Assembly: GCA_964638545.1 (NCBI GenBank)
Contig: CAZXAM010000009.1
Span: 2,935 to 66,934 of the forward strand
Length of the DNA stretch: 64,000 nt
Origin: an uncultured Rikenellaceae bacterium
GTDB lineage: Bacteria > Bacteroidota > Bacteroidia > Bacteroidales > VadinHA17
Reading direction: 5' to 3'
The notes under the pieces are model-generated. The model made no database searches. It saw only the letters and a list, made by a program, of their open reading frames with translations, and was not told the origin of the DNA. Shown here in pieces: positions 1-64,000 of the stretch. A program made the position numbers and the translations under genes. Every line of letters starts with the position of its first letter. Within the stretch, counting starts at the first letter, position 1.

Positions 1-266
1 CCGCTTTGCACAAGATCGAACTGGCCTCCCGAACTGTTCCTGTTGCTTGAGAAAACCAACGAAAGACCCGTGTAAATTTTATTCAGGTCGAGATTATAGT
101 CATCATAAGTCGAATTGATCTCTGTTAAAGCGAAAGTAGCCGTGTCCGGGACAATCCCATCCGGAAATTTTATTTTATCGTCATGATTTGCGCAGGAAGT
201 GAAGGATGAGATGAGAACAATAGCTGAAATCTGAACTAAGACTGATCGCGATAGTTTCTTTTTCAT
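1..266 (-). CDS. putative lipoprotein, N-terminal fragment (gene runs off left edge)
   Basis: Reverse-strand ATG at 266-264. My translation is MKKKLSRSVLVQISAIVLISSFTSCANHDDKIKFPDG..., a signal peptide ending in a lipobox Cys, and it stays open to position 1. It is absent from the ORF track because no stop lies in the window. Confidence 0.55.
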   Translation of the reverse strand, partial: MKKKLSRSVLVQISAIVLISSFTSCANHDDKIKFPDGIVPDTATFALTEINSTYDDYNLDLNKIYTGLSLVFSSNRNSSGGQFDLVQS

Positions 267-589
267 GTTAAGGTTTTGAACATAATGAACTAACGCAAAG
301 ATATTAAAATTAGTATAAAGCGAAAAACCGGGCGATTGCCCGGCTTTTCTGAGGTAGAATTTAGGTTAATTCTAGGGTAATTGGGTATAGGGTAACAAAA
401 TCAGCTTTTATAATCAGAAGATGAATATTTGACTCCTGAGGTTGCGTCGGAAGGCAGAAAAAAACATAAGAATTTTATATCAGATTGAAATACAGCTGTT
501 TAAAAAAACGAACCATTGTTGATAATTGGGCAGGCGCCAAATTATCCATGTGAAAATTAGTATTATTTTTGTGTTGTAACGAATGGGAT

Positions 590-2002
590 ATGGAAGAGGA
601 AAAGTTCGGATTCTCTTTTGAGGAGGAGGTTAAGCAGGCGGTACAGAAGTTTGAAAGGATGACCAGAAATAATGAGAGTTATTTCTTCGATGTCATTGAA
701 TTTGAATCAATAATTGATTATTACATAGAATGCAATAATTCAGCCAGAGCCTATGAGGCTGCTATTCTGGCTACGAGGCAGCACCCCAATTCGGTATCGA
801 TACAGTTGCGGAAAGCCAGGGTTCTCCTCGATAAAGGCCGTGCTGTTGAAACATTGAAGATACTAAAGCGCCTTGAGAATATTGAACCCGGCAACCATGA
901 GATTTATATTGCCAAGGGAACTGCAATGGGAATTCTCGGTGACATTCAGGGAGCCAGAAAAATGTTCGACTTTGCACTCTCCATCGACTCCGATGATCCT
1001 GCAAATATCCTGTTCTCAATAGTTTCTGTCCTTCAGAACCTGAATTATTATGAGCAGGTAATCCCTTATCTGAAGATGCTCATTGAAAGGGAACCTGATT
1101 TTAAGTCACATCTCTATGATCTGGCTTACGCTTACGAAAAAACTGAGGATTATAACAATAGCATTGCATGTTACCTCAGTTATCTCGAGGAAGATCCATT
1201 CTCCGACAGCGCCTGGTATAACCTTGGAATTATCTATAATAAGCTTGATGAGTCAGAAAAAGCAATTGAAGCATACGACTACGCACTCGCGGTAAATTCA
1301 CAAAATACTTTCGCGCTGTTTAACAAAGCCAATATCCTGAGCAACCTGGAACATTACGAAGAGGCCATTCCCGTTTATCACGAATATCTTGAAAACGAGC
1401 CCGACAGCTTCGAAGCTATGAACTACCTCGCTGAATGCTACGAGAAAACAGGTGACATGACTCTTGCAAGAAAGTATTATAACGACTCTATCGAACTTGC
1501 GCCGGAATACGCTGACCCATGGTTCGGACTTGGTGTTGTCGAACTGAATACGGGCAATCCTGACGACAGCCTGATTTTCTTCAGAAAAGCGGTTCGGCTG
1601 GATGATGAAAATCCGGAATACTGGTATCTCATGGGCAAAGCTCATTATGTGCGGAACGAAATCAAAGACTCTATGTCATGTTTCAGGGAAGCCCTTAAGC
1701 TCGATCCTTATTATGATGAAGTCTGGATCGATCTTGGAAGGATTATAAGGAAGGAAGACCTGGCATCAAGAGCGATTTCATATCTTGAAAATGCTTATAA
1801 AACTTCGGGCGAAGTCCCAGGGATAAATTACCTTCTGGCATCTTTCTATCTTCAAACCGGCGATAATGAAAAGGCCTGGACGCATTTGTCAACAGCCATT
1901 GAACTGGATAGAGAACTTTTCTCCGATTTCGCGGAATTCTTCCCTCAATCCATCCTCACGAGGAAAATCATCAGGCTCCTGAAGACGAACAAACTGATCT
2001 GA
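590..2002 (+). CDS. tetratricopeptide (TPR) repeat protein
   Basis: ORF 569..2002 starts at TTG; the first ATG is at 590. It contains many 34-aa TPR-like units, e.g. AWYNLGIIYNKLDESEKAIEAYDYALAVN and PWFGLGVVELNTGNPDDSLIFFRKAVRLD. Confidence 0.85.
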   Translation: MEEEKFGFSFEEEVKQAVQKFERMTRNNESYFFDVIEFESIIDYYIECNNSARAYEAAILATRQHPNSVSIQLRKARVLLDKGRAVETLKILKRLENIEPGNHEIYIAKGTAMGILGDIQGARKMFDFALSIDSDDPANILFSIVSVLQNLNYYEQVIPYLKMLIEREPDFKSHLYDLAYAYEKTEDYNNSIACYLSYLEEDPFSDSAWYNLGIIYNKLDESEKAIEAYDYALAVNSQNTFALFNKANILSNLEHYEEAIPVYHEYLENEPDSFEAMNYLAECYEKTGDMTLARKYYNDSIELAPEYADPWFGLGVVELNTGNPDDSLIFFRKAVRLDDENPEYWYLMGKAHYVRNEIKDSMSCFREALKLDPYYDEVWIDLGRIIRKEDLASRAISYLENAYKTSGEVPGINYLLASFYLQTGDNEKAWTHLSTAIELDRELFSDFAEFFPQSILTRKIIRLLKTNKLI

Positions 2003-2027
2003 GAGCAAATCCTGTAATTAATATATT

Positions 2028-2804
2028 ATGAAAAAAGTACTGCCTTTTTTGCCCAAACGTCCTGATAAACCCAGGAATTACGGACTTACGATGGTAATGG
2101 ATAAAGGCCTCAGCTTAAGAGGTGCCGAGGATTTTATGTCTGCTGGCAGCAAATACACCGATTTCGTGAAACTCGGATTTGGAACCTCTATGGTAACTCC
2201 CGGGCTGAGCAGGAAATTAGCTGTTTACAGGAAAGCAGGTGTTATCCCATATTTTGGAGGAACCCTCTTTGAAGCTTTTATTATCAGGAATATGTACCGG
2301 GATTTTGTAAGGCTGCTTGATAGATATAAGATCGAGCTCGTTGAAGTTTCCGATGGATCTTATGACATCGAACATGCCAGAAAACTGGATTATATCCGCA
2401 AGCTTTCAAAACACCGTACCGTGATCTCTGAAGTTGGCTCTAAGAAAAAGGAGGTTGTTTATTCCCCCGAACAGTGGGTTTCCATGATGAAAGCAGAGCT
2501 CGAAGCTGGCTCAGTAAAAGTTATTGCTGAAGCCAGGGAATCAGGTACAACAGGCATCTATAATGATGATGGGTCAATCAATAATAAGATCATCGATGCA
2601 ATTTCACACCATGTTAAACTTGAAAATGTAATATGGGAAGCTCCCATAAAGGCCCAGCAGGCCTGGTTTATAAAGAACTTCGGAGCCAATGTAAACCTTG
2701 GGAATATTGCTCCTGAGGAGATCATTCCGCTTGAGACCCTGCGCCTAGGCCTGAGAGGGGATACCTTCTTCCAGTTCCTCCCCGACGATCTCCTGGGCAA
2801 ATGA
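2028..2804 (+). CDS. (2R)-phospho-3-sulfolactate synthase (ComA) family protein
   Basis: Collinear with my memory of methanogen ComA: GLTMVMDKGL, DFVKLGFGTS, GGTLFE, EVSDGS, ARESG, and C-terminal VIWEAPIKAQQAWFIKNFGANVNLGNIAPEEIIPLETLRLGLRGDTF. Confidence 0.8.
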   Translation: MKKVLPFLPKRPDKPRNYGLTMVMDKGLSLRGAEDFMSAGSKYTDFVKLGFGTSMVTPGLSRKLAVYRKAGVIPYFGGTLFEAFIIRNMYRDFVRLLDRYKIELVEVSDGSYDIEHARKLDYIRKLSKHRTVISEVGSKKKEVVYSPEQWVSMMKAELEAGSVKVIAEARESGTTGIYNDDGSINNKIIDAISHHVKLENVIWEAPIKAQQAWFIKNFGANVNLGNIAPEEIIPLETLRLGLRGDTFFQFLPDDLLGK

Positions 2805-3553
2805 AGAAATTCGGACTGATAGGTTACCCGCTCACTCACTCTTTTTCCGAAAAATATTTTGCAGAAAAATTCAAGCGGGAAAAGATATCAGGCTGTTCAT
2901 ATGAGAATTTCCCGATCAGGTCCCTGGAAGAGTTCCCGGAACTTATCAGGAAAAACAAGGACCTTTACGGTCTGAATGTTACGATTCCCTATAAAACGGA
3001 GATACTTAAGTTTGTCAACTTCGCTGAAGATGTTGTAGACCAGGTTGGTGCTGCCAATGTGCTGAAGATCAGGAGAGAAAATGACAAAATCTATATCTCG
3101 GCCTATAACAGCGACGTTTTCGGGATCAAGGAAACGCTGATTCCCTGCTCCAGGGGGAAAAAACACAAGGCACTTATACTTGGAACAGGAGGAAGCAGCA
3201 AGGCTGTAGCCTGGACTATCAGGAAAATGGGATGTGACGCGATTCTGGTATCGCGGACATCCAGGCACGGTGTGTTAAGCTACAGGGATATCAGCCCTGA
3301 ACTTCTTGCTGAGACCAATCTTATCGTAAATACAACACCTCTTGGAATGTTCCCTGATATCGGAACAAAACCAGATATCAATTATGACCTTCTAACCAGT
3401 AAACATATCCTTTTCGACCTGGTTTACAACCCGGAAATGACTGAATTCCTGAAAATGGGAAAGGAGAGAGGCTGTAAGATAATCAATGGGATGAAGATGC
3501 TTCGATCTCAGGCCGAACGATCATGGGAAATATGGAATGATAAAGAGCTTTGA
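2801..3553 (+). CDS. aroE: shikimate 5-dehydrogenase
   Basis: N-terminus FGLIGYPLTHSFSEKYF, NVTIPYK motif and GTGGSSKAV nucleotide-binding loop. Its start overlaps the upstream stop (ATGA at 2801-2804). Confidence 0.85.
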   Translation: MKKFGLIGYPLTHSFSEKYFAEKFKREKISGCSYENFPIRSLEEFPELIRKNKDLYGLNVTIPYKTEILKFVNFAEDVVDQVGAANVLKIRRENDKIYISAYNSDVFGIKETLIPCSRGKKHKALILGTGGSSKAVAWTIRKMGCDAILVSRTSRHGVLSYRDISPELLAETNLIVNTTPLGMFPDIGTKPDINYDLLTSKHILFDLVYNPEMTEFLKMGKERGCKIINGMKMLRSQAERSWEIWNDKEL

Positions 3554-3639
3554 GGATTGTGATGTGCGTGAGTGACAGGTATTTACTCAAGACTCGCATT
3601 CACTGTGAAATAAATAACAGCTGATTAATATGATTAATT

Positions 3640-4404
3640 TCATATTGAAAATATGTTATCGGGATATTCGATATCTACAAGATGAAGCCCTTTTGCAGGA
3701 GCTGATTTGCCAGCCTTGCAACGGTCTTTAGCGAGTATGATCCCTTCAAACTGGTTCAAACTTAATTTACCGGCGCCGACATCAACCATTGTTCCTACGA
3801 CAGCTCTTACCATATTCCTTAGGAACCTGTCAGCCTTAATGGTGAAAACCATCCTGTTATCGGCCATTTCCCAGACAGCATAGAAGATCCTGCATAAGTT
3901 GGTTTTATTATCAGAATGCAGCCTTGCAAAACTTGTAAAATCGCTGTAATTTAAAAGGAGACCGCAAACTTCGTTCATGGCATTAATATCTGTCCTGCCA
4001 TGCAGGTACCACGAAGTTTCCTCCCAGAAGGGATCTTTGACCTTGGAGATGTTGTAGCGGTATGTTCTTGAAATTGCACTGAACCTGGCATGGGCATCCT
4101 TTGCGACCCTGACTATTCTTGTAACGGATATGTCTTTGGGAAGATACCGGTTCATCCTGTAAATCAGGTTCTTCCTTGAAGTAAGATCTGCCACGGACGA
4201 TTCAAAATGAGCGCAGAATACCTTGGCATGAACTCCGGTGTCAGTCCGGCCTGCCCCAATCGTCGAGATTTTTTCATTTAATATGGTGCTTAGAGCTTCG
4301 TCAATGATTTTCTGGACAGTCACCGAATTAGGCTGTACCTGCCACCCATGGTATAAAGTGCCTTTAAAGGAAAGATATATGAAATAGCGTGTTTTTTCAG
4401 TCAT
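3640..4404 (-). CDS. truA: tRNA pseudouridine(38-40) synthase TruA
   Basis: YLSFKGTLYHGWQ and the catalytic GRTDTGVHA motif. The ORF opens at TTG 4413; the first ATG is at 4404. Confidence 0.9.
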   Translation of the reverse strand: MTEKTRYFIYLSFKGTLYHGWQVQPNSVTVQKIIDEALSTILNEKISTIGAGRTDTGVHAKVFCAHFESSVADLTSRKNLIYRMNRYLPKDISVTRIVRVAKDAHARFSAISRTYRYNISKVKDPFWEETSWYLHGRTDINAMNEVCGLLLNYSDFTSFARLHSDNKTNLCRIFYAVWEMADNRMVFTIKADRFLRNMVRAVVGTMVDVGAGKLSLNQFEGIILAKDRCKAGKSAPAKGLHLVDIEYPDNIFSI

Positions 4405-4588
4405 AATATACAAAGATAACGAATCAGTCGTATATATTGCTTACCCCGGGGAAAAGCCTGCCCTGCTTTCGAAGTGGTCATTCAATTTTAATATTTATTA
4501 ATCCGGACTTCTTTGAAAATCGAACTGAAAATGTAATTTTACCAAAGCCAAAAGTTAATCTTGCAACCTGACGTAATAATTTAGAAGC

Positions 4589-5992
4589 ATGGAACAGAAA
4601 ACTAATGCCAACCTTCGTTTGGGAATGACTTTCATGGCTTCCATTTTCTTTATTTTCGGGTTCATTACAAACTTTAACATAGCGATGAAAGACCAGGTGC
4701 AGTTAGCATTTGATCTGAAAACGCTTTACCCTGGAAAGGAACACCTGCTATCTCAACTGGTAAATGGTGTATTTTTCTTTGCTTATGCATGCTTTAGCTT
4801 CTTGTGTGGTGGTATTATCAGGAGAATTGGTTATAAAAACGGTATTATTGCCGGATTATCTTTAGTGGCGGTTGGCAGCTATATGTTCTTTCCGGCTGTC
4901 GAAGTATTGTCATATAAACTATTCTTAACAGCAGTATTTGTTATGGCAGCCGGTGTAGTGTTCCTCCAAGCTGCTGCCAATCCTTATGTCGCAGCCCTGG
5001 GCCGGGAGGATACCGCCCCGGCACGCTTGAATCTTACTCAGGCTATTAATGGAGTTGCAACCACAATCGCTCCATTCCTTGCGGGTATCCTTGTACTTTC
5101 TCCTGCTGTCCTGGCAGTCAATGGAGGAGCCACGGCTGCAGATGCGGCAAGATTTGTTCAAATGCCATTCATCATTATTGGATCAATTGTCGTACTGATC
5201 GCTATTGCAATTGTATTCATCAAATTGCCAAAACTCAGTGGAGATGCAACGATACCTTCAAGAACCATATTGAAGAAACCACAGGTTTGGCTTGGGGCAT
5301 TAGGTGTTTTTTGTTATGTTGGCGCCGAGGTTGGAACAGCAGGACAGATTGCACCATATTTGAAAGGTAGCCAGGCACTTGACGTTGCTGTTAAATTATC
5401 AGCTATTTATTGGGGAGGAGCGATGATAGGGCGTTTCTTTGGCTCAATCTTACTAAGTACGATGCCTGGCAAGCAGAAATACAGGCTTTCAGCAATTGTA
5501 TTAGTCTTTGCTTTCTTCGTGGGATGGATAATTACATCAGCCAGAGTTGAAAATGGTAAATTCACTTTTGATTCGCAACCCATTAATGGATTAGTATTTC
5601 TGGGAATTGCCAGCGTTAACTTCTTGCTCATGAATATGAGCAAAGGAAAGGCAAATATCGCGTTGGCTATTTTCGGATTAGTCAATATCTCTCTGATAAT
5701 ACTGGCTTTCCTTTTACCGGAAAAAACAGGAATGTGGTGCCTGTTATCTATTGGTTTCTTCAATTCAATACAGTTCGCAAATATTTTTGCATTGGGTGTA
5801 AAAGACCTGGATCCTTCAGAGCTGCCGCTGGCTGCCGGTATTATTAATACATTAATAGTAGGAGGAGCTGTCATTCCAGTCATAATGGGTGCCATGACTG
5901 ATATTTTTAATGCTCGCTGGGCATTGCTTGTACCGATCGTGTGTTATACTTATATAACATTCTTTGCACTGAAAGGGAGTAAAATCAGGTAA
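4589..5992 (+). CDS. MFS sugar transporter (glucose/galactose or fucose permease type)
   Basis: 467 aa, about 12 hydrophobic segments, FucP/GluP-like N-terminus, and located beside galK/galM. Confidence 0.75.
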   Translation: MEQKTNANLRLGMTFMASIFFIFGFITNFNIAMKDQVQLAFDLKTLYPGKEHLLSQLVNGVFFFAYACFSFLCGGIIRRIGYKNGIIAGLSLVAVGSYMFFPAVEVLSYKLFLTAVFVMAAGVVFLQAAANPYVAALGREDTAPARLNLTQAINGVATTIAPFLAGILVLSPAVLAVNGGATAADAARFVQMPFIIIGSIVVLIAIAIVFIKLPKLSGDATIPSRTILKKPQVWLGALGVFCYVGAEVGTAGQIAPYLKGSQALDVAVKLSAIYWGGAMIGRFFGSILLSTMPGKQKYRLSAIVLVFAFFVGWIITSARVENGKFTFDSQPINGLVFLGIASVNFLLMNMSKGKANIALAIFGLVNISLIILAFLLPEKTGMWCLLSIGFFNSIQFANIFALGVKDLDPSELPLAAGIINTLIVGGAVIPVIMGAMTDIFNARWALLVPIVCYTYITFFALKGSKIR

Positions 5993-6040
5993 ATTCTGAA
6001 TATAGGGTTTTAATCTTTTGAAAGTAAAAAAATAAGAAAG

Positions 6041-7324
6041 TTGGCAACTTCCGACACACTTATCGCCCGTATCAACAACGGTGACAACAAGGTATTCCGT
6101 CAACTATATGGCACTGAAACTGCTGAATTGAAAAAGAATGCGAAGAGATATTCCGGACTTCTCAAACAATTCAACAGTGAATTTGGCAAGAAAAATGTAG
6201 AGTTCTTCAGCTCCCCGGGCCGTACCGAGATAGGTGGAAATCATACCGATCATAACTGGGGAAGGGTTCTTGCCGGTGCGGTCAATCTTGATAATGTGGC
6301 AGTCGCAGGGAAGAATGATTCAAATGTCATTCGCATACTGTCAGAAGGCTATCCCGGGTTTGAAGTCGACCTCTCTTCACTGAAACCGTTGGAAAGTGAA
6401 CGTTATACCTCTGCAGCCCTCGTCAGGGGGATTTGTTCCCGATATAAGGAGCTTAAGTTTGTTATTGGAGGCTTTGATGCATGTATAGACGGAGGCGTCC
6501 CAAAAGGCTCGGGATTAAGTTCTTCAGCTTCATTCGAGGTTCTGATAGGAGCAATACTGAGTCACCTCTTCAATCAGGGTAAAGTGGACCCCCTCAGGAA
6601 TGCAATTATAGGACAGTATTCGGAAAATACCTATTTCGGCAAACCTTGCGGACTGATGGATCAGACGGCCTGTGCTATGGGCGGATTGATAACTATCGAT
6701 TTCAAGGATCCGTCAAAGCCGGTGGTTAAGAAGGTAAATTTTGATTTTGTTGCAACAGGTTTTTCGCTTGTTATTACCAATACCGGAGGCAATCATGCAG
6801 ATCTAAACGATGAATATGCATCGCTTCCGGCCGATATGAAAGCAGTTGCATCCACCCTGGGCGCCAAGGTCCTGAGACAGGTCACCCTCGATCAGGTACT
6901 GAAGATCGTACCAAAGATCCGCAAAAAAGTCGGCGACCGGGCTATCCTTCGCGCCGTTCATTTTCATGGCGATAACCAGAGAGTTGTTGATCAGGTGGCA
7001 GCTCTTGAAACGAAGGATTTTAAATCATTCCTTGGCATGGTGGTGGATTCGGGATACAGTTCATATATGTACAATCAGAATATTTACCCTGTCAACAATG
7101 TAAAGGAGCAGGGTGTCTCACTTGCGCTGGCACTCAGCGAGCTTGTGCTTAAGGGAGAGGGTGCATGGCGTGTGCACGGCGGCGGCTTCGCAGGAACAAT
7201 TCAGGCTTTTGTCCCGAAAAAGCTTCTTAATAAATACATCACTACGCTGGAGCATGTTTTTGGAAAAGGATCATGCAGAACCCTTTTCATCAGACATCAG
7301 GGCGCCGGGAAAGTTGTATTGTAA
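6041..7324 (+). CDS. galK: galactokinase (GHMP kinase)
   Basis: SPGRTEIGGNHTDHN galactokinase signature, GHMP ATP motif PKGSGLSSSASFEV, and C-terminal GGGFAGT. There is no in-frame ATG near the 5' end, so the start is the TTG at 6041. Confidence 0.8.
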   Translation: MATSDTLIARINNGDNKVFRQLYGTETAELKKNAKRYSGLLKQFNSEFGKKNVEFFSSPGRTEIGGNHTDHNWGRVLAGAVNLDNVAVAGKNDSNVIRILSEGYPGFEVDLSSLKPLESERYTSAALVRGICSRYKELKFVIGGFDACIDGGVPKGSGLSSSASFEVLIGAILSHLFNQGKVDPLRNAIIGQYSENTYFGKPCGLMDQTACAMGGLITIDFKDPSKPVVKKVNFDFVATGFSLVITNTGGNHADLNDEYASLPADMKAVASTLGAKVLRQVTLDQVLKIVPKIRKKVGDRAILRAVHFHGDNQRVVDQVAALETKDFKSFLGMVVDSGYSSYMYNQNIYPVNNVKEQGVSLALALSELVLKGEGAWRVHGGGFAGTIQAFVPKKLLNKYITTLEHVFGKGSCRTLFIRHQGAGKVVL

Positions 7325-7356
7325 GTTTATGAACCTATTTAAATATTACGTGAACT

Positions 7357-8409
7357 ATGGAAATAATTAAGGAAGAAGCATTTAAAAGTGAGTACAAAGG
7401 TAAAAAGACATCTCTTCATACACTGAAGAACAAAAACGGACTTATAGCACAGGTAACCAACTATGGCGCTATCATCGTAAGTATCTTTGTTCCTGACCGC
7501 AATGGTAATTTTGCTGATGTCGTTCAGGGATTTGATACAATACAGGGCTATATCGATGGCAACGGACCTTTCATGGGAGCTGTCTGTGGTCGCTGTGCCA
7601 ATCGTATTGGAAAGGGTAAGTTCTCTGTTGATGGTAAAGAATATTCCCTTGCAATAAACAATGGTCCGAATCATCTTCACGGAGGAAATATAGGATTTGA
7701 TAAGGTAGTATGGGATGTAATTAAAACCACATCTGACACTGTTGAACTCAGATATTTTTCTAAAGACGGAGATGAAGGTTATCCCGGAAATCTCGAGGCT
7801 ACCGTGGTTTATTCACTGACAAATCAAAATGAACTGAGGATCAGTTTTGCGGCAAAAACTGACAAAACCACCATCGTTAACTTTGCCGGACATAGTTATT
7901 TTAATCTTGCCGGAGCGGGTTCCGGCAGTGTTTATGATCATGAACTGATGATTAACGGCTTATATTTTACTCCGACTGATGATTCAAATATCCCAACTGG
8001 TGAAATTGTTAGTGTACGAAACACACCATTTGATTTTACCAGTCCTTCCAGGATTGGAAAAAACATTGATGTTGAGGATGAACAGTTAAAATTTGGTGCA
8101 GGTTATGATCATAACTGGGTTATCAATAAATTATCCGGAGTAACTGGACTTGCTGCCAGAGCTTTTGATCCATTATCAGGCCGTCAGCTTGAAGTATTTA
8201 CTTCACAGCCTGGTGTTCAGTTCTATTCAGGAAACTGGCTCAATAACGAGAAGGGAAAATATGGAAAGGTTTATAAAAGACGCTGGGCTTTCTGCCTTGA
8301 AACTCAGCATTTTCCCGACGCTGTCAACAAACCTCATTTTCCTTCCACGATACTGAATGCCGGCGATGAGTACAAACATACCTGCACCTATAAATTCAGT
8401 ACCAGGTAA
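7357..8409 (+). CDS. galM: aldose 1-epimerase (galactose mutarotase)
   Basis: GRCANRIGKGKFSVDGKEYSLAINNGPNHLHGG and the FCLETQHFPDA motif typical of mutarotases. Confidence 0.85.
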   Translation: MEIIKEEAFKSEYKGKKTSLHTLKNKNGLIAQVTNYGAIIVSIFVPDRNGNFADVVQGFDTIQGYIDGNGPFMGAVCGRCANRIGKGKFSVDGKEYSLAINNGPNHLHGGNIGFDKVVWDVIKTTSDTVELRYFSKDGDEGYPGNLEATVVYSLTNQNELRISFAAKTDKTTIVNFAGHSYFNLAGAGSGSVYDHELMINGLYFTPTDDSNIPTGEIVSVRNTPFDFTSPSRIGKNIDVEDEQLKFGAGYDHNWVINKLSGVTGLAARAFDPLSGRQLEVFTSQPGVQFYSGNWLNNEKGKYGKVYKRRWAFCLETQHFPDAVNKPHFPSTILNAGDEYKHTCTYKFSTR

Positions 8410-8468
8410 AATAATAATATTTCACCAAAACCTGCAATTCAAATATTTTTAATATTTAAAAATTCAAT

Positions 8469-10193
8469 ATGAAAATAGACCTGAGTTGGATAGATTATTT
8501 GATAATGATAATCTATTTTGTTTTTGTAGTGGGCATTGGCTGGTTCCTCAAGAAATACATGAAGAATGCCAATGCCTTCCTCGAAGCTGGAAGATCGATT
8601 CCTGCATGGGTTGCAGGATTGGCATTTATCTCCACTAACCTCGGAGCCCTTGAGGTTATGGGGATGACAGGATCCGGTGTGAAATATGGAATGGCAACGA
8701 CTCACTTTTACTGGATAGGTGCAATTCCGGCAATGGTGTTCCTCGCCCTTTTCATGATGCCTTTTTATTATGGATCAAAGGCAAGGTCAGTTCCTGAGTT
8801 TCTTAAGCTCAGGTTTGATGAAAAAACAAGGGGACTCAATGCAATCCTTTTTGCTGTCATGACAATTCTGGCATCCGGAATTTCAATGTATGCACTTGCA
8901 ATCCTGATGGAGAAAGTCCTGGGATGGGATTTCAATTTAAGTCTCTGGATATCTGCATTAATAGTTTTGGGATATACATATCTTGGAGGCCTCTCTTCTG
9001 CAATCTATAATGAAGTTCTCCAGTTTTTCATCATCGTAATAGGCCTTCTGCCTCTTGTATTTCTTGCCCTGACCGATGTTGGCGGCTGGACTGGACTAAA
9101 AGAAAGTCTGGCCCCGATAACAAATGCCAATGGATTCCCGGCTGACTCGTGGACAACTACCTGGAAATACACGGGAGATGCAAGGACAAGTCCTCTGGGT
9201 GTCGAATGGTATGGAATCCTGTTTGGACTAGGATTTGTCCTTTCATTTGGTTATTGGTGCACTAACTTTCTTATTGTACAGAGGGCTTTTGCTGCTGAAT
9301 CCAATATTGCCGCAAGGAAAGTGCCGCTTATCGGCGCACTTCCGAAAATGTTTATCCCATTCCTGATCATCGTGCCAGGTGTAATTGCTCTTGTATTGAT
9401 GCACGATCCTTCCAAAGGTTTTTCTTTACCTCTTGATGCCGGAGGCAAACCGATTTATGATTATACGATTATCATGCTTCTAAAGCAATATCTGCCTGCC
9501 GGTGTCCTTGGTCTTGGAATTACTGCTCTTCTTGCATCCTTTATGTCAGGAATGGCTGGTAATGTGTCGGCTTTTAACACTGTATGGACCTATGATATTT
9601 ACCAGAGCTATATAAGGAAGAGAACCACTGATACGCAGGCTGACGATAAACATTACCTTACTGTTGGCAGGGTAACCACAGTTGTCGGAGTATTATTGAG
9701 CATCGCTGCTGCATATATTGCAGGTAAATTTGGAAATATCATGGATTTCCTGCAAACAATATTTTCTATGATAAATGCTCCTCTGTTTGCTGTGATCTTC
9801 CTTGGTATGTTCTGGAAAAGAACCACTGGTCATGCAGCCTTTACAGGTTTACTTCTTGGCTTTATTTTTGCCTTGCTGCATCATGGTCTTACAGTTCCTG
9901 AAGGCGCCACGACTCTTGTGAAAGGAGGATGGATTGCAAGTCTTCATACATATCCTGTAGAAATGGCCCAGAATTTCTGGACTGCAATAATAGCATTCTC
10001 TGTTGCTACCAGCATTACAGTAGGAATTTCTTTGATAACTAAACAGAAGAAAACGGAAACAGAACTGACAGGTCTGGTATATTCTCTTACTCCACATGAG
10101 ATGGATCAGGATATACCCTGGCATAAACGCCCGGTTAGTATGGCAATTCTGGTAGGTGTTATTTGCATTATATTAAGTATCATATTCTGGTAG
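8469..10193 (+). CDS. sodium:solute symporter family sugar transporter (SGLT-like)
   Basis: 574 aa polytopic protein with SSF-type segments (GRSIPAWVAGLAFISTNLGALE, GGLSSAIYNEVLQ). Confidence 0.8.
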   Translation: MKIDLSWIDYLIMIIYFVFVVGIGWFLKKYMKNANAFLEAGRSIPAWVAGLAFISTNLGALEVMGMTGSGVKYGMATTHFYWIGAIPAMVFLALFMMPFYYGSKARSVPEFLKLRFDEKTRGLNAILFAVMTILASGISMYALAILMEKVLGWDFNLSLWISALIVLGYTYLGGLSSAIYNEVLQFFIIVIGLLPLVFLALTDVGGWTGLKESLAPITNANGFPADSWTTTWKYTGDARTSPLGVEWYGILFGLGFVLSFGYWCTNFLIVQRAFAAESNIAARKVPLIGALPKMFIPFLIIVPGVIALVLMHDPSKGFSLPLDAGGKPIYDYTIIMLLKQYLPAGVLGLGITALLASFMSGMAGNVSAFNTVWTYDIYQSYIRKRTTDTQADDKHYLTVGRVTTVVGVLLSIAAAYIAGKFGNIMDFLQTIFSMINAPLFAVIFLGMFWKRTTGHAAFTGLLLGFIFALLHHGLTVPEGATTLVKGGWIASLHTYPVEMAQNFWTAIIAFSVATSITVGISLITKQKKTETELTGLVYSLTPHEMDQDIPWHKRPVSMAILVGVICIILSIIFW

Positions 10194-10205
10194 GAGGAAA
10201 TTAAA

Positions 10206-10421
10206 ATGGTAGATATAAGAATCCCAATAGGTTTAATGTTCTCAGTTCTGGGTTTGTTAATCTCAGGATACGGGATATTTACGGCTTCAGATGCTGAAAT
10301 GTACCGAAAATCACTTGGCCATAATGTAAATATCATTATGGGCATTCTGATGCTTATATTCGGTCTGATAATGTTATATTTTGCGTGGAGAAAGAAGAAG
10401 ACTTCATTGAAACAGGAATAG
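10206..10421 (+). CDS. small two-TM membrane protein, possible accessory subunit of the symporter
   Basis: 71 aa with two hydrophobic helices, starting 12 nt after the symporter stop. AGGAGG at 10192-10197 lies 8 nt upstream of the ATG. Confidence 0.5.
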   Translation: MVDIRIPIGLMFSVLGLLISGYGIFTASDAEMYRKSLGHNVNIIMGILMLIFGLIMLYFAWRKKKTSLKQE

Positions 10422-10430
10422 AAATTACTT

Positions 10431-11459
10431 ATGAATAGAAGAGGCTTCGCCAGCGACAATAATGCAGGAGTTCATCCGGAAATTCTGAAGAAACTCGCAG
10501 AAGTGAACCAGGGTCACGTGGTTGGTTATGGTTCAGATATTTACTCTGATCAGGCCAGACAGCTGTTTAAAGATCAGCTCGGTCCTGATGCCGAGGTGTT
10601 CTTCGTATTTACGGGTACTGCGGCCAATGTGCTGAGCATCAGTGCGGTCACCAGGTCGTGGAACTCACTTATAGCTGCAGAAACAGCGCATCTGGAGCAG
10701 GATGAATGTGGCGCTCCGGAAAAATTCACGGGCTGTAAGGTGCTCACTGTTGAAACCCCTGATGGCAAAATAACTCCGGATCTGATAGCCAGGCATATGC
10801 ATGGTTTCGACTTCGAACATCATGCCCAGCCAAAAGTGGTTTCAATAACCCAGTCAACTGAGATGGGAACGGTTTACAATGTGGATGAGATTAGAAAACT
10901 GGCCGACTATTCTCATTCTCTGGGATTATTTCTTCATATGGATGGCGCCAGGATAGCCAATGCAGCTGTTTCTCTTGGACTTCCATTCAGATCCTTCACA
11001 ACTGATGCCGGTGTTGATATTCTTTCTTTTGGAGGGACCAAGAACGGTATGATGATGGGGGAGGCGGTCTGTTTTCTGAAGCCTGGACTGTCGGCAGACT
11101 TTAAATATATCCGGAAGCAGGGCATGCAGCTGGCATCTAAAATGAGATACATTTCTGCTCAGTATATAGCTTATTTCAGGAACGATCTCTGGAAACAATG
11201 TGCATCTCATGCCAATTCTATGGCTTCTGTTCTGGCTGAGAAATTGAAAAGTGTGGAGGGTGTCAGAATAACCCAGAAGGTTGAGTCAAACGGAGTGTTT
11301 GTAATCATACCTGAAATTGTTGCCGCGAAGGTAATGAAGCATTACTTCTTTTATCCATGGAATGAGCAAACCTCTGAATACCGGCTCATGACAAGCTGGG
11401 ACACGACTGTGGAGGATATTGAGGAATTTGTGAAGCTATTAAAGAAGGAATTGAATTAG
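10431..11459 (+). CDS. ltaE: low-specificity L-threonine aldolase (beta-eliminating lyase family)
   Basis: FASDNNAGVHPEIL N-terminus, GTAANV, and the PLP lysine context SFGGTKNG. Confidence 0.8.
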   Translation: MNRRGFASDNNAGVHPEILKKLAEVNQGHVVGYGSDIYSDQARQLFKDQLGPDAEVFFVFTGTAANVLSISAVTRSWNSLIAAETAHLEQDECGAPEKFTGCKVLTVETPDGKITPDLIARHMHGFDFEHHAQPKVVSITQSTEMGTVYNVDEIRKLADYSHSLGLFLHMDGARIANAAVSLGLPFRSFTTDAGVDILSFGGTKNGMMMGEAVCFLKPGLSADFKYIRKQGMQLASKMRYISAQYIAYFRNDLWKQCASHANSMASVLAEKLKSVEGVRITQKVESNGVFVIIPEIVAAKVMKHYFFYPWNEQTSEYRLMTSWDTTVEDIEEFVKLLKKELN

Positions 11460-11460
11460 A

Positions 11461-11563
11461 GGGATTGCTTCGTCGTCACGCCAGGGCGTGACTCCTCGCA
11501 ATGACTGGATACTACATAAGGATTGAGGTCATTGCGAGGAGCGCAGCGACGAAGCAATCCCCC
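11461..11563. repeat. composite palindromic repeat: two inverted copies of the GTCATTGCGAGGA...GACGAAGCAATCCCC element
   Basis: 11461-11505 is the reverse complement of the element family also seen at 11528-11563 and 25989-26033. Confidence 0.8.
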
Positions 11564-11573
11564 TAACAAAACG

Positions 11574-11604
11574 AAAAAGTCCCGATGAATAATCGGGACT
11601 TTTC
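11574..11604. terminator. bidirectional intrinsic terminator between convergent ltaE and tonB
   Basis: AAAA-AGTCCCGAT-gaata-ATCGGGACT-TTTT: a 9-bp stem with an A-run and a T-run on either side. Confidence 0.75.
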
Positions 11605-11627
11605 CATATAATCAATAAAATTGATCC

Positions 11628-12404
11628 TTACTTAAGCGTGTAGTTAATTGGTACCATATACCATACTGGAACCGGTTTCCCGCCCTGTTTGCCAGGTTTA
11701 AACGCAGGAAGTGTGGAAACAACTCTCATTGCTTCCTTGTCAAGCTCAGGATCCACACCTTTTAAAATGCTGATCTGACTGACTGTTCCTTTTGCTGTAA
11801 CACAGAATCTTACGATTACTTTTCCCTGGATATTGTTTTCCTTGGCAACTTCCGGGTAGTTGGTATGCTCGAAGATATACTTCAGAAGTTCAACGTCCCC
11901 GCCCGGGAACATCGGCATTTCCTCAACAACCACGAATGGTTCGGGTTCGGCCTCTTCTTCCTGGACCTCTTCCTTAACCTCTTCAACAGCTTCAATATAC
12001 TCTTCATTGACAACCTCAACCGCTGCCTGATCAGCTGTCATCAGCTGAACGTTGTCTTCAGGTTTGACAGAGTCAACGACAACCGGCGGAACATATCTGT
12101 TCTGCTGCTGAGCTTCAGCAGGAGGCGGAGGGGGAGGCGGAGGTGCAACCTGTTCTGTCGGTTGATCCAGATTCTCCATAATCATCTCTACTTGTCTTTC
12201 CTCTCGAGCCTTCTTGCTCTCCATCGCTTTCGCATACAGATGCGGTGTAATAACAGCGGTACCCAAAATAATAAGACCCACAAGCATACCAATAATTACG
12301 TTGCGGTTGTATTTCTTCCGCAGCTTGTATGCTCCGTACTCCTTATTCCTTAATTCGAACACAATGTCGTTAAAGGATGGAGCTTTTTCTTTTTCATGTG
12401 CCAT
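11628..12404 (-). CDS. tonB: energy transducer TonB
   Basis: N-terminal TM anchor, PPPPPPPPAE proline-rich spacer, and a C-terminal TonB domain (FPGG...YP..A.ENNIQGKVIVRF...). Confidence 0.85.
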   Translation of the reverse strand: MAHEKEKAPSFNDIVFELRNKEYGAYKLRKKYNRNVIIGMLVGLIILGTAVITPHLYAKAMESKKAREERQVEMIMENLDQPTEQVAPPPPPPPPAEAQQQNRYVPPVVVDSVKPEDNVQLMTADQAAVEVVNEEYIEAVEEVKEEVQEEEAEPEPFVVVEEMPMFPGGDVELLKYIFEHTNYPEVAKENNIQGKVIVRFCVTAKGTVSQISILKGVDPELDKEAMRVVSTLPAFKPGKQGGKPVPVWYMVPINYTLK

Positions 12405-12424
12405 TTTCGATTTGGGTTTACATT

Positions 12425-13099
12425 TTAATTGGTTGATGCAAGTGTGGCTTTACCTGTTGCCAGTTCCACCATCTTTTCTTCATACCATGCTATGTCAACA
12501 AACATGTACCGGCCTATTCCGGTGATATTCATCTCATCCAGAATATCCACGAAGTTGCCGTAAGTAGATTCCTTGTATGCCTTAATCTGCACAAAAGGAC
12601 CTGTATCGTCATCGGCTTTAAGTTTCTTGATGGATCCTAAAACAGAATCCTGCGACAATACGAGCTCACCTTTAAGTACTTTGTCCTGGAACTCAGCGAT
12701 TTTCTTCGCCAGAGTTTTGTTCTTGTCGAGAAGCAGCTGGCGTACTCCGGTAGGATTAGCGCTGTAATCCAGTTCCTGAAGCGGAGGGAATACGTTGTTG
12801 TTGTAATCGGCAGGTTCCACTGATCCCGGATACCAGAATATTCTGTTATCGGGTCCGAGAATGATATTAACATTTCGGCTCTTTGCGACCGTAGGTGAAT
12901 TCTGTGGTTCCTGATTGTCGATCTTCTCAGGAAGAACTATTTCCATGACCTTGGCTTTAGCGAAGGCAGTCGTAAGCATAAAGAATGTGATCAGCAGACA
13001 CATAAGGTCAACCATCGGTGTCATATCGATATGCGGTGGGTGCTTCTTCGCTTTCTTTTTTCCGCCTTTTCCTTTTTCCTCTTGAATTATTTCTGCCAT
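12425..13099 (-). CDS. exbD: ExbD/TolR family biopolymer transport protein
   Basis: IDMTPMVDLMCLLITFFM signature. Confidence 0.85.
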   Translation of the reverse strand: MAEIIQEEKGKGGKKKAKKHPPHIDMTPMVDLMCLLITFFMLTTAFAKAKVMEIVLPEKIDNQEPQNSPTVAKSRNVNIILGPDNRIFWYPGSVEPADYNNNVFPPLQELDYSANPTGVRQLLLDKNKTLAKKIAEFQDKVLKGELVLSQDSVLGSIKKLKADDDTGPFVQIKAYKESTYGNFVDILDEMNITGIGRYMFVDIAWYEEKMVELATGKATLASTN

Positions 13100-13103
13100 A
13101 TCA

Positions 13104-13739
13104 CTATTGTATTTCTTCTAGGTTAATCTTTGCAGCTTCGAGGCTTGTTACCAGATTAAACCTGTTGATTTTCTTGTCCTGCAGATTGTCGAGAACTTTC
13201 TTCACTGCCGGAAACGGAGTTTCTGAATCGCCTTTGATGCTTGCAGTGATTGCAGGATTTACCTGGCGAGCACAGAGTATCCACATACCCAGCTGGTTAT
13301 CGGTAGAATCAGCCGGTATTCCGAGCTGGAAAGGATCCCTCTCTTTCATGTTCTTTCCTGCAAGGAACTCCTTCATTTTCAGAATAGGAACTCCCATCGA
13401 CGATGGAAACTTCTCGAATTCCCTTAATTCCTTTTCGGTGAATTCGATAGAATATCTCTTCCCCATCTCTTCAAGGATCTTGCGTCTGAATTTGTAAAGA
13501 GTGTCAGGTCCGTTATCCACATTCATGAAAACTTTTCCGTCCGGAGCAACAAGGAATGTCATGTTGTTGAAGTCAGGAGTAGGTTTTTCTGATATTGAGA
13601 AAGGCGTAACGACATCGGCCGGCTCGGTTTGTCTCATTGTAGCGGTCAGCATGAGGAATGTCAGGATAACCGCAAATGTGTCAACCATCGGCGTCATGTC
13701 GATTCTTGGCGATTTTGTTGGTAATTTAATCTTTGGCAT
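13104..13739 (-). CDS. exbD: ExbD/TolR family biopolymer transport protein
   Basis: IDMTPMVDTFAVILTFLM signature; 4-nt gap to the next exbD. Confidence 0.85.
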   Translation of the reverse strand: MPKIKLPTKSPRIDMTPMVDTFAVILTFLMLTATMRQTEPADVVTPFSISEKPTPDFNNMTFLVAPDGKVFMNVDNGPDTLYKFRRKILEEMGKRYSIEFTEKELREFEKFPSSMGVPILKMKEFLAGKNMKERDPFQLGIPADSTDNQLGMWILCARQVNPAITASIKGDSETPFPAVKKVLDNLQDKKINRFNLVTSLEAAKINLEEIQ

Positions 13740-13783
13740 TAGTTTTTCCTATTATAAGTTTAGACCAAAAGATAAATTCACGG

Positions 13784-14602
13784 TTATTTTGTCTTCAGTG
13801 AACCAGCGAAACTCTGTGTCAGGCTGAACCCTGCTTCGTCAATTTTGAAGGTGTATGAGTCAATAGATGTTGAGAAAAAGTTGAAGGCAATGATCGCAAG
13901 AGTAGATCCCGTGATACCAAATGCAGTATTGACAAGTGCTTCAGAAATACCTTCAGCAAGAGCAAGAGCATCGGGAGCGCCTGACTGTGCAAGAGCGCCG
14001 AATGCACGGATCATACCAAGTACAGTACCGATAAGACCGATAAGCACTGATATCGAAGCAAGTGTCGAGAACATAACCATATTCTTTGAAAGCATAGGCA
14101 GCTCAAGAGCTGTGGCTTCTTCAAATGATTTCTGGATAGAAAGGATCTTCTGGTCTTTTTCAAGTTCCTTGTCATTCTGAAGGTCGCGGTAACGCACCAG
14201 ACCGGCTTTCATAACGTTTGCAAGTGAACCTCTCTGCCTGTCGCATGCCTCAATAGCTTCCTCAATTTTATCTTCGTTGAGAAGGCCCTGCAGCTTGTGA
14301 ACGAAAGAATTGATCCTGCCTTTTCCTTTTGCCCTTGAAAGAGTGATGGCCCTTTCAATAATAAAGACGATCAGTACGAGAACACAGGTCATAAGAATGG
14401 GAACGATCATACCACCTTTGTAAATAATACCCAGGTAGTCTCCTGGAAGGGCAGCCATTTCCGGATTACCGCCTTCGAAGTGAACTGGATTACCCATGAT
14501 GTTTTTAAACAATACATAGGAAACCACCAATGCTATCAGTATAACACTAACTGAAAAAATGTTTGACAGCGCATCTTTGAACGAACTTCCTTGTTTACTC
14601 AT
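13784..14602 (-). CDS. exbB: MotA/TolQ/ExbB proton channel protein
   Basis: Three TM segments and the conserved C-terminal GLIGTVLGMIRAF...ALVNTAFG region. Confidence 0.85.
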   Translation of the reverse strand: MSKQGSSFKDALSNIFSVSVILIALVVSYVLFKNIMGNPVHFEGGNPEMAALPGDYLGIIYKGGMIVPILMTCVLVLIVFIIERAITLSRAKGKGRINSFVHKLQGLLNEDKIEEAIEACDRQRGSLANVMKAGLVRYRDLQNDKELEKDQKILSIQKSFEEATALELPMLSKNMVMFSTLASISVLIGLIGTVLGMIRAFGALAQSGAPDALALAEGISEALVNTAFGITGSTLAIIAFNFFSTSIDSYTFKIDEAGFSLTQSFAGSLKTK

Positions 14603-14640
14603 TTTTATCGATTTGTTTAGGTTTAAGATTTTACAATTCG

Positions 14641-14648
14641 CAAATATA
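14641..14648 (-). promoter_or_regulatory. candidate Bacteroidota -7 box (TATATTTG on reverse strand) for exbB-exbD-exbD-tonB
   Basis: Plus-strand CAAATATA is the reverse complement of the TAnnTTTG consensus, about 40 nt upstream of the exbB start. Confidence 0.4.
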
Positions 14649-14780
14649 TATCTTCAATTTTTCTTTTCCAACATTCCTCGCTGAATGTTTTCATTTTATC
14701 CGGTTGGAATAAGTCCAGTTATATATGACCCTGAAACATCAGTTTACCCTATCGGGAAATCCATTTATTTCAGTTTTTTT

Positions 14781-17024
14781 TCAGAGTTTCTGAAGCACAA
14801 CGTTGTAAATTCTCGACTTGGTAACGGGTATCTCTGCGGTGGCATAACCTTTGGCGCTGATAACCAGTGTTTCAGACGATACGGAGATTTCGAACTTATA
14901 TTCGCCTTTAGCATTCGTGAAAGTCTCTGCCGCAGTATCCTTAATTTTCACTGAGGCAAAAGCTATCGGCTGTCCCGAAGCATTCTTGACCGTTCCCTTG
15001 ATTTCGTTCGGATTTATCCCCTTTTTTACATTCACTATATATTCCTGAACCCATGAGAGATTTCTTTTGGTTAATGCATTGTTCGGATCGAGGGCAAGGC
15101 TCTTTTCGTACGCATCAACTGCCCTTCCCAGGATTGCAAGCTTACCCTCAAGAGTCTTTTCTTCAGATCCCAGCTTTGATTCAAGCTGTCCAAGGCCATT
15201 GTAGCCTTTTATTTTATTATCCTTGTTTTTGGGGTCAAGATTTATCATCCTGTTGTAATATGATCTTGCAGCTGCGTAATTGCCTTTTTCAGAATGATAA
15301 TACCCGAGATAGATAAATGCTTCCATCATCTCGCTGCTGTTTGCAACAGAGTCTTTCGATGCCACTTCAATAACATTTTCGAACTTGGGTTTTGCCAGGC
15401 CCGACTTGAAATCGGGATCCATCTTTGAATATGTGCGTGCATCCCAGATATATGCGTCAAGATAACCGGGATTTTTCTTTATTACCAGGCTGAAAATTGA
15501 ATCAGCTGCTTTCAGGTTATTGCCGTTATTGTAAGCCCTTCCTATTCTCATGTAAGCATTAAAGTCATCCTTTTTTGGATCTAGAAGTTTAGACCAGGTC
15601 TTTGCGGCATCGTCATACTTCTTATGAGTATAATAGTTTTGTGCAAGTTCATTCTTCAGGGTTGCGTCCTGAGGTTTCAGTGAAATGATTTTATCGTATT
15701 CCTGGAATCCTCTTTCGATTTCTTTCCTGGCCACGTCAACGTCGGCCTTCATTTTCTCATATTTTGCCGTGAGCTCGTCGATTGCCGGTTTCAGTTTTGT
15801 CTTCTCAGCTGCCGGTGCCGAATTATATCTCGTTTTGCTTCTTTCAAGCTGCTGGCCAAGGTTTTCAAGAGCATCGATCATTTTCGGAAGATCCTGATTC
15901 TTTTTTGTAAGGATCCTTGCCACATAGTGGTGATCCTTGGGAAGAATTCTGTCTTCAGGAACCTTCTTGAAGAGTTGATCCATATAATAAAGTGCTTTGT
16001 CGTAATCTGCAGGTTTCTTTTCATAATAGGAGTATCCTGCCAGTCGGTTCATATAGGCTCTTGAATCATCGACCTGCAGAATTTCCTCCACATTTTTGAT
16101 GACTTCATCGTAGTCGCCGGCATAGAATAAGGAGTTTACATACCTGGTTTTTGCAGGAATATTGCCCTCGGTCAGTTCAAGGTACTTTTTGAAATTGGTT
16201 TTTGATTGTTCCAGTCTCTGTGCCATCCAGTAAAGCTGTCCAAGTTCCCTGTATGCAGGAGCGTAATTTGCATCAAGGGCGATTGCTTCCTCAAAATATG
16301 GGATGGCTGCCTGAAGGCTTTTACCCCTGACATATATATTGCCAATTTTCATGTTAGCTGTCGGAGATTTTGGATCTGCCATCTGCGCAAGGCTGTAGTT
16401 TCGTATTGCAGCTGAGCCGTCAGGCACCAGGATCCAGATGTCGCCTGCAATAAGATATATTTCCGGGTTTTTTGGATCAATTTTTATTGCCTGCCTGATC
16501 AGAGGAAGAGCCGAGGCAGTGTCAACCTTGCCTTCCTTGATGTATGACTCGGCTATCTTTGCAAGTGCAAAAGCATAATCCTTTGCAGGCGGCACTATCT
16601 TCTTAAGGTTTTTGTAGGGCAGGAGAAAGCTCTTGGCTTTGGCTCTCATCTGGTTGGCGGTTGCATCGTCGCCGACATAATAGGCAACCTTTGCAAGTCC
16701 TACATAATTGAGAGGGTCATTGGCATTTGCATTCACTCCCTTCTGAAAAGCTTCCCTGGCGTTTTTTGTTGCGATGGAAAACGAGTTTGAAATTGTATCG
16801 GAGTAGTAATCCAGAAGTATATTCTCACCAAGGAAGAAATAATATTTGCTGTTTGAGGGTTCCTTCTGAATAAGCTGGTTAAGCATAGCTTCAGCTTTGT
16901 CATACTGCTCACTCTTGGTAAGCAGAAGGGCAGATGTAAGGTCCTGCGCGAAAAGATTTCCGGTCAGAAGTCCTGCCGCCACCGCAGCCAGAACAATCCC
17001 CTTTTTGAATAATATACGTTTCAT
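14781..17024 (-). CDS. TPR repeat protein with C-terminal carboxypeptidase-regulatory-like domain
   Basis: Signal peptide, many TPR units, and a C-terminal GTVKNASGQPIAFASVKIKDTAAETFTNAKGEYKFEI (CarboxypepD_reg-like). Confidence 0.8.
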   Translation of the reverse strand: MKRILFKKGIVLAAVAAGLLTGNLFAQDLTSALLLTKSEQYDKAEAMLNQLIQKEPSNSKYYFFLGENILLDYYSDTISNSFSIATKNAREAFQKGVNANANDPLNYVGLAKVAYYVGDDATANQMRAKAKSFLLPYKNLKKIVPPAKDYAFALAKIAESYIKEGKVDTASALPLIRQAIKIDPKNPEIYLIAGDIWILVPDGSAAIRNYSLAQMADPKSPTANMKIGNIYVRGKSLQAAIPYFEEAIALDANYAPAYRELGQLYWMAQRLEQSKTNFKKYLELTEGNIPAKTRYVNSLFYAGDYDEVIKNVEEILQVDDSRAYMNRLAGYSYYEKKPADYDKALYYMDQLFKKVPEDRILPKDHHYVARILTKKNQDLPKMIDALENLGQQLERSKTRYNSAPAAEKTKLKPAIDELTAKYEKMKADVDVARKEIERGFQEYDKIISLKPQDATLKNELAQNYYTHKKYDDAAKTWSKLLDPKKDDFNAYMRIGRAYNNGNNLKAADSIFSLVIKKNPGYLDAYIWDARTYSKMDPDFKSGLAKPKFENVIEVASKDSVANSSEMMEAFIYLGYYHSEKGNYAAARSYYNRMINLDPKNKDNKIKGYNGLGQLESKLGSEEKTLEGKLAILGRAVDAYEKSLALDPNNALTKRNLSWVQEYIVNVKKGINPNEIKGTVKNASGQPIAFASVKIKDTAAETFTNAKGEYKFEISVSSETLVISAKGYATAEIPVTKSRIYNVVLQKL

Positions 17025-17133
17025 GGTCTAACTTTTATTTTGTTTTCAATATTACTAAATTTTACTGTTCCTTATACACTTATTAAGTTATCTTTTCCTT
17101 TTTTGCCCACTCCCTGTAAGGGATTTTCTTTGG

Positions 17134-17268
<135 letters not shown>

Positions 17269-17272
17269 TTTC

Positions 17273-18307
17273 TTATTCCTTCTTCATCTGCACCAGCCTT
17301 ATCGGCATCGTCGCCGGAACCAGTCCCGATTTAAGAACTATCGTCTGTCCCTGCTGCGCCGTTGCCCACTGAATGAAGCCTGATCCCAATCCCTTGAATG
17401 ACTCCCGTGAGATCAGATATACTTCTCTGGTGAAGGGATAATCCTTCGTGTAGATGAATCCCTGATCAGGCCGGTAATATGATCCGTCATCGGATAACGG
17501 CTGGGAAACTCCGACCCTGTTTATTTTTGAGAGAAGCTCCCTGCTTTTCATGTCGTCCTTGTCGCTGATCCAGTTTACGCTTATGATACCAATGGCTTCA
17601 GGGTTTCTTGAAACGAAGTCAACAACTTCGGTGTTGCTGTTCAATGCATAGAAGTTATAAGGGAGACCTGTTTTTATCTCAAACAACTCCTTGAAATATC
17701 TTATGTTGCCCGACTTTGTATTATCGAATACCACCTTGATTTCTCCAAGCTTTGATTTCGGATTTATTTCCTTCCATTCAGAAATCTGTCCGAGGAATAT
17801 ATCCTTTATTGTCTTGTACCTCAGAATAGTGTCCCTGTTCTCATTATTTGTTATTAGAGCAAGGGCGTCATATGCAAAGGTTATCGTCCGGGCAATTATC
17901 AGCGTGTCCCTGAGATACTGAATCTGATCTTCCGTCAGTTTTCTGCTCGATACTATCACCTTCGCTGAATCGTTCATAAAATCATTTATTACATCGAATT
18001 CAGGCTTATAGGTGGCTTTTATCTTTGCACCGGTATAGAGCTGCGTGAAAATTGATATCTCAGCATCCACGACAGGCTTGAAAGATTCATCAGCAATGAT
18101 CCTGATGTTACCCCTTGTTGGTGTTTCATCAAGCTCCTTCGGACCTCCTTTGCAGGAGACAAAAAAAGCTAATGATGCAATTGCAAATAATTGCAATCCG
18201 GATCTTAACCGGGTTTTATATTTCCTGGTCAACCTGTCTGTAAAATCAGATTCAATACTTTGATCTGCAAGTATAATCAATTTTGCGGTATTTATAACTA
18301 TATTCAT
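17273..18307 (-). CDS. PstS-family (type 2 periplasmic binding fold) substrate-binding protein, orphan
   Basis: PBP-like sequence (IRIIADESFKPVV..., GIISVNWI). No pstCAB genes are nearby; it is the first gene of the TonB/ExbBD string. Confidence 0.65.
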   Translation of the reverse strand: MNIVINTAKLIILADQSIESDFTDRLTRKYKTRLRSGLQLFAIASLAFFVSCKGGPKELDETPTRGNIRIIADESFKPVVDAEISIFTQLYTGAKIKATYKPEFDVINDFMNDSAKVIVSSRKLTEDQIQYLRDTLIIARTITFAYDALALITNNENRDTILRYKTIKDIFLGQISEWKEINPKSKLGEIKVVFDNTKSGNIRYFKELFEIKTGLPYNFYALNSNTEVVDFVSRNPEAIGIISVNWISDKDDMKSRELLSKINRVGVSQPLSDDGSYYRPDQGFIYTKDYPFTREVYLISRESFKGLGSGFIQWATAQQGQTIVLKSGLVPATMPIRLVQMKKE

Positions 18308-18411
18308 AGTTAAAATTTTAATTTGTTGGTTTCTTCTGGTTATAATACTGCAAAGTGTATGCCAAGCCGGTGAATTCAGGGAAATGGTTTATAAACCTCC
18401 GGGCAGATAAA

Positions 18412-18672
18412 TCATTCCTCCTCACTATTCTTTGTAAAAAATGCTTCACGTATCTGCTTATAGGAAACGAAGATCCTGTAAATTCCGAAGAACAGGAAGG
18501 ATGATCCCATTATTACCCGTATGGCTTTATCGATCACAAACATCCGGTCAGCGTAGAAAAGCATGAACACACCGATGCCGATATAAAATACTACCATGAA
18601 AATTCCGAACATCGCGTGAAATTGCTGCATTATTCTGTTGCCGTTCATAATATGACGATGGTTTACCGACAA
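18412..18672 (-). CDS. small membrane protein (2 TM), unknown function
   Basis: 86-aa ORF with two clear hydrophobic helices. The start is uncertain because there are several in-frame Met codons. Confidence 0.45.
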   Translation of the reverse strand: MSVNHRHIMNGNRIMQQFHAMFGIFMVVFYIGIGVFMLFYADRMFVIDKAIRVIMGSSFLFFGIYRIFVSYKQIREAFFTKNSEEE

Positions 18673-18748
18673 ATAAAAGAAAAATCAATCTTATTTCAAA
18701 AATTAAATTCATACATATTGACGAGCGCCTGAAATACATGAATGAATG

Positions 18749-19963
18749 TCAATCAATCAGCAGTGAAGCATCCCCGAAACTCAGGAACCTGTAGCCATTG
18801 TCCAGAGCATAATTATATATGTCTTTCCACTTTTCGCCAATGTATGCCGAAACAAGCAGCAGAAGCGTGCTGCCAGGCTGATGGAAGTTGGTGATCATCC
18901 CGTTGATGACTCTGAACCTGTATCCGGGCACTATCATAAGAGAAGTAGAACCATGAAGGCAGTCGATGCTTTTCTTTTCCATCATGTCAAGCAATGTGCT
19001 CATCGAATCCCTGAAAGAGATGTTATCCTCACCCATGTATGGATCCCATTGTCCGACATGCAGTCCTGTATCCCTGGCTTCTTTTTGTGCCAGTCTTGCA
19101 CCAAGCCAGTAAAGGCTCTCAATCGTTCTTACACTCGTCGTTCCTACTGCTATTGTTTTTCCCTGAAAAAGCAGCAGATCCTGTATCAGTTTCACCGTGA
19201 TGAAAAAATGCTCGCAGTGCATTTCATGCTTTGATATGTCAGCAGCCTTTACCGGCTTGAATGTTCCTGCTCCGATATGCAGAGTGAGTTCAGCGCTTTT
19301 AATCCCCCTTTTATTTACTGCAGAAATGATATTCTTAGTGAAATGCAAGCCTGCAGTAGGAGAGGCAACTGAACCTTTGATGCTGGAATAAACTGTCTGG
19401 TAGCGGATATTATCCTCGGATGTATCCGGTCGGTTTACATAGGGTGGGAGAGGAATGTGACCGGCTGTTTCAGTGATATCGCTGAAAGTCATTTTGTCTT
19501 CATTCCAGGTGAACCTTATTATCCATGCCTCCCCTGTGACCCTTACTTTCTCCGCTTTCAATTCCTTTTCTGTGCCATTTAGATGCAGCCTTAAAGAGAT
19601 TTCGTTATCCTTCCATTTTTTAAGATTGCCGATAATGCACTTCCATTCCACTGGTCCTGTGGAGCTGAATGATCTTTCATAATCGGCCGGACTGATCGGC
19701 TCCAGGCAGAAAATCTCAATCAGGGCACCGGAAGCTTTCCTGAACAGGAACCTTGCCCTGATGACTCTTGTGTTGTTGAAAACGAGCAGTGAATTTCCGG
19801 GCAGATAACTGGCAATATTGCTGAAAACATCTTGTGAGATAGTACCTTTATTATATAGCAGCAGCTTTGAACTGCCCCTCTCAGGCAGAGGATACTGAGC
19901 TATCCTTTCATCGGGAAGGTCATATTTATATTCCTCTATATCTATCTTTGGAATGTCAGGCAT
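18749..19963 (-). CDS. queA: S-adenosylmethionine:tRNA ribosyltransferase-isomerase
   Basis: YDLPDERIAQYPLPERGSSKLL, NNTRVIRARF, LPPYV and TNFHQPGSTLLLLVSA motifs. Confidence 0.9.
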   Translation of the reverse strand: MPDIPKIDIEEYKYDLPDERIAQYPLPERGSSKLLLYNKGTISQDVFSNIASYLPGNSLLVFNNTRVIRARFLFRKASGALIEIFCLEPISPADYERSFSSTGPVEWKCIIGNLKKWKDNEISLRLHLNGTEKELKAEKVRVTGEAWIIRFTWNEDKMTFSDITETAGHIPLPPYVNRPDTSEDNIRYQTVYSSIKGSVASPTAGLHFTKNIISAVNKRGIKSAELTLHIGAGTFKPVKAADISKHEMHCEHFFITVKLIQDLLLFQGKTIAVGTTSVRTIESLYWLGARLAQKEARDTGLHVGQWDPYMGEDNISFRDSMSTLLDMMEKKSIDCLHGSTSLMIVPGYRFRVINGMITNFHQPGSTLLLLVSAYIGEKWKDIYNYALDNGYRFLSFGDASLLID

Positions 19964-20002
19964 TCGTTTTTCTGTTGTTCAATCTTTAAATCGTAGAAAC
20001 TT

Positions 20003-20050
20003 CAAATTTTCAAATTTTCAAATTATCAAATTATCAAATTTTCAAATTTT
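20003..20050. repeat. 8-bp tandem array, 6 units (CAAATTTT x2, CAAATTAT x2, CAAATTTT x2)
   Basis: Counted directly; lies in the divergent region between the queA start (19963) and the rnpB promoter. Confidence 0.95.
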
Positions 20051-20098
20051 TGAGATCGTGCAAAAATAGTCAAGTTTTCCCATTAAGTGATTTTTCCT

Positions 20099-20106
20099 TA
20101 ACTTTG
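20099..20106 (+). promoter_or_regulatory. candidate -7 box TAACTTTG for rnpB
   Basis: Matches TAnnTTTG and lies 7 nt upstream of the inferred RNase P RNA 5' end. Confidence 0.55.
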
Positions 20107-20112
20107 CACCTG

Positions 20113-20449
20113 CAGCAGGTTGTTCCATCGCTCCGCCCTTTGGCGGAGAGGAAAGTCCGGGCAATAAAGAGCACCATCCTTCCTAACTGGAAGATATCCG
20201 CGAGGGTATGGAAGTGTAACAGAAAATAACAGTCCGCCAGCTGGTGGACAACGATGAAAAGGCGAGGTAAGAGCTCACCGGTTCCTGCGGCGACGCAGGA
20301 AGCCGTACACCCGATGGATTGAAAGACCATGTATACCGGCGCAGAGGGCTGCTCGCCCGATGCCGGGGGGTAGGTCGTATGATCGTGTCAGCAATGGCAC
20401 GGCCAGATAAATGATGGAACCCGACAAAACCCGGCTTACAGACCGGCTG
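20113..20449 (+). ncRNA. rnpB: RNase P RNA, bacterial type A
   Basis: Universal P4 strands GAGGAAAGTCCGGGC (20148-) and ACAAAACCCGGCTTACAG (20424-), plus GGTAAGAGCTCACC. The 5' CAGCAGGTTG can pair with the 3' CAGACCGGCTG to form P1. Ends are approximate, within about 5 nt. Confidence 0.9.
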
Positions 20450-20458
20450 AAAATAACG

Positions 20459-20490
20459 CAGGGACGCATATCGCGTCCCTGTTGTTATTT
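20459..20490 (+). terminator. intrinsic terminator of rnpB
   Basis: CAGGGACGC-atatc-GCGTCCCTG followed by TTGTTATTT. Confidence 0.75.
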
Positions 20491-20515
20491 AATACCCTGA
20501 ATTGATGGATTTTTT

Positions 20516-20539
20516 CCCCCCTTCAGGGGGGTTGGGGGG
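20516..20539. repeat. G6/C6 hairpin element (CCCCCC-ttca-GGGGGG-tt-GGGGGG)
   Basis: Seen directly; abuts the stop of the 20545 gene. It belongs to the G5/C5 hairpin family also found at 26034, 55073, 55123, 56502, 56557 and 58143. Confidence 0.8.
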
Positions 20540-20544
20540 TGTTT

Positions 20545-21249
20545 TTATTTCTTCAGCTGGAATATGCTGTCGTCCATAGGTATATTGACTTCCACATTTG
20601 AATAAGTCTGCACAATTTCCTGTCCCATAACCGACCTGGTATTCTTCATCGCCATGAATAATCCATTAACTTCCCTGTAATCAGAAGGATATGTGTCCAT
20701 GGTTATTGATTGTCCCTGTGACACTACTGTCGCTGAAGACTTGGTCAGAAGATAAGAAGCCTTGTCAATGAACAGATCCGTTACGATTCCTCCCTCGAGG
20801 GTGGCCTTTATTTTAAAAGCCGGACTTCCGTTGACTGTCCCTTCTCCTGCAAGGGTAAGCTGTCCGTTCTTCAGATAGGAATCCATGTAATTTGAAAACA
20901 TATTGCTATTCTGCAGGGTTTTAAGAGTCTGTGCATCCAATTCAACAGGATCGGCTGATCCTGCCACCGGACTGATCGTATAACCCTTTACACCATCAAA
21001 AACCTGAACCATCTCCTGCCCGTTTATATTGGTGACAGATTTGATCTTATCTGGATTCTTCATCCAGATTTCTATCGGAAGATCCATTCCCATCATCGAC
21101 ATTTTTCCGGTCATTTTGATAGTCTTGAGGGAAGCCACCTTGTCCAGCTTGTTGGCAGCAGTAAACTTTTTGACAATTTCTTCAAGCGATTGGGCATTTA
21201 CAATTGCAACGGCAAGAAGGCATGTAATCAATAAAAATAATTTTTTCAT
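20545..21249 (-). CDS. secreted protein, LolA-fold / outer-membrane lipoprotein-sorting-like (tentative)
   Basis: 234 aa with a signal peptide (LLAVAIVNAQS). Overall resemblance to the family annotated as outer membrane lipoprotein-sorting protein. Coding is confident; the function is tentative. Confidence 0.55.
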   Translation of the reverse strand: MKKLFLLITCLLAVAIVNAQSLEEIVKKFTAANKLDKVASLKTIKMTGKMSMMGMDLPIEIWMKNPDKIKSVTNINGQEMVQVFDGVKGYTISPVAGSADPVELDAQTLKTLQNSNMFSNYMDSYLKNGQLTLAGEGTVNGSPAFKIKATLEGGIVTDLFIDKASYLLTKSSATVVSQGQSITMDTYPSDYREVNGLFMAMKNTRSVMGQEIVQTYSNVEVNIPMDDSIFQLKK

Positions 21250-21266
21250 ACTAATTTTAAATGAGG

Positions 21267-22100
21267 TTAATTGTTAAATGAATTTATCGTTTTTCTGATC
21301 GCAACGAGCTTTTTCAACAGATCATCCATAAGTGCAAGATTCAGCATGTTTGCACCATCTGATTTTGCTTTAGCAGGATCGGGATGCGTTTCAATGAATA
21401 TGCCGTCAGCGCCGACACTTATGGCTGCCTTTCCGATGGTCTCTATCATTTCCGGGTTGCCTCCCGAAACTCCTGTCTCCTGGTTAGGCTGCTGAAGAGA
21501 ATGCGTTATATCCATGATAACAGGGACCTTGTTCTTCTGCATTATTGGAATATTCCTGAAATCTACTACGATATCCTGATATCCGAACATGGTGCCCCGG
21601 TCGGTAACCATTATTTTCTCATTTCCGGAATCCCTCACTTTTTCAATTGCAAACTTCATCGATGCACCTGAAAGGAATTGACCTTTCTTTATGTTGATCC
21701 ACTTTCCTGTTTTTGCAGCAGCTGCGAGAAGGTCGGTCTGACGGCAGAGAAATGCAGGTATCTGAAGTATATCAACATACTGCGCGGCGAGATCTGCCTC
21801 ATCAGGATTATGTATATCGGTAATCACGGGAATGGAAAACTTTTTCTTTATGCCGGCAAGTATCTTTAAGGCTTTCTCGTCGCCTATGCCGGAAAATGAA
21901 TCAATTTTTGATCTGTTGGCTTTTCTGTAGGATGCCTTGAAAACATACGGGATCTTGTATTTGTCAGAAAGTTTACAGAGGACTTCAGCTATCTGGTTGA
22001 CAATCTCTTCTCCTTCCACGACACATGGTCCTGCGATCAGAAGAAAATTACCAGTCTCTCCGTATTTTATTCCGGGAATTTCCTTAAAGCCTTGGTTCAT
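21267..22100 (-). CDS. kdsA: 3-deoxy-8-phosphooctulonate synthase
   Basis: LIAGPCVVE, FKASYRKANRS, ITDIH, IPAFLCRQTDLL, DITHSLQ and ETHPDP motifs. Confidence 0.9.
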   Translation of the reverse strand: MNQGFKEIPGIKYGETGNFLLIAGPCVVEGEEIVNQIAEVLCKLSDKYKIPYVFKASYRKANRSKIDSFSGIGDEKALKILAGIKKKFSIPVITDIHNPDEADLAAQYVDILQIPAFLCRQTDLLAAAAKTGKWINIKKGQFLSGASMKFAIEKVRDSGNEKIMVTDRGTMFGYQDIVVDFRNIPIMQKNKVPVIMDITHSLQQPNQETGVSGGNPEMIETIGKAAISVGADGIFIETHPDPAKAKSDGANMLNLALMDDLLKKLVAIRKTINSFNN

Positions 22101-22169
22101 TCAGGTGTAAAACGTAAAGTTAACAAAATATTCTCCTGATATTCAAATATCATACCAGAGTGAAATTCA

Positions 22170-22268
22170 CTCTGTGGAACTCTGTGCTTCTCCGGATTTA
22201 CTCTGTGGAAGTTTTTCTTTTCAGGAACTTGCACAGAGAGACACAGAGAACCACAGAGCTTCACAGAG
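22170..22268. repeat. inverted blocks of the heptamer CTCTGTG (x3) and CACAGAG (x4), phased every 10 bp
   Basis: CTCTGTG at 22170, 22180 and 22201. CACAGAG at 22232, 22242, 22252 and 22262. The array ends 4 nt from the rarA stop. Confidence 0.95.
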
Positions 22269-22272
22269 AAGA

Positions 22273-23571
22273 TTATTTGTCATAATCGTATATATCTTTC
22301 CAGAGGTTCTTTAGCCTCTTCCTGATTTCTTCCTCTTTGGGAGTATTCCCAGGATCGTAAAACTGCGTGCCTTTTATTTCTTCAGGCAGGTAATTTTCTT
22401 TCACGAAGTTGCCTTCAAAATTATGAGCATACTGATATCCCTTGTGATACCCGAGATCCTTCATCAGCTTTGTTGGGGCATTTCTCAGGTGCAGCGGAAC
22501 CGGGAGGTCACCATGTTCCTCAACAGACCCTGATGCATTTTCAATTGCCATATAGGAGGCATTGCTTTTGGGCGACGTTGCAAGGTAAACAGCAGCTTCT
22601 GCAAGTATTATCCTTGATTCGGGCCATCCTATTACATTCACAGCCTCAAAGCACGACTGCGCCAGGAGGAGGGCATTTGGGTTGGCCAGGCCTATGTCCT
22701 CGGCTGCCAGAATGATCATCCGCCTGGCAATGAACTTTAAATCCTCCCCGCCGGCTGTCATCCTGGCAAGCCAGTAAACAGCGGCATTGGGATCGCTGCC
22801 CCTTATGGATTTTATGAATGCGGAAATTATATCGTAATGCTGCTCACCGTTCTTATCATACATGGCAAGATTCTTCTGAACAATGGTGAGAACCTTTTCA
22901 TTATTGATCGTTATCTTCTCTTCTTTGCCCTTATCTGCTTCAGATGAAACCACAAGCTCCAGAGCATTGTAGAGCTTCCTCGCATCGCCTCCTGAAATTC
23001 TTATCAGGGCTTCATATTCCTCAATAACTACATTATAGACTGAAAGGTAAGTATCCTTTTTAAGAGCTTTATCCAGCAGATCCCTGAGCTGCTCTTCACT
23101 GAGCGGATTCATTGTGTAAACCTGGCATCGCGAAAGGAGAGGAGATATGACTTCAAAAGAAGGATTTTCCGTAGTTGCCCCTATAAGTGTAATTATGCCT
23201 TGCTCGACAGCGCTCAGAAGCGAATCCTGCTGCGATTTATTGAAACGGTGTATTTCATCGATGAATAATACCGGATTAGGCTGATTGAAAAATTGCTGTT
23301 TCTTTGCCTTTTCAATAGTCTCCCTGACATCTTTAACACCTGAATGAACGGCGCTCAGGTGAAAGAATGGACGTTTGAGAGTGTGGGAGATGATCCATGC
23401 CAGAGTTGTTTTTCCTACACCGGGAGGTCCCCAAAGTATGAATGAAGGAATATTTCCCGATTCAATTACTTTTCTTAATACCGCACCCTTTCCGACCAGA
23501 TGCTCCTGTCCGCAAAACTCATCAAGGCTCTTTGGCCTCAGCCTGTCTGCAAGCGGTTGATTCGCCAGCAT
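22273..23571 (-). CDS. rarA: replication-associated recombination protein A (AAA+ ATPase)
   Basis: [15 protein letters not shown], Walker [20 protein letters not shown], and C-terminal MgsA-type YYDP-like region. Confidence 0.9.
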
Positions 23572-23964
23572 AAATTCTTGTTTGCGTAAAAGTAATTAAA
23601 TTTGAAAGCAATAAAAACGAACCATTCGTTTCATGAAAAAAATCCCTCCCCGCAGCAGGGAACATCGGCGGCGGCGGATTCATGATTATTGGGACATGAA
23701 TTGCGACAAACCGTGGGCTGTGCAGAGTGAATGCAGACGGCATTTTACAGGATGGGAGGCTGACAGGGGCAGCTGACAGGCGCGGGGATAACTCAGCATG
23801 TGGATACTGAGACTTGCTGATGTTGAATATTTTTTACTAAATTGCTTCGATTTTATTTTCATTACAAAAAATAAATTAATACTTTTAACAATTAAAAGCG
23901 GCATATTTAAGGAAATTTTCAAGGTGATTATTGTATTTGACTACTTTCAGATATTAATTCAGTT

Positions 23965-25131
23965 ATGAAAAAAGCACTGACAATTGTAGTAATTATTCTA
24001 GCATTATTACTTGCCCTGCCTGTAATAAATTTCATCCGCTGGACTTTCCAGGCCAAGAAGCCTATAGGCCTTGTTATTGTTGACAAAACTGTTCCTACAC
24101 TTGATCGCGAAAAGCACAAGTCATTTAACTGGATTATTACAAATAACAGGTATGTCAGCAAGGAGAAAAAGACCAGCTATTCTTACCGGAAAGATTATTA
24201 TGGATTCTACCCTATGAGGCCTCTCAAGGAAAAACAGTGGAATAATGTCAGATATAATATGGAGGAGGCAATTCAGGTGCTTCCCGCTAATAACGACGCC
24301 GTATATTTTACCGATACATATGGGGTTTTCATCAGCGACTGGTTCCCAACTTTCAGCCCTCCGAGAAGGACACGCAAGCTCGAAGGTGCCCTCAATGGAA
24401 ACGATAATTACCTGATCCAGGAGATGAAGAATAAGAATAAACTGGTTATCCTTGAATATAATACTTTCGACTGGCCGACTGGCGAATATGAATCATTCAG
24501 ATTACAGGACAGGCTCGGATTGAAATGGTCAGGATGGACAGGAAAATACTTCGAATCACTCGATACTACACAAAAAGCAAAAAAGGAATTCCCGCTCTGG
24601 ATGACCCAGATGTACAGGAAGCAATACAAGCAACCATGGACATTTACAAAAGCCGGGATCGTTCTCCTGAAAGATAAAGCTATTATGGTTCTTGAAGAAG
24701 GCTCAATGCTCACCAAAGCCATCCCTTCTATAATTTCAGACTCTGCCTACGTTGAAAAATGGGGCCTGGCGAAATCAGTCTCTTTTGACCAGTGGTTTGA
24801 TATTATTGAACCGCAACAGAATACGGTGATCTCTAAATTCAGGATCGAAACAACACCCGAAGCAGACAGCCTTCTTGCAAAGTACGGCCTTAAAAATGAA
24901 TTCCCGGCTGTAGTAATGGATCCGGCATCCCAGAGGACATTCTACTTCAGCGGCGATTTCTGCCATACCAACATTCCATACTGGACATCAAGGTTTAAAA
25001 GCGTGGAAAAGATGAAAGGTTTGCTGTACTCAAAAAGACCTGATGACCTGAGAAGATTCTTCTGGGTGTATTATAAGCCTCTGATCGAAGGTATTTTTGA
25101 CGACTACTATAAAACCCTGAAAACTAATTAG
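23965..25131 (+). CDS. membrane-anchored hypothetical protein
   Basis: 388 aa with a single N-terminal TM (ALTIVVIILALLLALPVINFI). I recognise no motif. Confidence 0.6.
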   Translation: MKKALTIVVIILALLLALPVINFIRWTFQAKKPIGLVIVDKTVPTLDREKHKSFNWIITNNRYVSKEKKTSYSYRKDYYGFYPMRPLKEKQWNNVRYNMEEAIQVLPANNDAVYFTDTYGVFISDWFPTFSPPRRTRKLEGALNGNDNYLIQEMKNKNKLVILEYNTFDWPTGEYESFRLQDRLGLKWSGWTGKYFESLDTTQKAKKEFPLWMTQMYRKQYKQPWTFTKAGIVLLKDKAIMVLEEGSMLTKAIPSIISDSAYVEKWGLAKSVSFDQWFDIIEPQQNTVISKFRIETTPEADSLLAKYGLKNEFPAVVMDPASQRTFYFSGDFCHTNIPYWTSRFKSVEKMKGLLYSKRPDDLRRFFWVYYKPLIEGIFDDYYKTLKTN

Positions 25132-25217
25132 AACAACAAACAAGTAGCGTGATAAAAGTACAGGCAAAAATTTGTCTGTGCTTTTTTAATTTCTACCCAT
25201 TAATAAAATGCGGAACA

Positions 25218-25985
25218 ATGAGAATCTCGGTTGTTCAACCTGATATCCTCTGGGAAGACAAATCCAGCAACTTTCGCAATTATGAAGGATTGATGTCAAA
25301 GATTAAAGATCCTGACATTATCATTCTCCCGGAGATGTTTTCAACCGGTTTTACAGACAGCATTGAGAACCATGGAGAGCCGCCGGAAAGTGAAACTTTC
25401 GACTGGATGATCCATATGGCGGAAAAAAGCTCTTCAGGCATCTGTGGAAGCTATATTGTCAAAGCCGGGAACAAGTATTTCAACAGGTTTGTATTCGTAT
25501 CTCCGGAAAGGAAATCATGGTTTTATGATAAGCGGCACCTCTTCAAAATGGATGATGTTGAAAACAACCTGACAACCGGAAGAAAACGCCTTGTTTTCAA
25601 GTTCAGAGGCTTCAGGATCTGCCCTAACATCTGTTATGATCTAAGATTCCCGGTATGGAGCAGGAACCGGGATGACTACGATCTTCTGATAAATTCAGCA
25701 AACTGGCCAATGGCGCGCCGCGACGTATGGATCATCCTTTTAAAAGCCAGGGCTATCGAAAACCTCTGCTATGTGGCAGGCGCAAACCGGATCGGAACTG
25801 ATGGAACAGGTACAAAATACTGCGGTGATTCTATGATCCTTGGTCCAAAAGGGGAGGAGCTGGCTTCTGCTGAACAGAATAAAGAATGTTCTGTTACAGC
25901 CGATATCTCGCTCCCGGAATTAAAGGCTTTCCGGAAGAAATTCCCAGCCCATCTCGACGCAGATAAATTTAAAGTTATTTTATAA
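25218..25985 (+). CDS. carbon-nitrogen hydrolase (nitrilase superfamily, omega-amidase/YafV-like)
   Basis: Glu-Lys-Cys triad contexts LPEMF, KRHLF and CYDLRFP. The ATG at 25218 (MRISVVQPD...) is preferred over the GTG at 25149. Confidence 0.8.
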   Translation: MRISVVQPDILWEDKSSNFRNYEGLMSKIKDPDIIILPEMFSTGFTDSIENHGEPPESETFDWMIHMAEKSSSGICGSYIVKAGNKYFNRFVFVSPERKSWFYDKRHLFKMDDVENNLTTGRKRLVFKFRGFRICPNICYDLRFPVWSRNRDDYDLLINSANWPMARRDVWIILLKARAIENLCYVAGANRIGTDGTGTKYCGDSMILGPKGEELASAEQNKECSVTADISLPELKAFRKKFPAHLDADKFKVIL

Positions 25986-25988
25986 TCG

Positions 25989-26033
25989 GTCATTGCGAGG
26001 ATCCCGTTTTAGCGGGAGACGAAGCAATCCCCC
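25989..26033 (+). repeat. single copy of the GTCATTGCGAGGA-[hairpin]-GACGAAGCAATCCCCC element
   Basis: Same arms as 11528-11563, but the core is TCCCG-ttttag-CGGGA. Confidence 0.8.
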
Positions 26034-26059
26034 TCTCACCAGATCGCCCCCTCGCCCCC

Positions 26060-28999
26060 TCACTTCTTAAGCGCCTCATAAAGTATCTCAACCGGGTGTT
26101 TTGCACTCCTTCCCGTCCCATCCTTTATGTGGTGTCTGCAGCTTGTTCCGGGTGCAGCGATGATGGTGCCTCCTTCTGCATCCCTTATCTCCGGGAACAG
26201 GATCATTTCACCTATCTTGTTCGACAGTTCAAAATGTTCTTTTTCATATCCGAAAGAACCAGCCATGCCGCAGCATCCGGAAGGAATTTCCTTCACCTTG
26301 TAACCTGTGGGGATAGAAAGAAGCTTGACGGAACAAGCTGACGAGCTGATTGCCTTCTGCTGGCAGTGTGCATGCAGGAGAATTTCAGCCGGCGTGTCTG
26401 CGAATAGCCCCGCCCGGATGTTTCCAGCCTCGTATTCGTTGACCATGAACTCATCTATGAGCCAGGAGTTTGATGCAATCCTGTTTGCCGCATCCTTCAG
26501 GTCGTCACCTGCAAGTTCAGGATATTCATCCCTGAAACCGAGAATTGCTGATGGTTCAATTCCCACCAGAGGCACTTCATTGCTTACAACATCAGAAAGG
26601 GCTGCCAGGTTCTTACGAACCACCTTTCTTGCTTTTCTGATCATTCCTTTAGAAATGAAAGTCCGGGCGCTGACCCCATGATTTACGGTCTTTACTTCAT
26701 AACCGAGAGAGGTCAGGAGCCTTACAGCCGATATTCCGGTTGGGGTGTCATTGAAATTTGTGAATTCATCAATAAAAAGGCAGATGGTTTTTTTGGGTTT
26801 TTCAGGATTGATCGAACTCAGATTTCTTTTAAGCCACCTTCTGAGTGTTGTTTTATATAATAACGGTATCGATCTTTTCTGAGCAAATCCTGTCATTCTT
26901 TTTATCAGTGACGATAAGATCTTATTGCCTGCAAAAAAGTTGAAGACTGAAGGTGCAATTGATCCTATCCTGTCTATGGCAGGAATAAATGCAATTAAAA
27001 GAGTCCGGAAAGGAATACCATGCTTGTCATACCAGTGCTGAAGGAATTCCGATTTGAGTTTTGCAATATCTACTCCGGAGGGACATTCGGCTTTGCATCC
27101 TTTGCAGGATACGCATAGGTCCAGCACTTCGTAAATCTCCCTGTGATTCCATGTGTTATCAGGATCAGAGCCAAGAAACTCCCTTACTATATTTGCCCTG
27201 GCTCTTGTGCAGAGCTGCTCATCGCCTGTCGCCATGAATGTAGGGCACATCGTACCCCCGATTATGGTTGTCTTCCTGCAGTCGCCTGATCCGTTGCATC
27301 TTTCAGCCGCTCTTATTATCCCGTCAGAAGAAGAAAAATCATATATGGTTTCTATTTCCGGTGTAATGATCCCAGGTTCATACCTCAAGTGCGTATTCAT
27401 CCTGGGAGTATCGGTTATTTTCCCCGGATTTAGCAGGCAATCCGGGTCCCAGGCTCTCTTTACCTGCTTCAGCAGCCCATAATTATGCTCCCCTATTATC
27501 AGCGGAATGAATTCACCCCTCAGCCTTCCGTCACCATGTTCACCGCTCATCGATCCCCAGTACTTCTTGACAAGCTTTGCTGTTTCAGTTCCTATAATTC
27601 TGAAGAGCTCCACGTCAGCAGGGTCTTTCAGATTGAGTACAGGCCTGATGTGAAGTTCTCCTGTTCCTATATGTGCATGGTAGACTACTTCCTTTCCGTA
27701 TACCGAAAGCATCTTTTCAAAATCAGCGATATATTCCGGCATCTGTTTTACATTCACGGCGGTATCTTCGATAAGCGAAACAGGTTTCGGATCTCCTTTC
27801 ATGTTCGTAAGAACGCCCAGGCCTGCTTTTCTCAGATCCCATACTCTGGAGATGTTTTTTCCTTTTACGATCGGAAAAGCATAACCAAAGCCCGATGACT
27901 TTAATTCATTGATCATTGCGTTTATCTGATCGTCAAGTTCATCAGGATCCTTCCGGGCAAATTCGACTATAACTATTGAAGCAGGCTCTCCTTCAAGGAA
28001 GAACCTGTTCTTTTTCTGACTGAGATTGTCTTCGGTAAGCTTAAGTATCCTGTCATCCATCATTTCCACAGCTGATGGATTATACTTAAGCGCTATAAGG
28101 TTAGCAAGGAAAGCATCATTTCTTTTTGCAAGGTGCACGCATACCAGAGCTTTCTCTGAAGGAGGAAGCTCCACCAGATTAAGTTTAATTTCAGTGGTTA
28201 TAGCCAGAGTGCCTTCAGAGCCGGCAAGAATATTGCAGAAGTTGAATTTTCTTTTACTTCCGTCTTCAAACAGCTCTGAGTCTGAAAGAAGGTCAAGAGC
28301 ATATCCTGTATTTCTTCTCGGGATTGCCGGATCAGGAAATTCATCACGTATTTTTTCTCTGTTGGTCTTATCATTCAGCATTTCCTTTGCCTGACGGTAG
28401 ATACTCCCCTCAAGATTATCCATCAGGCATTTATGTTCAAAGGTCTCCCTTGAAACGGAGTTGAAAACAGCTTCGCTGCCGTCACTTAAAAGGGTCTTCA
28501 ATTCAATTATATGATCCCTTGTCGATCCGTAAATGATTGAATGCGACCCGCATGCATTATTGCCAACCATTCCGCCGATATTGCACCTGTTTGCTGTCGA
28601 TGTTTCCGGACCAAAAAAGAGTCCGTGCTTCTTAAGGCTCATGTTCAGCTCGTCAAGCACAACCCCTGGTTCCACTATTACCCATTTCTCGTCTTTGTTT
28701 ATTTCGATGATCTTTTTCATGTATCTCGAAATATCCACAATGAGCCCTGAGCTTACAACCTGGCCTGCAAGAGAGGTTCCGGCCGCTCTCATTGTTATAC
28801 CTGCCTTAACCTCTTTTGCAAAGGCAATTATCTTTCTGATATCATTGGAATTCTTCGGCCATATAACAGCAAGAGGTTCTTCCTTGTAAGCCGAAGCATC
28901 GGTTGAGAAAATTTTCCTGGTAATCCTGTCGTGTCTGATGTCTCCTTCCAGGGTTTTTGAGAGGTCATCGAGTCGCGTATAAAAGAGATTCTTTTCCAT
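26060..28999 (-). CDS. FAD-binding oxidase fused to Fe-S/CCG domains (GlcD-GlcF fusion, YdiJ-like 2-hydroxyacid dehydrogenase)
   Basis: N-terminal FAD_binding_4 type region. Central ferredoxin-like CxxCxxCxxxCP (CVSCKGCKAECP). C-terminal Cys-rich repeats (HAHCQQKA, GCCGMAGSFG). The start MEKNLFY at 28999 is preferred over 29038. Confidence 0.8.
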   Translation of the reverse strand: MEKNLFYTRLDDLSKTLEGDIRHDRITRKIFSTDASAYKEEPLAVIWPKNSNDIRKIIAFAKEVKAGITMRAAGTSLAGQVVSSGLIVDISRYMKKIIEINKDEKWVIVEPGVVLDELNMSLKKHGLFFGPETSTANRCNIGGMVGNNACGSHSIIYGSTRDHIIELKTLLSDGSEAVFNSVSRETFEHKCLMDNLEGSIYRQAKEMLNDKTNREKIRDEFPDPAIPRRNTGYALDLLSDSELFEDGSKRKFNFCNILAGSEGTLAITTEIKLNLVELPPSEKALVCVHLAKRNDAFLANLIALKYNPSAVEMMDDRILKLTEDNLSQKKNRFFLEGEPASIVIVEFARKDPDELDDQINAMINELKSSGFGYAFPIVKGKNISRVWDLRKAGLGVLTNMKGDPKPVSLIEDTAVNVKQMPEYIADFEKMLSVYGKEVVYHAHIGTGELHIRPVLNLKDPADVELFRIIGTETAKLVKKYWGSMSGEHGDGRLRGEFIPLIIGEHNYGLLKQVKRAWDPDCLLNPGKITDTPRMNTHLRYEPGIITPEIETIYDFSSSDGIIRAAERCNGSGDCRKTTIIGGTMCPTFMATGDEQLCTRARANIVREFLGSDPDNTWNHREIYEVLDLCVSCKGCKAECPSGVDIAKLKSEFLQHWYDKHGIPFRTLLIAFIPAIDRIGSIAPSVFNFFAGNKILSSLIKRMTGFAQKRSIPLLYKTTLRRWLKRNLSSINPEKPKKTICLFIDEFTNFNDTPTGISAVRLLTSLGYEVKTVNHGVSARTFISKGMIRKARKVVRKNLAALSDVVSNEVPLVGIEPSAILGFRDEYPELAGDDLKDAANRIASNSWLIDEFMVNEYEAGNIRAGLFADTPAEILLHAHCQQKAISSSACSVKLLSIPTGYKVKEIPSGCCGMAGSFGYEKEHFELSNKIGEMILFPEIRDAEGGTIIAAPGTSCRHHIKDGTGRSAKHPVEILYEALKK

Positions 29000-29125
29000 A
29001 GATTTTAAACCCGCTAATTTAAAATAAAGAACTTTCACACAATCATGATTTTCCCGGTTGTTTAATAGAATTTTTTTTTCGTACTTTATAAAATCATTTA
29101 AAACTTTTTAAACTACTGATTTACA

Positions 29126-30133
29126 ATGGAATTATTGGATCGAATCAAGCAGAACGCGCGGGAATATAATATGAGGATAGTGCTCCCCGAAGGATATGAA
29201 GAAAGAAACATCAAAGCCGCTGACATTGCAATAGCTGAAGGATTGGCCAGGATCATTCTCCTCGGCGATCCGGTTGAGATGAGAGCCCATGCAGCAAAAC
29301 TCGGGCTCAAAAATATTGAAAGAGCGACGCTGATAGATCCGAAGAACCATGCACACAAGCAACATTATATTGATATGATGGTTGAACTTCGGGGAAGCAA
29401 GGGCATGACCCCTGCCGAAGCTGCGAGACTGATCGAGGATCCGCTCTACCTTGGTGTTCTTATGATCAAGAATGGTGACGCCGACGGAGAAGTATCCGGA
29501 GCAGATCATGCTACCGGCGATGTGCTCAGGCCAGCGTTTCATTATGTAAAGACCGCCCCCGGCATTTCAGTCGTTTCAGGCGCTTTTATTATGATTCTTC
29601 AGGATAAGAACTTCGGAGAAAACGGAATTCTTGTGTTCGCCGACAGCGCTGTACATCCTGATCCTTCCGATAAACAGTTGGCTGAAATTGCAGTTGCATC
29701 TGCTCATACTGCCAGAGCCATCTGCGGATTTGAACCTAAGGTGGCCTTGCTGAGCTTTTCAACAAAGGGAAGTGCAAAGCATGAGATGGTGGACAAGGTT
29801 ATAAGTGCTGCATCGATTGCTAAACAAATGGCTCCGGATCTCATGATTGAAGGAGAGCTCCAGGGCGATGCCGCTCTTGTTGAGTCAATTGGCCAGAAGA
29901 AAGCCCCGGGAAGCAAGATTGCAGGTAAAGCAAATGTTCTTATCTTTCCTGACCTCAATTGCGGAAATATAGCATATAAGCTGGTTCAACGTCTTGCTCA
30001 TGCCGAAGCAATAGGCCCGGTTCTGCAGGGAATGGCAGCACCAATAAACGATCTGTCGAGGGGCTGTTCTGTAAGCGATATTGTCAGTATGATCGCAATA
30101 ACCGCAAACCAGGCAGCAGGAATGAAGAAATAA
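29126..30133 (+). CDS. pta: phosphate acetyltransferase (short form)
   Basis: RIVLPEG.EER...AA, typical PTA_PTB C-terminal INDLSRG. Confidence 0.85.
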   Translation: MELLDRIKQNAREYNMRIVLPEGYEERNIKAADIAIAEGLARIILLGDPVEMRAHAAKLGLKNIERATLIDPKNHAHKQHYIDMMVELRGSKGMTPAEAARLIEDPLYLGVLMIKNGDADGEVSGADHATGDVLRPAFHYVKTAPGISVVSGAFIMILQDKNFGENGILVFADSAVHPDPSDKQLAEIAVASAHTARAICGFEPKVALLSFSTKGSAKHEMVDKVISAASIAKQMAPDLMIEGELQGDAALVESIGQKKAPGSKIAGKANVLIFPDLNCGNIAYKLVQRLAHAEAIGPVLQGMAAPINDLSRGCSVSDIVSMIAITANQAAGMKK

Positions 30134-30161
30134 TAGTTCCAACTTATTCAATAACGTCATA

Positions 30162-31385
30162 ATGATAATCCTTGTTTTAAATTGCGGAAGCTCTTCAATC
30201 AAATACCAGGTATTCAACATGTCCGACGGGAATGAAATGCTGGCCAAAGGACTTCTTGAAAGAATCGGACTGAACGAAAGCATTCTTACTCATAAACCTA
30301 CGGGAGGAGAACCCTATAAGTTAATAACCGATATTCCGGATCACACAACCGGAATAAACATGGTAATGGAAGTTCTTTGCGATCCGGAGCACGGAGTAAT
30401 TAAAAATGTCAACGAGATCAAGGCAGTAGGCCACAGGGTTGTTAATGGGGGCGAAGCATACAAGGAAAGCGTGCTCATTGATAACGATGTAAAGAAGACG
30501 ATAGAGCAATGCATTGAACTGGCACCTCTTCACAATCCGGCCAACCTTAAGGGAATACTCTCTGTCGAGAAACTGATACCCGGTGTCCCTCAGGTTGCAG
30601 TTTTCGATACCTCATTCCACCAGACAATGCCCGATTATGCATATATGTACGCAATCCCGTACGAGTATTATGATAAATATAAAATAAGAAAATACGGATA
30701 TCATGGCACCAGCCATAAGTTTATTGCAGGAAAGGCTGCCAGGCTCCTTGGAAAGAATATTAAGGATCTCAAGATCATAACCTGCCACCTGGGTAACGGT
30801 GCCTCTATTACCGCAGTCAACAAAGGATTATCGATCGATACATCAATGGGTTTTACGCCGACTGACGGATTGATTATGGGAACCCGCACCGGGGAGGTAG
30901 ATCCGGGAGTTCTTGTGTATATAGCAGATAAAGAGCATCTTAATGTTACCGGTGTTGCTAATATGATCAACAAAAAAAGCGGTGTTTTCGGTATTTCGCA
31001 GATATCATCCGACATGCGCGACCTCGAAACAGCTGCCGAGGCTGGAAACAAAAAGGCAATTCTGGCCCTCAGGATGTACGCATACAAGGCAAAAAAATTC
31101 ATTGGCGGATATATTGCTGCCCTCAATGGAGTCGATGTTGTTGTATTTACAGGGGGTATCGGTGAAAATGATTTCAATATGAGGCGGATGATATGTGAGG
31201 ATATGGAAGGGCTAGGTATAATCTTTGACCACGAAAAGAACCAGGGTTCAAGAGGGTGCGATGTCATCCTTTCAAAGCCGGAATCAAAAGTGATTGTGAT
31301 GGCTGTCACAACAGACGAAGAATTTGTGATCGCTTCCGATACACGCCAGATTATTGAGCAGGGAGTTGTTAAAACCAAAAACTAA
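30162..31385 (+). CDS. ackA: acetate kinase
   Basis: VLNCGSSSIKYQ, GHRVV.GG, FDTSFHQTMP, YGYHGTSH, HLGNGASI and FTGGIGEN motifs. Confidence 0.95.
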   Translation: MIILVLNCGSSSIKYQVFNMSDGNEMLAKGLLERIGLNESILTHKPTGGEPYKLITDIPDHTTGINMVMEVLCDPEHGVIKNVNEIKAVGHRVVNGGEAYKESVLIDNDVKKTIEQCIELAPLHNPANLKGILSVEKLIPGVPQVAVFDTSFHQTMPDYAYMYAIPYEYYDKYKIRKYGYHGTSHKFIAGKAARLLGKNIKDLKIITCHLGNGASITAVNKGLSIDTSMGFTPTDGLIMGTRTGEVDPGVLVYIADKEHLNVTGVANMINKKSGVFGISQISSDMRDLETAAEAGNKKAILALRMYAYKAKKFIGGYIAALNGVDVVVFTGGIGENDFNMRRMICEDMEGLGIIFDHEKNQGSRGCDVILSKPESKVIVMAVTTDEEFVIASDTRQIIEQGVVKTKN

Positions 31386-31395
31386 ACCTTGTAAT

Positions 31396-32298
31396 ATGGT
31401 ATTGAAAAGCCTTTCTGACCTTAAGGCAATTGTTGCCGGAGGTCCCATGAGGAAGCTTGTTCTTGCTGCCGCTCAGGATCAGCATTCACTTGGAGCTGTC
31501 ATCCGGGCCTGGAAAGACAACATCATAGAACCTATACTGGTCGGTGATAAGGAAAGCATCCAAAACATCTGCACAGCAAATAATTACGACATTTCAGGTG
31601 TACGGATCATCCATGAACCCGATATGGAAATGTCCGTCGAGTTATCAGTCAGGCTGGTCAATAATAAACAGGCGGATGTTCTTATGAAAGGGAAAATAGG
31701 CACTTCAACCTTGCTGAAGCATGTACTGAACAAGGAATGGGGTTTGCGAACCGGAAACCTCCTTTCTCATTTTGCCCTTTTCGAAGTTGAAACGTACCAC
31801 AAGGTCATTGCCGTTACCGACGTTGCAATGAATATCGCTCCAAACCTGAAAGATAAGATATCAATAATAAATAACTCGGTGAACTGCCTTATCAAGCTGG
31901 GCTATAAAATGCCTAAAGTGGCAGTCCTGGGAGCCGTTGAGATGGTCAATGAAAGCATGGAAGCCACACTCGACGCAGCCCTGCTTTCCAAGATGAACCA
32001 ACGCGATCAGATCAGGAACTGCATTATTGACGGTCCGCTTGCGTTCGATAACGCCGTTAGTCTGGAGAGTGCTCAGCATAAAGGCATACGAAGTGAAGTG
32101 GCAGGAGACACTGACCTTCTTCTTATGCCTGATATTGAGGTCGGGAATGTCCTCTATAAGTCATTGGTATTCTTTGCAAGGGCAAAGGTGGCTGCAGTAA
32201 TCCTGGGAGCCAGGGTTCCCATAGTCCTCACATCAAGATCCGATTCGGAACAGGCAAAATACGACAGTATCCTTTTGTCTGCCGCTGCCAGTAAATGA
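31396..32298 (+). CDS. ptb: phosphate butyryltransferase-type phosphotransacylase, paralogue 1
   Basis: PTA_PTB family without the Pta N-terminal extension (AAAQD...LGAV, DVLMKG, DGPLAFDNA, LTSRSDS). ATG at 31396. Confidence 0.8.
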   Translation: MVLKSLSDLKAIVAGGPMRKLVLAAAQDQHSLGAVIRAWKDNIIEPILVGDKESIQNICTANNYDISGVRIIHEPDMEMSVELSVRLVNNKQADVLMKGKIGTSTLLKHVLNKEWGLRTGNLLSHFALFEVETYHKVIAVTDVAMNIAPNLKDKISIINNSVNCLIKLGYKMPKVAVLGAVEMVNESMEATLDAALLSKMNQRDQIRNCIIDGPLAFDNAVSLESAQHKGIRSEVAGDTDLLLMPDIEVGNVLYKSLVFFARAKVAAVILGARVPIVLTSRSDSEQAKYDSILLSAAASK

Positions 32299-32305
32299 TC
32301 ACGCT

Positions 32306-33214
32306 ATGATCCGGTCACTCGGTCAGATGGTTGAAAAGGTTTCTTCCGGCGGGAGAAAGCAAAAGATAGCCGTCGCCTGGGCGCAGGATTCCTACACCGT
32401 CGGAGCCGTTTATAGAGCTGTGAAAGAAGGATTCGCAGATGCACTTATGATCGGAGATCCATATGCAATTAAACGAGTCTGCCTCGACAATAAAATCGAT
32501 CCTTCTATTTTTGATATAATACCATCTGAAAATGAAGAAGAAGCTGCAGTTGAAGCTGTAAAGATGGCTGTCTCCGGCAAAGCCGATGTAGTGATGAAAG
32601 GACTTGTAGGGACAGACAAATTTCTGAAAGCCGTGATGGATAAGGAAACAGGACTGATGCTGCCCGGAGCAACGATGACCTATGTTGGCGCAGTTGAAAT
32701 ACCTTCATATCATAAGCTGCTATTCATTACTGATACGGCAGTTATTCCTTTCCCGGATCTCAGACAGAAAGTGGCAATGGCCGAATATGCTGTAGAAATG
32801 GCCCATGCGTTTGGGATCGAAAAACCTAAAGTGGCCTTGATCGGGGCATCGGAAAAGATTAGCAGGCACTTTCCCAATACTGCCGATTACGCTGAAATGT
32901 GCAAAATGGCAAAAGAGGGAAGGATTGCTGAGTGTATCATGGACGGACCTCTCGATCTTTTCCTCGCCTGCGACAGAAAAAGTCTTCAGGTAAAAGGAGT
33001 TAATACACCGGTTGAAGGCGATGCGGACATCCTGCTTTTTCCTTCACTTGAATCAAGTAATCCTTTTTATAAAGCTCTGATGCTTTTCGCGAAAGGCGAA
33101 ATTGCGGGCCTGATACGGGGAACCAGAAAGCCTGTAGTTGTAATGTCGAGAAGCGAAAGCGAACAATCCAAGTTTTATTGCATCGCACTTTCATGCCTCA
33201 TGGCACAAGCTTAA
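32306..33214 (+). CDS. ptb: phosphate butyryltransferase-type phosphotransacylase, paralogue 2
   Basis: Same family (AWAQD...VGAV, DVVMKG, DGPLDLF, VMSRSES). By eye it is clearly diverged from paralogue 1. Confidence 0.8.
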   Translation: MIRSLGQMVEKVSSGGRKQKIAVAWAQDSYTVGAVYRAVKEGFADALMIGDPYAIKRVCLDNKIDPSIFDIIPSENEEEAAVEAVKMAVSGKADVVMKGLVGTDKFLKAVMDKETGLMLPGATMTYVGAVEIPSYHKLLFITDTAVIPFPDLRQKVAMAEYAVEMAHAFGIEKPKVALIGASEKISRHFPNTADYAEMCKMAKEGRIAECIMDGPLDLFLACDRKSLQVKGVNTPVEGDADILLFPSLESSNPFYKALMLFAKGEIAGLIRGTRKPVVVMSRSESEQSKFYCIALSCLMAQA

Positions 33215-33227
33215 TTTATAATAATTT

Positions 33228-34340
33228 ATGATTCTGAATCAGAAAACCGGCAAACCGGTCCACGCAGGAAAGCGTCTAATCCTGGTCATAAATCCGGGTT
33301 CAACCTCCACAAAATTTGCTCTTTTTGAGGAAAATGCATCATTGTTCGAGTTGACTCTTACTCATTCAGCTGATGAGCTTTCAGGCTTTCAGAAAATCAC
33401 CGATCAGTTCCATTTCAGAAGGGACCTTATCCTGAACGAGCTGACAAAAAGGAATACCGATCTTTCGCGCATAGCTGTGGTTGTCGGAAGAGGAGGCCTG
33501 GTAAAACCAATAGAATCAGGCATATATGAAGTCAATGAAAAAATGATAGAGGACCTTGAGACAGGCTTTCTCGGCCAGCATGCCAGCAATCTTGGCGGGC
33601 TCATTGCACATGATATTGCGATTACATTGCCTGAGGCAAAAGCTTACATAGTCGACCCGGTGGTCGTTGACGAGCTTCAGCCTGCAGCAAGGATTTCTGG
33701 TCATCCCGAGATTGAAAGAATTTCTATTTTTCATGCTTTGAACCAGAAAGCTGTGGCAAGGATCTATGCCAATTCAATCTCTAAGAAATATGAAGAGCTT
33801 AACCTGATAATCGGACATTTAGGCGGCGGAATAAGTGTCGGAGCTCATAGAAAAGGTAGGGTTGTGGATGTAAATAATGCACTTCATGGCGACGGTCCCT
33901 TTTCGCCTGAGCGATCAGGAGGACTCCCCTCGGGCCAGCTTGCAGATCTTTGCTTTAGCGGACGCTTTACCCATCAGCAGGTGAAATCGATGATAAACGG
34001 AAAAGGAGGAATGGTAGCCTACCTGGGGACTAACAACTTCAGGGAAGTGAGCAAAATGGCAGATGATGGGGATGAGAAGGCAAAACTGATTATCGATGCT
34101 GCTGCCTATCAGGTTGGCAAGGAGATAGGCTCAATGGCCGCTGTGCTTCATGGTAAAGTGGATGCTATTCTTCTTACCGGAGGCTTAGCTTTTAATAAAG
34201 CTTTCACCGACAGAATCAAATCGATGGTAGGATTTCTTGCAGAGGTCTTGGTATATCCCGGAGAGGATGAAATTAAATCACTGGCATACAACGGACTGCT
34301 TGCTCTCGATGGGAAAATAGAGATAAAGAAATACTTTTGA
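33228..34340 (+). CDS. buk: butyrate kinase
   Basis: LVINPGSTSTKFALFE, HASNLG, HLGGGISVGAH and LTGGLA motifs. Confidence 0.9.
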   Translation: MILNQKTGKPVHAGKRLILVINPGSTSTKFALFEENASLFELTLTHSADELSGFQKITDQFHFRRDLILNELTKRNTDLSRIAVVVGRGGLVKPIESGIYEVNEKMIEDLETGFLGQHASNLGGLIAHDIAITLPEAKAYIVDPVVVDELQPAARISGHPEIERISIFHALNQKAVARIYANSISKKYEELNLIIGHLGGGISVGAHRKGRVVDVNNALHGDGPFSPERSGGLPSGQLADLCFSGRFTHQQVKSMINGKGGMVAYLGTNNFREVSKMADDGDEKAKLIIDAAAYQVGKEIGSMAAVLHGKVDAILLTGGLAFNKAFTDRIKSMVGFLAEVLVYPGEDEIKSLAYNGLLALDGKIEIKKYF

Positions 34341-34349
34341 TTACATGCA

Positions 34350-35045
34350 CTACGGATTTCCGATCGCTACCGGCAGAACCTTTCCGTTGAAGAACCTGTT
34401 CCCTGTAAGTGCAAAATCAACTATAAACTCAGCCATTTCCACCGCGCTTACCGGCGCCTGGCTTCCTGGAAAAGCCTCTTCGAACATTTCTGTCTGTACA
34501 GCACCAAGGGCCAGGCAGTTTACCGAGATCCCCTTACCGCTGAATTCCGCCGCAAGGCATTCTGTCAGGCACGAAATGGCGGCTTTGGAAGCGCTGTAAT
34601 AGGAGAGACCTTTATATTTGACGCTTCCCTGGAATCCTCCCATGCTTGATATATTGACAATATGTGTTCCTTTTTTCATGAGCGGCCGGAGGATTCTGAT
34701 AACCGAAGCCGGACCAAAGAAATTAGTTTCCATTATCTCCCTTGCCTCTTCGTTTGAGAAATCCATGAAATCCTTAACTGCCAGCGATCCTGCCGTATTG
34801 ATAAGGATATCAACATCTTTCATTGCCGAAGAAACTGCTTTAAGGAAAGATTTCTGCTGTGTGTCAAACCGGGAGAGATCGAGCCGGAAAGTGAATAAAT
34901 TTTTGTTTTTCGCTTCGTCTGACAGCTTTTCCAGGGATTTTCCTGTTCTGCCGGTGACCAGCAGCCTGTTGCTTTTATCTTCTGCAAGGATCAGTGCAAT
35001 CTCTTTGCCAATTCCCCTTGTGCCACCGTTTACAATGATGTTCAT
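34350..35045 (-). CDS. SDR family oxidoreductase
   Basis: NGGTRGIGKEIA cofactor loop, NTAG, and the catalytic YSASKAA. Confidence 0.85.
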   Translation of the reverse strand: MNIIVNGGTRGIGKEIALILAEDKSNRLLVTGRTGKSLEKLSDEAKNKNLFTFRLDLSRFDTQQKSFLKAVSSAMKDVDILINTAGSLAVKDFMDFSNEEAREIMETNFFGPASVIRILRPLMKKGTHIVNISSMGGFQGSVKYKGLSYYSASKAAISCLTECLAAEFSGKGISVNCLALGAVQTEMFEEAFPGSQAPVSAVEMAEFIVDFALTGNRFFNGKVLPVAIGNP

Positions 35046-35114
35046 TTTTACTCAGGTTATATTATTGGGTCGTAATTTTTCGTTTATTTGCAACAATGCA
35101 TCAAAGTTATAAAA

Positions 35115-35702
35115 ATGTCGAAACCGAAATCACTGGCACGTTTTGTAGCACTTCTGGTACTCCTTACTATTCCTGTCACCGTAGTTTTGGGGCAGAAAAC
35201 CAAAAGTGAGGTTCCTCCGCTGAAAGAACGGCTGTTTTATGGTGGCAGCCTTGGACTACAGTTTGGAAGCGTCACTGACATAGATATATCACCGGTTGTG
35301 GGATTATGGCTGTTACCGCGATTAAACGTAGCAGCTGGGCCAAAATACAGGTTTTACAAGGATCCGGTCGATCGGACTGATATTTACGGTCTGAGGGCTT
35401 ATGCCCAGTTCTTTTTTATAAGGGATCTGAACAATCTTATACCATTGAATGTGCATCTGGGATTTTTTATTCACGCTGAAGACGAATATCTGAGTCTGCA
35501 GTCAGCTTTCTGGCAATCACCGCCCAATGATACAAAAAGAATTTACAGGAACACTGCCCTGGGGGGAGTGGGTCTCAGCGAGCCCATAGGAAGGCGGGCA
35601 TCAATCAATTTAATGGTTTTATGGCCTTTAAATGATTCTTTTGTTGATTTGCTGGGCCATCTCTATTCAGAACCCGAAATTCGGTTCAGCTTCATATTCT
35701 GA
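35115..35702 (+). CDS. secreted hypothetical protein, possibly a small beta-barrel OMP
   Basis: Signal peptide (LLVLLTIPVTVVLGQ), alternating hydrophobic pattern, and a C-terminal ...IRFSFIF ending in Phe. Confidence 0.5.
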   Translation: MSKPKSLARFVALLVLLTIPVTVVLGQKTKSEVPPLKERLFYGGSLGLQFGSVTDIDISPVVGLWLLPRLNVAAGPKYRFYKDPVDRTDIYGLRAYAQFFFIRDLNNLIPLNVHLGFFIHAEDEYLSLQSAFWQSPPNDTKRIYRNTALGGVGLSEPIGRRASINLMVLWPLNDSFVDLLGHLYSEPEIRFSFIF

Positions 35703-35720
35703 CTTCCGTAAAGAAAGAGC

Positions 35721-35790
35721 CACCCAGCACCCAGTACCTTGTGCACCCCATACCCTGTACCTTATACCTTGTACCTTGTACCCCGTACCC
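35721..35790. repeat. 7-bp tandem array, 10 units (CACCCAG x2 then TACCTTG/TGCACCC/CATACCC/TGTACCT/TATACCT/TGTACCT/TGTACCC/CGTACCC)
   Basis: Counted directly. It starts 18 nt after the stop at 35702 and shares the GTACC core with the 17171 array and the CCCAG core with the 38481 array. Confidence 0.9.
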
Positions 35791-36294
35791 GGATTTAATC
35801 CTGTTGAGATTTCATTATTTGACCGGAAGGGCAGGAGCAAGGTAAAAAATCGACTTCTGAAAGATTTTAAGTTTTCAGACAGCGCAGTATTTATAGATTA
35901 CAAATGTAAACACTGTTTGTCATATCAGAAATCACTAATGTAATCATTATATTTAGAGGTTTAAAGTTACAGAAGTAAAATTCTTTTTCCATATTAGTAA
36001 ATACAAATAAAATACATATAATCAGTATTTTAAAGCTAGTAATCTTGCAAAATAATGCTGTATTTTCGGTCCTGAAAGAGCACATTTAGTTAAATATATT
36101 TAGAATACCGGTATAAACACTTATAAACCAGATTTATATAGACCTAAATGCAAGTGCAGCGTTAGATAGACTCATATTTTAATGAACTGATTATCTATAT
36201 TATAAGAGTTTTATCGCTGGGATGTCAAATAGCGGCATTAAACACTATTACAGTTGTAATACATAATATATACACATGTAATTAATATAATATT

Positions 36295-36302
36295 TACATT
36301 TG
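36295..36302 (+). promoter_or_regulatory. candidate -7 box TACATTTG for the HTH gene, embedded in palindrome TTACATTTGTAA
   Basis: TAnnTTTG match 21 nt upstream of the ATG at 36323. Confidence 0.5.
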
Positions 36303-36322
36303 TAATTGATAATTATAGTGCC

Positions 36323-36739
36323 ATGAAAGACCGCATTTTGCAATTCCTTAAAGCAGAGAATAAATCATCAGCACAGCTTGCTGAAGAAATAGGCGTTCAG
36401 CCTTCAGGAATCTCCCATATCCTGTCAGGCAGAAATAAGCCAAGTCTTGATTTTGTTATAAAAATGCTTGAAAAATATAAATTCCTCTCCACTGAATGGC
36501 TTCTTTTCGGCAAAGGAAACATGTACCGGGAGCCAGAAATGCAGAAGTTGTTCGATGATTCTCATATTATTTTGCCTGATTCTGCCATAATATCTGAGAC
36601 AGGTCAGGAAACTGCCAGGAAAAAAGAAAAGAAGGAAATTATATCAATTGAAAATGAAGATGATAAGCCTGCACTTGACAGAATAGTCTGGTTCTTTGAA
36701 GACGGCTCATTCAGAGAATTCTCTCCTGCAAAGCGATAA
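36323..36739 (+). CDS. XRE-type helix-turn-helix DNA-binding protein
   Basis: N-terminal SAQLAEEIGVQPSGISHILSGRNKPSLDFVIKMLE HTH, with a low-complexity acidic C-terminal half. Confidence 0.75.
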   Translation: MKDRILQFLKAENKSSAQLAEEIGVQPSGISHILSGRNKPSLDFVIKMLEKYKFLSTEWLLFGKGNMYREPEMQKLFDDSHIILPDSAIISETGQETARKKEKKEIISIENEDDKPALDRIVWFFEDGSFREFSPAKR

Positions 36740-36781
36740 AATGATTCTATCCTGAAATTTCCTTGAGTTAATGATTAGAGT

Positions 36782-36789
36782 TATATTTG
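36782..36789 (+). promoter_or_regulatory. candidate -7 box TATATTTG for pyrK-pyrD
   Basis: TAnnTTTG match 17 nt upstream of the pyrK ATG (36806). Confidence 0.5.
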
Positions 36790-36805
36790 CTCAAATAATC
36801 TCCGA

Positions 36806-37591
36806 ATGGCAAAGCGGATCGAACGCCTTAGAATCCTTGAGAATAAGCGACTTAACAATGAATATTTCACTATCAGGCTTTCTTCCGGGGCAACGCTGCC
36901 CGTGATGAAACCCGGACAGTTCGCTCAGGTTAAGGTGGACGGAAGTCCGGAGACTTTCCTGCGCAGACCGATTTCGATCCATGATGCAGATCCGCAAACG
37001 AACACGCTTAAATTCCTCATCCAGATTGCAGGAAAAGGCACTGAGACTCTCTCAAAGCTTAAACCTGACGATTATCTTAACATAATCTATCCGCTTGGAA
37101 ATTCGTTCTCTTTGCCTCCCAAAGGCAGCAAGCCACTGTTGGCTGGCGGCGGATGCGGAATAGCCCCACTGTTGTTTTTGGCCAGGTATCTGAACGGGAA
37201 TGGCTTCAAACCTGATATATTGCTTGGATTTCGCAATAAAGACCGGATCCTGGAATACGAAGAATATCTGGAGTTTGGTGAGGTGTTTCTGACAACCGAA
37301 GATGGCTCAAGGGGAGAAAAAGGATTCCTGACCGATCATCCTGTTCTGAAATCAGTGAAGTACGACAAAGTATACTGCTGCGGCCCTGATCCGATGATGA
37401 AAGCTGTGTCGGCATTTTGCAGGAAAAAAGATATTGAATGTGAAGTGTCTCTGGAAAACCTGATGGGATGCGGTATTGGAGCCTGCCTATGCTGCATTGT
37501 TGAAACGGTTAAAGGGAACCTGTGCACTTGTACCGACGGCCCTGTGTTCAATGTTAAAGATTTGAAATGGCAGACCTTGGATTTAAAATAG
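36806..37591 (+). CDS. pyrK: dihydroorotate dehydrogenase (class 1B) electron-transfer subunit
   Basis: FAD/NAD-binding fold ([14 protein letters not shown]) and the C-terminal 2Fe-2S cluster motif [11 protein letters not shown]...C. Confidence 0.9.
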
Positions 37592-38478
37592 GCGATTTAC
37601 AGTTCAAGAACCCTGTGCTTACCGCCTCGGGAACTTTCGGCTATGGTGCCGAATTTGATGATTTCCTGGATGTTTCACAACTTGGCGGGATAGTTTTAAA
37701 AGGTACCACCATGGAACCCAGGGAAGGAAACCCCTATCCCCGGATGGCAGAAACCCCGTTCGGGATGCTTAATGCAGTGGGATTGCAGAACAAGGGAATC
37801 GATTATTTTGAAAAAGACATCTATCCACGGATCTCAACCTATAACACTAATGTAATTGTAAATATTAATGGGAGCTACATAGATGATTACGTGGCTCTTG
37901 CGGAAAGAATCAGCAAGCTTGATAAGATACCTGCCATTGAACTGAATATTTCATGCCCCAATGTTAAGATGGGGGGAATGGCATTCGGAACAAACCTTGT
38001 CTCGGCAAGAGAAGTGACCCGTGAAGTCAGAAAAGTCTATTCAAAAAAGCTTATTGTCAAACTCTCTCCAAACGTAACGAACATAGTCGATTTCGCTCTG
38101 GCAGTCGAGGAGGAGGGAGCAGATTCCGTATCGCTTATAAATACATTGCTGGGCATGGCTGTCGATGTGAAAAAGATGAGACCTTCACTGTCGACAGTTA
38201 CAGGTGGTTTGTCCGGTCCTGCCGTAAAACCGGTTGCACTGCGCATGGTATGGCAGGTGGCCAAAGCTGTCAGAATTCCTGTTATTGGAATTGGAGGAAT
38301 CACTACTGCAAATGATGCCCTGGAATTCATCCTGGCAGGGGCTTCAGCCATTCAGGTTGGCACCGCTTCATTCATTGATCCCGCAGCGTCTGTAAAAATA
38401 CTTGAAGGAATTGAGATGTTTCTTGTATCCAGGGGATTCAATGATATAAATGAAATAACAGGGTATATCAACAAGTGA
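37567..38478 (+). CDS. pyrD: dihydroorotate dehydrogenase (class 1B) catalytic subunit
   Basis: [26 protein letters not shown] and [14 protein letters not shown] motifs. Overlaps pyrK by 25 nt. Confidence 0.9.
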
Positions 38479-38480
38479 CC

Positions 38481-38564
38481 GAAGACCCAGGACCCAGGAC
38501 CCAGAACCCAGGACCCAGAACCCAGAACCCAGAACCCAGAACCCAGGACCCAGTATCCAGTAAC
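38481..38564. repeat. 7-bp tandem array, 12 units (CAGGACC / CAGAACC, decaying to CAGTATC, CAGTAAC)
   Basis: Counted directly; begins 2 nt after the pyrD stop (38476-38478). Confidence 0.95.
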
Positions 38565-38667
38565 TTCCGTTTTTCATTTGTCAATCCGAATAATATTCCT
38601 TACCTTTTGCTTGATTTTTTTAAGACAACAGAAATTTTACCTGTAATTATTCAAAAAGTATCAAATT

Positions 38668-39138
38668 ATGGCTGAAAACTTACACATTGACGATCTCGAC
38701 AGGAAAATTTTGGATATTATTACCAAAAATGCAAGGATACCCTACCTTGAAGTTGCAAGGGAATGCGGAGTATCAGGAGCTGCAATTCACCAGCGCGTGC
38801 AAAGACTGATAAAAATTGGTGTAATCAAAGGCTCTGAATTTAAAGTCGATCCTGTTTTGGTGGGATTCCATACATGTGCCTATATCGGTATCTTCCTGGA
38901 GCATCCCGGTCATTTCAGGGATGTTGTGAAAAGATTCAGGGATATTCCGGAAATCATAGAATGTCATTACACAACCGGCAACTATTCTTTGTTTATTAAA
39001 GTCTATACAAGGAATAATGAACATCTTAAGGATATCCTTACAGAAAAGATCCAGAATATTCCCGGGATTGTCAGGACTGAGACTCTTATTTCTCTGGAGG
39101 AATCGATAAACAGGCAGATACCGGTTCTGTCGAAATGA
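38668..39138 (+). CDS. Lrp/AsnC family transcriptional regulator
   Basis: LDRKILDIITKNARIPYLEVARECGVSGAAIHQRVQRL HTH plus an AsnC-type ligand domain. Confidence 0.85.
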   Translation: MAENLHIDDLDRKILDIITKNARIPYLEVARECGVSGAAIHQRVQRLIKIGVIKGSEFKVDPVLVGFHTCAYIGIFLEHPGHFRDVVKRFRDIPEIIECHYTTGNYSLFIKVYTRNNEHLKDILTEKIQNIPGIVRTETLISLEESINRQIPVLSK

Positions 39139-39171
39139 ACACAATATTTCTTAAACTAAAATTATACTCCT

Positions 39172-39759
39172 ATGGCAAATTTTATTGATGAATTCATGAA
39201 GAACTACGGTTCTGAGGTGGCAACCCAGTTGTCTTCAAATCTTAATGTAGACCAGGGAACTGTTCAGAAGCTGATTCCCCAGCTGGCTCCGCTGATCCTT
39301 TCAGGACTGAAAAAACAGAAGGACACCATGGGAGGCGACGCAAGGGTTGACCATATCCTGACCAAGTATGGCGATTCTTCGGTATTGGGTAACATCAGGG
39401 ATATAGTGGCTGCCAAGGTCAGTTCACAGAATACAGATGCAAACCTGGGGGGATTGCTTGGATCAAATGGCGGCGTTCAGGCTGCAAATGCGCTTGCCAA
39501 AAATCTTAATATTGATGCCTCAGCGGTAATGAAAATGATTCCTGCCCTGGCTCCGATCATTCTAGGAGCGCTTTCAAAGAAGCGCGATACGGGAAGTGCA
39601 GGAATATCCGGAATAGGATCATTGCTTGATGCCGACGGAGACGGAAGTATTCTTGACGATGTTGCCGGCTTTCTTCTGAAAGGAGGATCCTCTCAGCAGA
39701 CAACAAGATCAGGCGGTTTGCTCGGTTCTGTTCTGGGAGGACTTTTCCGGAAAAAATAA
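39172..39759 (+). CDS. DUF937-like protein
   Basis: Repeated ...LIPQLAPLILSGLKKQ / MIPALAPIILGALSKK modules and a Gly-rich tail. Family assignment is from memory only. Confidence 0.55.
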   Translation: MANFIDEFMKNYGSEVATQLSSNLNVDQGTVQKLIPQLAPLILSGLKKQKDTMGGDARVDHILTKYGDSSVLGNIRDIVAAKVSSQNTDANLGGLLGSNGGVQAANALAKNLNIDASAVMKMIPALAPIILGALSKKRDTGSAGISGIGSLLDADGDGSILDDVAGFLLKGGSSQQTTRSGGLLGSVLGGLFRKK

Positions 39760-39859
39760 AAGCCTTTTAAACACAAGGGCAGCGGAGTAAATATAGCTCT
39801 CAGGATACCGCTGATTACATGGAGTAAAAATTATCTTGGTATTGCTTTGATTACCAGGG

Positions 39860-41740
39860 TTAGTCTTTGGTTAGCACTATTTGTTCCCTGTCTTTCCGTG
39901 CACCCTTATTGATAAAATACCTGAAGGAATTGAAGTTTTCGATACTGACCTCTCCTTTGTTTACCTCAAATTGCCTTTTGCAGGTAAGCTTGTCATTTGT
40001 CAGGGCGAGGTTATAGATATATTTCCCGAATTCATTCTCAAGTGCAATGTTCTCAGGCATATATTCGATACTGTATCCTGTTGGTAGATAATAAGATACA
40101 GAATCCCTTACAGACTCAGATTCCCCGATCTCCAGTACTGCCTGGAAATCCTGCAGATATGAGAGTTTCCCGATGGCAGGATTGAAGTAGATCCTTTTTC
40201 CCAACATGGTGCTGAAATCATTTATGCTTATAGTGTATGAGAATTCTGCAGATGGCTTTTCTGATTTCTCTTCAGAATATTTCACAGCGGACATGCTTAC
40301 TTCTGAAAATCCAAGAGAGGAGCTTATATACCGCTTCATCTCATCTTCCGACTGCATTCCGAATGATGAGCTCGCTGTCCCGAAATTATATCCGGTATAT
40401 TTATTTATTATTGTTCCCGAAGCTGATCCCATAGTGGTCATAAACATAAGACCGGTCCTTTCTTTCAGGTTATCTTTCTTTGTAAATGCAGGGGTTCTTA
40501 CCATTTTCCCGCCTTCCGGCGTAATGAGAAGCGCATACCTGTCGTCAGTAAAATCCCCAAGGTAGTTAAAAGGGAGTGTCTGGCTTGTGCAGTCAAGCCA
40601 TACAGTGTCGTTCTGGAGGGGGATACAAAGAATTGCATGATTGAACTGGTTATCGACAAAATTCCTGTAAACAGTTCCATTATCACCTGCTCTTACAAGC
40701 GTATAATATGAATTTATCCCGGCAGCCTTCATCAGCGCCATAGTATAATTTACCAGTGCTTTGCAGTCTCCGAAACTATTTTTTGATACATCGGCAGCCT
40801 CGGCAGTACGAAAGCCTCCTATGCCTATCTGGATTGACACATAGCGTGTTTTTGACTGCATATATTCATAAACAAGCTTTGCTTTTTCCCGGATATCGCT
40901 GGCTTTAGAGGTGACCTCTTTAATTGCAATAACATCGGATTCGGGCAGGACATCACGGCCGCTGTTAAGGCTGTAAACCCATTCGCCAAAGGATTTCCAG
41001 GATCTCATTGATCCCTTGTACCCTCCATAATCAAAATCGAGAGGTGCAGTATAAAGAATCGGTTGTCCATAAACGGACTGGAGAGACAGATCCGGTGTGG
41101 TCACCACCGGGAGGTTCTCCTCCTGCCAGGTGTAGGTTTTTGTGTCTGAGGTGATTATTGAATCAACAGGATTAGTTGTATTTTTTGTGAAATACCTTAA
41201 TGTCATATTTTTCGGAACAACATACTGGATACCTGATCTCTCGACTGATACATCAGGATCATCATGAAAGCTCCATGAAGGATAGCTTAAAATGCTGGAA
41301 TATTCAGTTTCGTATTCATACTCAATGGTATACGGGTATTTATAAATTGGGAAATAAAGTATTTTCATCCTGTCGTCACTATAAAATGAGCCTCCTGAAA
41401 TGGCACTCATGTCAATTACGTCGGCAGCGCCCAGTACCTTTGTTATTTCACCCTTTTCGTCGTAGATGGCACCCTTAATGTACTTTACCTTAGAACTCTT
41501 ATTGTAATAAACCCTGACGTATCTGTAGGGTAAGGACTCTTCGTTCAACAGTGTTATTGCCATTTTTACTTTTTCGGTTGCCTTGCCCGGTGCTGAGATT
41601 GTATATAGGCATTGCTGTGATCTGATCACTGCATCTGCCCTTTTCCTTAGATTGTCGGGTATTGAATCAAATGGATAGACTTGTGAATAGACTTGTGAAA
41701 TGAAAAGAAGTAGGCAGAAGGATATGAATATTTTTCTCAT
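39860..41740 (-). CDS. DUF3857 / transglutaminase-like / DUF3858-type secreted protein with intact Cys-His-Asp
   Basis: Signal peptide. Transglutaminase core FGDCKALVNYTMALMKAAGI ... NHAILCIPL ... WLDCT. Confidence 0.75.
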   Translation of the reverse strand: MRKIFISFCLLLFISQVYSQVYPFDSIPDNLRKRADAVIRSQQCLYTISAPGKATEKVKMAITLLNEESLPYRYVRVYYNKSSKVKYIKGAIYDEKGEITKVLGAADVIDMSAISGGSFYSDDRMKILYFPIYKYPYTIEYEYETEYSSILSYPSWSFHDDPDVSVERSGIQYVVPKNMTLRYFTKNTTNPVDSIITSDTKTYTWQEENLPVVTTPDLSLQSVYGQPILYTAPLDFDYGGYKGSMRSWKSFGEWVYSLNSGRDVLPESDVIAIKEVTSKASDIREKAKLVYEYMQSKTRYVSIQIGIGGFRTAEAADVSKNSFGDCKALVNYTMALMKAAGINSYYTLVRAGDNGTVYRNFVDNQFNHAILCIPLQNDTVWLDCTSQTLPFNYLGDFTDDRYALLITPEGGKMVRTPAFTKKDNLKERTGLMFMTTMGSASGTIINKYTGYNFGTASSSFGMQSEDEMKRYISSSLGFSEVSMSAVKYSEEKSEKPSAEFSYTISINDFSTMLGKRIYFNPAIGKLSYLQDFQAVLEIGESESVRDSVSYYLPTGYSIEYMPENIALENEFGKYIYNLALTNDKLTCKRQFEVNKGEVSIENFNSFRYFINKGARKDREQIVLTKD

Positions 41741-41750
41741 TTACAGATTA

Positions 41751-43709
41751 TTATGAGGCTTTCTTAAAAATGATGGGTTCCGATTGCTTTTTGAGAAATT
41801 CAGCATAGAAATTCTGAAGATTCTTGTATTCAGCCAGAGGAAACATTGTTTTATTAATATTGAAACTGATCTTAATTTCAAGTGTATTTCCGGAAACAGC
41901 AGAGGTATATTCAAATTTCCCGTCATTCGTGCCAAGATTTCTGGTAATATCCTTTGGCTTTTCAGCAACCTGATAACCTTCCGGGATATTGACGGTAAGG
42001 CGATAGTATTCATCAACAGGACAACCGAAATCGACAGGATACTTTCGTTCCGACGAATAGAAAGGACTTTTCCTTCCCTTTAGTGCAAAAGCAGGGGAGA
42101 AGATTATTTCATCCCCGGCGATCTGTGTTCCGGAGGAAGTCTTAAAATCGAAATTTACTTTTAGTTCAGAATCATGATCATCGGCTTTTTCAATGCCAAA
42201 ATCTGAGAATTCAAAATCGGAGTAGAGTGATTTGACAATATCTGAGTAGCCTTCTTCGCTGTCAATTTTTAACAGCCTTCTGATATTCAGGGAGGAATAG
42301 CCTGAATAGGTGTTTTCAGCCCTGCCCTCAATAATCCCTGACTTGTCAACAGATACTTTTAATTCACTTTTTGCAGAGTACATTTCCTTGTTCTTCAGCT
42401 CGACGAATCTGGAGTCTTTTTCATTTATCAGCCGACCGGTTCCGTTAAGGCATTCAAATGGAAGCTCATCAAATGGTCTCAGGGGATCAGTGGCATCAAC
42501 CAGGTATGATTGTCCGTCGATAATTACATTGGCAACCAGGTAGTTAAACTGCTGGATCATTGCCGAAAGCTGGTTTATGCTTCCGTTCGACCTTGTGCTG
42601 AGAATAACAGGATCAGCCTGTATATTCACTGCTCTGAGCATGCATATCAGTATCATGTTGATATCTGCCGAGTTGCCCTTTTCTTTTTTGAATACGTTTT
42701 TCAGTGTTGATGATGCTGTAAAATCATCCATACCATTCCATAAGATCTTTGTTGAAACATACTCATGCAATTTCTTTAGTTTTAACAGATCACTGTTGAT
42801 TCCATCGGTTTCTGCTTCTGCAATATTTTTAAAATTGGACTTCATTGCCCTGCCGAAATCAACTCTGTCGAGCAGTTTCTCAGTCAGCGTAGCATACGTG
42901 GGAGTGATTTCTTCCTTAGACTGGTTTGGGAAGTTAGTGCTCGCAAGTTCAAATGTGATCTTTGTGACATGTTCCTCATTGCTTTTTATATATGGTTCAT
43001 TCCTGAATGCCGGCATATCATCGACATACCACCAGTAATTGCGAGCGGCTATTCTTTCTCCGGAGATAAATGATTCGGAGGATGTTATGGAAGATTTAAC
43101 AAGGGCTGCCGAACCTGAAATGATATTCTTGTATGTGAAATATTCAGGATAGGAAATGGTAATTGAGCTGAACACAGTAGGTATTTCCGATTGAAATTCC
43201 CATGGAACGAGATTATAAACTGAATTGCTTTTCAGCATTATCTTGTAGGAGTATTCAATTACTGATCCGTCATGGACATCCGGGAAACTGAATTTCAGAA
43301 CCCTTGCAGAGTTGGTGGTCTTATCAATTATGAAACTTTTCCTGGGGATGGGTGTCTCGGTTTTTTCGCCGTTCCTGGCATTGAATGTTGAAGCCCTGTA
43401 ATCAAGCATTATGTCATCTGTCGAAAACGGGATCTCTATGTTAGCATAATCGAATCCGTTGCTGTTGACTATCCTTATCCTTACATCTCTTTCAAGTTCG
43501 ACATAGAAGTCGTTTCCATAATTCAGGGAAGCAACTCCAATGTCTGACAGGATGATGGCATCAGCCCCCGGATCGGGCTTGTATGGCCTGTTGGAGAGAT
43601 CGTCACCTTTAATGTCACCAAAGCTCAGGATGAATTTCTGCGAATGAAGATTTGAAACGGTAAACTCCAGTAAAACAAATAGTGCAATTAAGTGCCTGAA
43701 TTTTATCAT
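41751..43709 (-). CDS. DUF3857 / transglutaminase-like paralogue lacking the catalytic Cys and His
   Basis: Same architecture, but the core reads KGNSADINMILICMLRAVNI ... FNYLVANV ... LVDAT. The ATG at 43709 (MIKFRHLIALFVLLEF) is preferred over 43757. Confidence 0.7.
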   Translation of the reverse strand: MIKFRHLIALFVLLEFTVSNLHSQKFILSFGDIKGDDLSNRPYKPDPGADAIILSDIGVASLNYGNDFYVELERDVRIRIVNSNGFDYANIEIPFSTDDIMLDYRASTFNARNGEKTETPIPRKSFIIDKTTNSARVLKFSFPDVHDGSVIEYSYKIMLKSNSVYNLVPWEFQSEIPTVFSSITISYPEYFTYKNIISGSAALVKSSITSSESFISGERIAARNYWWYVDDMPAFRNEPYIKSNEEHVTKITFELASTNFPNQSKEEITPTYATLTEKLLDRVDFGRAMKSNFKNIAEAETDGINSDLLKLKKLHEYVSTKILWNGMDDFTASSTLKNVFKKEKGNSADINMILICMLRAVNIQADPVILSTRSNGSINQLSAMIQQFNYLVANVIIDGQSYLVDATDPLRPFDELPFECLNGTGRLINEKDSRFVELKNKEMYSAKSELKVSVDKSGIIEGRAENTYSGYSSLNIRRLLKIDSEEGYSDIVKSLYSDFEFSDFGIEKADDHDSELKVNFDFKTSSGTQIAGDEIIFSPAFALKGRKSPFYSSERKYPVDFGCPVDEYYRLTVNIPEGYQVAEKPKDITRNLGTNDGKFEYTSAVSGNTLEIKISFNINKTMFPLAEYKNLQNFYAEFLKKQSEPIIFKKAS

Positions 43710-43737
43710 AGTGTTGAATTTCGGAATATAACTTTGT

Positions 43738-46509
43738 CTAATCCGGGTCAAACTCATAAAAATCTGTTAATTGGGTAGTCCCGGCAACTCCATAACCAAC
43801 ATATGCTTTATTGTTTAAAGTTAATGCAACGGCAGAATGTCTCGGGCCGGGAATAAGGGCTGCACTTGTCCATGTATCGGTAAAAGGATCGTATTTCCAG
43901 AGATCATTCAACAGGGTTGAACCTGCCAGACCCGTACCCATATACGCATTGTCGCCCAGACAGAAGGATATAGCTAATCTTCTCGCCTGGCCAGGGAATT
44001 TATTCTTTTTTGTCCATTTATTCAATACTGGATCATACTCGAACAGGTCATTGTTTGAAAACAGTACATAACCCTTATTCTTTAAAGAGAAGTAGGTTGT
44101 ATATGGTGCTGTTATTGAATATGGCAGATCTATAAGTAATTTCCAGGTATAGTTAATAGCCGGATTAAAGACATGAAGATCTTTGTAATGATCATACCTG
44201 TAATCAAATCCAAAGTAAACTTTGTCGTTCAATGAGAAAGCGATACCTTCCCTGACTGTTGAAGTATTATTAATATCTTTCCAGTCATTCAGCTTTTCAT
44301 CAAAAGCGTACGTATGCTTAAATGCACCTGTGATGTAATCTTGTCCGGCGATAAGATAAAAAGTATCTTTCACGACTGCTTCGGCCATCTTTTCTGTTCC
44401 CAGGAAAGGGAAAGGGGCAGAAGAATAAATTTGTGTCCATGAATTGTCAGACGGATCAAATTTATACATGAGGTTTGAAGCAGGGGAGCAAAGGTATCCA
44501 TGGCCGCCAATGCTCTCTCCATATATTGTCATAGCAGGATAAGTTGTCCCTTCAAACATATTTGTCGACATTTCAGGAGAAGCTATCCTTAGCCATGGGG
44601 ACGATGATAATATATTCTGTGATGAAGCTCTTGTGTAGCCGCCCGTAGTCACTTTAATTTTGTATTCCCCAATTGGCAAAGCGTCAGGGCAGCGCGCAAC
44701 GATCTGAGTATTCGAAGCACTGATGATCGGAAATGAATAAATATCCCACTCAACTTTATTTAGATTTGTTGCTGGATTGAAGTTAATACCGTTAATAGTT
44801 ATATTATGACCCGGTATTAAGGTTTCCGGTGATACCGAAATGATCTGCGGTGGTGCAAGAATAAACTTCTCAGTTGAACTGATGATACAATCCAAGGATA
44901 TTATTTTTATTGTTCGTGGGATACTATCCATTGTCGGAGGGACACGGACTATGAACCTTCCATTCTCAGAGTTTATAATCTCAGAAGGAGTATAGTCGAA
45001 ATAGACTGCTGAACCGACTGAAAAATTTCCTTCGATTGTTATTTCGTCATTGAATGTGCCGGTAAGGGGATAAAAACTCGTGATACTGGGACTTGACAAA
45101 ATAAAATCTGCCGTGGATGTTGCAGTTTCAAGCTGTGTAACACTAATCTTGAAAGGTCCATTACCTGCTCCGGGTGCCTTTACAATAATCGTCGAGTCAT
45201 TATAACTGGTAACGACCGCTGGTGATCCTCCAAATTTCACTTCAGGTGTGCTTACTCCAAAGTACTTGCCTTTTATAGTTACTTCGGTACCACAGGTTCC
45301 TGTCAGGGGGGCAAAAGATTTTATCTGCGGAGGTTTCAGAGTGAACTTATCAGCTGAACTGACTGTAAAAGGTTGTGCGGAGTAAGTTATTCCTGAACTG
45401 ATATTCCTGAGAGTATTTGGGATCTTTAAGATAAGCTTGTTTCTGGTAACCGAAAGTATATTCGCTGCCGCTGAACCAACAGTAACACTTGATCTGGCAG
45501 CAAGCTTATTAAACTTACCTTCAAGAGCCACCATGATGCCCCATGTGCCTTCGAGCGGAACAATTGAATTTATGACCGGAGGCTCCAGAACTAAGGGGTC
45601 CGGCAGGTTTAACGTCAGATTGTTTATTTTGACTGTAACTGTATTTATCTCTGCCGCAAGATGGTCAGTGACCAAGAACCTGAAAGTATTGTTTTTCTTT
45701 TCTGTAATAGTCAGAGGTAAAGAACCTATGTTTGCTGAGATTTGAACGGATCCGGCATTCAGGTTATTGAATGTAATTGTAATAGTATCTCCCCAGAATG
45801 CTTGAGATTGAGACATATCTGAAAATGAGGGAAGTATTAATTGAAATTCCTGACCTTCAAATACTGAAACATTACCTTCTATCCCGACCGAGATCCTGCT
45901 CTTTTCCACTGAAAGCTGCGGACTAATAATTACCGCCAGAGTAGTATCGGTAGTTTCTACCGTAGTACATCGTTTATCGTTGAATAACACTATGTTGCCG
46001 CCCGGCACATATGAGAAGTTCTCCCCTTTGATTGTTATGGTATCTCCCCACCGTCCTGAAGAAGGTTCGAAACCAGTAACTTTCGGAGCGCCGCTGCCCA
46101 GGCTCTTAAATATGACCTCAGGTCCATATACGATATGCTCATCAGTTTTAGCAAACGCTTTAACCAGGTATTTTCTGCCTTCCGCAAGTGTGGTCAGAAT
46201 TTCTGATGAAAATTCTCCGGCGCCTTCTGCAGGTCCAAGGATTACTTTATTACTGGTACTGTACCTGGGATCTGAAAATGCATCCCATATAAATCCATGT
46301 TCTGTTATTTTTTCAGTGCCCTCTGAATAAATTTCGCCCCTGAAGGTCGCCCCGTTTTCTGTAATATTGGTTACCGGCAGAGTATTGAGCCTTGGATAGC
46401 TCCTGGGTTCTCTCTTTTCCTCCTCGCAATTGCTTAAAGACACTAACAGAATAATGAATATCAGAGAGATAAAAAGACTCTTCCTATCTAACTTATCTTT
46501 GGATCTCAA
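43738..46509 (-). CDS. surface lipoprotein with multiple IPT/TIG domains and a C-terminal Kelch-type beta-propeller
   Basis: Lipobox LVSLSNC. Repeated ~85-aa units (P.I.SF.P..G..G..ITI.G.NF). C-terminal repeats such as DLWKYDPFTDTWT and LFEYDPVLNKWTKK. Confidence 0.75.
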   Translation of the reverse strand: MRSKDKLDRKSLFISLIFIILLVSLSNCEEEKREPRSYPRLNTLPVTNITENGATFRGEIYSEGTEKITEHGFIWDAFSDPRYSTSNKVILGPAEGAGEFSSEILTTLAEGRKYLVKAFAKTDEHIVYGPEVIFKSLGSGAPKVTGFEPSSGRWGDTITIKGENFSYVPGGNIVLFNDKRCTTVETTDTTLAVIISPQLSVEKSRISVGIEGNVSVFEGQEFQLILPSFSDMSQSQAFWGDTITITFNNLNAGSVQISANIGSLPLTITEKKNNTFRFLVTDHLAAEINTVTVKINNLTLNLPDPLVLEPPVINSIVPLEGTWGIMVALEGKFNKLAARSSVTVGSAAANILSVTRNKLILKIPNTLRNISSGITYSAQPFTVSSADKFTLKPPQIKSFAPLTGTCGTEVTIKGKYFGVSTPEVKFGGSPAVVTSYNDSTIIVKAPGAGNGPFKISVTQLETATSTADFILSSPSITSFYPLTGTFNDEITIEGNFSVGSAVYFDYTPSEIINSENGRFIVRVPPTMDSIPRTIKIISLDCIISSTEKFILAPPQIISVSPETLIPGHNITINGINFNPATNLNKVEWDIYSFPIISASNTQIVARCPDALPIGEYKIKVTTGGYTRASSQNILSSSPWLRIASPEMSTNMFEGTTYPAMTIYGESIGGHGYLCSPASNLMYKFDPSDNSWTQIYSSAPFPFLGTEKMAEAVVKDTFYLIAGQDYITGAFKHTYAFDEKLNDWKDINNTSTVREGIAFSLNDKVYFGFDYRYDHYKDLHVFNPAINYTWKLLIDLPYSITAPYTTYFSLKNKGYVLFSNNDLFEYDPVLNKWTKKNKFPGQARRLAISFCLGDNAYMGTGLAGSTLLNDLWKYDPFTDTWTSAALIPGPRHSAVALTLNNKAYVGYGVAGTTQLTDFYEFDPD

Positions 46510-46626
46510 GATTATTTTCAGTTAATGGAATTTTTGATTGTAATTCTCAAATTTAACTATTTTGGAATAATAGATCAAACCATTCAAATTCTTTATAAAT
46601 TGTGCAGTGATTCCAGGATACAGATC

Positions 46627-47880
46627 ATGTTTAAAAGAAAGCTAACCATTACATTTTTGATACTTGTTCTTTCTGCCGGAAACCTTCTGAGTCAGAAAGT
46701 TTTCAGGGATGGATACATTGTAAGGAAATCTGGGGAAACATTGAATGGACTTGTGAAATACTCAGTAAATCAGGGTACTCCATCGGAATGTAATTTTAAA
46801 AGGTTTGAAATAGCAAATGAAGTTGTATATTCTGCAAATGATCTGAAAGCATTTGGTTATAAGAATGGGAACAGGTATGAGTCCGTTGAATATAATGGAA
46901 AAACCTCCTTTTATGAGGTGCTGGTAAGCGGAAAAATAGTTCTCTATTCAAAGGGCTCTGATTTCTTTATTGATAAAGATAATTCCGGAATTACTAGTCT
47001 GGGTAAACTGCCAATAACATATTATACCGACGGTAATAAAAAAGAGTTTAAAGCAGTTTCTGAATTCATAAGGTACATTACCGAAGAAAAAACTCCGATT
47101 AGCGACAAACTCAATTTGAAGAATGACCTGGTGAATGTCATTACCGGGTATAACAGGCAGTCGGGAGAGGATATGAAAGTGTATAACCGCACTATGTCGG
47201 CGATTACGGTTGAAAAAATGTCTCTTGCCTCTGGAGAAAATATGAACATATTCGGGGTTGCTGCCGGCGTTGGAGGTTATATGCTTAATATGAAAAAACT
47301 CAAAGCAGATTATGTTCCGGCTCCGGCAACAGAATTTTGTCCGGTTATAGGATTATCCTATGAAAGACTTCTTTCAAGGAAATCCGGCAACCTGTCATTT
47401 AGTATTGAATTGCTGGGTTACGAGCAGACATTTTATGTTTATTCAGAATATGATAGTTACAATAAATACCTTAGTGAATACACTGGTACCTTCAGGAACG
47501 ATGCATTTTATGATTTCATTGCAGTGAAAGTTCCTTTGATGCTCAGATATTCACTTTCCGGGAATAGGTTTGTACCTTACGCAAATGCAGGTGTAGCGTT
47601 CCAGTATTTAATTGATCATAATTTCAGACGCATCGAGGAGTATGAAAACAACTCGCATGAAATAGTAACAAATGAATATGAGGACTTTGCTTTCAATCCT
47701 CAGGAAATAAGTGGACTGGCGGGGATAGGAGTGAGGACAAGACTTTTCAATGATATTTTCCTGAACCTTCAGGGAAGGGTCGAGTTTGGAAGTGGAATTT
47801 TTAAGAAAAATTCTGAACGAAATGACTCCTTTAATCAGTATTCAATCCAACCTTCAATTCTGTTTGGTGTAACCTTTTGA
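46627..47880 (+). CDS. secreted hypothetical protein with a probable C-terminal beta-barrel
   Basis: Signal peptide MFKRKLTITFLILVLSAGNLLSQ. The C-terminal half has alternating hydrophobicity and ends ...ILFGVTF. Confidence 0.6.
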   Translation: MFKRKLTITFLILVLSAGNLLSQKVFRDGYIVRKSGETLNGLVKYSVNQGTPSECNFKRFEIANEVVYSANDLKAFGYKNGNRYESVEYNGKTSFYEVLVSGKIVLYSKGSDFFIDKDNSGITSLGKLPITYYTDGNKKEFKAVSEFIRYITEEKTPISDKLNLKNDLVNVITGYNRQSGEDMKVYNRTMSAITVEKMSLASGENMNIFGVAAGVGGYMLNMKKLKADYVPAPATEFCPVIGLSYERLLSRKSGNLSFSIELLGYEQTFYVYSEYDSYNKYLSEYTGTFRNDAFYDFIAVKVPLMLRYSLSGNRFVPYANAGVAFQYLIDHNFRRIEEYENNSHEIVTNEYEDFAFNPQEISGLAGIGVRTRLFNDIFLNLQGRVEFGSGIFKKNSERNDSFNQYSIQPSILFGVTF

Positions 47881-47932
47881 TAACTGATAGACAGGGGATC
47901 ATTGCAAGCATATGGTCCCCCTCTTAGAAAAA

Positions 47933-47950
47933 ATGCTCCTTGCGGAGCAT
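47933..47950. terminator. bidirectional terminator (ATGCTCC-ttgc-GGAGCAT)
   Basis: On the reverse strand the hairpin is followed by TTTTTTC, directly after tRNA-Lys. On the forward strand it follows the 46627 gene. Confidence 0.7.
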
Positions 47951-47961
47951 CGTTTGTGTTG

Positions 47962-48034
47962 TGATCTAGCTGGGGCTCGAACCCAGGACCCCATCCTTAA
48001 AAGGGATGTGCTCTACCAACTGAGCTACTAAATC
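47962..48034 (-). tRNA. tRNA-Lys (anticodon UUU)
   Basis: Reverse complement is GATTTAG TA GCTC AGTTGGTA GAGC A CATCC CTTTTAA GGATG GGGTC CTGGG TTCGAGC CCCAG CTAGATC A. It folds as a canonical cloverleaf; CCA is not encoded. Confidence 0.9.
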
Positions 48035-48059
48035 AATATTTCACAATATAAAAGAACTG

Positions 48060-48123
48060 CTGGACCCTTCCGCAAAGCGGAATGCTCTACCTCCCGATAG
48101 CTATCGGGATGAGCTACTAAATC
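48060..48123 (-). pseudogene. tRNA-Lys-derived module 1 (5' acceptor strand, D-arm with 18-nt palindrome insert, non-canonical anticodon hairpin, no T-arm 3' half or acceptor 3' strand)
   Basis: Reverse complement is GATTTAGTAGCTCA[TCCCGATAGCTATCGGGA]GGTAGAGCA TTCCG CTTTG CGGAA GGGTCCAG. Its 5' end is 89 nt from that of the true tRNA. Confidence 0.7.
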
Positions 48124-48148
48124 ATTATTTCACAATAAAAAAGAACCT

Positions 48149-48213
48149 CTGGACCCTTCCGCGAAAGCGGAATGCTCTACCTCCCGATAGCTATCGGGAT
48201 GAGCTACTACTTC
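48149..48213 (-). pseudogene. tRNA-Lys-derived module 2
   Basis: Reverse complement is GAAGTAGTAGCTCA[TCCCGATAGCTATCGGGA]GGTAGAGCA TTCCG CTTTCG CGGAA GGGTCCAG. The spacer (TTCTTTTTTATTGTGAAATAAT) is the same as in front of module 1 and the tRNA. Confidence 0.7.
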
Positions 48214-48235
48214 ATAGCCTATGATTTTGCGGTTG

Positions 48236-48243
48236 CAAAGGTA
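48236..48243 (-). promoter_or_regulatory. candidate -7 box TACCTTTG for the module2-module1-tRNA-Lys unit
   Basis: Plus-strand CAAAGGTA is the reverse complement of TAnnTTTG, about 23 nt upstream of module 2. Confidence 0.5.
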
Positions 48244-48367
48244 TATTAAAAATACTTTTTTCCAAGTATTCAATATTTCTTTTTCTTAACAACTCCGAAA
48301 TTAATCAAAAAATTTCGTAAGCCGGTAAATAGTCCTATTTTCGCACAGAGTGATACACTTATTTTGT

Positions 48368-49186
48368 ATGAAGGAATTTTTTAGAGATAAAGTTGTAATT
48401 ATTACAGGAGCCTCTTCCGGTATAGGCGCTGCTACTGCAAGGGAATTTGCATCCAGCGGAAGTAAGGTCATGCTTGCTGCGCGATCGGAAAATAAGCTTG
48501 CTGCGCTTGTATCCCTTCTGAAGGCTGAGAATTATGAAGCTGATTTTGTAGTTACGGATGTAACAAGGGAAGAGGATTGCCGTAACCTGATCAATAAAAC
48601 AGTTGAAAAGTACGGGACTATTCACATTCTCGTAAATAACGCTGGCATTTCCATGAGGGCTTCATTTGACGATGTCGACCTTAAAGTGCTTCATAACCTG
48701 ATGGATGTTAATTTCTGGGGGACGGTCTATTGCACAAAATACGCGCTTCAATACCTGGTAGCCAACAAAGGTTCCCTGGTTGCTGTTTCATCTGTTGCAG
48801 GATTCCATGGCCTGCCCGGAAGAACAGGCTACTCTGCATCGAAGTTTGCTATCCATGGTTTCATGGAAACATTAAGGATAGAGAATCTGAAAAGAGGCCT
48901 TCATGTGATGATAATTGCACCTGGTTTTACTGCCTCTGAGATAAGAAAGCACGCGCTCCTTGCTGATGGATCTGAACAAGGATCGTCACCAAGGGAGGAG
49001 GGAAAGCTCATGTCTGCTGAAAAAGTTGCCAAATGGATACTCAGGGGGATCAGAAAAAAGAAAAGAACCAAGATTATTCCTCTCATTGGAAAGCTTACAG
49101 CCCTCTTGCAGAGAATCCTTCCGGAGATCGTTGATAGGGGTTACTATATTGAGATGGCGAGAGAACCGGATTCACCGCTGAAATAG
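48368..49186 (+). CDS. SDR family oxidoreductase
   Basis: TGASSGIGAATA, NNAG and YSASKFA motifs. The ATG at 48368 is preferred. Confidence 0.85.
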   Translation: MKEFFRDKVVIITGASSGIGAATAREFASSGSKVMLAARSENKLAALVSLLKAENYEADFVVTDVTREEDCRNLINKTVEKYGTIHILVNNAGISMRASFDDVDLKVLHNLMDVNFWGTVYCTKYALQYLVANKGSLVAVSSVAGFHGLPGRTGYSASKFAIHGFMETLRIENLKRGLHVMIIAPGFTASEIRKHALLADGSEQGSSPREEGKLMSAEKVAKWILRGIRKKKRTKIIPLIGKLTALLQRILPEIVDRGYYIEMAREPDSPLK

Positions 49187-49217
49187 TAATTGAAAATATT
49201 CTACTTTAAACTCCAGA

Positions 49218-51386
49218 GTGTTATCTTCTGAAATTCAATCGGGATACAGGGCTTTGCTAAGGACTGCCAAAAACAGTGTCTCAAGGGAAGATTATTCCAA
49301 AATAAGAAGAGCCACCGACCTTGCCATAATTTCATGCGGCGAAAAGAAAACCATTACCGGTGAACCCAAAATCCTTCATTCCCTTTCAGTAGCAAAGATC
49401 ATTGCAGGAGAAATGGGACTGGGCCTTACCTCAATTATCACTGCTCTCCTTCATGATTCATGGAAAGATCTTGAAACAGATAGTAAAACCATCGAAAAGG
49501 ATTTCGGAAAGAAGGTTGTCGAAATTCTCGAAGGCTTTTCAAGGATCGAAGGGATAGAATCCATGCAATCCTCATACCAGGCTGAAAACTTTCGCAAACT
49601 TCTTCTCAGCCTCGCTGACGACGTCAGAGTAATACTTATCAAACTTGTGGAACGGCTTGAATATATGAGAAATCTGGATCAGGCCGCTGAAAAGGAAAAA
49701 ATACCTCTCGCTTCTGAAACATATTTTCTCTATGCACCCCTGGCACACAGACTTGGATTCTACAACATCAAGTCGGAGATGGAGGATCTTGCCGTAAAAT
49801 ACCTTGAACCGGAACAGTACGACTTTGTCGAAAATCGGCTTAAGCAAACAACATCCTCAAGGAACAGGCTTATAAGGGAATTTTCAGCACCTTTGCAGGA
49901 GAGGCTGGAAAAGCAAGGCTTTAGGTTCACAATCAAAAGTCGCACAAAATCAATCCATTCCATAATGCTGAAAATGAAAAAACAGGGAGTGGAATTTGAG
50001 GAAATATTTGATCTTTTTGCTGTCAGGATAATTCTTGACACTTCTGGTCAGAATGAAAAATCTGATTGCTGGCGAGCCTATTCGGTCGTTACAGATCTGT
50101 ATCAGCCAAACCCCAGCAGACTGCGCGACTGGATCTCTGTTCCGAAATCAAACGGATATGAATCGCTGCATACAACAGTAATCGGACCGCGTGGAAAATG
50201 GGTCGAAGTCCAGATCAGATCTGTCAGGATGGACGAAATTGCCGAAAAAGGACTGGCAGCCCATTTCAAGTACAAAGGAATTAAGGGAGAAGGCGGTCTG
50301 GATTCCTGGCTGGCAAAAATGAGGGAAATACTTGAATCCCCTGAAAAAGAAGATACTGCCTTCCTCGACCAGGTCAGATCAGGTCTTTATACAGACGAGG
50401 TTTTCGTATTTACCCCCAAAGGAGACCTGAGACAGCTTCCTGCAGGAGCCACAGTTCTTGATTTCGCCTTCGACATTCATACCGCTGTCGGAGCCTCCTG
50501 TGTTGGCGCGAAGGTAAATGGGAAAAATGTGACAATCAGGCACGTACTTCAGAATGGCGATCATGTTGATATTATAAGATCAAGGAATCAGACACCAAAG
50601 CAGGATTGGCTCTCCTTCGTAATTACTACCAAGGCGCGTGCAAAGATAAAGCTTGCCCTCAATGAAGAAAAGATGAGGGCTGCAACTGAAGGCAAGGAAC
50701 TGCTCATGCGCCGGTTAAAGAATTGGAAAATCCCCTTCGGAGATACGGTTATCCAAAAGCTTATCAATCATTATAACTTCAAAACTTCACAGGATCTTTA
50801 TCATCTGATCTCAACAGGAAAGATAGAATTGCTTGAGATCAAGGATATCCTTCTGAAGGATGAACCTGCTCCGGCTTTGCCTCAGCCGGTTGTCCAGGAT
50901 AAGGAAAACAGGGAAACGGTTGAATCTCAGTATGGAGACTACCTGGTAATTGAAGACAGAGTTGAAGGACTTGATTACAGGCTGTCAAAGTGCTGTAATC
51001 CGGTTTTTGGGGACTCTGTTTTCGGTTTTGTAACAATCTCAGAAGGCATAAAAATACACCGCACAAGCTGTCCGAATGCCCAGAACCTGATCTCAAGATA
51101 TCCTTACAGAGTGGTGGCCGCCAGATGGACAAAGTCAAAAACAATAACCTCATTCATTTCGTCAATAAAGATAACCGGGGTGGAAGACCTTGGGATTGTA
51201 AATAAAATTGCAGATGTAATTTCAGCCTACAGCGTGACAATCAGAAATTTCAACTATAGCATGGAAGACAATATGTTCGAGGGAACCCTTAATCTGCTGG
51301 TTCCGAATAATGATGTGCTCTATGCTATCATAAAAAAAATCCGCCTTATTAAAGGTGTCCTCAGGGTAATACGTCAGATCAGCTGA
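49218..51386 (+). CDS. RelA/SpoT homologue (long RSH) (p)ppGpp synthetase
   Basis: Synthetase motifs SRTKSIHSIMLKM, DLFAVRII, YESLHT and EVQIRS, plus TGS and ACT-like C-terminal regions. GTG start. Confidence 0.85.
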   Translation: MLSSEIQSGYRALLRTAKNSVSREDYSKIRRATDLAIISCGEKKTITGEPKILHSLSVAKIIAGEMGLGLTSIITALLHDSWKDLETDSKTIEKDFGKKVVEILEGFSRIEGIESMQSSYQAENFRKLLLSLADDVRVILIKLVERLEYMRNLDQAAEKEKIPLASETYFLYAPLAHRLGFYNIKSEMEDLAVKYLEPEQYDFVENRLKQTTSSRNRLIREFSAPLQERLEKQGFRFTIKSRTKSIHSIMLKMKKQGVEFEEIFDLFAVRIILDTSGQNEKSDCWRAYSVVTDLYQPNPSRLRDWISVPKSNGYESLHTTVIGPRGKWVEVQIRSVRMDEIAEKGLAAHFKYKGIKGEGGLDSWLAKMREILESPEKEDTAFLDQVRSGLYTDEVFVFTPKGDLRQLPAGATVLDFAFDIHTAVGASCVGAKVNGKNVTIRHVLQNGDHVDIIRSRNQTPKQDWLSFVITTKARAKIKLALNEEKMRAATEGKELLMRRLKNWKIPFGDTVIQKLINHYNFKTSQDLYHLISTGKIELLEIKDILLKDEPAPALPQPVVQDKENRETVESQYGDYLVIEDRVEGLDYRLSKCCNPVFGDSVFGFVTISEGIKIHRTSCPNAQNLISRYPYRVVAARWTKSKTITSFISSIKITGVEDLGIVNKIADVISAYSVTIRNFNYSMEDNMFEGTLNLLVPNNDVLYAIIKKIRLIKGVLRVIRQIS

Positions 51387-51402
51387 ATTAATATTTTAAA
51401 GT

Positions 51403-52113
51403 ATGTTCAACACATTATTGTTCATTTCACTGGCTCCTGTTTTTATTATAGCTTTTTATATATATAGCCGCGACAGGTATGAGAAGGAACCTCTGTCAGT
51501 TTTGATAAAGGCCTTGTTTATAGGTGTTCTGTGTGTCTTACCTGTACTTTTGATTGAAGGAGTGCTGACAAAGTTGTACATCGGTCCTGAGGGCATTAGT
51601 GAGGCTGCTTACACAGCGTTTGTGGTAGCAGGCCTCACGGAGGAGGGGATTAAGTTCCTGGCTTTGTATCTATTTTTCTGGAAGAATAAGAATTTCAATG
51701 AGAAATTTGATGCGATAGTCTATGCAGTTTTTATTTCCCTTGGGTTTGCAGCCATTGAGAACGTCCTCTATGTTTTCCAGGGAGGCTATAGCGTAGGTCT
51801 TGTGAGAGCCGTTACTGCTGTTCCTGCACATGCTCTTTTCGGAATTATGATGGGTTATAACTTCGGACTGGCACGTTTTAACCGTGAGTATAAGGGAATA
51901 AATCTTTTTGCTGCTTTTGCCATTCCCTTTATTTCACATGGAGCGTACGATTTCCTCCTTTTGGGTAACAGCCAGTTGCTTATGCTGGTGTTCGTCCCGG
52001 TTTTTGTATTTTACTGGATCACAGGATTCCGCAAAATGAAGAAATTATCAAATGATTCAGTGTTCAGGAACACTTTAAACAATGACCAGGATCATAACGG
52101 AGCATCTCAATAA
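51403..52113 (+). CDS. PrsW family intramembrane metalloprotease
   Basis: Polytopic; EEGIKFL and HALFG motifs. Confidence 0.8.
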   Translation: MFNTLLFISLAPVFIIAFYIYSRDRYEKEPLSVLIKALFIGVLCVLPVLLIEGVLTKLYIGPEGISEAAYTAFVVAGLTEEGIKFLALYLFFWKNKNFNEKFDAIVYAVFISLGFAAIENVLYVFQGGYSVGLVRAVTAVPAHALFGIMMGYNFGLARFNREYKGINLFAAFAIPFISHGAYDFLLLGNSQLLMLVFVPVFVFYWITGFRKMKKLSNDSVFRNTLNNDQDHNGASQ

Positions 52114-52122
52114 TAGGGACTT

Positions 52123-55056
52123 TCAGTATCTCTTGTCTGGTTTTACAGGAAGCTTTGCCATTTTTTCAACTTCAACCGAAGCATAACCAAACTCCACAAC
52201 CACTTTGCCGAGGATCAGGTAGGTTCCTGCTCCCCTGAACGGATAGCTGACAAGCGACTGTGGAAAATGCGTGGTGTCGAAGAAGTTGCCTGCATGATCG
52301 ATGAAGCATCCGAAATTCATCCACTCCTTTTTTATAGTCTTGATATACTTTATGGTAACCAGGTGCCCTGTCATCCTGACCTTTTTTCCCACATGCCTTA
52401 TCAGCTCATTTGCAGGCACCTCACCGCGGAATGATGTCTCAAGCATGTCGAACCATGTCAATGATACCGGGAAGCCTAAAAGCTCAATCTCGTCATAAGC
52501 ATCGTCGAGCCTGCTGTGTTCAAGCTCGGGAAGCTTGAAATTCCTTTCCGGGGTAGAGAAGAGCCGCCTCATAGGTTCAGGTTTGCTTTTATTCATCAGC
52601 ATGTGAGCCTCCCACAGCAGCTCGCTTTTTTTCTTACCTGTGAATCTGAACGCACCTGTCCTTATAAGAAGTATTACCTGTTCAAGACCGGGATTGAGTC
52701 TTGCCACAAAATCGCTCAAATCTCTGAATGGACCCTCCGAAAGACGGTTATCTTCGATCATTGTTCCAAGCTTTTCCTCGAGACTCATTACATGAATAAA
52801 CCCCAGATAGATGTCAGTGCCATAGATAGTTGTCTTATAATTGCTCTTATTCAGGCATGGCGCCTGGATGGTGGCTCCGTACCTTTTAGCTTCGTGGACA
52901 TAAACCCATGTGCGGTAAAAACCTCCGAAGTTATTTATCACAGCAACCATGAATTCGAGAGGGAAGTGGGCCTTAAGGTAGAGGCTCTGGAAGCTTTCCA
53001 CGGCATACGATGCCGAGTGCGCTTTCGAAAATGAATAGCCTGCAAACGATTCGATCTGGCGCCATACCTCTTTGGTAAGCTCATCGCTGTATCCCTTTTC
53101 GCGGCAGTTGGTGAAAAATCTCTCAACAATCCTCTGCATCTCCTTCTTCGATCTGTATTTCCCGCTCATTGCACGGCGGAGCGTATCTGCATCTGCAAGG
53201 TCGAGTCCGGCAAAATGATGGCACACCTTCAGCACATCCTCCTGGTAAACCATCACTCCAAAGGTCTCCTCAAGCTGTTCTTTCATTACCGGATGCAAGT
53301 ATTTGAATTTGTCAGGATTATGGAATCTGTATATGTACTCTCTCATCATTCCCGACCGTGCAACGCCAGGTCTGATTATCGAGCTTGCAGCCACCAGCGT
53401 AGTGTAATCATCGCACTTAAGCTTCTGGAGGAGTCCGCGCATCGAAGGGCTCTCGACATAGAAACATCCTTTTGTCTCGCCGCTCTTCAGGAGCTTCTTG
53501 ATCTCAGGATCGCTCTTGAATTTCTGGATTGCATGCACATCTACATCTGTTGAGCGGTTCCGGAGTATGATCTCGGCGCTCTCACGGATATGTCCTATAC
53601 CGCGTTGACTTAGAATATCGAGTTTTTCAAATCCTATTTCCTCGGCGGTGTACATGTCCCACTGTGTTGTGGGAAAGCCTTTTGGCGGCATGTCGAGAGC
53701 GCAATAACACGACACAGGCTCTTCGGAGATGAGTATGCCGCCTGCGTGTATGCTCCTCATGTTCGGGAAATCAGCTATTTTGCTTCCTGTTGAAAAGATG
53801 ATATCGGTTATTTCGTTGCGGTTGGTTTCTGCCGACGGATTATCGATAATTGAATCAATCTCTTCTTTAGGCAGACCGTGCACTTTCCCAAGCTCCCTCA
53901 CTATCGATTTTCCCCTGAAGGTGCTTATCGTACCAAGCAGGGCTGTGTGGCTGTAACCATACCTCTTGAAAATGTAATCTATAACTTCGTCTCTTTCTTT
54001 CCAGGAATAGTCGATATCAAAATCGGGAGGAGAGCTGCGTTTGGGATTTATGAACCTCTCGAAGTAAAGGTTGAGGTCGATAGGGTCAACATTAGTGATC
54101 TTCAGGCAGTAAGCAACAATTGAATTCGCCCCGCTTCCTCTTCCTACATGGTAAAATCCTCTTGCCATGGAGTATCTTACTATGTCCCAGGTTATCAGAA
54201 AATAGGCGGAGAATCCAAGGTTGTCGATTATTTCAAGCTCATGCTGAATGCGTTTGCGTGCTTCGCTGTTTTTCTTTCCGTACCTGTATATCATCCCATC
54301 CCAGGCAAGTTTTTCGAGAAGCAACTTGTCGTCGTATCTGCTTGCTGAGAATAGCTTCTTGTTTTTGTGAGTCCCGAAGTCAAATGATAAATTACAGTCG
54401 TTTAGCAGGTTAACAGTGTTATTTAAAATCTCAGGATAGCTTTCAAACGATTTTCTTATCTGATCCTCAGGGATCAGAAATTCATTTTCGCCGGCGCATT
54501 GCGATGATTTAAGATGGGAGAGGAGAATATTGTTTTCGACCGCCCTGAGGCTCCTGTGAATAAATATATCGTCATTTCCGTTGAAAGTCACGGGCTGAAG
54601 TACTACCATCTTGTTTCTGCCTGCTGTCGGAGCGGTAAGAAGCCTGTTTATCTCCGCCGGTTTTATTCCTGTACGCTCGTTGTCAAAGAGCTTTCTTCCA
54701 GGGAGTTTTGACTGTGAATATATGATGTACGCTTCGGAGAACTCCGGTGCAGGAAAAGGTATACCGCTATTTTCGAAATTCAGCTTCGACATGAACTCGT
54801 TAAGCTCCCTCATTCCTTTGTTACTGCGTGCTATACCTATGTATTGCAGCTCATTGCCGTTCCTGAACTCGATGCCTGAGACAGGCCTTATTCCGTTTTT
54901 CTTGCATTCTCCGGCAAATTCAGGGATGGCTGTTGAATTATTTATATCAGTCAGGGCAATAGTGTCTGCACCAGCGGTTTTTGCTTTCTGCACCAGCTGT
55001 TCAACGGACATTGTTCCGTAGCGGAGACTGTAATATGAGTGGCAGTTAAGGTACAT
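52123..55056 (-). CDS. dnaE2: error-prone DNA polymerase III alpha-type subunit (DnaE2-like)
   Basis: 977 aa with an N-terminal PHP domain (NCHSYYSLRYG), a polIII alpha core (GRGSGANS, PPDFDID) and an OB-fold tail. It sits directly downstream of a Y-family polymerase gene. Confidence 0.85.
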   Translation of the reverse strand: MYLNCHSYYSLRYGTMSVEQLVQKAKTAGADTIALTDINNSTAIPEFAGECKKNGIRPVSGIEFRNGNELQYIGIARSNKGMRELNEFMSKLNFENSGIPFPAPEFSEAYIIYSQSKLPGRKLFDNERTGIKPAEINRLLTAPTAGRNKMVVLQPVTFNGNDDIFIHRSLRAVENNILLSHLKSSQCAGENEFLIPEDQIRKSFESYPEILNNTVNLLNDCNLSFDFGTHKNKKLFSASRYDDKLLLEKLAWDGMIYRYGKKNSEARKRIQHELEIIDNLGFSAYFLITWDIVRYSMARGFYHVGRGSGANSIVAYCLKITNVDPIDLNLYFERFINPKRSSPPDFDIDYSWKERDEVIDYIFKRYGYSHTALLGTISTFRGKSIVRELGKVHGLPKEEIDSIIDNPSAETNRNEITDIIFSTGSKIADFPNMRSIHAGGILISEEPVSCYCALDMPPKGFPTTQWDMYTAEEIGFEKLDILSQRGIGHIRESAEIILRNRSTDVDVHAIQKFKSDPEIKKLLKSGETKGCFYVESPSMRGLLQKLKCDDYTTLVAASSIIRPGVARSGMMREYIYRFHNPDKFKYLHPVMKEQLEETFGVMVYQEDVLKVCHHFAGLDLADADTLRRAMSGKYRSKKEMQRIVERFFTNCREKGYSDELTKEVWRQIESFAGYSFSKAHSASYAVESFQSLYLKAHFPLEFMVAVINNFGGFYRTWVYVHEAKRYGATIQAPCLNKSNYKTTIYGTDIYLGFIHVMSLEEKLGTMIEDNRLSEGPFRDLSDFVARLNPGLEQVILLIRTGAFRFTGKKKSELLWEAHMLMNKSKPEPMRRLFSTPERNFKLPELEHSRLDDAYDEIELLGFPVSLTWFDMLETSFRGEVPANELIRHVGKKVRMTGHLVTIKYIKTIKKEWMNFGCFIDHAGNFFDTTHFPQSLVSYPFRGAGTYLILGKVVVEFGYASVEVEKMAKLPVKPDKRY

Positions 55057-55072
55057 GTTGCTGGTTTTGATT

Positions 55073-55138
55073 CCCCCTTTGAAGGGGGCGAGGGGGATGT
55101 TTTCAACTTTTACACCCCCCAGCCCCCCTCAAGGGGGG
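55073..55138. repeat. G5/C5 hairpin cluster between dinB-like and dnaE2-like genes
   Basis: CCCCC-tttgaa-GGGGG (55073-55088), the GGGGGCGAGGGGG core, and CCCCCC-tcaa-GGGGGG (55123-55138). Confidence 0.85.
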
Positions 55139-55147
55139 ATATTGGGT

Positions 55148-56461
55148 CTAATGTCCAAACCCATACATATAATATCCTCTCAGCCTTTCTTCCATCATTT
55201 CCTGTTCTTTTACAGCGTTTTCGAGCTGTTTACGGACTTTCTCCTCCCTTTCGCTGCTGGTCATCACACCGGCTGCACGGCGCACCGCATCGCGGCCAAA
55301 GCGCTTCCTCATCCTGTCCATGGCCATGTAAAGGCTCACTTTTTCCGGTGTATCATCGAACATGTCGAGCTGCTGTGTTCCACGCACCAGGTTACTGAAC
55401 CTGACGCCGATGAGACGGATGAGCATTCTACGCTGGTAGATCCTGCTGAAGAGCTCTTTAGCGACTTCGGTAAGAACATGGTCGAAGGCGGTGTAAGGGA
55501 TCCGCTTCTGCAGGGTGTGGGTGTCAAAATTTGAGTATCGTATCTTCACGGTCACGCAGGAGGTCAGCTTCTCCTGTTTCCTGAGGTCGTATGCTATTTT
55601 CTCCACCATGCTCACCAGCAGCTGGTTGAGCCTTGTAATGTCGGTAGTGTCCTTTTCAAAAGTGTGTTCGGTACTTATCGACTTCTGCTCCGAGTAGCTG
55701 ATGACGGGGGTGGAATCGATGCCGTTTGCTCTTTTCCATACCTCTATGCCGTTCTTGCCCATGAGCTTCTCGAGCATCTCTGCCGGGATGTTCCGCAATG
55801 TGTAAATTGTTGCTATTCCCATAGAGCGCAGCACGTGATACGTCTTCTGTCCGACCATCGGTATCTTGCTGATCGACAAGGGATCAAGGAAGGGGAGGAC
55901 CACATCTTTCCTGACTTCAATCTCGCCGTTGGGCTTTGCCTCGTTTGTTGCGATCTTCGACACTGTCTTATTCACTGAGAGACCTATCGATATGGGCAGT
56001 CCGGTTTCCTTTATTATATGCTGTCTCAACTCGTGCGACCATTTATAGCATCCGTAGAAGCGGTCCATCCCCGTGATGTCGACATAATGCTCGTCGATCG
56101 ACGACTTTTCGTAAAGCGGCGCCCGTTCTGCAATTATCTCTGTGACCATATTCGAGTAGCTGCTGTAGGCTTCGTGGTCGCCGCGTATCACTATGGCATC
56201 GGGACACATATTGCGGGCCATCTTCATCGGCATGGCGGAGCTTACCCCGTATTTTCTGGCTTCATAGCTGCAGCTTGAAACCACGCCGCGGTCCGACATG
56301 CCGCCGATAATCACCGGTTTGCCTATAAGCCTGCTGTTCCTGAGCCTCTCCACCGATACAAAGAAGGTGTCAAGATCAAGATGCAGTATGGAACGTTCTA
56401 TGTCGCCGACTATGAACATCACACTTAATTTGTTACTCTGTGTCTGGTTACATGTACTCAT
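55148..56461 (-). CDS. Y-family DNA polymerase (DinB/Pol IV-like), catalytic residues intact
   Basis: ILHLDLDTFFVSVE (two Asp), SIDEHYVDIT (Asp-Glu), and little-finger region. An alternative ATG at 56419 (MFIVGD...) may be the true start. Confidence 0.85.
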   Translation of the reverse strand: MSTCNQTQSNKLSVMFIVGDIERSILHLDLDTFFVSVERLRNSRLIGKPVIIGGMSDRGVVSSCSYEARKYGVSSAMPMKMARNMCPDAIVIRGDHEAYSSYSNMVTEIIAERAPLYEKSSIDEHYVDITGMDRFYGCYKWSHELRQHIIKETGLPISIGLSVNKTVSKIATNEAKPNGEIEVRKDVVLPFLDPLSISKIPMVGQKTYHVLRSMGIATIYTLRNIPAEMLEKLMGKNGIEVWKRANGIDSTPVISYSEQKSISTEHTFEKDTTDITRLNQLLVSMVEKIAYDLRKQEKLTSCVTVKIRYSNFDTHTLQKRIPYTAFDHVLTEVAKELFSRIYQRRMLIRLIGVRFSNLVRGTQQLDMFDDTPEKVSLYMAMDRMRKRFGRDAVRRAAGVMTSSEREEKVRKQLENAVKEQEMMEERLRGYYMYGFGH

Positions 56462-56501
56462 CCCCCCAGCCTTTCCGTATGTTTCTTAACCCCACCTCCA
56501 G

Positions 56502-56596
56502 CTCCTCCCCTTAAAAGTAAGGGGAGGAGTGTGCTTTTGTATTTCAGTTAATTACTCCCCTTCCCTTAGCCTTAAGGGAAGGGGCCGGGGGAAGGG
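56502..56596. repeat. two GC hairpins (CTCCTCCCCTT/AAGGGGAGGAG and CCCCTTCCCTTA/TAAGGGAAGGGG) overlapping a four-tract G-run
   Basis: Hairpins at 56502-56529 and 56557-56584. GGGAAGGGGCCGGGGGAAGGG lies at 56576-56596. Confidence 0.85.
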
Positions 56597-56682
56597 TTAA
56601 GTAATTCAGGGGGTGAGTACGTGTGAATAAGAGTATAAAAGCATTTTTTTACATTTTTCTTGCATATTTCATAAACATCCTT

Positions 56683-56690
56683 TACATTTG
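56683..56690 (+). promoter_or_regulatory. candidate -7 box TACATTTG for the XRE-S24 repressor gene
   Basis: TAnnTTTG match 48 nt upstream of the ATG at 56738. Confidence 0.45.
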
Positions 56691-56699
56691 ACTATAAAT

Positions 56700-56717
56700 T
56701 AATCAAATTTATGATTA
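56700..56717. promoter_or_regulatory. candidate operator TAATCA-N6-TGATTA, containing a reverse-strand -7 box TAAATTTG (56711-56704)
   Basis: Perfect 6-bp inverted arms. A third TAATCA half-site lies at 56723-56728. Confidence 0.4.
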
Positions 56718-56737
56718 CAATATAATCAATTTTTATT

Positions 56738-57565
56738 ATGCACTTTGCATCGAACATAAAATTTTTAAGAAAAAGGAGGGGGCGCACACAGGATGATGTT
56801 GCTGCTGCCCTGAACCTGAAGCGTTCCACCCTCAGCGGGTATGAGAACGGTGTAGCACAACCGGGAATTGAGGTTCTGGTCTCGTTTTCCCGCTATTACA
56901 ATATGTCGATCGACACAATGCTGAAGATCGACATGCCGAAGCTCTCCGAAAGTCAGCTTGGTGAGTTGGAAAGGGGCTATGACGCCTATGTCAGGGGAAG
57001 CAACCTGAGAGTGCTTACAACCACCGTAAACGAGGATAACCGGGAAAATATAGAACTGGTCCCGGAAAAAGCCAAAGCCGGGTATGCAACAGGCTATGCC
57101 GATCCGGAATACATCGGTGAGCTCCCCAGGTTCAGGCTTCCTTTTCTTTCAGACAAGAGAAAGTATAGAACTTTCCAACTGAAGGGCGACTCCATGCTTC
57201 CAATTCCGGACGGATCATGGGTTACGGGTGAATTTGTACAGGACTGGAGGGAGATAAACAACGGAAAGGCATATGTTGTATTCACGATCAATGATGGCAT
57301 CGTTTTCAAGATCATCGAGAATAAGCTCAGTTCAGACGGCAGGCTGGTTCTCTATTCACTTAACCCTGTATATGAGCCATATGAGGTCCATATTAATGAG
57401 GTAAAGGAGATCTGGAAATTCGTGAATTATATAAGCAGCGAGCTTCCCGATCCTGTGCTTCCGGAAAAACAACTCATCCAGGCTGTTGCAGCAATGAAAA
57501 ACGACCTGGAACGGATTAAAGCTAAGATAGGCAAGGATATTACTGATGTAAAAGAAGTTAATTAA
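56738..57565 (+). CDS. XRE-type HTH plus S24 (LexA/CI-like) self-cleaving repressor
   Basis: N-terminal HTH (RGRTQDDVAAALNLKRSTLSGYENG). C-terminal S24 domain with Ser in LKGDSMLP and Lys in IVFKI. Confidence 0.8.
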   Translation: MHFASNIKFLRKRRGRTQDDVAAALNLKRSTLSGYENGVAQPGIEVLVSFSRYYNMSIDTMLKIDMPKLSESQLGELERGYDAYVRGSNLRVLTTTVNEDNRENIELVPEKAKAGYATGYADPEYIGELPRFRLPFLSDKRKYRTFQLKGDSMLPIPDGSWVTGEFVQDWREINNGKAYVVFTINDGIVFKIIENKLSSDGRLVLYSLNPVYEPYEVHINEVKEIWKFVNYISSELPDPVLPEKQLIQAVAAMKNDLERIKAKIGKDITDVKEVN

Positions 57566-57574
57566 AGAAGTACC

Positions 57575-57601
57575 CCCTGTCACGCTGTAGGTGTGACGGG
57601 G
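57575..57601. terminator. GC hairpin between convergent genes (no T-run)
   Basis: CCCTGTCACGC-tgtag-GTGTGACGGGG, an 11-bp stem including two G-U pairs. Confidence 0.4.
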
Positions 57602-57607
57602 TGGTAA

Positions 57608-58132
57608 TTAATATGTCCATTTTCCACCTTCAAACTTAACAGGAATTTCTTCCATTCTCTGAATTTCTTCCAGGTTAAAGTTTACATGAGGTAATTCTTG
57701 CAATCTATTAATATTCTTTTTATTATTAGAGGTAACAGAATCCATTATTATAAATAAACCCGGCTCTGTAAAGTACCTGAGAGCAGGCGATTCGCAGACT
57801 ATCGGAGCACCTTCGGGAATATGTCGTAAAATAGCTCTGAAAGCAGAAAGAAGATCATTATCCCTAACTTTTGCGAAGAATACTCTTTTAGCCCCGGCAC
57901 CAAGCATGCGTGAAGTATCCTTTCCCGTGCAGGCATCAGTTTCCTCATATATTGCAAACCCGGCCGTCTCGGAAAGCATAACCAGCCCCGGAGTTGTTTC
58001 ATGAAAATGAGGGGTGATCTTGATCCCTATAACTCCTTCTTTGCTGAACTGCCCTATTATCTTGCACGCCAGGGTAGTTTTGCCTGATTTGTTGCCAGTG
58101 CCGGCTATCAGAATAAGGTTGGGAATCTTCAT
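57608..58132 (-). CDS. P-loop NTPase of unknown function (MobB-like size and Walker A)
   Basis: 174 aa with Walker A GTGNKSGKTT near the N-terminus. Confidence 0.5.
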   Translation of the reverse strand: MKIPNLILIAGTGNKSGKTTLACKIIGQFSKEGVIGIKITPHFHETTPGLVMLSETAGFAIYEETDACTGKDTSRMLGAGAKRVFFAKVRDNDLLSAFRAILRHIPEGAPIVCESPALRYFTEPGLFIIMDSVTSNNKKNINRLQELPHVNFNLEEIQRMEEIPVKFEGGKWTY

Positions 58133-58193
58133 AAAATAAAATGCCCCTTCCAGGCGTCTTGCGGGGGAAGGGGCAGGAACAATGTTAAAACTC

Positions 58194-58733
58194 CTATTCT
58201 TTCGTTAGAGAAATGATCATATCGATGATCTTCTTGTTTTCGGATTCAGGTATTTTACCCACATATACTCCTCTGACAATCCTGTTCTTATCAACGATCA
58301 CGACTGTATAACTATCCTTTGGCATACCCCAGTCTCTCTGAAGCAATCCGTCATAATCAAAAAGGATGGTTGTTTCAAATTTCTTCGCTTTCTTGCCGGC
58401 AATCGACCTGATAAGTCCATTCGGCTTCCATGTTGACTTGCAATCAACGATTCCGAATCCTTTAAAAAAGTTTTTATCGAGTGTTTTGTCTACATCTGTT
58501 GCATTTTTTACAGCATCGTTGAAAGGTTCATTTAGTTCCGATTCATCAGGATCTACATAATTTATCTGAAGGACCTTGCCCGGCCAGGAACTCATTGTGA
58601 ATTCTTTCTTGTCGGCATCGGTAAATACCCATTCAGGAGCTTTCTTGCCTATTTCAAGCTTGGTACCAGTCTGTGCACAGATGTAACTAACTGCCAGAAC
58701 TGTAAATAGAATAGTAAGGATTGTCTTTTTCAT
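58194..58733 (-). CDS. secreted YtfJ-like / thioredoxin-fold protein lacking CxxC
   Basis: Signal peptide. Collinear with E. coli YtfJ as I remember it (GKV..., VVIVDKN..V); no CxxC motif. Confidence 0.5.
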   Translation of the reverse strand: MKKTILTILFTVLAVSYICAQTGTKLEIGKKAPEWVFTDADKKEFTMSSWPGKVLQINYVDPDESELNEPFNDAVKNATDVDKTLDKNFFKGFGIVDCKSTWKPNGLIRSIAGKKAKKFETTILFDYDGLLQRDWGMPKDSYTVVIVDKNRIVRGVYVGKIPESENKKIIDMIISLTKE

Positions 58734-58824
58734 GTTTAACGTATTAAGTTAAAAACGAAATATATGAAATTTTATTTATAAACCGATTTTCTTCAGTTTT
58801 TTACATTAATCCCGACAACTATAT

Positions 58825-58832
58825 TACTTTTG
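58825..58832 (+). promoter_or_regulatory. candidate -7 box TACTTTTG for typA
   Basis: TAnnTTTG match 17 nt upstream of the ATG at 58849. Confidence 0.5.
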
Positions 58833-58848
58833 CACTCGCAATTTTTAT

Positions 58849-60630
58849 ATGCAGCAGATTAGGAACATAGCTATCATTGCCCATGTAGACCATGGCAAAA
58901 CGACACTTGTTGACAGGATCATCCAGGAATGCAAGGTACTTGATCAGCGGAAGGAGACAGGAGACCTGATCCTCGATAGCAACGACCTGGAGAGGGAAAG
59001 AGGGATTACAATCACCTCTAAAAATGTCTCAGTCAATTATAAGGAAGTCAAGATCAACATCATCGATACTCCCGGCCATGCTGATTTCGGAGGGGAAGTG
59101 GAACGCGTTCTCAAGATGGCTGATGGAGTTCTGCTGCTTGTTGATGCCTTTGAGGGTCCGATGCCGCAAACACGATTCGTCCTGGGAAAGGCAATAAACC
59201 TTGGTCTTATACCTATTGTGGTTGTCAACAAGGTCGATAAGGATAATTGCCGGCCTGATGAAGTTCAGCAGGATATTTTCGAGCTCATGTTCAACCTTGA
59301 TGCATCTGAAGAGCAGCTTAACTTTGAAACGGTTTTCGGCTCTTCAAAACATGGATGGATGAGCAAAGACTGGCGTAAACCGGCATCCGATATCACTTTT
59401 CTGCTTGATACCATCCTCAGGCAGATCCCTGAACCCCGCTATATAGAGGGTACGGCTCAGATGCAGGTTGCTTCTCTCGACTATTCGAGCTATGTTGGCC
59501 GTATAGCTATTGGCCGTGTGTTCAGGGGAGATCTGCGTGTCGGCGAGGATTATACTCTCTGCAAAAACCATGGCGAAGTAAAAAAAGTGAGAATCAAAGA
59601 GTTATACGTGTTCGAAGGTCTCGGAAAGGCCAAGACTGAAACTGTCCGCTGCGGAGACCTATGTGCTGTGATCGGTCTTGAGGATTTTGAGATTGGCGAC
59701 ACACTGGCTGACCTGATTAATCCTGAAGCCCTTCAGAGAATAGAAGTCGACGAACCTACGATGAGCATGGTCTTTACGATCAATAATTCACCTCTTTTTG
59801 GAAAAGAGGGAAAATTCGTCACTTCACGGCACCTGCGCACCAGGCTGATGAGAGAGACTGAAAAGAACCTGGCATTGAAGGTTGAAGAGACCAATTCTGA
59901 AGACACATTCAATGTTTTTGGCCGCGGTATCCTGCACCTTTCAATTCTAATTGAAACAATGCGGCGCGAAGGGTATGAGTTCCAGGTAGGCAAGCCTAAG
60001 GTGATAATGAAGAATATAAACGGAGTCAGGTCAGAGCCTTATGAGACTCTGACCGTTGATGTTCCTTCAGATTTTTCCGGAAAGGCGATAGAACTCGTAA
60101 CTCAAAGAAAGGGTGAAATGATCGTCATCGAGCCAAAAGGCGACCTTCTGCATCTGGAATTTGATATACCCTCAAGAGGCTTGATAGGATTGAGGAACAA
60201 CATGCTCACAGCTACCTCAGGTGAAGCTGTAATGCACCACCGCTTCAGGGCTTACGACAAATACAAGGGCGACGACCTCATCCCGAAGCCAAACGGTTCG
60301 ATCATCTCCCTCGATCTGGGGACAGCAACAGGATATGCAATCGACAGACTGCAGGACAGAGGCAGGTTTTTTATTGATCCGGGTGAAACAGTCTATAAAG
60401 GTCAGGTAATTGGTGAATACACGCGCAGCAACGACATCGAAGTTAATGTTGTTAAAGGCAAAAAACTCACCAACATGAGGGCCTCGGGCTCAGATGAAAG
60501 TCTGAAAATAGAGCCTAAGATCAGGTTCTCACTTGAAGAGTATATGGAACAGATCAAGGATGATGAATACCTTGAAGTTACTCCTATTAACCTGAGAATA
60601 AGGAAGATACCTGTTCAGCGTCCTTTCTGA
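58849..60630 (+). CDS. typA: translational GTPase TypA/BipA
   Basis: [33 protein letters not shown] and NKVD motifs, with EF-G-like domains. Confidence 0.95.
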
Positions 60631-60667
60631 TTATATGCATGTCATTAATTATGGCAATGAAATGCAT

Positions 60668-61333
60668 TCAATAGTCATTCAGGAAGTCGTTCAATGGCTT
60701 CATTGCTCTGCAGCCTTTGATAATTAATTCAAAAACACCCTCGCTAGTGATCTCCCTGTCGGAAAAAATACGTGAAACGAGATAGCTTTTCATCTTGAGC
60801 AATTCAATATCGCGATGGTCCCTTGAAAATCCCTTGGGGGCAGATTTCAGCTTTTCACCTTCAATTTCCCCGAAATAATCTTTTAAGTCTTTATTCTCCA
60901 GTATTTTATGAAACTTCTCACCCTTCGCGTCGATATTTTCTCTTATAGCTGTCAGCCAGGGCATCGGCGGCACATACGCACCTCCTGCAACCATACTGTT
61001 GTTACCGGGCTCGACATGAATGTAATATCCGGCAAACTTGTCTCCATTTTTCTTTCCCCCTTTCACAATGAAGGCCCCCATATAGGTTTTGTAAATGGTT
61101 TTATCGCTGGAGAATCTTATATCGCGGTTAATCCTGTACATGCAGGTTCTGGCTTCAAGCCCTTTTAAGATGGGATCAAACTTCGAGACCTCGTTTATGA
61201 CTGCCTGAACAAAAGCTTCATATTCGGCTTTTGCCTCATTATACCGGTCGCGGTTAACTGTGAACCATTCCCTGTTATTGTTTCTGTTAAGATCTGACAG
61301 GAACTTCAGTGTGGATTTACTTATAACTGGCAT
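60668..61333 (-). CDS. DUF2461 (TIGR02453) family protein
   Basis: FLSDLNRNNNREWF... and RINRDIRFS.DK..YK motifs. Confidence 0.7.
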   Translation of the reverse strand: MPVISKSTLKFLSDLNRNNNREWFTVNRDRYNEAKAEYEAFVQAVINEVSKFDPILKGLEARTCMYRINRDIRFSSDKTIYKTYMGAFIVKGGKKNGDKFAGYYIHVEPGNNSMVAGGAYVPPMPWLTAIRENIDAKGEKFHKILENKDLKDYFGEIEGEKLKSAPKGFSRDHRDIELLKMKSYLVSRIFSDREITSEGVFELIIKGCRAMKPLNDFLNDY

Positions 61334-61334
61334 A

Positions 61335-62585
61335 TCATTTATTTCTTATATCGTAGGCTATCAGAACCTTGCCGTGCCTCTGGTACAGCACCCCCTTGTT
61401 TATGACAGGATGTGAAAAATGCTGGAGTGTTCCTTTTTTTACACGGAAGGAACTCACAAGGCTCATCTTCCCATTGTTATGGCTGATGAGCATCAACTCT
61501 CCCTTCTGGGTATAATAATAGATCATATTTTCAGCTGAAATTATTGCTCCTGTGGCTGTTTTGAGTGAATCTGTAAGCTGTCCCGTGCGTGTATCAATTG
61601 CAACAAGCTGTGGTCTTGCCACCGCTCCGCAATAGAGGTATTCTCCAAGTTTGACTACACCGCCCATGTATGAATCAAAATCTTTATTTCTCCAGACTTC
61701 TGTAATTTTAGATCCGTCGGATGACAGATTTAACTTAACACAGCAGTTGCCGTCTCCTTCCGTATACCAGATACTTCCATTATCATAGATCACTGAATTG
61801 GCATGAGTATCACCGTAACCCGGACCTCTTTTTTCCAAAGGATAATTGTCCTGTTCATGAGACCAGAGCAATTGACCGGTCTTAGCGTCTAAGCCCATCA
61901 GATGGTACATTGAAAAGGTGACAAATATTTTCCTTGATGAAAGGGTTATGAGTTTGCCTGGATTGTATGCAGAGACTTCTCCAAAACCTTTGTTTGACCA
62001 GAGAAGCTTTCCATTGAACCTGTTCAGAGCTACCACATTATGGACCTTTCCACCCGGTGTCCAGAAAACTGTATTGCCATCGACCAGGGCAGCTTCGGAA
62101 TACCCGTGCAGAGGTGGAGTTCCTCCGAAGTCATCTTCAAGGTCCTTTGACCATACCACCTTCCCGTCCTTTCTGTCAACACAGTAAAGGTTTCCCATCC
62201 CTGTGCCCACATATATCATGTTGTCAATTATTGTTGGTGTGCATCTTGATCCTGGGTATCCACCTGCCATCCATTCTTTTCCAAGTGTTGTCTGCCACAA
62301 TTTTTCACCCTTCAGATTAAAGCTGAAAAGTACACACATAGAATCGATCTCACCGCTTATGAAGAAACCATTATCGGTAAACACTGGAGAGACAAAACCG
62401 TTGCCGATGTTCTCAACAGCCATGATCTCCCTGGGCCCTTCAGTCGGCCATGCTTTTAACAGGTTGGATTCCTGATAAATACCTAACCGGTCTTTACCCC
62501 GGAATTCAAACACGGCATTTCTGTCAGCAGCACCTGATGATGTGAAAATCAAATTCAGCAAAAACAGTATTGTCAGAGTATTCAT
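61335..62585 (-). CDS. PQQ-like (BamB-type) beta-propeller repeat protein, secreted
   Basis: Signal peptide. Repeated ...G.L.W... blades (GEKLWQT, GKVVWSK, GKLLWSN, GQLLWSH). Confidence 0.7.
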   Translation of the reverse strand: MNTLTILFLLNLIFTSSGAADRNAVFEFRGKDRLGIYQESNLLKAWPTEGPREIMAVENIGNGFVSPVFTDNGFFISGEIDSMCVLFSFNLKGEKLWQTTLGKEWMAGGYPGSRCTPTIIDNMIYVGTGMGNLYCVDRKDGKVVWSKDLEDDFGGTPPLHGYSEAALVDGNTVFWTPGGKVHNVVALNRFNGKLLWSNKGFGEVSAYNPGKLITLSSRKIFVTFSMYHLMGLDAKTGQLLWSHEQDNYPLEKRGPGYGDTHANSVIYDNGSIWYTEGDGNCCVKLNLSSDGSKITEVWRNKDFDSYMGGVVKLGEYLYCGAVARPQLVAIDTRTGQLTDSLKTATGAIISAENMIYYYTQKGELMLISHNNGKMSLVSSFRVKKGTLQHFSHPVINKGVLYQRHGKVLIAYDIRNK

Positions 62586-62774
62586 ACTTTCAAATTAGTG
62601 ATAAATAAAAGTCATAAAGATACTTTCATCTTCATTATAAAACGAAAACAAGTTATAAGAAATTAGATTAAAAGAGTCTTTTTAACCGCTAAAGGGCCGA
62701 GCGTTAAGGAGGCTCTCTTATAAGGCTGTTCAGCATGTTAATTGAAGAACTTACACTGAGGAAACCCGAAGTCC

Positions 62775-62845
62775 CACAGAGGAACACAGAGTAGTCAAGT
62801 TTTGTAACTCTGTGTAACTCTGTGACTTCTCTGTGAAACTCTGTG
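62775..62845. repeat. second CACAGAG (x2) / CTCTGTG (x4) phased inverted-block element
   Basis: CACAGAG at 62775 and 62785. CTCTGTG at 62808, 62818, 62829 and 62839. Confidence 0.95.
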
Positions 62846-62961
62846 TAATTAAAAATTGTTCTGAATAAAAAAATCAAAAAAAATGGTAAGATTGTTGACT
62901 TTTGAGACAGTCTCTGGCGAAGGAGCCAGCACACGCTGTATTCAGTAATTGCATAATTAAG

Positions 62962-62969
62962 TACCTTTG
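62962..62969 (+). promoter_or_regulatory. candidate -7 box TACCTTTG for the CotH-like gene
   Basis: TAnnTTTG match 18 nt upstream of the ATG at 62987. Confidence 0.5.
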
Positions 62970-62986
62970 AGACTTGTTTTTGACTG

Positions 62987-64000
62987 ATGAAATACCTGAA
63001 TCTTATTTTCCTTATTCTCCTGACTTCATTTGCTGTTCAGTCACAGCCGTCGTTCAGTCATAAACACGGATTTTATGAAGTCCCCTTCACCCTGACAATC
63101 ACTCCATCATCTTCCGGATCAGCTGTATACTTTACCACTGACGGGAGCATTCCTGGTCCTTCCAACGGTTCTCTGTACACCACACCTTTAATCATTGACA
63201 CACTCACAGTGATAAGGGCGTGTGAGGTAAATAATGGCCAGCCCGGGAAGACAGCGACATGCACCTACCTTTTCATCGACGATATAATTAATCAGCTTGA
63301 TGATCCGGAAGGCTACCCTGCATTATGGGGTAAATATACAGGCATTTCAGGCACTGCAGTTGCAGACTATGAAATGGATCCCGAACTAATGGAAATACCA
63401 GGTTTTGCTGATTCGGTCAAGGCAGGATTGCTTGATCTTCCGGTCATATCGCTTGTAACTGATAAGGATAATCTCTTCTCCGATGTACCCGATCCGGTCA
63501 CCGGAGGGATATACATCTTTACTGGAGCGCCGCTTACCAATACCACCAATGGTACCGGATACGGGTGGGAGAGGCCTGTTTCATTCGAATACTTTGATGC
63601 CAGGAATTCAGTTGATTTACAGGTAGATTGCGCTCTGGAGATCCAGGGCAATCACGGCCGCAGGGCCGAGAAATCGCCGAAACACTCTTTCCGGCTCACA
63701 TTTAAGCCGCCTTACGGCCCTTCAAAACTAAATTATCCGCTTTTTGGTGCGGATGCCGACTCAGTTCACAATACTGTAATTCTCAGGGCTGGATTCGGAA
63801 ATACCTGGGTGCACTGGAGCCAGAGCGAGAGAGGAATGGCTCAGTATCTCCGCGACAGGTGGACTAAGGACGCGCATCTTGCTATGGGCCATTATGCCAG
63901 CCATGGTTTTTATGTTCATCTTTTCTTAAACGGATTATACTGGGGATTATACAATCCTTCTGAAAGGCTCGACAGTGAATTTGCTTCAATGTATCTGGGG
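62987..64000 (+). CDS. CotH-family protein with N-terminal chitobiase/Hex C-terminal-like domain (partial, runs off right edge)
   Basis: My translation MKYLNLIFLILLTSFAVQSQ...FYEVPFTLTITPSSSGSAVYFTTDGSIPG...EIQGNHGRRAEKSPKHSFRLTFK...YVHLFLNGLYWGLYNPSER is open to position 64000. It is not in the ORF track because there is no stop. Confidence 0.7.
   Translation, partial: MKYLNLIFLILLTSFAVQSQPSFSHKHGFYEVPFTLTITPSSSGSAVYFTTDGSIPGPSNGSLYTTPLIIDTLTVIRACEVNNGQPGKTATCTYLFIDDIINQLDDPEGYPALWGKYTGISGTAVADYEMDPELMEIPGFADSVKAGLLDLPVISLVTDKDNLFSDVPDPVTGGIYIFTGAPLTNTTNGTGYGWERPVSFEYFDARNSVDLQVDCALEIQGNHGRRAEKSPKHSFRLTFKPPYGPSKLNYPLFGADADSVHNTVILRAGFGNTWVHWSQSERGMAQYLRDRWTKDAHLAMGHYASHGFYVHLFLNGLYWGLYNPSERLDSEFASMYLG

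Follow-up and report, generated by a model that had tools for sequence, protein, structure and literature searches.

The repeat between rarA and kdsA in the window (the whole stretch of 64,000 nucleotides that was analysed) is, to judge from its letters, a gene-less relative of the GxxExxY word-array cassettes and not itself a cassette. This name stands for a grouping defined here, with a purine arm upstream and a pyrimidine arm downstream on the sense strand of the gene. In its dispersed behaviour the element is REP-like, and in its design it is GxxExxY-cassette-like. In the explanation that we prefer, and which we hold to be moderately probable as a whole, it would be a gene-less member of a family of small cassettes in which each arm repeats a short word (CACAGAG in one, CTCTGTG in the other), with three or four free bases after each word and with outer aagaacTTA heads. 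The window copy, located after the stop codon of rarA and before the kdsA promoter, would then have arms and nothing else: the 3'-type arm first, the heads next and the 5'-type arm last. In favour of this are the same arms around GxxExxY genes, presence, absence and exchange at orthologous sites, conservation of the heptamers but not of the spacers, agreement between word and nuclease subfamily and a strong predicted hairpin. What appears to be new here is the cassette design of word-array arms around GxxExxY genes, of which a literature search on CACAGAG/CTCTGTG, GxxExxY, PDDEXK_3 and IVS protein gave no description.

Layout of the element and distribution of its family

Table 1. Features of the rarA-kdsA interval and of a second family member, in window positions.
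Feature	Position	Strand	Description
RarA/MgsA-type AAA ATPase gene	22273..23571	minus	upstream gene; stop codon abuts the element
Purine arm	22232..22268	+ strand reading	four exact CACAGAG in 10-bp steps
Loop	22208..22231		24 nt; two decayed head sequences, here gaagttt...aggaacttg
Pyrimidine arm	22170..22207	+ strand reading	CTCTGTG gaa CTCTGTG ctt CTCCGGA ttta CTCTGTG
Same arm as 3' purine arm	22170..22207	minus (transcribed)	CACAGAG taaatCCGGAG aag CACAGAG ttc CACAGAG
kdsA-proximal spacer	22101..22169	minus	contains box aatattttgttaactttac at 22114-22132
kdsA (3-deoxy-8-phosphooctulonate synthase)	21267..22100	minus	downstream gene
Second family member	62750..62854		divergent spacer; aagaacTTA-cactgag-...-CACAGAG gaa CACAGAG, 16-nt loop, CTCTGTG x4, TAA

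The heptamer positions given by a first-pass annotation of this DNA, and the exact 10-bp steps it had claimed for the right-hand block, were borne out when the letters were read again: CTCTGTG starts at 22170, 22180 and 22201, with the degenerate unit CTCCGGA in phase at 22190, and CACAGAG starts at 22232, 22242, 22252 and 22262. In the minus-strand mRNA, the rarA-proximal arm reads CUCUGUG four times, beginning 4 nt past the rarA stop codon. The heads have the family consensus TAAGTTCTT / AAGAACTTA, and the two decayed heads of the loop also pair with each other. The kdsA-proximal spacer with its box is probably the promoter and leader of kdsA, from its likeness to the Bacteroidetes promoter motif TAnnTTTG, so that the element would sit upstream of the promoter, in the 3' region of rarA. 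Among 28 orthologous rarA-kdsA spacers the box recurs with variations in most species, whether the element is present or absent, and the empty spacers (23-67 nt) contain little beyond it.

The genome surveyed (3.23 Mb in 81 contigs, 43.5% G+C, 94% complete) contains 394 copies of the CACAGAG/CTCTGTG heptamer, 158 of them in 33 clusters, and all clusters but two are located between ORFs. A genome-wide census, which the first-pass annotation had proposed, gave copy number, polarity and neighbours; the rarA-kdsA element is one of about 30 dispersed loci. The phasing is retained in the other copies of this genome, where same-strand spacings are 10 bp in 66 cases, 11 bp in 9, 21 bp in 12 and 20 bp in 5, and also elsewhere in the same taxonomic order. 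Each unit consists of an aagaacTTA head, CACAGAG, often gaaatCCGGAG, and then two to four further CACAGAG, set apart by free spacers of 3-4 nt. In this genome most copies have gaaatCCGGAG as their second unit, and the 66 spacers include 29 different triplets. An arm is made up of a head and two to six tandem decamers of word plus spacer, and a single arm is not self-complementary. Units occur singly or as inverted pairs of both polarities. The second element that had been placed at 62775 exists and belongs to the same family, with its blocks (62775-62845) in the opposite order to the rarA-kdsA copy, that is, in cassette order with the heads outside. Neither target duplications nor terminal repeats beyond the 9-nt heads were seen in the copies of this genome. 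Sister word families of the same design are present as well, among them GATTGCA with period 8, CGCAAAG with 9, CACAAAG with 10 and GAATGAC with 11; sister-family periods include 7, 8, 9 and 11.

In this genome, the arm order of the rarA-kdsA copy ('---+++') is found at gene 3' ends, the copies starting 4-52 nt past the stop codon, mostly within 12 nt, and the '+++---' order is found mostly in divergent spacers. A tie between arm order and gene context was dropped, as the pattern was not reproduced among 119 loci from other genomes.

Of the 24 genomes examined from the rest of the genus, 22 have the array pattern. It also occurs in some further families of the order and, patchily, in the phylum, where 25 of 201 sampled genomes have it. 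The first-pass annotation had set the element apart from ordinary REP or MITE copies. A family with a defined design does stand, but its behaviour, with about 30 loci here, presence throughout most of the genus and a patchy occurrence in the phylum, is that of dispersed REP or MITE repeats. A cross-phylum scan (one genome per species, three words at 10-bp steps) gave at least 119 loci. Among the matches listed, about half are from Bacteroidota, several loci each are from Anaerolineales, Ca. Parabeggiatoa and Bdellovibrionota, and others are from Acidobacteriota, Gemmatimonas, Pirellulales, Geobacterales, Iodobacter, Undibacterium, Alphaproteobacteria and one Methanosarcinales MAG. Most of the listed loci have the same inverted-block design, and many end in AAC-CACAGAG...CTCTGTG-GTT. 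An attC/integron reading of these AAC...GTT ends was dropped, because the copies stand singly between housekeeping genes and the ends are inconsistent with the attC consensus. Only 16 matching stretches were found in viral contigs, so phages are no obvious carrier. In two Acidobacteriota MAGs (L029 and L011), CACAGAG arms 150-650 bp apart enclose non-coding DNA full of the short words TGCGATG, CTTCGTG and CTTCGCG in both orientations.

Tandem short units can arise by replication slippage, and a few single matches of the wide scan have identical spacers (e.g. in Ktedonobacterales, Haliea and Limnohabitans); these are probably plain tandem repeats. For the family, an origin by chance or as a by-product of slippage, without common descent, was rejected as wholly implausible. 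The pair pattern CACAGAGNNNCACAGAG, with at most one mismatch, has 7 matches in the window versus 0.02 expected, a number reached by none of 100 shuffles (the heptamer by itself has 19 matches versus 5.7 expected). The control, the same word read backwards, gave 2 matches in the first 41 genomes and none in 201, and the copies have variable spacers and heads in common.

Predicted hairpin and comparison of orthologous sites

The sense (minus-strand) RNA of the element is predicted to form one long hairpin, built of 7-bp helices with small internal loops between them, at -52.1 kcal/mol (z = -7.8), as had been anticipated in the claim that the two blocks can pair into a long imperfect hairpin between rarA and kdsA. 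As single-stranded DNA, the element has a predicted fold of -27.1 kcal/mol (z = -5.9). In a folding comparison with the antisense RNA, the sense strand was not consistently more stable, and neither G-U wobble nor a folding advantage of the sense strand was seen. The spacers show no complementarity between the arms (mean z = -0.59) and contribute nothing to folding, while compensatory covariation of the arms is not significant (3 shared variants versus 1.35 expected, p about 0.15). That spacers do not aid folding, that arms do not covary significantly and that sense folds no better than antisense suggests that the heptamers do not have a purely structural role. The hairpin may be the form that the words take in transcripts: the copy would be transcribed as the 3' end of rarA and fold to a stem of 7-bp helices with 3x3 loops between them, which might slow decay from the 3' end or offer RNase III a cleavage site. 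Comparison with Rfam, which had also been proposed earlier, assigned the element to no family: at the gathering threshold only RNase P RNA and one tRNA pass in the window, and at permissive thresholds only sub-threshold matches to generic microRNA-precursor hairpins lie over the element.

A G+C-containing hairpin directly past a stop codon could be taken for a Rho-independent terminator of rarA. This role is very improbable, and a canonical intrinsic terminator was ruled out: the stem is not followed by a U-tract (the sense strand 3' of it reads ugaauuucacu), a consensus terminator scan of 21900-22500 gave no sites, copies of this arm order have T-rich sequence before the stem and A-rich sequence after it, and the 62775 copy is located between divergent genes.

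The orthologous rarA-kdsA spacer is empty in seven species of the genus and contains the full element in eight, while other species have half elements or palindromic repeats of another kind. Among the eight carriers, the array begins 0-4 nt past the stop codon of rarA, and each unit has a single counterpart in the alignment. Column identity among them is 84% in the heptamers versus 52% in the rest of the element and 51% in the downstream non-coding spacer. The element is taken to be at least as old as the ancestor shared by eight or more species of the genus. Conserved heptamers with freely varying spacers are as expected of recognition words. In our reading, the words would be kept by sequence-specific recognition, probably by the cassette nuclease, or by gene conversion among copies.

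At one further spacer (L143, in G064), another hairpin is present, in which three TGCGGAT face four ATCCAAA/ATCCGAA with a period of 7-8 nt; its different words imply that the rarA-kdsA spacer has been occupied repeatedly by different word families. In four others (L131, L136, L144 and L146, in G042, G003, G069 and G005, respectively), a C/G-run palindrome, ccccccttcaggggggatggggggc, lies beside a lone CACAGAG or a purine-only array. Palindromic elements that are not related to one another thus make up the spacer as a mosaic, in the manner of BIMEs.

A second orthologous site (C18:27229-27974 of this genome) was compared among congeners. It is empty in G052 and G022, is occupied by a CGCAAAG cassette in G000 and G056 and by a CACAGAG cassette in G051, and holds a gene-less CACAAAG hairpin in G067; in G009, a CACAGAG cassette is nested within CGCAAAG arms. 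In G028, the CACAGAG hairpin is an internal module of a 235-bp MITE, which has terminal repeats of its own (TTAAGTTTCGCAAGT/ACTTGCGAAACTTTAA) and an 8-bp target duplication in the one copy that could be checked. Contigs of the G028 draft assembly end at such repeats, and the many uniform copies at its contig ends are explained by the MITE carrying the hairpin. A MITE with terminal inverted repeats and target-site duplication was rejected for the copies of the genome studied here, as these features were seen only in the G028 MITE.

Another small palindrome, TCCCGATAGCTATCGGGA (18 nt), is present upstream of the tRNA-Lys gene at 47961-48034, where it replaces the D-loop in two tandem truncated 5' copies of tRNA-Lys (48092-48109 and 48182-48199, minus strand). 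The anticodon-arm region of the truncated copies reads CTTTGCG or CTTTCGC, and ARAGORN calls the intact tRNA only. The palindrome is found at about 32 places in the genome (e.g. C21:37249, C24:39170, C1:9331 and C17:55111), nearly always nested in other palindromes, namely CACAGAG, CGCAAAG and CACAAAG arms, CCGGTNGCCG arrays or GGGGGTGAGT stems. It behaves like a very small element inserting into hairpins.

The element might instead serve the host as a REP- or BIME-like mRNA element, its hairpin protecting the rarA message from 3' exonucleases or modulating translation termination, with the link to the nuclease incidental. We regard this as unlikely, if the strongest of the alternatives. The predicted hairpin is strong, the copies of this arm order lie close behind stop codons both in this genome and in the eight carrier species, the heptamers have been conserved over speciation, and in a wider sample 40 of 44 classified copies are in tandem and convergent spacers versus 4 in divergent ones. 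However, pure structural selection predicts pairing spacers and covarying arms, neither of which is seen, the sense strand has no folding advantage, and 8 of 30 copies in this genome are in divergent spacers. Structure alone also fails to explain why one word goes with one nuclease clade across phyla.

Nuclease genes with the same arms

Full-length members carry a gene for a GxxExxY PD-(D/E)XK nuclease of about 123 amino acids, which stands either within the pair of arms or immediately 5' of a complete arm-pair hairpin. The NCBIfam names of the proteins concerned are GxxExxY protein (TIGR04256, PF13366, PDDEXK_3) and four helix bundle protein (TIGR02436, PF05635). In this genome, short-word arrays in both orientations bracket all four PF13366 genes and all nine PF05635 genes, as split arms or with a complete hairpin on each side, and most of the genes have their own word. 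No GxxExxY gene with pure CACAGAG arms was found in this 94%-complete genome. In the same genus, CACAGAG arms surround GxxExxY genes in G014 (L166), G009 (L167) and G051, and the arms of L167 end in heads identical to those of the family (aagaacttaCACAGAG). Elsewhere, CACAGAG-armed GxxExxY genes are found in a Chitinophagaceae MAG, Undibacterium, Iodobacter, two Alphaproteobacteria, Acidobacteriota, Geomonas, Citrifermentans and Bdellovibrionales. Among the nearest database homologues, four on long contigs were looked up, and each of these has a CTCTGTG array right after the gene. At L166, L167, L229 and L230, CACAGAG is upstream and CTCTGTG downstream of the gene; at L231 and L232, a complete CTCTGTG x4-TAA...TTA-CACAGAG x4 hairpin is located 3' of the gene, which is the arm order of the window element. 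The window copy agrees with these cassette arms in word, head and 10-11-10 spacing, and is without a nuclease gene, having just the short loop between its arms.

In a tree of 59 nucleases, a single clade (98/98 support) contains every one of the 13 CACAGAG-flanked genes, together with 10 of the 11 genes flanked by CRCAAAG-type words, while 11 of the 14 genes with AT-ending words fall outside it. The word labels require 23 changes on this tree, and so low a number was found in none of 200 shuffles (mean 33.7). Word type thus follows nuclease subfamily, which implies that gene and arms are inherited or transferred together. The number of genes per genome does not track the number of arrays: G018 has 165 array matches and 2 genes, G020 has 20 matches and no gene. 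More than 8000 close homologues of the GxxExxY proteins were found by sequence search. The function of PDDEXK_3 was still given as unknown in a superfamily survey of 2012 (PMC3424549). A PDB sequence search with the nuclease gave nothing meaningful, and an AlphaFold model from a 32-sequence alignment has a mean pLDDT of 54, too poor for fold comparison.

At L166 (positions 1489-1905, G014:C4), the GxxExxY ORF reads through its own right arm, so that the protein has a tail, NLCVPLCLLCATLCN, derived from the CTCTGTG array, and its stop codon is the TAA of the head. Over-long GxxExxY gene calls, of 138-149 amino acids versus the usual 123, are common in the list of homologues. In annotating such genes, ORF extensions like the LCVPLCLLCATLC tail of L166 should be taken as read-through into the arm.

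Spacers of the genome also contain many other tandem arrays of 7-11 nt, with words such as TGCAATC, GTCATTC, CCTGGAA, ATCCGAA, CCCTGAG and GTACCGA. Words of the same sort make up the arms of PF05635 cassettes (e.g. C66:9777-10079, C31:35338-35652, C64:6663-6977 and C16:25093-25407), and the heptamer arrays at 17134-17268 and 35721-35790 of the window are available for comparison with them. Such solitary arrays may be gene-less arms of four-helix-bundle cassettes.

Agreement of word type with nuclease subfamily would also fit a putative dedicated protein that binds the heptamers cooperatively, as in an iteron-like array one helical turn apart on one face of the duplex, the element then acting on DNA and not RNA. 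Conserved words with free spacers, a 10-11-10 spacing that averages about 10.3 bp in Bacteroidales and the lack of covariation between the arms are all consistent with such an array. The reading is possible but doubtful, and its helical-phase argument is weak, to go by the spacings in other genomes. The one-turn step emphasised in the first-pass annotation turned out not to be general: CACAGAG has a spacing of 10-11 bp in Bacteroidales, but of 8, 9 or 10 bp in the cassette flanks of other phyla, and sister families have periods of 7, 8, 9 and 11. Strict inverted pairing fits a stem as well, and the genome contains no cognate gene.

Under the preferred explanation, a gene-less member of the GxxExxY cassette family, the gene-less hairpins would either be related to the cassettes as non-autonomous forms or serve them as landing sites. 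Several observations count against this explanation. The arms of the window copy are in the reverse order to those of a cassette, an order that we could not derive mechanistically. The genome has no GxxExxY gene with pure CACAGAG arms, gene counts do not follow array counts, and its copies have neither target duplications nor terminal repeats other than the heads. The arms do not covary significantly, the spacers contribute nothing to the fold, and the sense RNA is not consistently the more stable one. The four-helix-bundle cassettes share the design without the nuclease, so the arms may belong to the carrier, with the genes as passengers. To our knowledge, no function has been assigned to the 23S rRNA IVS proteins. 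With GxxExxY and IVS-protein genes inside word-array stems, and thousands of gene-less stems after housekeeping genes, there is a concrete candidate substrate for both proteins. The design would account for many short tandem arrays in intergenic spacers of Bacteroidota and other sediment bacteria.

A further-reaching and more tentative proposal, which we think less likely to be right than wrong, is that the GxxExxY PD-(D/E)XK nuclease recognises the word arrays as its sites, and that nuclease and arrays together form a new class of mobile element in more than 10 phyla, moving or homing into hairpins. Gene-less arm pairs would be its landing sites, nested insertions such as that in G009 its footprints, and the cassettes of 23S rRNA IVS proteins a parallel branch of the same carrier. 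If true, this would be an undescribed class of mobile element, with gene-less arm pairs as dispersed landing sites.

Comparison with known repeat systems

Cyanobacterial STRR are heptamer repeats. TAACTGA heptamer direct repeats are known from Beggiatoaceae, Cyanobacteria and some Bacteroidetes; they are contiguous, are located just upstream of start codons and have no spacers, inverted partner block or linked gene (MacGregor 2015, PMC4679880). Like the TAACTGA and STRR repeats, the family described here repeats one exact heptamer between genes and is patchy across phyla, suggesting horizontal spread; unlike them, the CACAGAG arrays have spacers, an inverted partner block and a linked gene. 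Iterons, Pho boxes and SARP heptamers occur as single regulatory sites, each at a given promoter or origin. They share the 7-nt words and the 10-11-bp steps, whereas the arrays described here are dispersed and inverted, with no linked regulator.

Resemblance to MITEs and mobile insertion cassettes lies in the relation of non-autonomous, gene-less copies to gene-bearing elements and in presence or absence at orthologous sites. In contrast to MITEs, the copies in this genome lack a transposase, a target duplication and any terminal repeats other than the heads, and their spacers vary among copies.

With the REP/BIME units and REPIN doublets of Proteobacteria, the family shares short, dispersed, intergenic palindromic units, often just past stop codons, which occur as inverted pairs of both polarities in tens to hundreds per genome and possibly form mRNA hairpins. 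In a REP, however, the unit is one imperfect palindrome, about 20-40 nt long, that carries a conserved tetranucleotide at its 5' end, whereas the arms described here are arrays of a 7-nt word with free spacers; the word recurs across phyla, and the associated gene encodes a PD-(D/E)XK nuclease and not a Y1 TnpA-REP transposase, as in REP/REPIN-RAYT systems. Three Y1_Tnp (PF01797) genes are present in the genome (C16:15852-16193, C29:46574-46921 and C5:74781-75014), and CACAGAG is found in the flanks of none of the three. Membership of a REP/REPIN-RAYT system was rejected on this ground, and because the unit is not a single palindrome. The C16 gene is flanked by the palindrome ggtgcNNNgcacc and the C5 gene by ggcacggatt..ccgcgccagcgg; these RAYT/IS200-like genes with their own REP-like palindromes (ggtgcNNNgcacc; ggcacggattacaaatccgcgccagcgg) are a separate repeat system in the same genome.

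The 23S rRNA intervening sequences are stem-flanked inserts that are removed by RNase III. The element described here differs from them in its location between protein-coding genes instead of in rRNA, and in having relatives that carry the GxxExxY nuclease. It is like the intervening sequences, with their IVS protein (PF05635, TIGR02436), in that a small ORF or nothing is found between complementary stem-forming arms, and in this genome word arrays bracket the nine PF05635 genes in the same way.

What the first reader, a model, noticed from the sequence alone, without database searches (positions are those of the whole stretch)
47933..48243. tRNA-Lys preceded by two conserved tRNA-derived half-modules in one promoter-to-terminator unit
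On the reverse strand the order is: -7 box TACCTTTG, module 2, module 1, a canonical tRNA-Lys(UUU), then a hairpin plus T6 terminator. The three 5' ends are spaced 89-90 nt apart, and the same spacer (TTCTTTT(T)TATTGTGAAATAWT) precedes each downstream unit.

Both modules keep the tRNA 5' acceptor strand, the D-stem (GCTC/GAGC) and the start of the variable/T region (GGGTCCAG). They share three derived features:
- A perfect 18-nt palindrome, TCCCGATAGCTATCGGGA, inserted in the D-loop.
- An anticodon arm fully replaced by a different but still self-pairing hairpin (TTCCG-CTTTG-CGGAA or TTCCG-CTTTCG-CGGAA, versus CATCC-CTTTTAA-GGATG in the real tRNA).
- Loss of the T-arm 3' half and the acceptor 3' strand.

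Identical derived features in two copies argue that the module was duplicated or maintained after remodelling, rather than being two independent decay products. The palindrome stem TCCCGAT/ATCGGGA also forms the stem of the terminator at 11578-11600, and TCCCG/CGGGA forms the core of the repeat at 26002-26017. Possible roles are a processed small RNA, an RNase P/RNase decoy or processing platform, or a protein-binding leader.
Basis: seen in the sequence. Interest (0 to 1): 0.72.

Follow-up and report, generated by a model that had tools for sequence, protein, structure and literature searches.

The report
tRNA-Lys stubs tied to nuclease cassette
The two units in front of this tRNA-Lys gene are real, anticodon-less partial copies of that tRNA; in related bacteria the same units form arrays of up to nine next to a tiny GIY-YIG nuclease gene lodged at the tRNA-Lys locus, an association I found no description of.

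Summary
On the minus strand the order is: TACCTTTG promoter box, two 89-90-nt modules, tRNA-Lys(UUU), terminator.

Each module is the tRNA-Lys 5' part. It has an 18-nt palindrome in the D-loop and a short hairpin in place of the anticodon arm, and it breaks off in the T-loop.

The modules are not a private oddity. I found 55 copies (22 distinct) at the syntenic locus in related Bacteroidales, in Solitalea and in one unrelated lineage, with 0-9 copies per locus.

In relatives the array comes with an 80-aa bare GIY-YIG (UPF0213-type) nuclease gene just after the tRNA. Its stop codon lies in a tRNA D-arm, and a tRNA-like tail carrying the same substituted arm follows. An intact nuclease gene and modules co-occur (7/7 versus 0/4 species). 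The window has modules but no nuclease gene.

The arm stays paired through double changes, and the D-loop hairpin stem is invariant although synonymous sites are saturated.

Best reading: recombination products and partners of a nuclease cassette specific to the tRNA-Lys locus, resembling SegB-driven amplification. They are transcribed as the pre-tRNA leader, and selection keeps them anticodon-less. An antitoxin-like RNA role is possible but untested.

The parts
48263..48266 (-). -33-like element (CTTG) of the tRNA promoter; inferred
   Evidence: ACTTG lies 19 nt upstream of the -7 box and is conserved in L027, L029 and L031. The assignment rests on the known Bacteroidota promoter consensus (own knowledge), not on a test.
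48236..48243 (-). Bacteroidota-type -7 promoter box TACCTTTG
   Evidence: Read directly. TAnnTTTGCA(C/A)(T/C)CGCAAAA is conserved in front of the modules or the tRNA in every related locus.
48214..48235 (-). Short unstructured start of the leader, between the promoter and module 2
   Evidence: Its length and A-rich character are conserved in relatives.
48151..48213 (-). Module 2 core: tRNA-Lys 5' acceptor strand (GAAGTAG, diverged), D-stem, D-loop hairpin (48182-48199), substituted arm TTCCG-CTTTCG-CGGAA (48157-48172), GGGTCC
   Evidence: Covariance model R1 scores 68 bits. Family alignment and pair counts.
48124..48150 (-). Module 2 tail and spacer: degenerate T-stem 5' strand plus the start of the T-loop (AGAGGTTC), a U-run, then TATTGTGAAATA
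   Evidence: Relatives keep GGGTCCTGGGTTC|TTTT, meaning the break falls inside the T-loop.
48062..48123 (-). Module 1 core: acceptor 5' strand GATTTAG (identical to the tRNA's), D-stem, D-loop hairpin (48092-48109), substituted arm TTCCG-CTTTG-CGGAA (48068-48082), GGGTCC
   Evidence: Model R1 scores 71.8 bits.
48035..48061 (-). Module 1 tail and spacer (AGCAGTTC, U-run, TATTGTGAAATATT) running up to the tRNA 5' end
47962..48034 (-). Functional tRNA-Lys(UUU) gene; CCA is not encoded
   Evidence: ARAGORN. Rfam RF00005 at 69.7 bits, full length.
47926..47951 (-). Intrinsic terminator (GATGCTCC-GCAA-GGAGCATT plus T6). It is the ancestral terminator of the locus, and no nuclease cassette sits between it and the tRNA here.
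   Evidence: The same terminator closes the locus in L031 (after two nuclease cassettes) and in L032 (no cassette).

Best explanation
What the modules are. They are two copies of a recurrent unit ('M'): a truncated tRNA-Lys(UUU) gene copy with no anticodon. M belongs to a composite locus found in a clade of Bacteroidales and, in variant form, elsewhere. The order in that locus is:
1. Promoter.
2. A tandem array of M units.
3. tRNA-Lys(UUU).
4. A hairpin with a U-run.
5. An 80-aa bare GIY-YIG (UPF0213-type) nuclease ORF.
6. A tRNA-like tail (t') with the same substituted arm.
7. Terminator.

Shown:
- M is built from the local tRNA-Lys 5' part plus a system-specific hairpin (TTCCG/CGGAA, TCCCG/CGGGA or TCCCGAT/ATCGGGA) in place of the anticodon arm.
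- M ends inside the T-loop.
- Its copy number runs from 0 to 9 among relatives.
- It co-occurs with an intact nuclease gene.
- The arm stays paired through double substitutions.
- The optional D-loop hairpin has the same stem sequence as one of the arm variants.

Inferred:
- M arose by recombination or template switching between the tRNA-Lys gene and the cassette's tail. Arrays then expand and collapse by unequal recombination, as in nuclease-driven segmental amplification by phage SegB.
- In the window the units are transcribed from the tRNA promoter as the 5' leader of pre-tRNA-Lys and are removed when RNase P cuts at the tRNA 5' end.
- Selection keeps the extra copies anticodon-less and stably folded. 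That way they neither decode nor offer the nuclease an authentic anticodon-arm site, and they may bind the nuclease.
- The window is a state in which the nuclease ORF has been lost or lies elsewhere in the genome, while two older, diverged M copies persist.
For: Family and synteny.
- 55 copies, 22 of them unique, sit at the same syntenic locus.
- SDR is 70-92% and RelA 72-86% identical at the amino-acid level.

Nuclease cassette.
- The ORF is a GIY-YIG domain (Pfam E=2e-17).
- Its nearest solved structures are UPF0213 proteins 1zg2 and 1ywl.
- Its stop codon is the TAG of (G)GTAGAGC in a D-arm, and the substituted arm, T-arm and acceptor 3' strand follow.
- The gene is under purifying selection, with dN/dS 0.05-0.12, while pS is 0.63-0.87, at or near saturation.

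Association.
- In samples drawn without reference to modules, an intact nuclease gene goes with modules in 7 of 7 species.
- A decayed or absent nuclease gene goes with modules in 0 of 4 species.
- Fisher p=0.003, or 0.010 when the window is counted.

Constraint on the modules.
- The arm helix is 97% paired, against 47-58% when the partners are slid.
- Three pairs change on both sides among modules and tails.
- The D-hairpin stem varies in 0 of 14 columns across 10 species, against 3 of 4 loop columns.
- None of the 7 differences between M1 and M2 falls in the 32 paired positions (p=0.04).

Local flanks, shared arm.
- M and t' carry the local tRNA's own acceptor sequences (GATTCAG, GATTCCG, GGGCGCG), but the arm is shared across lineages.
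- This includes L054, whose nuclease is only 35% identical.

Precedent.
- The GIY-YIG endonuclease SegB cuts inside tRNA genes at a T-loop motif and drives unstable, recombination-dependent tandem amplification (PMC13096335).
Against: - The window itself has no GIY-YIG ORF (tblastn, profile search), so the link is by homology of the modules only.
- Three other module-bearing loci (L014, L020, L021) also lack the ORF within the DNA held.
- An 80-aa protein has no DNA-binding domain, and no activity is known for this clade.
- Phage and plasmid homologues (about 40% identity) are not next to tRNA genes.
- The intact tRNA-Lys next to the cassette keeps its authentic anticodon arm. A simple 'immune allele' logic therefore does not explain how the host gene escapes cutting.
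- Compensatory changes in short inverted repeats can also arise at the DNA level, by template-switch correction of quasipalindromes.
- The species are related, so the Fisher test overstates independence.
- Copy numbers come mostly from short-read assemblies.
- Transcription and processing are inferred, not observed.
Confidence: 0.55

Rival explanations
1. [quoted passage not shown] Module RNA is made in excess from the strong tRNA promoter. It acts as a tRNA-Lys mimic with no anticodon loop that binds the minimal GIY-YIG nuclease and keeps it inactive. The leaky terminator between the tRNA and the nuclease ORF sets a high RNA-to-protein ratio, and loss of the RNA frees a nuclease that attacks tRNA-Lys or its gene.
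For: - The architecture is promoter, tandem repeats, terminator, small nuclease ORF.
- Modules are always present when the nuclease gene is intact.
- Hairpins are conserved and covary.
- The arm sequence is conserved although the nuclease has diverged to 35% identity.
- The nuclease gene is under strong purifying selection yet patchily distributed, as addiction or defence modules usually are.
Against: - As far as I know, GIY-YIG enzymes act on DNA, and none is known to bind or cut RNA.
- There is no convincing match to any PADLOC defence family (best E=3e-4 over about 35 residues).
- A tRNA gene sits between the repeats and the ORF.
- Modules persist without the ORF in the window, L014, L020 and L021.
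- There are no expression or toxicity data.
Confidence: 0.18
2. One reading: an autonomous structured leader or small RNA. The modules would act on their own as a stable processed RNA, an RNase P or RNase decoy, or a platform that tunes tRNA-Lys maturation, independently of any nuclease.
For: - The modules lie within the tRNA transcription unit.
- Stems are conserved while loops vary.
- Modules are retained in loci without the nuclease ORF (window, L014, L020, L021).
- Solitalea alternates one module with each tRNA-Lys gene.
Against: - Four close relatives have no modules at all, with the same promoter and tRNA (L029, L032, L048, L052).
- Copy number of 0-9 is hard to reconcile with a dosage-sensitive processing role.
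- The strong association with the nuclease gene is left unexplained.
- There is no acceptor helix or T-arm for RNase P to recognise.
- Folding energy is only weakly better than shuffled sequence (z -1.2 to -2.1).
Confidence: 0.12
3. Neutral relics: non-functional pseudo-tRNA fragments left by tandem duplication or nuclease-induced repair. They would look conserved only because of recent origin and gene conversion with the neighbouring tRNA.
For: - Copy number is variable, the modules are often lost, and arrays are homogeneous.
- The flanks are identical to the local tRNA.
- Breakpoints fall in the two most conserved tRNA sequence blocks, the D-loop and the T-loop.
Against: - The parts that have no donor in the tRNA (the arm and the D-loop hairpin) are the best-conserved parts. 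They stay conserved across species whose synonymous sites are at or near saturation.
- Substitutions in the arm are compensatory.
- If conversion from the tRNA were frequent, it would have overwritten the substituted arm.
- All differences between M1 and M2 avoid paired positions.
Confidence: 0.1
4. DNA-level operator: the palindromes are binding sites for a dimeric transcription factor that controls the tRNA promoter or the divergent SDR promoter.
For: The window has a perfect 18-bp palindrome, present twice and 90 bp apart, near two divergent promoters.
Against: - The centre and its length vary (4 or 3 nt), and many modules lack the palindrome altogether.
- It lies downstream of the transcription start, embedded in a tRNA-derived scaffold.
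- The same stem occupies a different position in L044 and in Solitalea.
Confidence: 0.03

Closest known systems
SegB, the free-standing GIY-YIG homing endonuclease in the T4/T6 tRNA gene cluster, and SegB-driven segmental amplification (PMC13096335)
   Same: - A GIY-YIG nuclease gene embedded among tRNA genes.
- Cleavage inside tRNA genes at a T-loop motif (RAWTSGAAC).
- Tandem repeats next to the tRNA that depend on recombination and vary in copy number.
- Truncated gene copies at repeat junctions.
- The modules here break off inside the T-loop, and the nuclease-plus-tail unit is itself duplicated in L031, L040 and L054.
   Different: - Bacterial chromosome, not phage.
- An 80-85-aa bare catalytic domain (UPF0213 type), against about 220 aa with a DNA-binding domain.
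- The amplified unit here excludes the functional tRNA.
- The copies carry a conserved substituted anticodon arm, which has no SegB counterpart.
- The nuclease here is a long-term resident of one locus under purifying selection.
- No cleavage data exist.
Type III toxin-antitoxin systems (ToxIN, CptIN, TenpIN)
   Same: The gene order is promoter, tandem direct RNA repeats, Rho-independent terminator, small nuclease ORF. Repeat number is variable and the distribution is patchy.
   Different: - Those toxins are endoribonucleases of an unrelated fold that process their own 36-nt repeats.
- Here the ORF is a GIY-YIG domain, and the repeats are 72-118 nt and tRNA-derived.
- A functional tRNA sits between the repeats and the ORF.
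- No toxicity or RNA binding has been shown.
UPF0213 / YhbQ-type stand-alone GIY-YIG proteins (PDB 1zg2, 1ywl)
   Same: This is the closest solved relative of the nuclease found in related loci (E=7e-7). Size and conserved motifs match (YVGYT, RR..EHN, a conserved Glu).
   Different: I found no described association of that family with tRNA genes. Phage and plasmid members are not next to tRNAs.
Partial tRNA duplications at integration sites of genomic islands and prophages
   Same: A partial tRNA copy lies next to an intact tRNA gene at a variable locus.
   Different: - Integrase att sites duplicate the 3' part of the tRNA, unchanged.
- Here the upstream copies are 5' parts with a remodelled arm, and they are tandemly repeated.
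- No integrase is present (and the gene tables).
Functional transcribed spacers of tRNA precursors (for example the 3'ETS of leuZ acting as an sRNA sponge in E. coli; from my own knowledge, not checked here)
   Same: An RNA by-product of a tRNA transcript could have a function of its own.
   Different: No base-pairing target has been identified. The modules are tRNA-derived and repeated, and they are tied to a nuclease gene.

Membership tests
tRNA (Rfam RF00005) | Full cloverleaf with acceptor stem, T-arm and a 7-nt anticodon loop | tested here: not met
   ARAGORN calls only the gene at 47961-48034. Rfam gives no tRNA match to the modules even at E<=10. The acceptor 3' strand and the T-arm 3' half are absent, and the arm loop is 3-6 nt.
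Any curated RNA family (Rfam 15) | A score at or near a family's gathering threshold | tested here: not met
   Over the modules there are only chance-level hits (S774 at 19 bits against 48; MIR8562 at 17 against 211).
Free-standing GIY-YIG homing endonuclease locus | A GIY-YIG catalytic domain ORF at the locus | tested here: not met
   In the window there is no ORF, by tblastn or by profile search of all six frames. It is met in relatives L002, L022, L027, L031, L036, L039/40, L043, L044, L045 and L054.
Free-standing GIY-YIG homing endonuclease locus | A DNA-binding or targeting domain attached to the catalytic domain | tested here: not met
   The ORFs are 80-85 aa and contain the catalytic domain only.
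Free-standing GIY-YIG homing endonuclease locus | Patchy presence and absence, with decay, at one conserved site among close relatives | tested here: met
   Intact in L027 and L031, decayed remnants in L029 and L052, absent in L032, L048 and the window, all at the same syntenic site.
Free-standing GIY-YIG homing endonuclease locus | The enzyme cleaves the allele that lacks it | not testable with these tools
   Needs purified protein and substrate DNA.
SegB-like nuclease-driven segmental amplification | Head-to-tail repeats of variable copy number next to tRNA genes | tested here: met
   0, 1, 2, 3, 4, 6 or 9 modules, with units of 72-118 nt. Copies within an array are near-identical, apart from the D-loop insert in L039.
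SegB-like nuclease-driven segmental amplification | The amplification depends on the nuclease | tested here: inconclusive
   Association only: 7/7 against 0/4 species, p=0.003, with related species. The window has two modules and no nuclease gene.
Type III toxin-antitoxin system | Tandem direct repeats and a terminator upstream of the toxin ORF | tested here: inconclusive
   The order holds in relatives, but a tRNA gene intervenes. The window has repeats and no ORF.
Type III toxin-antitoxin system | The toxin belongs to the ToxN/CptN/TenpN endoribonuclease families | tested here: not met
   Pfam gives GIY-YIG. PADLOC gives only weak partial hits to GIY-YIG-containing candidates.
Type III toxin-antitoxin system | The repeat RNA binds and neutralises the toxin | not testable with these tools
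   Needs co-expression and binding experiments.

The most novel reading that the evidence does not exclude
Anticodon-less tRNA-Lys mimics, transcribed in excess as tandem repeats ahead of tRNA-Lys(UUU), are the RNA or DNA antidote to a minimal 80-aa GIY-YIG nuclease that targets tRNA-Lys(UUU) or its gene. This would be a new kind of addiction or abortive-infection module built into a tRNA locus. The conserved hairpin UCCCGA...UCGGGA would be the element the nuclease recognises. The window would then carry an orphan antidote array, or one that serves a nuclease encoded elsewhere in the genome.
Probability: 0.18. Interest if true: 0.88.

Novelty: new variant of a known kind. Interest (0 to 1): 0.68.

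Why it matters
- Stand-alone UPF0213/YhbQ-type GIY-YIG proteins are widespread and have no assigned role. Here one clade is tied to a specific tRNA gene and to a conserved, remodelled tRNA-like partner. That yields testable hypotheses about substrate and regulation.
- It extends the recent phage finding that a GIY-YIG endonuclease reshapes tRNA loci to bacterial chromosomes. It also suggests a source for the 'pseudo-tRNA' fragments and tandem arrays that break metagenome assemblies at tRNA loci.
- If the modules prove to neutralise the nuclease, this would be a toxin-antidote design based on tRNA mimicry.
- For annotation, these units should not be called tRNA pseudogenes without first checking for the cassette.

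Tried and rejected
- **Known RNA family:** none found at gathering threshold or at E<=10.
- **Attenuator or terminator:** rejected. Neither hairpin is directly followed by a U-run (about 12 nt intervene), and relatives vary in that region.
- **Closed T-arm-less tRNA:** I tested whether the 5' acceptor strand pairs with the retained T-stem 5' strand. It works on paper in L002 but fails in the window, L021 and L022, so I rejected it.
- **Long-range 18-bp helix:** the minimum-free-energy fold of the whole leader pairs the two palindromes with each other. This is a trivial result of self-complementarity, and loci with a single module cannot form it.
- **Integrase att-site duplication:** rejected. 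The wrong half of the tRNA is duplicated and there is no integrase.
- **Link to the hairpins at 11578 and 26002:** they belong to, or lie beside, another repeat family.
- **Carriage on phages or plasmids:**
  - Only homologues of about 40% identity were found, and they are not near tRNAs.
  - Pattern scans of the viral contigs found one contig with the system. A second pattern hit, L055, is an ordinary tRNA-Pro.
  - A protein scan of the viral contigs found none.
- **TCTCAGCTG upstream of the ORF in L031:** I took this for a tRNA 5' exon, but it is not conserved in other loci.
- **Same arm variant in modules and tail within a genome:** true in L022, L027, L031 and L039, but not in L043 or L045.
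- **Ascertainment caveat:** my first two collection scans required a D-loop insertion, so they could only find the hairpin-bearing form. The routes through the SDR and nuclease proteins corrected this.
Full report
**1. Observation**

On the minus strand the window reads as follows:
- -7 box TACCTTTG at 48243-48236.
- A 22-nt leader stub.
- Module 2 at 48213-48124.
- Module 1 at 48123-48035.
- tRNA-Lys(UUU) at 48034-47962.
- A terminator hairpin with T6 at 47951-47926.

The tRNA is called by ARAGORN and by Rfam at 69.7 bits. The terminator is found by the scan.

Each module consists of these pieces, in order:
1. The tRNA's 5' acceptor strand.
2. U8-A9.
3. The D-stem.
4. An 18-nt perfect palindrome that replaces three D-loop bases.
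5. GGTA-GAGC-A.
6. A short GC-rich hairpin where the anticodon arm should be.
7. GGGTCC.
8. A degenerate T-stem 5' strand with GTTC.
9. A U-run and a shared spacer.

The palindrome occurs only at these two places, with none expected by chance. No Rfam family matches the modules. A covariance model of the family finds nothing else in the 64 kb. The two copies differ at 7 positions, so they are not an assembly duplicate.

**2. Relatives found by DNA pattern**

I scanned the genome and metagenome collections with a gapped pattern. It required an insertion in the D-loop but left the inserted sequence and the arm unspecified.

This found the same module between the same promoter box and tRNA-Lys(UUU) in eight further Bacteroidales loci: L002, L005, L010, L014, L020, L021, L022 and L024. 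The loci are syntenic, with SDR 70-77% and RelA 72-86% identical.

The D-loop hairpin stem TCCCGAT/ATCGGGA is invariant, while its loop varies (AGCT, AATT, AGTT, AGCG, AAA). The arm switches between TTCCG/CGGAA and TCCCG/CGGGA.

Solitalea longa (L007) alternates tRNA-Lys genes with a simpler module. That module has a normal D-loop, and its arm is TCCCGAT-TT-ATCGGGA, the same stem as the Bacteroidales D-loop hairpin.

**3. Relatives found without reference to the modules**

Because that pattern could only find the hairpin-bearing form, I next sampled orthologues of the adjacent SDR gene (contigs; sequences).

| Locus (route) | Modules | Nuclease gene |
|---|---|---|
| Window | 2, with D-loop hairpin | none |
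| L027 (SDR, 92% identical) | 4, without D-loop hairpin | intact |
| L031 (SDR) | 1 | intact, two copies |
| L029 (SDR) | 0 | decayed remnant |
| L032 (SDR) | 0 | none |
| L048 (SDR) | 0 | none |
| L052 (SDR) | 0 | decayed remnant |
| L036/37 (nuclease) | 9 | intact |
| L039/40 (nuclease) | 2 or more | intact, one or two copies |
| L043 (nuclease) | 3 | intact |
| L044 (nuclease) | 3 | intact |
| L045 (nuclease) | 6 | intact |

In L039 one module has the D-loop hairpin and the next does not. L044's arm is the Solitalea-type TCCCGAT/ATCGGGA. The D-loop palindrome is therefore an optional addition, and copy number is highly labile.

**4. The nuclease cassette**

In L027 and L031 the tRNA is followed by these elements:
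1. A hairpin with a U-run.
2. An 80-aa ORF.
3. A tRNA-like tail.

The ORF's last codons and its stop codon are encoded by a tRNA D-arm (...GGCTGGTAG|AGCA, or ...ATAGCTCAGCAGTAG|AGCA in L045). The tail continues with the same substituted arm, a complete T-arm and the acceptor 3' strand.

The ORF is a bare GIY-YIG catalytic domain (Pfam E=2e-17). It is closest to the stand-alone UPF0213 proteins 1zg2 and 1ywl. It has no convincing defence-system match.

It has several hundred homologues of 80-81 aa. The five I sampled by protein similarity alone all lie at this same locus, each with a module array upstream of tRNA-Lys.

The gene is under strong purifying selection, with dN/dS 0.05-0.12. Synonymous sites between these genomes are at or near saturation, with pS 0.63-0.87.

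L029 and L052 keep only decayed pieces of the cassette and have no modules.

Among species sampled without reference to modules, an intact nuclease gene goes with modules in 7 of 7, and a decayed or absent gene in 0 of 4. One-sided Fisher p is 0.003, or 0.010 if the window is counted as nuclease-less with modules. The species are related, so this is indicative only.

The window has no GIY-YIG ORF. Its tRNA is followed directly by the ancestral terminator, the one that closes the locus in L031 and L032.

**5. Depth of the association**

A contig that IMG/VR classifies as viral (L054) carries a tRNA-Lys(UUU) with a different scaffold (acceptor GGGCGCG). Its order of elements is:
1. At least three modules built on that local tRNA. 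Their arms are TCCCGAC/GTCGGGA or TCCCGAT...ATCGGGA, and one has a D-loop hairpin of different sequence.
2. The tRNA.
3. A terminator.
4. An 85-aa GIY-YIG ORF only 35% identical to the Bacteroidales one, whose stop codon is again the TAG of GGGTAGAGCA.
5. A tail with the TCCCGAT...ATCGGGA arm.
6. A duplicated terminator.
7. A second, truncated ORF.

So the flanks of modules and tails are always the local tRNA's own sequence, while the substituted arm is shared across lineages.

More distant GIY-YIG homologues (about 40-44% identity) in a Paceibacterota MAG (L008) and in L013 lie between a disrupted tRNA copy carrying GC-rich palindromic inserts and an intact tRNA-Asn, tRNA-Tyr or tRNA-Thr. Phage and plasmid homologues of similar distance are not next to tRNAs. 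The tRNA link is therefore specific to certain clades.

**6. Evidence of constraint on the modules**

On an alignment of 19 modules, 6 tails and the tRNA:
- The arm helix is 97% paired, against 47-58% when the partners are slid.
- Among modules and tails, three pairs change on both sides: U-A/C-G in a 13:12 split, G-C/A-U and C-G/A-U.
- RNAalifold predicts the same helix independently.

Across ten species, variable columns are distributed as follows:
- D-hairpin stem: 0 of 14.
- D-hairpin loop: 3 of 4.
- Arm stem: 2 of 10 (the covarying pair).
- Arm loop region: 4 of 7.

Within the window, none of the 7 differences between M1 and M2 falls in the 32 paired positions (p=0.04). Only one, a loop indel, lies inside the 56-nt block from TAGCTC to GGGTCC.

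Synonymous sites in the neighbouring nuclease gene are at or near saturation, so these stems are not neutral relics of the same age. The flanks are kept identical to the local tRNA, so conversion from the tRNA would be expected to overwrite the arm unless selection preserves it.

Two caveats apply. Correction of quasipalindromes by template switching at the DNA level can produce paired changes without any RNA function. Folding energies of single modules are only modestly better than shuffled sequence (z -1.2 to -2.1).

**7. Mechanism**

Shown:
- The anatomy of the modules.
- The family they belong to.
- The variation in copy number.
- The association with the nuclease gene.
- Purifying selection on the nuclease.
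- The pairing constraint on the arm.

Inferred:
- **Origin.** A module equals the local tRNA 5' part joined, within the shared GGTAGAGCA, to the cassette tail's arm, and it ends in the T-loop. That is what recombination or template switching between the tRNA gene and the tail would produce.
- **Breakpoints.** The D-loop and the T-loop are the recurrent breakpoints. They are also the most conserved sequence blocks of tRNA genes.
- **Origin of the D-loop hairpin.** It has the same stem as the TCCCGAT/ATCGGGA arm variant and similar flanks (CA before it, GG after it). This suggests it is a copy inserted through microhomology.
- **Array dynamics.** Arrays would expand and collapse by unequal recombination. 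A published precedent exists: the GIY-YIG endonuclease SegB cuts inside tRNA genes at RAWTSGAAC, which is the T-loop sequence, and drives unstable, recombination-dependent tandem amplification (PMC13096335).
- **Transcription and processing.** In the window the modules would be transcribed as the pre-tRNA-Lys leader and released by RNase P cleavage at the tRNA 5' end.
- **Reason for the conserved arm.** My preferred reading is that the extra copies must stay anticodon-less and stably folded. They would then be inert in decoding and would not be authentic targets of the nuclease. They may also serve as a binding sink for a nuclease that has no targeting domain of its own.
- **Bolder version.** A type III toxin-antitoxin-like antidote fits the order promoter, repeats, terminator, nuclease. 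It lacks any direct support.

**8. Comparison with known systems and novelty**

The modules are not tRNAs and belong to no curated RNA family. The locus behaves like a free-standing GIY-YIG endonuclease locus with SegB-like amplification, but it fails two defining features. The protein has no DNA-binding domain, and the window itself has no ORF.

Six literature searches found no description linking UPF0213-type proteins to tRNA genes or tRNA-like repeats. The searches covered GIY-YIG combined with tRNA genes, tRNA-like elements or tRNA-Lys; UPF0213/YhbQ; and type III toxin-antitoxin repeats.

I therefore rate this a new variant of a known kind. The window shows an ORF-less state of it.

**9. 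Limits**
- There are no expression data.
- Copy numbers come mostly from short-read assemblies.
- The source genome outside the 64 kb is unknown.
- Species in the association test are not independent.
- The budgets for scanning collections and looking up contigs are exhausted.

Noticed in passing
window 20112-20454 (+): A bacterial class A RNase P RNA gene (Rfam RF00010, 239 bits, full length). This is the ribozyme that would cut the tRNA-Lys precursor at the module-tRNA junction.
   Followed up: no
window 11456-11505 (-), 11528-11566 (+), 25989-26035 (+): A small repeat family with conserved flanks GTCATTGCGAGGA ... GACGAAGCAATCC(CCCT) that enclose a variable GC-rich hairpin (GTCACGCCCTGGCGTGAC, GCGCAGC or TCCCGTTTTAGCGGGA). 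The first two copies are inverted relative to each other.
   Followed up: partly
window 11575-11603 (+): A terminator-like hairpin, AAAAGTCCCGAT-GAATA-ATCGGGACTTTT, with the same 7-bp stem as the module D-loop hairpin, immediately after a copy of the repeat above. TCCCG-N(2-14)-CGGGA hairpins number 4 in the window against 0.33 expected, or 2 outside the modules.
   Followed up: partly
L008 6400-7592 (Paceibacterota MAG): The order is: a tRNA-Asn-like 5' fragment carrying a perfect 20-nt palindrome (CCTGCCTGCCGGCAGGCAGG), a GIY-YIG ORF, then an intact tRNA-Asn. The ORF's stop codon is the tRNA's own U8-A9-G10, so RNase P processing of the tRNA would remove the mRNA's stop codon.
   Followed up: partly
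L013 2700-3900 (- strand): Two GIY-YIG ORFs are interleaved with tRNA-Thr, tRNA-Tyr and tRNA-Thr genes. A tRNA-Tyr copy with an anticodon-loop insert and no T-arm precedes ORF 1. A tRNA-Thr-like copy with hairpin inserts in both the D-loop and the anticodon loop follows ORF 2.
   Followed up: partly
L007 1-480 (Solitalea longa HR-AV, NZ_PQVF01000012.1): An alternating array of module and tRNA-Lys(UUU), with at least 3 modules and 2 tRNAs. It lies at the start of the stretch held, contains an N, and shows no GIY-YIG gene in the 8 kb held. This is a cultivable organism in which module RNA could be looked for.
   Followed up: partly
L015 (metagenome, tRNA-Pro CGG) and L025 727-795: L015 has a truncated tRNA-Pro copy with a D-loop insert upstream of the intact tRNA-Pro. 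L025 has a full-length tRNA with an insert of about 25 nt in the D-loop that contains the hairpin GAAGCAATTGCTTC, in GC-rich DNA (possibly an archaeal non-canonical intron).
   Followed up: no
L031 1140-1500 (- strand) and L032/L033 upstream region: Downstream of the tRNA-Lys locus there are repeated and inverted copies of the tRNA 3' end plus terminator (for example AGCATCGTTTGTGTTGTAAGATCACC), which indicates further rearrangement around this locus.
   Followed up: no
L034/L035 (SDR 80% identical), upstream of SDR: The tRNA-Lys 5' part is broken after GCTGGT in the D-loop by a large hairpin (CGAAAAACAGCAAATC-TTTG-GATTTGCTTTGTTTTTCG). The contig ends there, so this is a third kind of D-loop disruption at the same site.
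   Followed up: no
L043-L045 and L052: The whole tRNA-Lys segment (promoter to cassette) is inverted relative to the flanking AsnC and SDR genes, compared with the window's arrangement.
   Followed up: no
L036/L037 downstream of the GIY-YIG ORF, and L029 after the tRNA: In these loci the cassette's tRNA-like tail is itself interrupted, inside the substituted arm, by an insert of about 60-70 nt. Together with the D-loop cases, this makes loops of the tRNA-like copies recurrent insertion points.
   Followed up: no
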